From positions 1-21,084 of the forward strand of contig JAWABM010000012.1 in assembly GCA_038999215.1 (NCBI GenBank): a DNA stretch of 21,084 bases, in the 5' to 3' direction. The DNA comes from Candidatus Aenigmatarchaeota archaeon. GTDB taxonomy: Archaea; Aenigmatarchaeota; Aenigmatarchaeia; Aenigmatarchaeales; JACQIB01. Positions 1 through 21,084 of the stretch are shown one piece after another; the first letter of the stretch is position 1, and each line of letters opens with the position of its first letter. The notes below the pieces were generated by a model that was not told the DNA's origin, did no database searches, and saw nothing but the letters and a program-made list of their open reading frames with translations. The position numbers were made by a program, and so were the translations under genes.

Positions 1-22
1 AGGCCGAGGGCAAAAAGAATCA

Positions 23-706
23 TCAGAACACCTTGAACCACGGCACTTCCTTAAGGCCGTCGCTGGTTATCTGGAACTCAACCGTCCTGTCCTCTGGAAG
101 CGCACGGGCCTTTGCTATGCGCGCAATGCGGCAGCTTGTCCTTCCGGCATGAGTAAGCTCTATGATGTTCTTGGAAGTCCACTTGACTATGTTCTTGCTT
201 TAAAGCTCGGTCTTTCCCGTCTCAATATCGGAATATACCTGGTTCGTGATAAGCACGGGCATGTTTCTGTCCCTGGCGAGCTTTGAAAGGATGCCCAATT
301 GGGACGCCAATTCCTTGTTTATTTTTGCGACGCTCCTATCGCTCAATTCAAGGCGCCAGAGGGAGGTCATGCTGTCAACGATTATCAGGCCAGCGCAGTA
401 CTTCTTGCAGAGCCGTTCGGCCCGCAGAATGCACTCGTTCTGCTCCTTCCAGCTCTTCGGCGAAAGAAGGATTATGTTTTCCCCCACCTTCTTGGGGTCG
501 CTTATCTGGCCGAGCCTCTCTGCAGAGAAGCCGCCTTCGGTATCGATGTAGATGACTTTCCTTCCCGTCGCAGCGCAGGAGACGCAGGCCTGCAGGGCCA
601 CCTGGGTCTTTCCGGATGCCGGCGCGCCATAGAAGTTCGTGATGCAGCCAGGCTCGATGCCGCCATTCAATAATTTGTCTATCGGAGCGCAGATCGAGAG
701 CTTCAT
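23..706 (-). pseudogene. radB: DNA repair/recombination protein RadB with an in-frame TAA at 200-202 (pseudogene or base-call error)
   Basis: Walker A GAPASGKT, YIDTEGGFS, IIVDS and TNQVY motifs, with no RadA N-terminal domain. The same frame continues 58 codons past the TAA (SKNIVKWTSKNIIEL...ARALPEDRTVEFQITSDGLKEVPWFKVF) to TGA at 23-25, giving 227 codons, a normal RadB length. Confidence 0.85.
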
Positions 707-744
707 AGGTATAGATAATCGGGACGCAGATATATGAACCTTAT

Positions 745-936
745 TTATATGTGGTATAGATCCCTGCGCAGTTTTGCCAACGCAGCATCATCGTACGACC
801 TGCCCCTCCTTTCCTCGTTGGTGACGATAACGCTCGCACCGCGGAAGTCAGGGGTATAAGCAAGGGCCATTATTGTCGCTTCCTGCTTTATGATGTTATC
901 CTCTTTGGTGTACTGGTCGCGCGGCTTGTTTGCCAG
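745..936 (-). CDS. Small hypothetical protein (63 codons from CTG at 936, or 41 aa from ATG at 870)
   Basis: Open frame with genome-typical codons: LANKPRDQYTKEDNIIKQEATIMALAYTPDFRGASVIVTNEERRGRSYDDAALAKLRRDLYHI. TATA-like element at 966-973 upstream. Not in the ORF track. Confidence 0.45.
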   Translation of the reverse strand: MANKPRDQYTKEDNIIKQEATIMALAYTPDFRGASVIVTNEERRGRSYDDAALAKLRRDLYHI

Positions 937-965
937 TTACTTTATTTAAAGCCCGGAACGATAGC

Positions 966-973
966 TTTATATA
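966..973. promoter_or_regulatory. TATA box (TTTATATA), probably for the cdc48 operon and possibly bidirectional
   Basis: Archaeal TATA consensus in an AT-rich divergent intergenic region. GTGGTG RBS-like motif precedes the ATG at 1023. Confidence 0.55.
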
Positions 974-1022
974 CTTTTTACTACACATACATACATAGTT
1001 AGTATGGCTGTGGTGTAAAACA

Positions 1023-1403
1023 ATGAAGGTAGAAATCAGGAAGAAATCGACGGGAGAGACGGCGATACTCATCAGCTTCGACACCAACAGCGAGGCGTTC
1101 GAATCGCCCTCAGAAAGGAACAAGTTCTTCACCGAACTGCATGGCAGGAGGCAAATAATTAAGAGGGAGCAGCGCAAATATGTATACCGCAGAAACGGGC
1201 TGCTCGACGAGATACCGAACCTGCGCGTTGACAACAGCGTGTTCATAATCATGCGGGAGCACATGAGGAGAATGGAGCAGTTCTTCAACGAATGGGAAGA
1301 CAAGGTGAACTTCAGGACGTTCCCGGTGCTGCTGAACGAAAAGGAGGCAAAGGAGCTGAAAAGGAAGAACAAACTGGAGCTCGTGGATGAGATAAGGGGA
1401 TGA
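1023..1403 (+). CDS. Hypothetical protein with a possible Cas2/VapD-like ferredoxin fold
   Basis: 126 aa. ILISFD (beta strand ending in Asp) followed by a helix, and RVDNSVFII, resemble the Cas2 xxxxYD and RVQxSVF motifs. First gene of the cdc48 operon. Confidence 0.6.
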   Translation: MKVEIRKKSTGETAILISFDTNSEAFESPSERNKFFTELHGRRQIIKREQRKYVYRRNGLLDEIPNLRVDNSVFIIMREHMRRMEQFFNEWEDKVNFRTFPVLLNEKEAKELKRKNKLELVDEIRG

Positions 1404-1404
1404 C

Positions 1405-1674
1405 ATGGAAGAGAAAATGAGATCGATAAGGATCGAAAAGTACCTGAAAGAACTGAAAAAATACACACCGGAGGACATAAAGATAAAGCTGAACGATACC
1501 GATTACCAAGCCAGCATAAGGGGCTTCAGAGCAGGGCCGAGAAAGGTCATCGTGAAAAAAGGCAGCAGGATGGCATTCGTCAATTACACAGGCGAAGAAT
1601 GGCAAGCGCCTTACGGCGATATGGAACTTATAGCAGAGATAATAGGCAAGCTGAAAGGTGATGTGAATGGATGA
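1405..1674 (+). CDS. Hypothetical protein (89 aa)
   Basis: Starts 1 nt after the upstream stop and overlaps the cdc48 start by 8 nt. Typical codon usage. No motif recognised. Confidence 0.75.
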   Translation: MEEKMRSIRIEKYLKELKKYTPEDIKIKLNDTDYQASIRGFRAGPRKVIVKKGSRMAFVNYTGEEWQAPYGDMELIAEIIGKLKGDVNG

Positions 1675-3940
1675 AAAGGGGATAAGGCTGAAAGTCGGGG
1701 AGCTGACAGGAAGGGATGATTTCGGAAGGGGCATAGCAAGGATAGACTCGAAGGCGATGAAGGAGCTCGGAATAAAGGAGGGGGATCTGATAGAGCTCGA
1801 GGGCAAGAGAAAAACAACTGCTGTCGCTGTAAGGGCCTATCCTTCGGACGTAGGCACGAACACAGTCAGGATGGACGGCCTCGTCAGGAAGAACGCAAAC
1901 ACGTCCATAGGCGAGTTCGTCAACATAAGGAAGTCCGATGCGAAGGAGGCGAAGAAGGTCGTGCTTGCGCCTGCAGAGAAGGGCATAGCGCTCCATATAT
2001 CACCGAACCTGATAAAGCAGAACATATTCATGAGGCCCATGAGCAAGGGCGACATCATAATAGCCAACCCCGTGTTCAGGAAGGGCGGGGCAAGGACGGA
2101 AGAGAGGGACTTCTTCAGCCAGGTATTCGGCGCGGCTTTCGAGGAGGTGTTCATACCCGAGACGAGGCTGGTCGTGGTGAAGACGAACCCGTCGGATGCG
2201 GTAAGGATCACCGATATGACCGAAGTGGAGCTGATGCCGACCGCAGTCGAGATAGAGGAGACCAAGGTCCTGCCGACCGTGACGTACGAGGATATCGGCG
2301 GGTTGGGCGACACGGTGGGCAAGATAAGGGAGATGATAGAGCTCCCGCTCAAGAGGCCCGAGGTGTTCGGCCGCCTAGGGATAGACCCGCCTAAGGGCGT
2401 TCTCCTTCACGGCCCGCCTGGCTGCGGAAAGACGCTTCTGGCGAAGGCGGTCGCGAACGAGGCAGGCGCCAACTTCGTCTCCGTAGCAGGTCCGGAAATA
2501 GTATCCAAATGGTACGGAGGCTCGGAAGAGAACCTGAGGAAGATATTCGAGGAGGCGGAGAAGAATGCGCCGACGATAGTATTCTTTGACGAGATAGACG
2601 CCATCGCGCCGAAAAGGGAGGAAGTCAGCGGAGAGGTGGAAAGAAGGATGGTCAGCCAGCTGCTGACGCTGATGGACGGGCTCAACTCAAGGGGGAAGGT
2701 CGTTGTCATAGCCGCCACGAACAGGCCGAACTCCATAGACCCCGCGCTAAGAAGGGGCGGCCGCTTCGACCGCGAGATAGAGATAGCGGTGCCCGACAAG
2801 ACGGGAAGGAAGCAGATATTCGAGATACATACAAGAAACATGCCGCTTGCAAAGGACGTCAACATAGACAAGCTGGCGGAGATAACGCACGGCTTCGTCG
2901 GAGCCGACATAGCTGCGCTCGCAAAGGAGGCGGCGATGCACGCCTTGCGCAGCGTGATGCCGGAACTCTCCGGCCTGAAGGAGGGCGAACCGATACCAAA
3001 AGAGATACTGGAGAAGCTGCAGGTGAAAGCCGAAGATTTCGATTACGCCATGAAAATGGTGCAGCCGTCGGCAATGAGGGAAGTGCTGGTGGAGATACCT
3101 AAGGTGAAGTGGGACGATGTCGGCGGTCTGGAGGAAGTGAAGAGCGCCCTTAGGGAGGCAATCGAATGGCCGCTCAAGCACGGCGACAGCTTCAAGAGGC
3201 TCGGAATAACCCCTCCGAGGGGCATACTGCTCTTCGGCCCGCCTGGCTGCGGAAAGACGCACATAGTGAAGGCGCTCGCGAACGAGGCAGGCGTGAACTT
3301 CATTTCGGTGAAGGGGCCGGAACTCCTGAGCAAATGGGTAGGCGAGAGCGAACAGCACATAAGGGACATCTTCAAGAGGGCAAGGCAGGTGGCGCCGTCT
3401 ATAATATTCTTCGATGAAATAGACGCGATGACGCCGAGAAGGGGGCTGGACGCAGGATCGCGCGTCACAGAGCAGGTCGTGAGCCAGATACTTACCGAGA
3501 TGTCCGGGCTCGAGGACATGCACGACGTGGTCGTCGTGGCCGCGACAAACAGGCCTGATATAATGGACCCGGCCCTGCTGAGACCGGGCAGGTTCGACAG
3601 GGTGATATACACGCCAGCCCCAACGGAGGCGGCGAGGGAGAAGATCTTCGCAATACATACCAAGAGCATGCCGCTCGAGGGGATTGACATAAAGACGCTC
3701 GCGAAAAAGACCGAGGGCTTCAGCGGCGCGGACATAGCGGCGCTCTGCAGGGAGGCGGCCCTGAACGCGATGAGGCAGGACATAAAGGCCAAGAAGGTGA
3801 CCAAAGCGAACTTTGACGAGGCCATGAAGAAGATAAAGCCAAGCATAACCGCGGACATGTTCCAGAAATACCAGAAGATCGTGGACGAGGCCAAGAAGGC
3901 AAAAATCGAGGAAGAGGAAAAATCAAGATACATAGGGTGA
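1667..3940 (+). CDS. cdc48: CDC48/VCP-family AAA+ ATPase
   Basis: N domain plus two AAA modules (GPPGCGKT twice, FFDEIDA twice, RRGGRFDR and LRPGRFDR). AGGTGA RBS upstream. C-terminus SRYIG. Confidence 0.97.
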
Positions 3941-3944
3941 TGAG

Positions 3945-4283
3945 ATGGAGAAGAAAAGGGTAAACGTGAGCATAGACAACGGCAGGGACGTGTTCTTCAC
4001 GGACAACGTGACGATAATACACAGCCCGGCCAAGTTCGTGATAGACTTCACTCAGACCACGCCGAGATTCGACAACATAGGCGGGGAACAGCAGCAGTCC
4101 GTGATAGTGAAGCACAACACGGTGATGATGGATCCAGTGCTTGCCAAGATGTTCATGGAGGTGCTGGACGAGAACGTGAAGAAATACGAGAAGCAGCACG
4201 GCAAGATAAAAATTGAGAAAGGGAAGACAGACAAGAAATCGGTGCCGCTCGCATTCGAGCCAGGCAACAGGTACATAGGCTAG
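3945..4283 (+). CDS. DUF3467-like protein
   Basis: Pattern [12 protein letters not shown]...[27 protein letters not shown] matches my recollection of DUF3467. Starts 4 nt after cdc48. C-terminus NRYIG. Confidence 0.75.
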
Positions 4284-4498
4284 GGCTTCTTTTTTGCCAG
4301 CTCGATGTCCTCTTTCTTTATCGTTTTCCTTCCGGCATGGGCCGCGAACTTGACAGCGTCCTTCGAGATGCCGGCAGCAATGTCCATGAGAACGTCGGCA
4401 AGCGCCCTAGCTGCTGAGTCGCTGACCCTTTCCGCGCCCGCGTTCTTGAGTATGTCGGCCATCGGCGCAGCCGGTATTATCGAGCGTTTTCTTGGCAT
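4280..4498 (-). CDS. Archaeal histone (72 aa from ATG at 4498)
   Basis: IPAAP...AGAERVS...AAHAGRKTIKKEDIELA is the HMf-type histone-fold signature. Its stop overlaps the convergent gene's stop (CTAG). Confidence 0.95.
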   Translation of the reverse strand: MPRKRSIIPAAPMADILKNAGAERVSDSAARALADVLMDIAAGISKDAVKFAAHAGRKTIKKEDIELAKKKP

Positions 4499-4538
4499 GG
4501 TCCTCAATAACTTTATTTAAATAAGCAATATATAAAGT
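4499..4538. promoter_or_regulatory. Compact divergent promoter region for histone and permease
   Basis: 40-bp AT-rich spacer with TTTATTTAAA (4512-4521, plus strand) and TTTATATA (4529-4536, minus strand). Confidence 0.55.
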
Positions 4539-5816
4539 ATGGCGAAGCTCAAGCGCGCACTAGGACTGTTCGAGACCACGATGTACGGCGTCGGGATAAT
4601 ACTTGGCGCGGGCATTTATGTTCTCATAGGCAAGGCCGCAGGAATAGCCGGAAGCGGGGTGTGGCTCTCGTTCCTTGCGGCGGCGGTTGTAGCGGCGGTC
4701 ACGGGCATGAGCTATGCCGAGCTTTCGTCCATGTACCCGAAGGACGCGGCCGAATACCTCTACACGCACAAGGCGTTCAGGAGCAGGAGGCTCTCATTCC
4801 TCGTGGGATGGCTGATGCTGTTCGCGCTCATAGTCGCATCCGCGGCGGTCGCCCTCGGCTTCGCAGGATACTTCTCCGCGATGTTCGGAGCGCCGGTCGT
4901 GCTGTCGGCGCTTGCGCTTGTCATACTGCTGTCGCTCCTTAACTTCTGGGGGATAAAAGAATCCGCCTGGATGAACATACTCTTCACGCTCATAGAGATG
5001 GCGGGATTGGCGATAATAATATTTCTCGGCATAGGCCATTTCGGCAGCGTCAACTATTTCGAAATACCCGGCGGGTTCGGAAGCCTAATGGCTGCCGCAG
5101 TGCTGGTGTTCTTCGCCTATCTCGGGTTCGAGGACCTGGTCAACATAGCCGAGGAGGTCAGGGAGCCGAAAAGGACGATGCCGAGGGCGCTGCTGTATTC
5201 CATAGCCATAACCACAGTGATATACATGCTGGTATCGGTTTCGGCAGTCAGCATACTGCCGTGGCAGGAGCTCGGCGCATCGAAGGCGCCGCTGGCGGAC
5301 GTGGCGAACGCGGCCTGGCCGGGCTCTTCCGCGCTGCTGGCATTCATAGCGCTCTTCGCAACGACGAACACAGTGCTGTTCCTGCTCGTCGCATGCTCCA
5401 GGATAATGTACGGCATGTCGTGCCAGAACGCGCTCCCAAGGACGCTCTGCACCGTGCACAAGTCCAGGCGCACGCCATGGATAGCCGTGCTCGCGACAAT
5501 GCTGCTGGCTGCGGCCTTCGTGACAATAGGCAACATAAGGACCGTGGCGGAGCTGACGGACTGGGCGGTCTTCTTCGTGTTCTTCTTCATAAACGCGTCC
5601 CTCATCTGGCTCAGGAAGACAAGGCCAGGCGAGGTCAGGGGTTTCAGGGTCCCGCTGAAGATAGGATGGGTGCCTGTGCTGCCGGCCTTCGGGGCGCTGT
5701 TCTGCGCCTACATGATGACACACTTCGAGCTCTCGCTGTCGCTGTTCGGCATCGGCGTCATAACCGCAGGAGCGGTCGCATACGAAGTTCTCAAGAAGGC
5801 CGGCAAGATTCAGTGA
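4539..5816 (+). CDS. APC-family amino acid permease
   Basis: LKRALGL...GIILGAGIY, YAELSSMYP, FFAYLGFE, AEEVREPKR motifs and about 12 hydrophobic segments. Confidence 0.93.
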   Translation: MAKLKRALGLFETTMYGVGIILGAGIYVLIGKAAGIAGSGVWLSFLAAAVVAAVTGMSYAELSSMYPKDAAEYLYTHKAFRSRRLSFLVGWLMLFALIVASAAVALGFAGYFSAMFGAPVVLSALALVILLSLLNFWGIKESAWMNILFTLIEMAGLAIIIFLGIGHFGSVNYFEIPGGFGSLMAAAVLVFFAYLGFEDLVNIAEEVREPKRTMPRALLYSIAITTVIYMLVSVSAVSILPWQELGASKAPLADVANAAWPGSSALLAFIALFATTNTVLFLLVACSRIMYGMSCQNALPRTLCTVHKSRRTPWIAVLATMLLAAAFVTIGNIRTVAELTDWAVFFVFFFINASLIWLRKTRPGEVRGFRVPLKIGWVPVLPAFGALFCAYMMTHFELSLSLFGIGVITAGAVAYEVLKKAGKIQ

Positions 5817-6694
5817 ATGCGCGTCGTGACTATCGGCTTCTCATCGACCAGCACAGTGTGCTCGGCCTGCGAGACAGGAGCGCCAGACACCTCCTTCAGG
5901 ACCATGTAAGGGTGCAGCGCTCCGGCCGAGACAAGCTGCTTCAGGGCGGCCTCCATCCTGACACCGGGCATCTTCAGCCACCTTTTCGCGAAGGGCAGCA
6001 TGCTGTATTCCTTCTTAGCCAGCTCCATTATCTTCCTCGCTTCAGGCAGCCTGGACGGCTTGTCAGCAATACAGCGGAAAATGAGTGTCGGTTCGGAATC
6101 CTTGACCATACCGGCCCCGGTCGTGGCGAAGGGCTCGACAGCATAGGCCTCCCCCTCCTCCAACCTCTTGCCGGCCCCGTTCCTGACGTTCGGTATGACA
6201 TGACCGGCATGGAGGTCGTACTGCGAAAGCGAATGGCCAGTCAGGTTCGCGACGGGCTTGAAGCCCATACCTTTCGCCACATCCTCAATGGCGGCGCCGA
6301 TATCTGATATCCTCGTGCCGGGCACGAAGAGCGGAAGCGCGGCATCTAACATTTTCTTCGAGCACCTTATGAGGTCGTCCTCACCGGCAGGACGGACGGT
6401 AACGGCGGTGTCCCCTATGAACCCGTTGACATGCGCCCCGACATCGAGCTTGACGTAGTCGTTTTTGCCTATCACCATCCTGTCGCCTGCAACAGGCGTA
6501 TAGTGCGCGGCCACATCATTGATGGAGACGTTCATCGGGAACGCGGGCTTTCCGCCAAGCTCCCTTATCCTGGCTTCGGTCTTCTCCGCAATGTCAAGAA
6601 CGAGCGCACCCTCTTTCGCGAGCGCTGCAGCGTACTGCAGCGCCTGCGCAGCTATCCTTCCCGCCTCCTTGTAGCATTTGATTTCATCCGTCAT
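5810..6694 (-). CDS. map: Type II methionine aminopeptidase
   Basis: AFPMNVSINDVAAHYTP, KLDVGAHVNGFIGDTA, NLTGHS, AVEPFAT, SQAEHTV. Confidence 0.96.
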   Translation of the reverse strand: MTDEIKCYKEAGRIAAQALQYAAALAKEGALVLDIAEKTEARIRELGGKPAFPMNVSINDVAAHYTPVAGDRMVIGKNDYVKLDVGAHVNGFIGDTAVTVRPAGEDDLIRCSKKMLDAALPLFVPGTRISDIGAAIEDVAKGMGFKPVANLTGHSLSQYDLHAGHVIPNVRNGAGKRLEEGEAYAVEPFATTGAGMVKDSEPTLIFRCIADKPSRLPEARKIMELAKKEYSMLPFAKRWLKMPGVRMEAALKQLVSAGALHPYMVLKEVSGAPVSQAEHTVLVDEKPIVTTRIH

Positions 6695-7803
6695 TTCATC
6701 AGCTGCCCCTCAGTGACGCCGAACACCTGCAGCACCCTCAGGGCCGCAGGCAGGACCTGCTTCTTCGCGTAGTAATCGAAATCTATCTGGCCGAGCTTCG
6801 GTCCGGGATAAGGCTCCGCCCTTTCGGACAGCGGTCCGCCGCCCTTCACGATGACGAACCTTATTATCATCCCCCGGCTGACCGCTAGGCCAGCCGCCCT
6901 CATCTTCCTGGCCGCTGCCAGATGAGCGGTCTTTGCCTTGTACTGGCTCATGGGCTTTGCGAGCTGTACGTTTATCACAAGATCTTCCATTTTCACCTTG
7001 CCTTCCCTGACGCAGGCCAGCATGTTTCTGGCGTAGCTCACCGCTTCGCTTTTCTTTTCAAGAAGTATGAGCTGCAATATCCTTTTCTGCACCTCCTTGG
7101 CGAGCCTGCACCAATCCTCCCTCCTGGTCTCGAAGCCGCGCACGAGCAGCTCGCCCTTCCTGTCCATGAGCGCGTACTTCTTCTTCGCCCCTCTGCCTTC
7201 CTTGGTCGTGACGAACAGACCGCGTTCATAGTAGCCGCGGAACTCGAGCCTTATCACGCCGGGCAGCTCCCTGTTCACCTTTTTGAGCAGCCTCTTCGCT
7301 GAAGAGGCTCCACACTTGAGGAAGACGGCGTCAGTGTCGGCGTATATCACCTCAAGCCCGGCCTTCTCGGCGTCGCTTATGACCTTCTTTATGTAATAGC
7401 GCCCGAATGCGGCTATGGATTCCGCAATCTTAACATTGTAATAAGGGCTTCCCCTGTAACCGAAGTAACCATAGGCTATGTTCGCAGCAAGCTTGAGCTG
7501 CTGCTCCCTCTTAGCTAGCTTCTCGTCATATTTCCTCTTAAGCTTCCTCTTAACCTCCCACCGCTCCTCCAGAATCTTCCTGAGCCTCTTCGGTATGTCG
7601 CCTTCCGGCTTCTTGCAGAACCACCTGTCCTCGAAGCCTGGCACGCGGTCCTTTTCGCTGCAAGGCTTGCAGAAGGTCTTGACGTCTATGTTGTGCGTTA
7701 TTATGATGCTCGGATAAAGGTTCCTGAAATCAAGCACGGACAGGCCCTTGTGCATGCCAGCCTTGGGCTCCTTCACGAAGCCGCCTTCGTACTGCGTTTC
7801 CAT
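6691..7803 (-). CDS. polB: Family B DNA polymerase, polymerase domain only (370 aa, no exonuclease or N-terminal domain)
   Basis: Starts METQYEGGFVKEP. Motif A DFRNLYPS, motif B KLAANIAYG, motif C YADTD, KKKYAL, RGFETRREDW, DFDYY..KQVLPA..RVL. Overlaps map by ATGA. Confidence 0.9.
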   Translation of the reverse strand: METQYEGGFVKEPKAGMHKGLSVLDFRNLYPSIIITHNIDVKTFCKPCSEKDRVPGFEDRWFCKKPEGDIPKRLRKILEERWEVKRKLKRKYDEKLAKREQQLKLAANIAYGYFGYRGSPYYNVKIAESIAAFGRYYIKKVISDAEKAGLEVIYADTDAVFLKCGASSAKRLLKKVNRELPGVIRLEFRGYYERGLFVTTKEGRGAKKKYALMDRKGELLVRGFETRREDWCRLAKEVQKRILQLILLEKKSEAVSYARNMLACVREGKVKMEDLVINVQLAKPMSQYKAKTAHLAAARKMRAAGLAVSRGMIIRFVIVKGGGPLSERAEPYPGPKLGQIDFDYYAKKQVLPAALRVLQVFGVTEGQLMK

Positions 7804-7826
7804 GGGAAAGAGTTGTGGACTCGGAC

Positions 7827-7835
7827 TTATAAAAA
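7827..7835 (-). promoter_or_regulatory. TATA box of the short polB (probably a leaderless transcript)
   Basis: TTTTTATAA on the minus strand ending 23 nt before the ATG at 7803, which is canonical archaeal spacing. Confidence 0.65.
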
Positions 7836-7941
7836 CTTCCAGAAAGGAGATGTTGCAGCATCCTATAAGCTTTAAATACATGCTCAATTGTCTTACAAAG
7901 TAGAAGCGACACCCGGATATTACAACTCGAGGTATGTTCAA

Positions 7942-8115
7942 ATGCCAAAACCGAAGAAAAAGGAGCAACCCAAGAAGGAAGCGAAAGAGATGAAGGAAGA
8001 AGAAAAGAAATGGGACGAGGAAGAGGAGATCGTGGAGGAAGAGGCGAACATGGAAGAATCCGAAGGGGCCGCGGAAGAGACGGAAGAGGAAGAGGAGTCG
8101 GAAGAAGAATGGTAG
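7942..8115 (+). CDS. Small low-complexity protein with Lys-rich N-terminus and Glu-rich C-terminus (57 aa)
   Basis: GAGGT RBS upstream, TTTAAATA at 7871-7878, terminator-like hairpin downstream. 27 of 57 residues are acidic. Confidence 0.7.
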   Translation: MPKPKKKEQPKKEAKEMKEEEKKWDEEEEIVEEEANMEESEGAAEETEEEEESEEEW

Positions 8116-8128
8116 GACCTCCGCGCTT

Positions 8129-8164
8129 GCGGTGAAAATCACCGCCTTTTCTATTTCTATTTTT
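8129..8164 (+). terminator. Hairpin followed by a T-rich tract
   Basis: GCGGTGA-AAA-TCACCGC (7-bp stem) followed by CTTTTCTATTTCTATTTTT, just after the stop at 8115. Confidence 0.6.
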
Positions 8165-8231
8165 GTTCATAGGCAGCTATGCCGCCTTCCCGCAGAAAGC
8201 GCTTAAATCCTTTCATTCCTCTATTCTTGCA

Positions 8232-8816
8232 ATGAAAATCATCGCACGAGACGCCGTCTACAAGTGCAGGAAAGGCTGTAGCGAGTGCTGCACCCTGAGG
8301 CTGGAAATAAGCCCGATAGAGGCCGTGGAAATATCAGAGAAGTCCGGAACGACAGTAAGCACGTTCATAGATTATATCAGCGGGTTTGGCTCGCTCAATA
8401 TGGCCAAAAAACTGAACAGCGAGGGCATTCCGGAATGCTTCTTCCTAGACAAAGGAAGATGCAAAATAAATAACTACAAGCCGATAACATGCAAGCTCTA
8501 TCCGCTCGGCCTGAGAATGTCATACGGCGGGAAAGAAGTGCTGTGCGAGCCCATAGACGTGCAAAGGAAATCCTGCGAAGAATGCACAGACAAGGACTTC
8601 GAAGAAAGAGCGATCAAGTCCGAGGAACTCGTGGCAATCGCGGAGAAGATAATGAAGGGCAGGGCGGCCATGATAAAGATGGGAAAAGAGGCGGTCTTCG
8701 AGGGAAGGCTCATCGACAGGGCGATGGAAATATACAGGAGCATGAGCCTCGAGGAAGCGGCGGCATTGCTTAAGGAAAAATGCGGAGAAATAATGGAGTA
8801 CAACATCTCTTTCTGA
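8232..8816 (+). CDS. YkgJ/UPF0153-family cysteine-cluster protein
   Basis: CRKGCSECC, CFFLDKGRCKI and KPITCKLYP. ATG at 8232 chosen because CTTAAAT lies about 25 nt upstream. Confidence 0.85.
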   Translation: MKIIARDAVYKCRKGCSECCTLRLEISPIEAVEISEKSGTTVSTFIDYISGFGSLNMAKKLNSEGIPECFFLDKGRCKINNYKPITCKLYPLGLRMSYGGKEVLCEPIDVQRKSCEECTDKDFEERAIKSEELVAIAEKIMKGRAAMIKMGKEAVFEGRLIDRAMEIYRSMSLEEAAALLKEKCGEIMEYNISF

Positions 8817-8863
8817 TAAAAATTTTCCGCAGAAAATTATAAATATAATCGAAAACAATCATA

Positions 8864-10207
8864 ATGCACGCAGAAATCGATGCTGATAACCATATGAACG
8901 GGAAAAATTCGAACGGAACGCAGAAGAAGATGAAAGTGCTCATAGTTTCTCATGAGGCCCTTGGCTCGGACCTGGCGTGGCAGCTCACGAAAGAAGGCCA
9001 TGCCGTGAAATTCTTCATAGAGGAGAAAAAATACAAGGAGATAGCCGACGGCTTCACGGAAAAGTCCGAGGACTGGAGGAAGGACGCCGAATGGGCCGAC
9101 CTGATAATATTCGATGACTGCCTCGGATTCGGCAAGGAGGCGGAGAAACTGAGGAAGGAAGGCAAGCTCGTCGTCGGAGGGACTGCATACACGGACAGGC
9201 TGGAGGACGAGCGCGAATTCGGTCAAAACGAAATGAAATCCGCCGGGATAACGATTCTGCCGCACTGGGATTTCACGGACTTCGACGACGCGATAAAATT
9301 CGTCAGGGACCGGCCAGGCCGCTATGTGCTCAAGCCCTGCGGGAAGATAGCGAGCGAGAAAGAGCTTCTGTTCGTGGGGCAGGAAGACGACGGCATGGAC
9401 ATGCTTCAGATGCTGGAGCACTACAAGAAGAACTGGTCAAAGAAGATGAAGTCGTTCCAGCTGCAGAAGTTCGTCAAGGGCGTGGAGATAGCGGTCGGGG
9501 CGTACTTCAACGGGAAGAAGTTCATCACGCCGATCAATGTGAATTTCGAGCACAAGAAGCTGTTCCCAGGTGAGAAGGGCCCCAGCACCGGTGAGATGGG
9601 CACTTCGATGTACTGGTGCCAGCCGAACGCGATATTCAACGCCACGCTCGCGAAGATGGCGCCAAAGCTGGCCGAGACAGGATACGTCGGCTATATCGAC
9701 ATCAACTGCATAGTGAACGCCAACGGCATACATCCGCTCGAATTCACGTGCAGATTCGGTTGGCCTACCCTGAACATACAACTCGAGGGCATCCTCAACC
9801 CTATAGGAGAGTTCCTTTACGCCCTTGCAAAGGGAGAGGACTATGAGCTGAGGGTGAAGCCTGGCTTCCAAGTCGGAGTGGTGATAGCGGTGCCGCCCTT
9901 CCCGTTCGACGACCCCGTGACATACAAGAAATTCTCGGAAGACGCGACCATACTATTCAAGAAGCCTAACTATGACGGGGTGCACATAGGCGACGTCAAA
10001 AAGGCCGGGGACGACTGGCTGGTCACCGGCTACAGCGGATACCTCCTGATAGTCACAGGTTCAGGGCCCACGATGAAGGACGCGCAGGAGCAGGCCTACA
10101 AACGCGTGGAGAACATAATGGTGCCCAACATGTTCTTCAGGACCGACATAGGCGACAGATGGGCGCTCGATTCCGACAGGCTCCAGACATGGGGCTATCT
10201 GCCATAA
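8864..10207 (+). CDS. purD: PurD-like ATP-grasp ligase (phosphoribosylamine-glycine ligase family); start may be 8930
   Basis: LEDEREFG, YVLKP, EHKKLFPGEKGPSTGEMG (compare PurD GPNTGGMG), LEFTCRFGWP, FFRTDIG. Confidence 0.75.
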   Translation: MHAEIDADNHMNGKNSNGTQKKMKVLIVSHEALGSDLAWQLTKEGHAVKFFIEEKKYKEIADGFTEKSEDWRKDAEWADLIIFDDCLGFGKEAEKLRKEGKLVVGGTAYTDRLEDEREFGQNEMKSAGITILPHWDFTDFDDAIKFVRDRPGRYVLKPCGKIASEKELLFVGQEDDGMDMLQMLEHYKKNWSKKMKSFQLQKFVKGVEIAVGAYFNGKKFITPINVNFEHKKLFPGEKGPSTGEMGTSMYWCQPNAIFNATLAKMAPKLAETGYVGYIDINCIVNANGIHPLEFTCRFGWPTLNIQLEGILNPIGEFLYALAKGEDYELRVKPGFQVGVVIAVPPFPFDDPVTYKKFSEDATILFKKPNYDGVHIGDVKKAGDDWLVTGYSGYLLIVTGSGPTMKDAQEQAYKRVENIMVPNMFFRTDIGDRWALDSDRLQTWGYLP

Positions 10208-10253
10208 TTCCCGTAGCAATCAATGCCAAGTCTTTGCGCAAAATTTAAGGAGC

Positions 10254-13067
10254 TTAATCGCTCCAGAAGCGGTGCGTGCGGATGAACTCGCGCTCCGCGC
10301 TGAGAATCTCCTTGTAGAGCCTGTCCTCATCCTTGAAGGCGAAGGTCTTGCTGAGGATGCGGAGCGCCGTCTGCGGGCCAACGCCGCGGCCTGCCAAAGC
10401 TATTGCCCCACGCTTGCCGTAGGCGACCATGACATCGGCAGACATCTTTATTCTTCGCAGCTTTTCGGCCTCCTCGTCCGTAAGCTGGCCTCCTTTCAGC
10501 CTCTTCTTGATTATGCCCTGCGCTTCTGTCATGTGGGGGTGCACGCAAGCGAGCAGCTTCGAAGTGCACTGCGGGCAGCGCGGGTCATTGGCAACATCAT
10601 CGGCCTTGAAGACCACCGAGTACCTCCCGCAGTTCAGGCACACGAGCCTGACTTTGGTGTTAAGCAGCCGCTTCTTGATTATCTTCAGGATCTCGGCCTC
10701 AGGCCTGTCGGGCTTGGCTATGTCATGGAGCTCCTGCTGCAGGCCGAGCTCGCCCAGCAGGCTGAGGCCCTCGAAAGCCTGCACCTTCATCCCCCCTCCG
10801 CTTATATCCTTTATTATTTTTTCGGTTTGCTCCACATCGAGCTTCTCAACGAACAGCTCCCTGAGCGTTTCCCTGGCTATCGGAGAATTCCCATATATTT
10901 TGATGATGTTGTCGATGTTTATCTTGTCATATTTGGCGCCCTTCATTATGGCGCCGAAGCGCTTGGCAATCTGCACGAACCTGTGCTTGTAGAGGCTTGA
11001 GCGCGGAAGGGAGAGGGCGAGCACGGTCCTTATCTGATCCGGCCTCGCATCCCTGAGTATCCTTATCACATCGCAGGCCTGCACGTTGCCGAAGATTATC
11101 CTGTATGGGTCGGATTTGCTCGTGATGACCCTGCCCTGCTCTGCGGTAAGTATCGCCGATATGTAGCGTGCTAGGGTCTCATTCACAAGTGAGCCGAAGC
11201 AGCAATGCAGGACAGTGAATTCTCCCGAATGCTCAACGGTTATCGACCTGTTGTCGGGCACAGGGAACTTCTCGGCCTGCTTTCCGATTATCCAGACCAT
11301 CTTGTTGGCAGTCTGCTCAGAGACGGGATATTTCTCCCTCACCTTCCCGGCTATCTCGGATTTCTTCATGCCCTTCCTCAAATACTGCCATATCTGGCGG
11401 CGCAAGGCGCCGACTTCCTGAGAGATCTCGAAAGGCACAGGTATGAGCTCGCCCTCCCAGGCGGGAACGGACGACTCCAGTCCAGACATCTGCTCAACGT
11501 ACACCTTGTCCTTTTCCACCGAGACAACGCGCCAGGTCCGGCCTTTGACAATGAACGATGAGCCCGGCTCCGAGTGCTCCGACACGAACGCTTCGTCCAG
11601 CGAGCCGACCATCACGTTCGAGGCAAGGTCGATTATCTTGTAGGTTATGTTGTCCGGTATGACGGACAGGTTCGTGAAATAGTATTCGAATGCCTTCCTT
11701 CCCCTCCTTATGCCTTCGCCCAAAAACAATATGCGCAAGGACGCCAAGAACTCCAGAATGCCCTGGAACTCCTTCTCCGTCATCTCTCTGTAGGGCCATG
11801 CCTTCCTGAGCGTTTCGTAGACGAGCTTTGGGCTGACGTCGTACCGCTCCATTGCCATGCCGACTATCTGATGGGCCAGAACGTCAGTCGCGTTCTCATG
11901 AAAGCGCGGCCTTTCCATTTCCCTCGCAATGGCCTTCCTTGCTATCACCGCCGCTTCGAACATGTCGTCAGCTTCGGTCGCGATTACTATCCCTTTGCTT
12001 ACTTTGCCGACACCGTGGCCTGAGCGGCCCACGCGCTGCAGCAGCTGCGTCACCTCGCGAGGGCTCATGTATTGTATGACCAAGTCTATCATGCCTATGT
12101 CTATGCCGAGCTGCAAGGAGCTCGTGGCTATCAGGGACCTCAGGGCCTCGGATTTGAACTCCCTCTCAGCCTTGAGACGCACGTCCTTGCCAAGCGAAGA
12201 ATGATGAACTTCATGCTTGAGCTCGCTGTCCAGAACGCGCAACCTCGAGGAGAGCATCTCGGCAGCCTCGCGCGTGTTCGTGAAAGCAAGCACAGCCTTG
12301 TGGGAGACCATGAGGTCATGTATCCTCCTCAACCTGGCTGCGACTGACTCTGGAAGATTCATCCTCTCGGCAAGGGCCGCGTCTTCTGCTCTGGGGAGCG
12401 GAGATTCGACCCTTATGTCCAGCCTGGTATCCTGGCCCGCGCTGACAATCTCGCGCCTCTTTCCGGCGAAAAGGAAATCGGCAGCCTTCTCAGGCGAGCC
12501 CACAGTGGCGGACAGCGCGACCATCTGCGGATCGCCGCAGAGCAGTTTGAGCCTTTCAAGGGCAAGCACAAGCTGAACTCCGCGCTTGCTGTCTATGAGC
12601 TCATGAGCCTCGTCAACAACAACATACTTAACGTTTGCCAGAAGCTTCCTCATCTTCTCGCCGGTGAGCATGGGCTGGAGCTGCTCAGGGGTCGTTATCA
12701 TTATCCGCGGCGGATGCTCCAGCTGCAGCCGTCGCTCCCGCTGGCTCGTGTCGCCGTGGCGGACAGCTATGTCGAGGTCGAGCTTGTCGCACCACCAGAC
12801 CAGCCTGTCGAGCATGTCGCGGTTCAATGCTTTCAGCGGAGTGATGTAGAGAAGCGCTACGGGATCGTGCTCCTTTTCAACGAGCATGTTGAGCAATGGC
12901 AGCATGCACGACTCCGTTTTCCCCATGCCTGTGCCCGCTATCGCCAGGACATTCTCCCCCTTCAGAACAAGCGGTATGACCTCTTCCTGCACCCTTGTCG
13001 GCACAGCGAAGCGAGCTATAGCTAGGTCTTTCACCCGGCTGTTAAGTAACTGGAACGCACCAGCCAT
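10254..13067 (-). CDS. lhr: Lhr-family SF2 helicase with C-terminal Zn finger
   Basis: AGTGMGKT, TPLKALNRD, RHGDT, DEAH, LSAT, HHSSL, QRVGRSGH, VPAWEGE, and C-terminal CLNC...CPQC. Confidence 0.92.
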   Translation of the reverse strand: MAGAFQLLNSRVKDLAIARFAVPTRVQEEVIPLVLKGENVLAIAGTGMGKTESCMLPLLNMLVEKEHDPVALLYITPLKALNRDMLDRLVWWCDKLDLDIAVRHGDTSQRERRLQLEHPPRIMITTPEQLQPMLTGEKMRKLLANVKYVVVDEAHELIDSKRGVQLVLALERLKLLCGDPQMVALSATVGSPEKAADFLFAGKRREIVSAGQDTRLDIRVESPLPRAEDAALAERMNLPESVAARLRRIHDLMVSHKAVLAFTNTREAAEMLSSRLRVLDSELKHEVHHSSLGKDVRLKAEREFKSEALRSLIATSSLQLGIDIGMIDLVIQYMSPREVTQLLQRVGRSGHGVGKVSKGIVIATEADDMFEAAVIARKAIAREMERPRFHENATDVLAHQIVGMAMERYDVSPKLVYETLRKAWPYREMTEKEFQGILEFLASLRILFLGEGIRRGRKAFEYYFTNLSVIPDNITYKIIDLASNVMVGSLDEAFVSEHSEPGSSFIVKGRTWRVVSVEKDKVYVEQMSGLESSVPAWEGELIPVPFEISQEVGALRRQIWQYLRKGMKKSEIAGKVREKYPVSEQTANKMVWIIGKQAEKFPVPDNRSITVEHSGEFTVLHCCFGSLVNETLARYISAILTAEQGRVITSKSDPYRIIFGNVQACDVIRILRDARPDQIRTVLALSLPRSSLYKHRFVQIAKRFGAIMKGAKYDKINIDNIIKIYGNSPIARETLRELFVEKLDVEQTEKIIKDISGGGMKVQAFEGLSLLGELGLQQELHDIAKPDRPEAEILKIIKKRLLNTKVRLVCLNCGRYSVVFKADDVANDPRCPQCTSKLLACVHPHMTEAQGIIKKRLKGGQLTDEEAEKLRRIKMSADVMVAYGKRGAIALAGRGVGPQTALRILSKTFAFKDEDRLYKEILSAEREFIRTHRFWSD

Positions 13068-13197
13068 AGCCACCAACTATAACGCCGTTATACAACGGCA
13101 TGTCAACGGCGCTGGAAATAGTAAGCATACGAAAGCGCTTAAAGCTTCACTTCTCGGAAAAGTTTAAAATAAAGGTTTGTTCGCACATAAATTTTTC

Positions 13198-13899
13198 ATG
13201 TCAGACGCCACAGAACTGCTCGGTTTGCTGACGAATGCCATCGCAGGGACAAAGGAAAGGAACATCGCAATAGCCTTTTCTGGCGGATTGGACAGCGCAG
13301 TAATAGCAAAAATAGCCTCTGAAAGAATGAGGGCGACGCTTTACACAGCTGGTGCGACAGGTTGCAAGGACTTTGCTGCCGCAGAGAGCGCCGCCAAAAT
13401 GCTGGGACTTCCATTAAGGAAGATAGAGCCAAGCGAAGCAGAAGTGGCCGAAGCCTCTCAGGAGCTTGCAAAGACAATAAGGACCGACAATTTGCTCATC
13501 CTGTCCTATACGCTTCCGCTCTGGTTCGTATGCAGGAGCTGCAGCGAGACCGCGGTCGTCAGCGGGCAGGGAGCCGACGAGCTGTTCGGCGGCTATGCCA
13601 AGTACCAGAGGTCAGCAGACGCGGCAGGCGAAATGAGGCGCGACCTGGAAAAACTGGCATCCGGCGGTTTGGAGCAGAAGATAGCCTCGCATTTCGGCAA
13701 GAAGCTCATCCTGCCGTTCCTCGACAGGGCGGTCATAAGGTTCTCTACCGCGCTCCCGCTGGAAAGAAAGATATCGGGCGGAAGGAACAAGATAATACTC
13801 AGGGAGGCAGCTGAAATGCTGGATTTGGGCTTGATTGCCCAAAGGCCTAAGAAGGCGGCGCAGTACGGCAGCGGGATAGCGAAGGTGCTTTCGAGATGA
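13198..13899 (+). CDS. Standalone asparagine-synthase C-terminal (PP-loop) domain protein
   Basis: FSGGLDS, SGQGADELFGGY, LPFLD, KIILREAA, RPKKAAQYGSG. No N-terminal glutaminase domain. Confidence 0.88.
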   Translation: MSDATELLGLLTNAIAGTKERNIAIAFSGGLDSAVIAKIASERMRATLYTAGATGCKDFAAAESAAKMLGLPLRKIEPSEAEVAEASQELAKTIRTDNLLILSYTLPLWFVCRSCSETAVVSGQGADELFGGYAKYQRSADAAGEMRRDLEKLASGGLEQKIASHFGKKLILPFLDRAVIRFSTALPLERKISGGRNKIILREAAEMLDLGLIAQRPKKAAQYGSGIAKVLSR

Positions 13900-14546
13900 A
13901 CAGCAGGCATAAAATGAAAATCATAATCAGGGAATTCAAGAGGCGTTACGGGCCCAAGCCAACGCATGGCCGGCCTTTCGAGACGCTGATAGAGACCATA
14001 ATATCGCAGCGCAACACGGACGTGAGCACCGCCAAGGTAGCGAAGAAGCTTTTCTCAGTAGCCAGGACGCCCGAAGCGCTCTCCGCGCTTCCGATGAGGA
14101 AGCTGCAGAGCATACTGAGGCCGGCGGGCACATGGAGGCAGAAGGCCTGCTACATACGTCAAGTCTCCAATATAATCCTTAATAGGTACAATGGCAAGGT
14201 GCCGAAAGAGAGGCAGAAGCTCATCGACCTGCCCGGCGTGGGGCCGAAGACGGCGGACATAGTGCTGATGTACGGGCACGGGATACCGAGCATAGCAATT
14301 GACACGCACTGCGACCGCATTCCGCGCAGGCTCGGCTTGGTGCCGAAAGACGCGAAAATGCGCGAGATAAAGGAAGCTCTGGAGAGGCTCACGCCGAAAA
14401 GGGAGTGGCGCATCGTCAACCACGGCTTCGTCTCGTTCGGGCAGGAGATGTGCAGAGCAGCGAACCCGCGCTGCGCTTGCTGCCCTTTCCTGAGATTCTG
14501 CCCTTTCGGCAAGGAAATGGTTAAAAGATTGAAACCCCAGAGATAG
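13896..14546 (+). CDS. nth: Endonuclease III (HhH-GPD DNA glycosylase/lyase with 4Fe-4S cluster)
   Basis: PFETLIETIISQ, LPGVGPKTA, IDTH, C-x6-C-x2-C-x5-C. Overlaps the upstream gene by ATGA. Confidence 0.94.
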   Translation: MNSRHKMKIIIREFKRRYGPKPTHGRPFETLIETIISQRNTDVSTAKVAKKLFSVARTPEALSALPMRKLQSILRPAGTWRQKACYIRQVSNIILNRYNGKVPKERQKLIDLPGVGPKTADIVLMYGHGIPSIAIDTHCDRIPRRLGLVPKDAKMREIKEALERLTPKREWRIVNHGFVSFGQEMCRAANPRCACCPFLRFCPFGKEMVKRLKPQR

Positions 14547-14549
14547 ATT

Positions 14550-14818
14550 ATGCCAAAGGAAAGGCTGCTCATGTTATTCATTGCCGTAGTTGCAATAGCC
14601 CTTCTGCTATCGGCCCAGAACAAGGCGCCCGAAGCCAGGGCGACGTTCAGGGCGAATATACCTTCGAACTTACGAGGGAGGACCTGCAGACGGACGGTCC
14701 AAAGGGCTTCTATATCACAAAGTCCGAGGCCGAAAGCCTGACCTTCAGCACAGGAGGTTTTGATACCGCAAAGATGGCGAAGGAAGCGTTCGACAATGTC
14801 AATGCCAACAGGGAGTGA
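14550..14818 (+). pseudogene. Small membrane-anchored or secreted protein (about 89 aa) with an apparent frameshift near 14635
   Basis: Hydrophobic N-terminus in the ATG frame. The -1 frame continues with typical codons (QGDVQGEYTFELTREDLQTDGPKGFYITKSEAESLTF...NANRE) to TGA at 14816-14818. Confidence 0.55.
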
Positions 14819-14861
14819 AGGTAAAGAAGGTCGTGCACAAGGCGGCTGAAAAGGCAACTGC

Positions 14862-15314
14862 CTAGGCAGGCAAAAGGTCCACGAAGAACGTGTAGCTTGC
14901 AGGGTCCGCGTCCGGCCTGATGTAATGCCTTATGTAAAAATACGTGTTTCCGGGGCTCGCAATAACGGGATTTGAGAGTTCTTGCGACCTGTTGAAGCCC
15001 CAGATGCTCGTGGTTATGCCAGGATTGCTCGATGTGACATTCAGCACGAGCCGCAGGCAAGTGTCCGCCCTGTTGACGACCTTTATCTCCACCCACTTGG
15101 TCTCGCCCTGGTGCGGGTCCCAGAGCACGTAACGGCTGCCTTCAGTTTCGTTGTACACGACGTCCGAATAGCTCTCCATTATCTCGAAGGAAATCGACGG
15201 CTCGACGGTCGCATAGCCGGTTATGGCGCCGTAGGACGATACGAACGCCGCAACAGCGCCCAGGCCGAGCAGCGAGAAGAGCGCTGCCGAGAGCGCGACG
15301 AGCCTTGACGACAT
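14862..15314 (-). CDS. Secreted or surface beta-rich protein (150 aa)
   Basis: Signal-peptide-like N-terminus, ITGYAT motif, alternating beta-strand pattern, N-glycosylation sequons NET, NVT and NRS. Confidence 0.8.
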   Translation of the reverse strand: MSSRLVALSAALFSLLGLGAVAAFVSSYGAITGYATVEPSISFEIMESYSDVVYNETEGSRYVLWDPHQGETKWVEIKVVNRADTCLRLVLNVTSSNPGITTSIWGFNRSQELSNPVIASPGNTYFYIRHYIRPDADPASYTFFVDLLPA

Positions 15315-15402
15315 GAGAATGGATTTCTCAGGGCCCCTTATACCGCCTTTCGGTCCGAAGTTCGCTTTTTACCGAATACGGCGTATTAAGTAAAAATAGG
15401 AA

Positions 15403-15439
15403 TTATATATACTACCTAATAGTAATTACTATTAGGTGA
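15403..15439 (+). promoter_or_regulatory. TATA box, perfect 24-bp palindrome (15414-15437) and RBS
   Basis: TTATATATA, then ACCTAATAGTAA|TTACTATTAGGT, whose right arm overlaps AGGTGA at 15434-15439. Confidence 0.75.
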
Positions 15440-15446
15440 ATGCAGT

Positions 15447-15593
15447 ATGCACAAGATAAACAGGAAACCTGAAAGGTTCAGGCAGGCGTGGAAGGCCTAT
15501 GCCGACCCGTTCAGCATAGACAGGGCCATGAGAGAAACAGGATCCTACAGCAACGCCATGGATTACGGCACGTACTCGAAGATATCGGCGTAA
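15447..15593 (+). CDS. Small hypothetical protein (48 aa)
   Basis: MHKINRKPERFRQAWKAYADPFSIDRAMRETGSYSNAMDYGTYSKISA. AGGTGA 7 nt upstream, TATA box, typical codons, hairpin over the stop codon. Confidence 0.65.
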   Translation: MHKINRKPERFRQAWKAYADPFSIDRAMRETGSYSNAMDYGTYSKISA

Positions 15594-15797
15594 CAGCGCG
15601 GCGACGCTGATATCCTTCATAAGGTCGGGCCAAGGAAACTTAAAGGCGCAGGCCCTTCCAAGGAGAAAATTGGTGCGCCCACCACATCACTCTTGCGCTG
15701 ATGGGCGTAACTGAGATTCTGAAATCAAACAAGGTCATGATTAGATGCGCTGCGGCCATTTAAATTGATTTCTTTTGTGCGGAACAACATTCGAAAA

Positions 15798-17156
15798 CTA
15801 TTTTTTCCTGGTGATTTCCGAGTAGGCGTGCAGCGCCTTCATCGCCTTCGCGGCCCTCTCCGGCGACGGGTACACCGGTATGCCGTAGGCCTCGAGCTTC
15901 CTCATCTTGTCGATGGAATATTCGCCGCCTACGGCGCAGACCACCACAGGCTTGCCGTAAATCTTGGCGTTCTTGAGCACGTCGACTATGTTGTCGTCGA
16001 GGGTCGGCGACTGAAAGAGCATGCAGCAGAGGACGCCGGAAATGGCGGGGTCCTTGAACACCATCTGCAGCGCCTGCTCATATCTCTCGGAGTTGGAATC
16101 TCCGATGAGGTCGACCGGGTTGCGGGCGTTCGAATAAGCCGGCACGACCGCCTTCAGCGCCTTCGCGGTCTCCTTCGAGAGCTCGGGCACCTCGAGCCCC
16201 TCCTTCGCGAGGGCGTCGGCCGCGATTATGCCGAAACCTCCGCCGTTGGTTACGACCGCTATCCTCCTGTCCTTCAGGCTGGGCTGGTCGGCGAGCGCCT
16301 TAGAGTAATCGAAGAGCTCGTGGATAGTCTGGGCCTCTATGATTCCCGCCTGCTTAAAAACAGCTGAATAGACCTCGGGCTGGCCTGCAATGGCGCCGAT
16401 GTGGGTCGAAACCGCGGCGAGCCCCGGCTTGGTCTTCCCGCCTTTGAGCGCGACAACAGGCTTTGATTTCGTCAGTTTCTGGCACAGCTCGAGGAAGCGC
16501 CTGCCGTCCTTAAGATCCTCGATGTAGAGGGCTATGCAGCGCGTGCCGAGCTCTTTTGCGAAATATTCCAGCAGGTCGGTTTCGTTTATGTCGGCTGCGT
16601 TGCCATAGGAGACGAACTTTGAGACGCCAACGCCCTCGAACGAGAGCACGTCCAGAAGGACCGTGCCGACTGCGCCTGACTGGGTTATGACGCCTATGGG
16701 GCCCTCTGGAGGGCGTTTGAGCCTTTTCCTTGGCAAAAAGAGCATATCAAGCTCTTTCGAATATATGCCAAGACAGTTAGGTCCGAGGAACCTCAGCTTG
16801 CCTTTGGCAATCCTCTTCAGCTCCTCCTCCTTCTCCCTTTCGCCTATCTCGGCAAAGCCCGCGCTTATCACTACAGCCGCCTTGACCTTCTTTTTAACGC
16901 ACTCCGCAAGAACAGCAGGCACGAGCTCTGCGCGCACTGCTATGACAGCCATGTCAACAGGGTTTTCCACGTCCGTAATGGATGGATAAGCCTTTAAACC
17001 AAGTATCTGGTCAATCGTAGGATTTATAGGATACAAATCGCCTTTAAAGCTCATTTTAAGGTTTTCCAGGATAAAATAACCTATTTTGTCAGGCGTCTTG
17101 CTTGCACCTATGACTGCTATAGAAGACGGGCTGAACACCTGCTCAGGTAAGGGCAT
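15798..17156 (-). CDS. acdA: Acetate-CoA ligase (ADP-forming) alpha subunit
   Basis: IAVIGAS, YPINP, GPNCLG, TQSGA, VSYGN, THIGAIAG (phospho-His), TNGGGFG, NPVDLIGD. No beta/ATP-grasp domain. Confidence 0.92.
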   Translation of the reverse strand: MPLPEQVFSPSSIAVIGASKTPDKIGYFILENLKMSFKGDLYPINPTIDQILGLKAYPSITDVENPVDMAVIAVRAELVPAVLAECVKKKVKAAVVISAGFAEIGEREKEEELKRIAKGKLRFLGPNCLGIYSKELDMLFLPRKRLKRPPEGPIGVITQSGAVGTVLLDVLSFEGVGVSKFVSYGNAADINETDLLEYFAKELGTRCIALYIEDLKDGRRFLELCQKLTKSKPVVALKGGKTKPGLAAVSTHIGAIAGQPEVYSAVFKQAGIIEAQTIHELFDYSKALADQPSLKDRRIAVVTNGGGFGIIAADALAKEGLEVPELSKETAKALKAVVPAYSNARNPVDLIGDSNSERYEQALQMVFKDPAISGVLCCMLFQSPTLDDNIVDVLKNAKIYGKPVVVCAVGGEYSIDKMRKLEAYGIPVYPSPERAAKAMKALHAYSEITRKK

Positions 17157-17189
17157 GACGTCCTATTTATCGCACCTAATATTTATCCT

Positions 17190-17447
17190 TTACGCGAGGA
17201 CCTTGAATACGTCGTCGCCTTCCTTGGCCTTTCCATTGACCTTCATCCCTATCTCGTCCCCTTTCTTGGCAGCGGGTATCTTCTTGTGCTCGACTTCCAT
17301 GCTCTCTACCGCCTGCTCGATTATCTGGCCTCTGCCCTCTATGGAGATCCTGTCGCCTATCTTCAAGGCATCGCTCAGCTTGATTACAGCGACGCTGACC
17401 TTAGGGAAGAAGTGCGTGACTTTCCCGACGAGCTTCTTTTCGACCAT
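17190..17447 (-). CDS. Small beta-barrel protein (translation elongation factor-like / U32 peptidase C-terminal-like), 85 aa
   Basis: VGKVTHFFPKVSVAVIKL...LKIGD...SME...AKKGDEIG pattern. GGTGA RBS before the ATG at 17447. Confidence 0.8.
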   Translation of the reverse strand: MVEKKLVGKVTHFFPKVSVAVIKLSDALKIGDRISIEGRGQIIEQAVESMEVEHKKIPAAKKGDEIGMKVNGKAKEGDDVFKVLA

Positions 17448-17508
17448 CTGATTCACCAAAAGTATGATGTTGCCCGAAGCTTAAATCTTTTTTGATGGCG
17501 CAACCTCG

Positions 17509-18687
17509 CTAACGGGGCAGCCCCCTGACGACCCTCTCGACCCTGTCCATGGCCTTCCTTATGTTAGCCATGCTAGTCGTATAGCTGAAGCGGAGATGTC
17601 CCTCGCCTGCCAGGCCGTACTCGGAGCCCGGGATGCAAACTACCTTGCCCTGCTCTAGGATTTTCTTAGCCAGGTCAGCGGACCTGACCCCGAAGTCATA
17701 CTTCGGGAAAACGTAGAACGCGCCGCGGGGCTCGGGGCAGTAAACGCCTTCAATCTCGTTCAGGCGCCTGTGGATGAAGAGCCTGCGCCTGTCATACTCC
17801 GCCAGAACCTTCTTGAAAAAGGCCCTCGGCCGCTTCAGCGCTTCGACGCAGCCGTACTGGAGCGGCATGGGCGCGGCTATGGTGTTGAACAGGTGTATCT
17901 TGGTCATGGCTTTGATGACCTTCTCAGGTCCAATCGAATAGCCGATGCGGAAACCTGTCAGGGCGAAAGTCTTCGAGAACGTGAAGAGCGTGAGCGTGCG
18001 GTCTGCCATGCCGTTGAGGCTCGCCATTGAGACGTGCCTGCCGCTGTAGACGAAGTGCTCGTAGGCCTCGTCGGATATTACCAGCCAATCGTTCTCCACG
18101 GCCACGTCGGCTATCTCTTCCAGAACCTTCTTCGGATAAACGGCGCCGGTCGGATTATTTGGCGTGTTGATTATTATGCCAATGGTCTTCTTGGGCTCGA
18201 TGACGGACTTCCTTATGATGTCCGCATTCGGGAAAAAATCATCCTCCATTGTCACGCGCACCGGAACGGACACGCCGTTCACAAGCTCTATGACAGGCTT
18301 GTAGGACTCGTAGGACGGGTCGACCACCATCATGTGCTCGCCCGGGTCCAGCGTCGCCATTGCGACGTTCACTATGGCTTCGCTCGCCCCGCCGCAGTGA
18401 ACGAGCACGTTCTCCAATCCCGCCCTAATCCTGTTCTCCTTCGTGGCCTTCTTCAGTATGGCTTCGCGGAGCTCGGGCACGCCCCTGTCCGGGCCGTAAT
18501 GCGTCTTTCCGGCGTCGAGCGCCCGCTTGGCCGCGTCCAGGACGTACTTCGGCGGCCTGAAATCAGGGTCGCCGGGGCCCAGGGATATCACGCCCCTCTT
18601 TCCCGCCTCCCCAAGGGCAGTCTCGAGCGCGAACTCGCCCAAGCTGAACTCGCGCTGCGATATCGTGCGCACAAGCCTGGCGGCCAT
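17509..18687 (-). CDS. PLP-dependent aminotransferase class I/II (392 aa)
   Basis: LGPGDPDF, NTPNNPTG, SDEAY, FSKTFALTGFRIG, GAFYVFP, HLRFSY. Start placed at MAARLV by family length and an upstream TATA-like element. Confidence 0.93.
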   Translation of the reverse strand: MAARLVRTISQREFSLGEFALETALGEAGKRGVISLGPGDPDFRPPKYVLDAAKRALDAGKTHYGPDRGVPELREAILKKATKENRIRAGLENVLVHCGGASEAIVNVAMATLDPGEHMMVVDPSYESYKPVIELVNGVSVPVRVTMEDDFFPNADIIRKSVIEPKKTIGIIINTPNNPTGAVYPKKVLEEIADVAVENDWLVISDEAYEHFVYSGRHVSMASLNGMADRTLTLFTFSKTFALTGFRIGYSIGPEKVIKAMTKIHLFNTIAAPMPLQYGCVEALKRPRAFFKKVLAEYDRRRLFIHRRLNEIEGVYCPEPRGAFYVFPKYDFGVRSADLAKKILEQGKVVCIPGSEYGLAGEGHLRFSYTTSMANIRKAMDRVERVVRGLPR

Positions 18688-18741
18688 GCCAAATATTGGC
18701 CCGAGGTCAGCAATAAATACTTTGCCTGCCATGATTGGCGA

Positions 18742-18897
18742 ATGCCAGAGGTCTCTTTGCCCAAGGATTCTTCGCCGAGCATGCCCCAGCCGGGGCTGCG
18801 GGGCGACATCGAAGAGGAGGAAGCCTGCGAGGAATGCACAGGGCATGAAATGTTCCCTTTCGAGCAGCTGGTCTGGCATCCGGAAAGGAGGTACTAA
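18742..18897 (+). CDS. Small hypothetical protein with CxxC-x2-H (51 aa)
   Basis: MPEVSLPKDSSPSMPQPGLRGDIEEEEACEECTGHEMFPFEQLVWHPERRY fills the gap between genes. AATAAATA lies 22 nt upstream. Its stop overlaps the convergent radical SAM stop. Confidence 0.5.
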   Translation: MPEVSLPKDSSPSMPQPGLRGDIEEEEACEECTGHEMFPFEQLVWHPERRY

Positions 18898-19925
18898 TTC
18901 AAGGGCGTGAGCTCAAAGTCCCACGGGTTCGCGGTAGGGTATTCCTCTACAATGGCGACGCGCAGCTTCGCCTTCTTTGCGATGCGCTTGGCAATGTCGG
19001 CTGAGAACTCGGCGCGGCCGCGCTCCCTGTTCAAAAAGAACTCCTTCACGCCGAGCCTCTTGAGCTCGGCCTCGGCGCCGTCGCCCTCCATAACGCCCTT
19101 GAGCAGGAAGCCGTCCGGCGTCACCTTCTCAAACGGCCTTTTGACATTGCTCGCCCTGTTAATGAGGCGGTTGCGAAGCTGGCAGTCGAGCTTCAGGCGG
19201 GCAGTGCAGAAATGCGCAGGCAGGCGCTTGCCGAGAGCATGCTGCAGGACTGCGAGCGCCGTCCTGTCGCTGCCCCTGACTGCTGTGAGCGAGTCCGCCT
19301 TCAAGGTCAGCCCGAGCTTCAGCATCGGCTCCACGTTGCGCTCGGAGAACTCGAGCTCATTGAGATTGAGGAAATGAGCGCCCGTTGCGGCGAGAAAGTC
19401 AACAAGCCCGCAAAGCTCCTTCTCCTTGCCAGGAATGCAAGGCACCTCCATGCCGACCTTCCAGCCGGCGAGCTTCAGCGCCCGCTCAACGGCCGTACGG
19501 TCAAGATGGATTCTTAGCTCGTCAAGCCCTGCCTCATTGAGCTTGCGCAGCACGTCGTCAGTGGCGAGAGTGCCGTTGGTGTACATGTGTATGTGGAAGC
19601 CCTTGCCGAACTCCTTCTTGAGCAGGCGGATGTAATCGCAGACGCGGTCGACCACCATCAATGGCTCGCCGCCTGTTATGCCTGCGCCCTTTGCTCCGCA
19701 GAGCTTTGCCTCCTCAATGATGTCTTCCGGCTTTTCCACGCGGCGCTCGTTGGCCCACACCTCGTCCTTCTGCCAGCGGCCCTGGGAGATCGAGCAGTAG
19801 TAGCAGTTCTGGTTGCACAGGCCCGTCACGAAGAGGACGAGCTTGCGGCCCTCTATGCAGAGCTCGCAGCCCTCAGTTACTTTTCCTGCGGCGAACGATC
19901 CGCCCTTAGTCTTCGAGACCTTCAT
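18894..19925 (-). CDS. Archaeal radical SAM protein of unknown function (COG2108-like), 343 aa
   Basis: GCELC..GRKLVLFVTGLCNQNCYYC (CxxxCxxC), GITGGEP, HMYT, GLDELRIH, FLNLNELE. Confidence 0.9.
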   Translation of the reverse strand: MKVSKTKGGSFAAGKVTEGCELCIEGRKLVLFVTGLCNQNCYYCSISQGRWQKDEVWANERRVEKPEDIIEEAKLCGAKGAGITGGEPLMVVDRVCDYIRLLKKEFGKGFHIHMYTNGTLATDDVLRKLNEAGLDELRIHLDRTAVERALKLAGWKVGMEVPCIPGKEKELCGLVDFLAATGAHFLNLNELEFSERNVEPMLKLGLTLKADSLTAVRGSDRTALAVLQHALGKRLPAHFCTARLKLDCQLRNRLINRASNVKRPFEKVTPDGFLLKGVMEGDGAEAELKRLGVKEFFLNRERGRAEFSADIAKRIAKKAKLRVAIVEEYPTANPWDFELTPLN

Positions 19926-19948
19926 AAGACAGAAGAAACCAGCTAAGG

Positions 19949-19955
19949 TTTTAAA
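19949..19955. promoter_or_regulatory. Bidirectional TATA (TTTTAAA)
   Basis: Lies 22-23 nt from both divergent ATGs (19925 and 19978). Confidence 0.55.
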
Positions 19956-19977
19956 GTTTAGCCACCTATTTGCGCGC

Positions 19978-20214
19978 ATGCCAAAGCGCATGAATCCTAG
20001 GATAGAGCAAGAGGTGATGGGACCGGGTTACGCTGACCCGCGCAAGCGCATTCCGGACGTGCCGCTAATGGACACGGACATATACCAGTGCCCCAGCTGC
20101 GGCGAGATAACGAGCAGCCTGAGCGACAGGGAGACCATCAGGTGCAGGAAATGCGGGAACGAATACTTCAAGTACGACGCGCGACTGGCGGACAACGAAG
20201 AAATGATGGAATGA
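19978..20214 (+). CDS. Small Zn-ribbon protein (78 aa)
   Basis: YQCPSCG...IRCRKCG double CxxC motif, with TATA at the expected spacing. Confidence 0.75.
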   Translation: MPKRMNPRIEQEVMGPGYADPRKRIPDVPLMDTDIYQCPSCGEITSSLSDRETIRCRKCGNEYFKYDARLADNEEMME

Positions 20215-20224
20215 GCGTTCAAAC

Positions 20225-21084
20225 TCATTTGCGCAGAATACCGTACTTGGTCCTTAATCTTTTCATGTCACACACGACCTTCTTGCTGCCAGCAAGCGTA
20301 CGACCCATGTACTTTCCATAAAAGGCCTTTCCCTCAGCTTCAAGCTCCCTTATCTGCTTCCTGATTCCGTTTAAATGTGAAACAGCGCTTTCAACCTCCT
20401 GCACATCCTCATTTGTCGTTTTATGCGGATTAATTGTGTGGCGAGCCTTCACAGCATTCAAATGATTCTCAAGAATCTCGTTTTCCATTTTCCCCCTTGT
20501 TTCATCGTCATACAAGCCTTCGCGTATTTTTTTCAAGGAGTGCTTAATCCCCAAGCTTATCTCAAGTTCTTTGGCCTCTTCGTAGAGGCGGCGAAGTTTG
20601 TCCTGCCTTTCCGTATGCTTCTTGCCGTCATTCATCATGGTCTCAAGGAACTTTTCGCCGGATTCGCGGTCGACCATCGCCCTAATCAGTCCGTCTATGG
20701 CGCAATAAGTGCTTTTGTCCAGATCGGTCGGACCGTCCTTTCCGAGCGACGCCTTTTCGTGTGCGGCGCGCAGTATTTCGGCTTCCTCATAGTCAAAATA
20801 CCTTTTTCCTCCAGAAATTTCTTCTGGTCCCGGCTGAGTTTGCTAAGATCTCCCTCGAGGAGAACAGCATAATCCACGCCGATCTTCCTAAGAAGGTCGT
20901 CAAAATAAGCGCAGAAGCCGTGCTTGTAAAGGCCTGCCTCCCTGTCCACGGGGACAGCAGGTTCAGGTCCACCAGCTTCTTGGCATCAGCCAGCTCTATG
21001 TCCAGTTCGTCCACTATGGTGGACTTTGCCTCCTCGACAACGCTCATGAGCGGCTCTAATTCGGTACCATTGAATACGCCCTTT
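20225..21084 (-). pseudogene. 3' part of one large helical hypothetical gene running off the window edge, split by two single-base frameshifts
   Basis: Adding one base to the runs at 20950-20953 and 20795-20798 joins three ORF-track fragments: ...DLNLLSP/VDREAGLY...EEKGIF/DYEEAEIL...GLIRAMVDRESGEK... Confidence 0.7.

Follow-up and report, generated by a model that had tools for sequence, protein, structure and literature searches.

The closest described relatives of the protein reported here are the archaeal PolB3 enzymes (group B3 of Kazlauskas et al. 2020, PMC7544198; KOD, Pfu, 9N, Deep Vent), proteins of about 800 residues that carry uracil-sensing and exonuclease domains along with the polymerase fold and its motifs A, B and C. 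Two smaller archaeal systems have also been described. PolB2 (Dpo2), with 555 residues in S. islandicus, is a non-proofreading B-family enzyme that stands beside a separate replicase and acts in damage tolerance (PMC7390963, PMC7544198, PMC4104785), while the PolB3s of Methanobacteriales and Nanoarchaeum equitans are split into genes smaller than one full-length PolB3, with both halves encoded (PMC4104785). In eukaryotes, Pol zeta and Pol alpha are non-proofreading B-family polymerases found beside a proofreading replicase. The two archaeal splits lie within the polymerase domain, and a proteolytic fragment from the C-terminus of Sulfolobus PolB1 reportedly retains polymerase activity. The window analysed here, a stretch of 21,084 nucleotides from a Candidatus Aenigmatarchaeota archaeon (contig JAWABM010000012.1), encodes mini-PolB3 (6691..7803, minus strand, 370 aa). 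Judged by its sequence, this is a PolB3-descended family-B polymerase that fails the canonical PolB3 architecture, and it is not a PolB2, a B6 or a split PolB.

Pfam, an AlphaFold model, structure matching and alignment give a consistent picture of the protein. Pfam recognizes DNA_pol_B (PF00136) alone, at residues 3-359, and the alignment sets mini-PolB3 against residues 383-752 of KOD, Pfu and Deep Vent, in agreement with an initial annotation of the locus as a 370-aa protein beginning at the polymerase-domain boundary. It comprises the end of the linker, the palm, the fingers and the thumb, and has no N-terminal uracil-recognition domain, no 3'-5' exonuclease (Exo I-III) and no PIP tail. 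The model (mean pLDDT 91, pTM 0.81) has its structural counterparts in the PolB polymerase domains of Thermococcales, where TM(query) reaches 0.86. Family-B membership is evident from the palm-fingers-thumb fold, the catalytic Asp trio and the K-x3-N-x2-Y-G motif. Archaeal PolB3s provide the best matches in both sequence and structure; the polymerase domain is nearest to B3 enzymes, at 42-50% identity to full-length Aenigmatarchaeota PolB3 as against 32% to B6, and the locus, with its common order Lhr ... polB3 ... map, is orthologous. The C-terminal DP2-type zinc motif that marks B6-aenigma1 is not found in mini-PolB3.

The frame runs from ATG 7803 to TGA 6693-6691 on the minus strand with no internal stop, as first annotated, and the protein begins METQYEGGFVKEP and ends FGVTEGQLMK. 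The absence of a PIP motif from that end was noted correctly but is not specific to minis: 6/37 full-length PolB3s of the class also lack one, and an LxxF tail is present in 4/29 minis. Upstream of the ATG the same frame stays open for 121 further codons, stop to stop, and the database gene call P0002 (396 aa) starts 26 codons upstream. In all 14 mini loci examined an ATG lies 3-7 codons ahead of the Y-x-G-G motif, with a TATA-like match no more than 45 nt from it in 11, so that 7803 is the likely start. The TATA box previously proposed, TTTTTATAA (7827..7835, minus strand), does lie 23 nt ahead of this ATG, a spacing which suggests a near-leaderless transcript. Downstream, the stop overlaps the start of map (methionine aminopeptidase; 5810..6694, minus strand) as ATGA, the coupling first described. 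The DNA upstream holds a CxxCxxCC gene and a small divergent ORF of 57 aa with a basic start and an acidic tail (7942..8115, plus strand), which sits where the exonuclease half would be and, scanned from its second codon, has no Pfam match. A profile built from the N-terminal halves of 17 full-length PolB3s has no match upstream of mini-PolB3 in any frame, which rules out an exonuclease hidden by a frameshift, in line with the initial annotation. Farther out lies the Lhr helicase gene (10254..13076, minus strand), which is upstream of polB3 in relatives, whether full-length or mini.

A homologue search returned 73 proteins of 203-648 aa, 24 of them 340-385 aa long; these 24 cover 99-100% of the query at 49-73% identity, and the named sources are Aenigmatarchaeota. 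Adding genome and metagenome loci and the divergent P0085 (42% identity) brings the distinct mini sequences (340-385 aa) to 30, all with the same start boundary and some on contigs of 150-740 kb. In a polymerase tree of 84 rows, made from residues 4-275 with a quick search, the minis form one clade (SH-aLRT 100), separate from the clades of full-length PolB3 that belong to the same order. Matches at E<=1e-60 were found in 203 of 371 genomes of the class and, among the matches listed, short intact high-identity frames occur in this order only. One short frame outside it was set aside as actually a scaffold gap; three others lie near contig starts. NG86 dN/dS values, which are rough with dS near saturation, are 0.056-0.206 in 11 of the 14 closest mini pairs (13 loci; three pairs saturated) and 0.085 for the window gene against its nearest relative, compared with 0.051-0.133 for full-length PolB3 pairs (5/14 estimable). 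All are far below 1, and by this measure the minis are under purifying selection. The proposal of a 'mini-PolB' class is therefore supported by the shared start, the purifying selection, the single clade and the presence in the genome of a separate full-length proofreading B6 PolB. A search for orthologues of about 370 aa with the same start and the same link to map had been proposed; the shared start holds, but the link is not a mini trait, since on comparison of the loci map linkage is ancestral to the polB3 locus.

In the open-access text searched, including that of PMC7544198, PMC4104785, PMC12680538 and PMC12926913, a polymerase-domain-only PolB3 is not described, though members may be listed in the supplement of PMC7544198. 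According to the methods of PMC12680538, N- or C-truncated sequences were discarded before analysis, and the gap in the literature may follow from this. The existence of the family suggests that selection can maintain a family-B polymerase domain as a stable enzyme of less than half the usual size, with neither an N-terminal nor an exonuclease domain.

Among the order's 42 genomes, eight carry a mini, 25 a full-length PolB3 N-half, nine neither and none both. The carriers, 81-93% complete, are G000 (the genome of the window), G001, G008, G023, G030, G036 and G040, together with an interrupted copy in G032. PolB3 looks dispensable in the order, since it was not found in nine of its genomes. The search for a full-length PolB elsewhere in the genome, suggested at the outset, was successful: a second PolB, B6, is present in 39/42 genomes and has 885 aa in G000 (C2:6422-9082). 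Most of the Exo I-III and uracil-pocket-like motifs of B6 are preserved, and the G000 copy has a zinc motif at its C-terminus. That copy corresponds to the B6-aenigma1 of Kazlauskas et al., proposed as a replacement of PolD DP2 (PMC7544198); contact of B6 with an inactive DP1 has been addressed by two-hybrid test (PMC12680538). PolD DP2 was found in none of the 42 genomes, and neither was the Pfam DP1 model matched in any; since a 276-aa gene lies directly upstream of B6 in G000, the latter result probably reflects divergence of an inactive DP1. The proofreading B6 PolB is the likely replicase. PolY and PolX were each found in 0/5 mini genomes tested, PCNA in 5/5.

Residue comparisons used KOD numbering, taken from alignment to 5vu5 and 1wn7, and three sets: 29 minis, 37 full-length PolB3s of the class and 116 full-length PolB3s outside the class sample. 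The equivalents of KOD D404, K487, N491, Y494, D540, D542, K591-K592, Y594 and R612 are invariant in all 29 minis, as are most triphosphate-binding residues. Motif A of the window protein (D25-F-R-N-L-Y30-P-S; 7708..7731, minus strand) has the catalytic Asp and the steric-gate Tyr intact, and motif C (Y154-A-D156-T-D158; 7330..7344, minus strand) has both of its Asp residues, as in 29/29 minis, so both catalytic motifs are kept as the initial annotation stated; PolB2, in contrast, has lost the first motif-C Asp (PMC7390963, PMC7544198, PMC4104785). Across the minis the steric gate (KOD Y409) is Tyr in 24, Leu in three and Phe in two, and S407 is Asn in 19/29. The fingers helix with motif B (E100-Q-Q102-L-K104-L-A-A-N108-I109-A-Y111-G; 7468..7506, minus strand) is remodelled around invariant K, N, Y and G. 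In minis versus full-length class members, Q483 is Glu in 24/29 versus 5/37, A485 is Gln in 24/29 versus 0/37, I488 is Leu in 29/29 versus 1/37, L489 is Ala in 27/29 versus 0/37 and S492 is Ile in 29/29 versus 0/37, the last being absent from 153 full-length sequences. Rev3 likewise has a beta-branched residue after the motif-B Asn.

Similar shifts are seen in the thumb and beyond. In the thumb motif R227-R228-E229 (7117..7125, minus strand), which covers the region of KOD V611 and R613, V611 is Arg in 25/29 minis versus 1/37 full-length class members and R613 is Glu or Gly in 29/29 versus 4/37. V279 (6967..6969, minus strand) corresponds to KOD E664, the 'second steric gate', which is Val or Ile in 27/29 minis and in none of the 37 class members (Glu 27, Thr 10). 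Residue 664 is not universally Glu, however, since it is Thr in 113/116 full-length PolB3s outside the class sample, a pattern-enriched set. Trp at KOD W504 is retained in 1/29 minis versus 37/37. The dNTP pocket and the thumb are lined by clade-specific changes (KOD Q483E, A485Q, S492I, R613E/G, E664V). Compared with other archaeal PolB3s the minis are also much more basic: the median net charge of the polymerase domain is +42 in minis versus +17 in full-length proteins, with ranges of +34 to +52 in seven mini genomes and +7 to +34 in 19 full-length members of the order. No such shift is seen for B6 in the same comparison (+4 to +12 versus 0 to +14).

A485, Y409 and E664 are key sites of engineered substrate-relaxed PolBs (PMC9738464). 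Therminator (A485L), Kod-RI and 9N-YRI (A485R+E664I) and Tgo TGK resemble the minis in lacking proofreading and in substitution at A485/E664, and Y409 is changed in some minis as it is in engineered enzymes; uracil stalling is abolished in the latter by V93Q and would be abolished in minis by loss of the domain. The engineered enzymes, however, keep all domains and carry L/R and I/K where the mini has Gln/Val (PMC9738464). For polymerase engineering the minis provide compact natural starting points, substituted at positions that engineers themselves target.

The reading we prefer, to which we would give about an even chance, is that mini-PolB3 is an active accessory polymerase derived from PolB3: exonuclease-free, uracil-blind, damage-tolerant and gap-filling. 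The chromosome would be replicated by B6 with the inactive DP1, and mini-PolB3 would bind primer-template ends through its very basic surface, which would replace the lost domains; most minis would act without PCNA. Without the N-terminal pocket the enzyme should not stall when uracil or hypoxanthine lies ahead in the template, and without the exonuclease it should be unable to idle, while the remodelled fingers and thumb might relax or alter the selection of nucleotide and primer. Working alongside the B6 replicase, such a distributive enzyme could fill short gaps or extend primer ends that have stalled, are mismatched or carry damage, taking the niche of PolY, PolX or PolB2. The 'distributive, error-prone or repair' role first suggested is thus inferred from domain loss and active-site changes. 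In its way of working mini-PolB3 would be most like Dpo2 (PMC7390963), its best functional analogue, having arrived there by a different route. PolB2 is linked to arCOG07300 and an inactive RadA (PMC7390963, PMC7544198, PMC4104785), whereas the mini loci examined have no such partners and the mini derives from B3. This lack of linked damage-response genes speaks against the reading we prefer, as do the intact steric-gate Tyr of the window protein and the frequency of Thr at residue 664 outside the class sample. For DPANN archaea that lack PolD DP2 and, where tested, PolY and PolX, the enzyme may provide a means of tolerating damage or handling primers.

The same substitutions allow a plainer account, which we consider rather doubtful but the strongest of the alternatives: an ordinary gap-filling PolB3 shed 420 residues in the course of streamlining, the substitutions and the basic charge compensate for the loss and selectivity is normal. 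The genomes are small, nine of the 42 have no PolB3 at all, and the steric gate is intact in most minis. Some clade-specific changes, such as those in the KOD R503 and W504 region, are not near the catalytic residues, and their positions may once have touched the missing domains; even at A485, S492 and E664 the substitutions might compensate structurally or increase fidelity, the latter being known of Kod/9N A485R-E664I with TNA (PMC9738464). Against simple streamlining stands the concentration of changes on the helix that binds dNTP (Q483, A485, I488, L489, S492), with S492I universal in minis and unseen in the 153 full-length sequences, and shrinkage alone leaves unexplained the replacement by recombination of an intact full-length allele in G036 (see below).

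Less probable, and in our view unlikely, is a substrate-promiscuous enzyme resembling Pol alpha, one that extends RNA primers or adds ribo- or modified nucleotides before handing over to a Pol-delta-like B6/DP1 replicase. Here the natural changes fall at A485 and E664, the sites of Kod-RI and 9N-YRI and, with Y409, of the RNA-synthesising TGK (PMC9738464); five of the 29 minis have Leu or Phe at the steric gate; and with PolD absent the replicase is eukaryote-like (PMC7544198, PMC12680538). Yet the same B6 system occurs in genomes with a full-length PolB3 or none, and such a role therefore cannot be essential. Moreover, none of the loci examined links the mini gene to a primase, the window protein retains Y409 and Thr664 is common among ordinary PolB3s.

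A broader proposal is possible but tentative. In it, a naturally evolved PolB reduced to a single module of about 370 aa would have converged with the engineered promiscuous enzymes, having neither exonuclease nor uracil pocket and altered residues at A485, E664 and in some cases Y409. It would serve as the lesion-bypass or primer-extending enzyme of the eukaryote-like B6/DP1 replisome and would spread among Aenigmatarchaeota lineages by in-place overwriting of the full-length polB3 allele already there.

The mini gene does occupy the polB3 locus of relatives, near map and often downstream of Lhr. On a tree of 39 B6 proteins the distribution of minis is patchy, with starred branches that force at least four changes between mini and full-length. 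In the sister pair G036 (mini) and G015 (full-length), the DNA ahead of the gene is 90% identical up to and including the start codon; from there to around residue 291 G036 is of mini type, with 58% nucleotide identity to G015, and beyond that point it is again 88% identical, PIP-like tail included (best-break p 2e-22, uncorrected; the G036 assembly has 4% contamination). By these identities the G036 allele is a recombinant, with native promoter and thumb and a mini core, and its N-half has been removed from its locus. G015, G036 and three related mini loci have in common the 9 nt that end with the ATG, from which we infer a recombination anchored by thumb homology at one end and by start-codon microhomology at the other; L151 has a similar break at residue 293. 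In G036 the simplest direction is from full-length to mini. The deeper changes on the single-marker B6 tree would fit either transfer or an ancestor that had both forms, one or the other being lost later, and the map gene tree has too low a resolution to place lineages. Sister genomes with full-length and mini alleles at one locus, and a recombinant between them, constitute a natural paired experiment.

The patchy distribution, the in-place replacement with microhomology at the start codon and the interruption of the G032 copy by a LAGLIDADG ORF might all be taken to indicate a mutator or selfish allele spreading by recombination and hitchhiking with no lasting host benefit. A group I intron was considered for the G032 copy and rejected, there being no Rfam match. 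We regard a selfish allele as decidedly unlikely: the minis have persisted under purifying selection for long enough to include members down to 42% identity, their subclades follow host subclades (genus g1; g17), and no mobility gene adjoins the intact copies in the loci examined. Only three viral matches were found, at 28-30% identity, and with no close viral relative a viral origin was rejected.

The initial annotation had offered a further alternative, that the protein is half of a new exo/pol split enzyme, which would work in trans with an N-terminal/exonuclease subunit from another gene. The start is precisely at the domain boundary, all genomes are incomplete, and the search for a standalone partner that was then proposed did find one divergent candidate, a 473-aa PolB-type N-terminal/exonuclease protein on contig C3 of G000. 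This protein is accompanied by a degenerate polymerase half of its own, encoded next to it, and is not significantly similar to the PolB3 N-half (hhalign probability 2%); it matches G020, which has a full-length PolB3, and weakly G006, but none of the seven other mini genomes, and is thus not the family's partner. The PolB3-type half itself is found in 0/8 mini genomes, leaving the split-enzyme reading unsupported: the N-half profile matches the second PolB only (the sole match in G000, on C2), plus a 46-residue match in G040 (E 0.004). Standalone PF13482 exonucleases were likewise found in 0/8 mini genomes, and PF00929 and PF01612 each in 0/5. With the removal of the N-half from the G036 locus also against it, a split enzyme is highly improbable, and the described split PolB3s differ in encoding both halves (PMC4104785). 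Least probable is a misassembly, pseudogene or catalytically dead remnant: contigs from one public DNA run (0.22 of words) leave 7776-7983 uncovered, which is neutral for the junction, but the existence of independent same-start orthologues makes a misassembly there very unlikely, and the low dN/dS and invariant catalytic residues speak against a remnant.

A possible tie between the mini form and nucleotide-pool enzymes was also considered. Proteins of the dUTPase/dCTP-deaminase family, a mix of dCTP-deaminase-like and dUTPase-like matches, are found in 1/8 mini versus 19/25 full-length genomes (Fisher p 0.003, kinship ignored), but once kinship is allowed for (four independent pairs, sign test p 0.5) a link of the mini form to their loss is unsupported and stands as no more than a lead. 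UDG, present in 2/8 mini genomes, follows no pattern. Finally, a RadA/RadB-family gene lies 6 kb from mini-PolB3 in the window, outside the operon.

The mini gene of genome G032 (L057:6080-8444, contig C18) is interrupted directly after motif C, its pieces being ORFs of 172 aa and 208 aa, and between them, on the opposite strand, lies an ORF of 298 aa with a LAGLIDADG domain. Comparison of this insert with Rfam gave no matches. The full-length PolB3 of two further genomes, G016 and G021, is also broken in two (L276:520-3667 and L277:512-3701, respectively), and the break point is the same loop after motif C. Here the pieces are ORFs of around 590 aa and 245-255 aa, separated in both genomes by an unrelated gene of some 214 aa, and the second halves have starts resembling that of the second half in G032. 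It is possible that this arrangement represents a new natural two-piece PolB3. A mini gene is also seen on a 3.5-kb contig assigned to a bacterial genome (L067), beside a gene that occurs next to archaeal polB3 too; this contig has probably been mis-binned.

Neither form of PolB3 was found in four genomes of family f1 (G002, G003, G004 and G006; 80-92% complete) and, since the PolD subunit DP2 is also absent, the second PolB, B6, may be their sole canonical DNA polymerase. In six B6 polymerases (L233, L238, L239, L241, L263 and L264), motif C is the site of an insertion some 400-450 aa long that is probably an intein; the B6 of the source genome has no such insertion.

The source genome additionally encodes a trio of genes (L270:1749-6566, equivalent to G000:C3:25748-30565), with a similar trio present only in G020. 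One is a divergent PolB-type N-terminal/exonuclease gene of 473 aa and another, of 449 aa, is a degenerate polymerase half. The third, also divergent, is a gene of 657 aa which has no Pfam match and in which a nuclease-like motif can be read by eye.

Near the mini polymerase, the window contains a 57-aa ORF (7942-8115, plus strand) with a basic start and a strongly acidic tail. It has no Pfam match, and we can only guess that it is possibly a DNA mimic or a chaperone-like peptide; a comparable small ORF lies close to the mini gene in L146. A phosphoribosylglycinamide-synthetase-like ATP-grasp gene (8864-10207, plus strand) has no other purine-pathway genes in the nearby DNA. A RadA/RadB-family gene (200-706), an Lhr helicase (10254-13076) and an endonuclease III-type glycosylase gene (13896-14546) share 15 kb with the mini polymerase, and the latter two are also found near polB3 in relatives.
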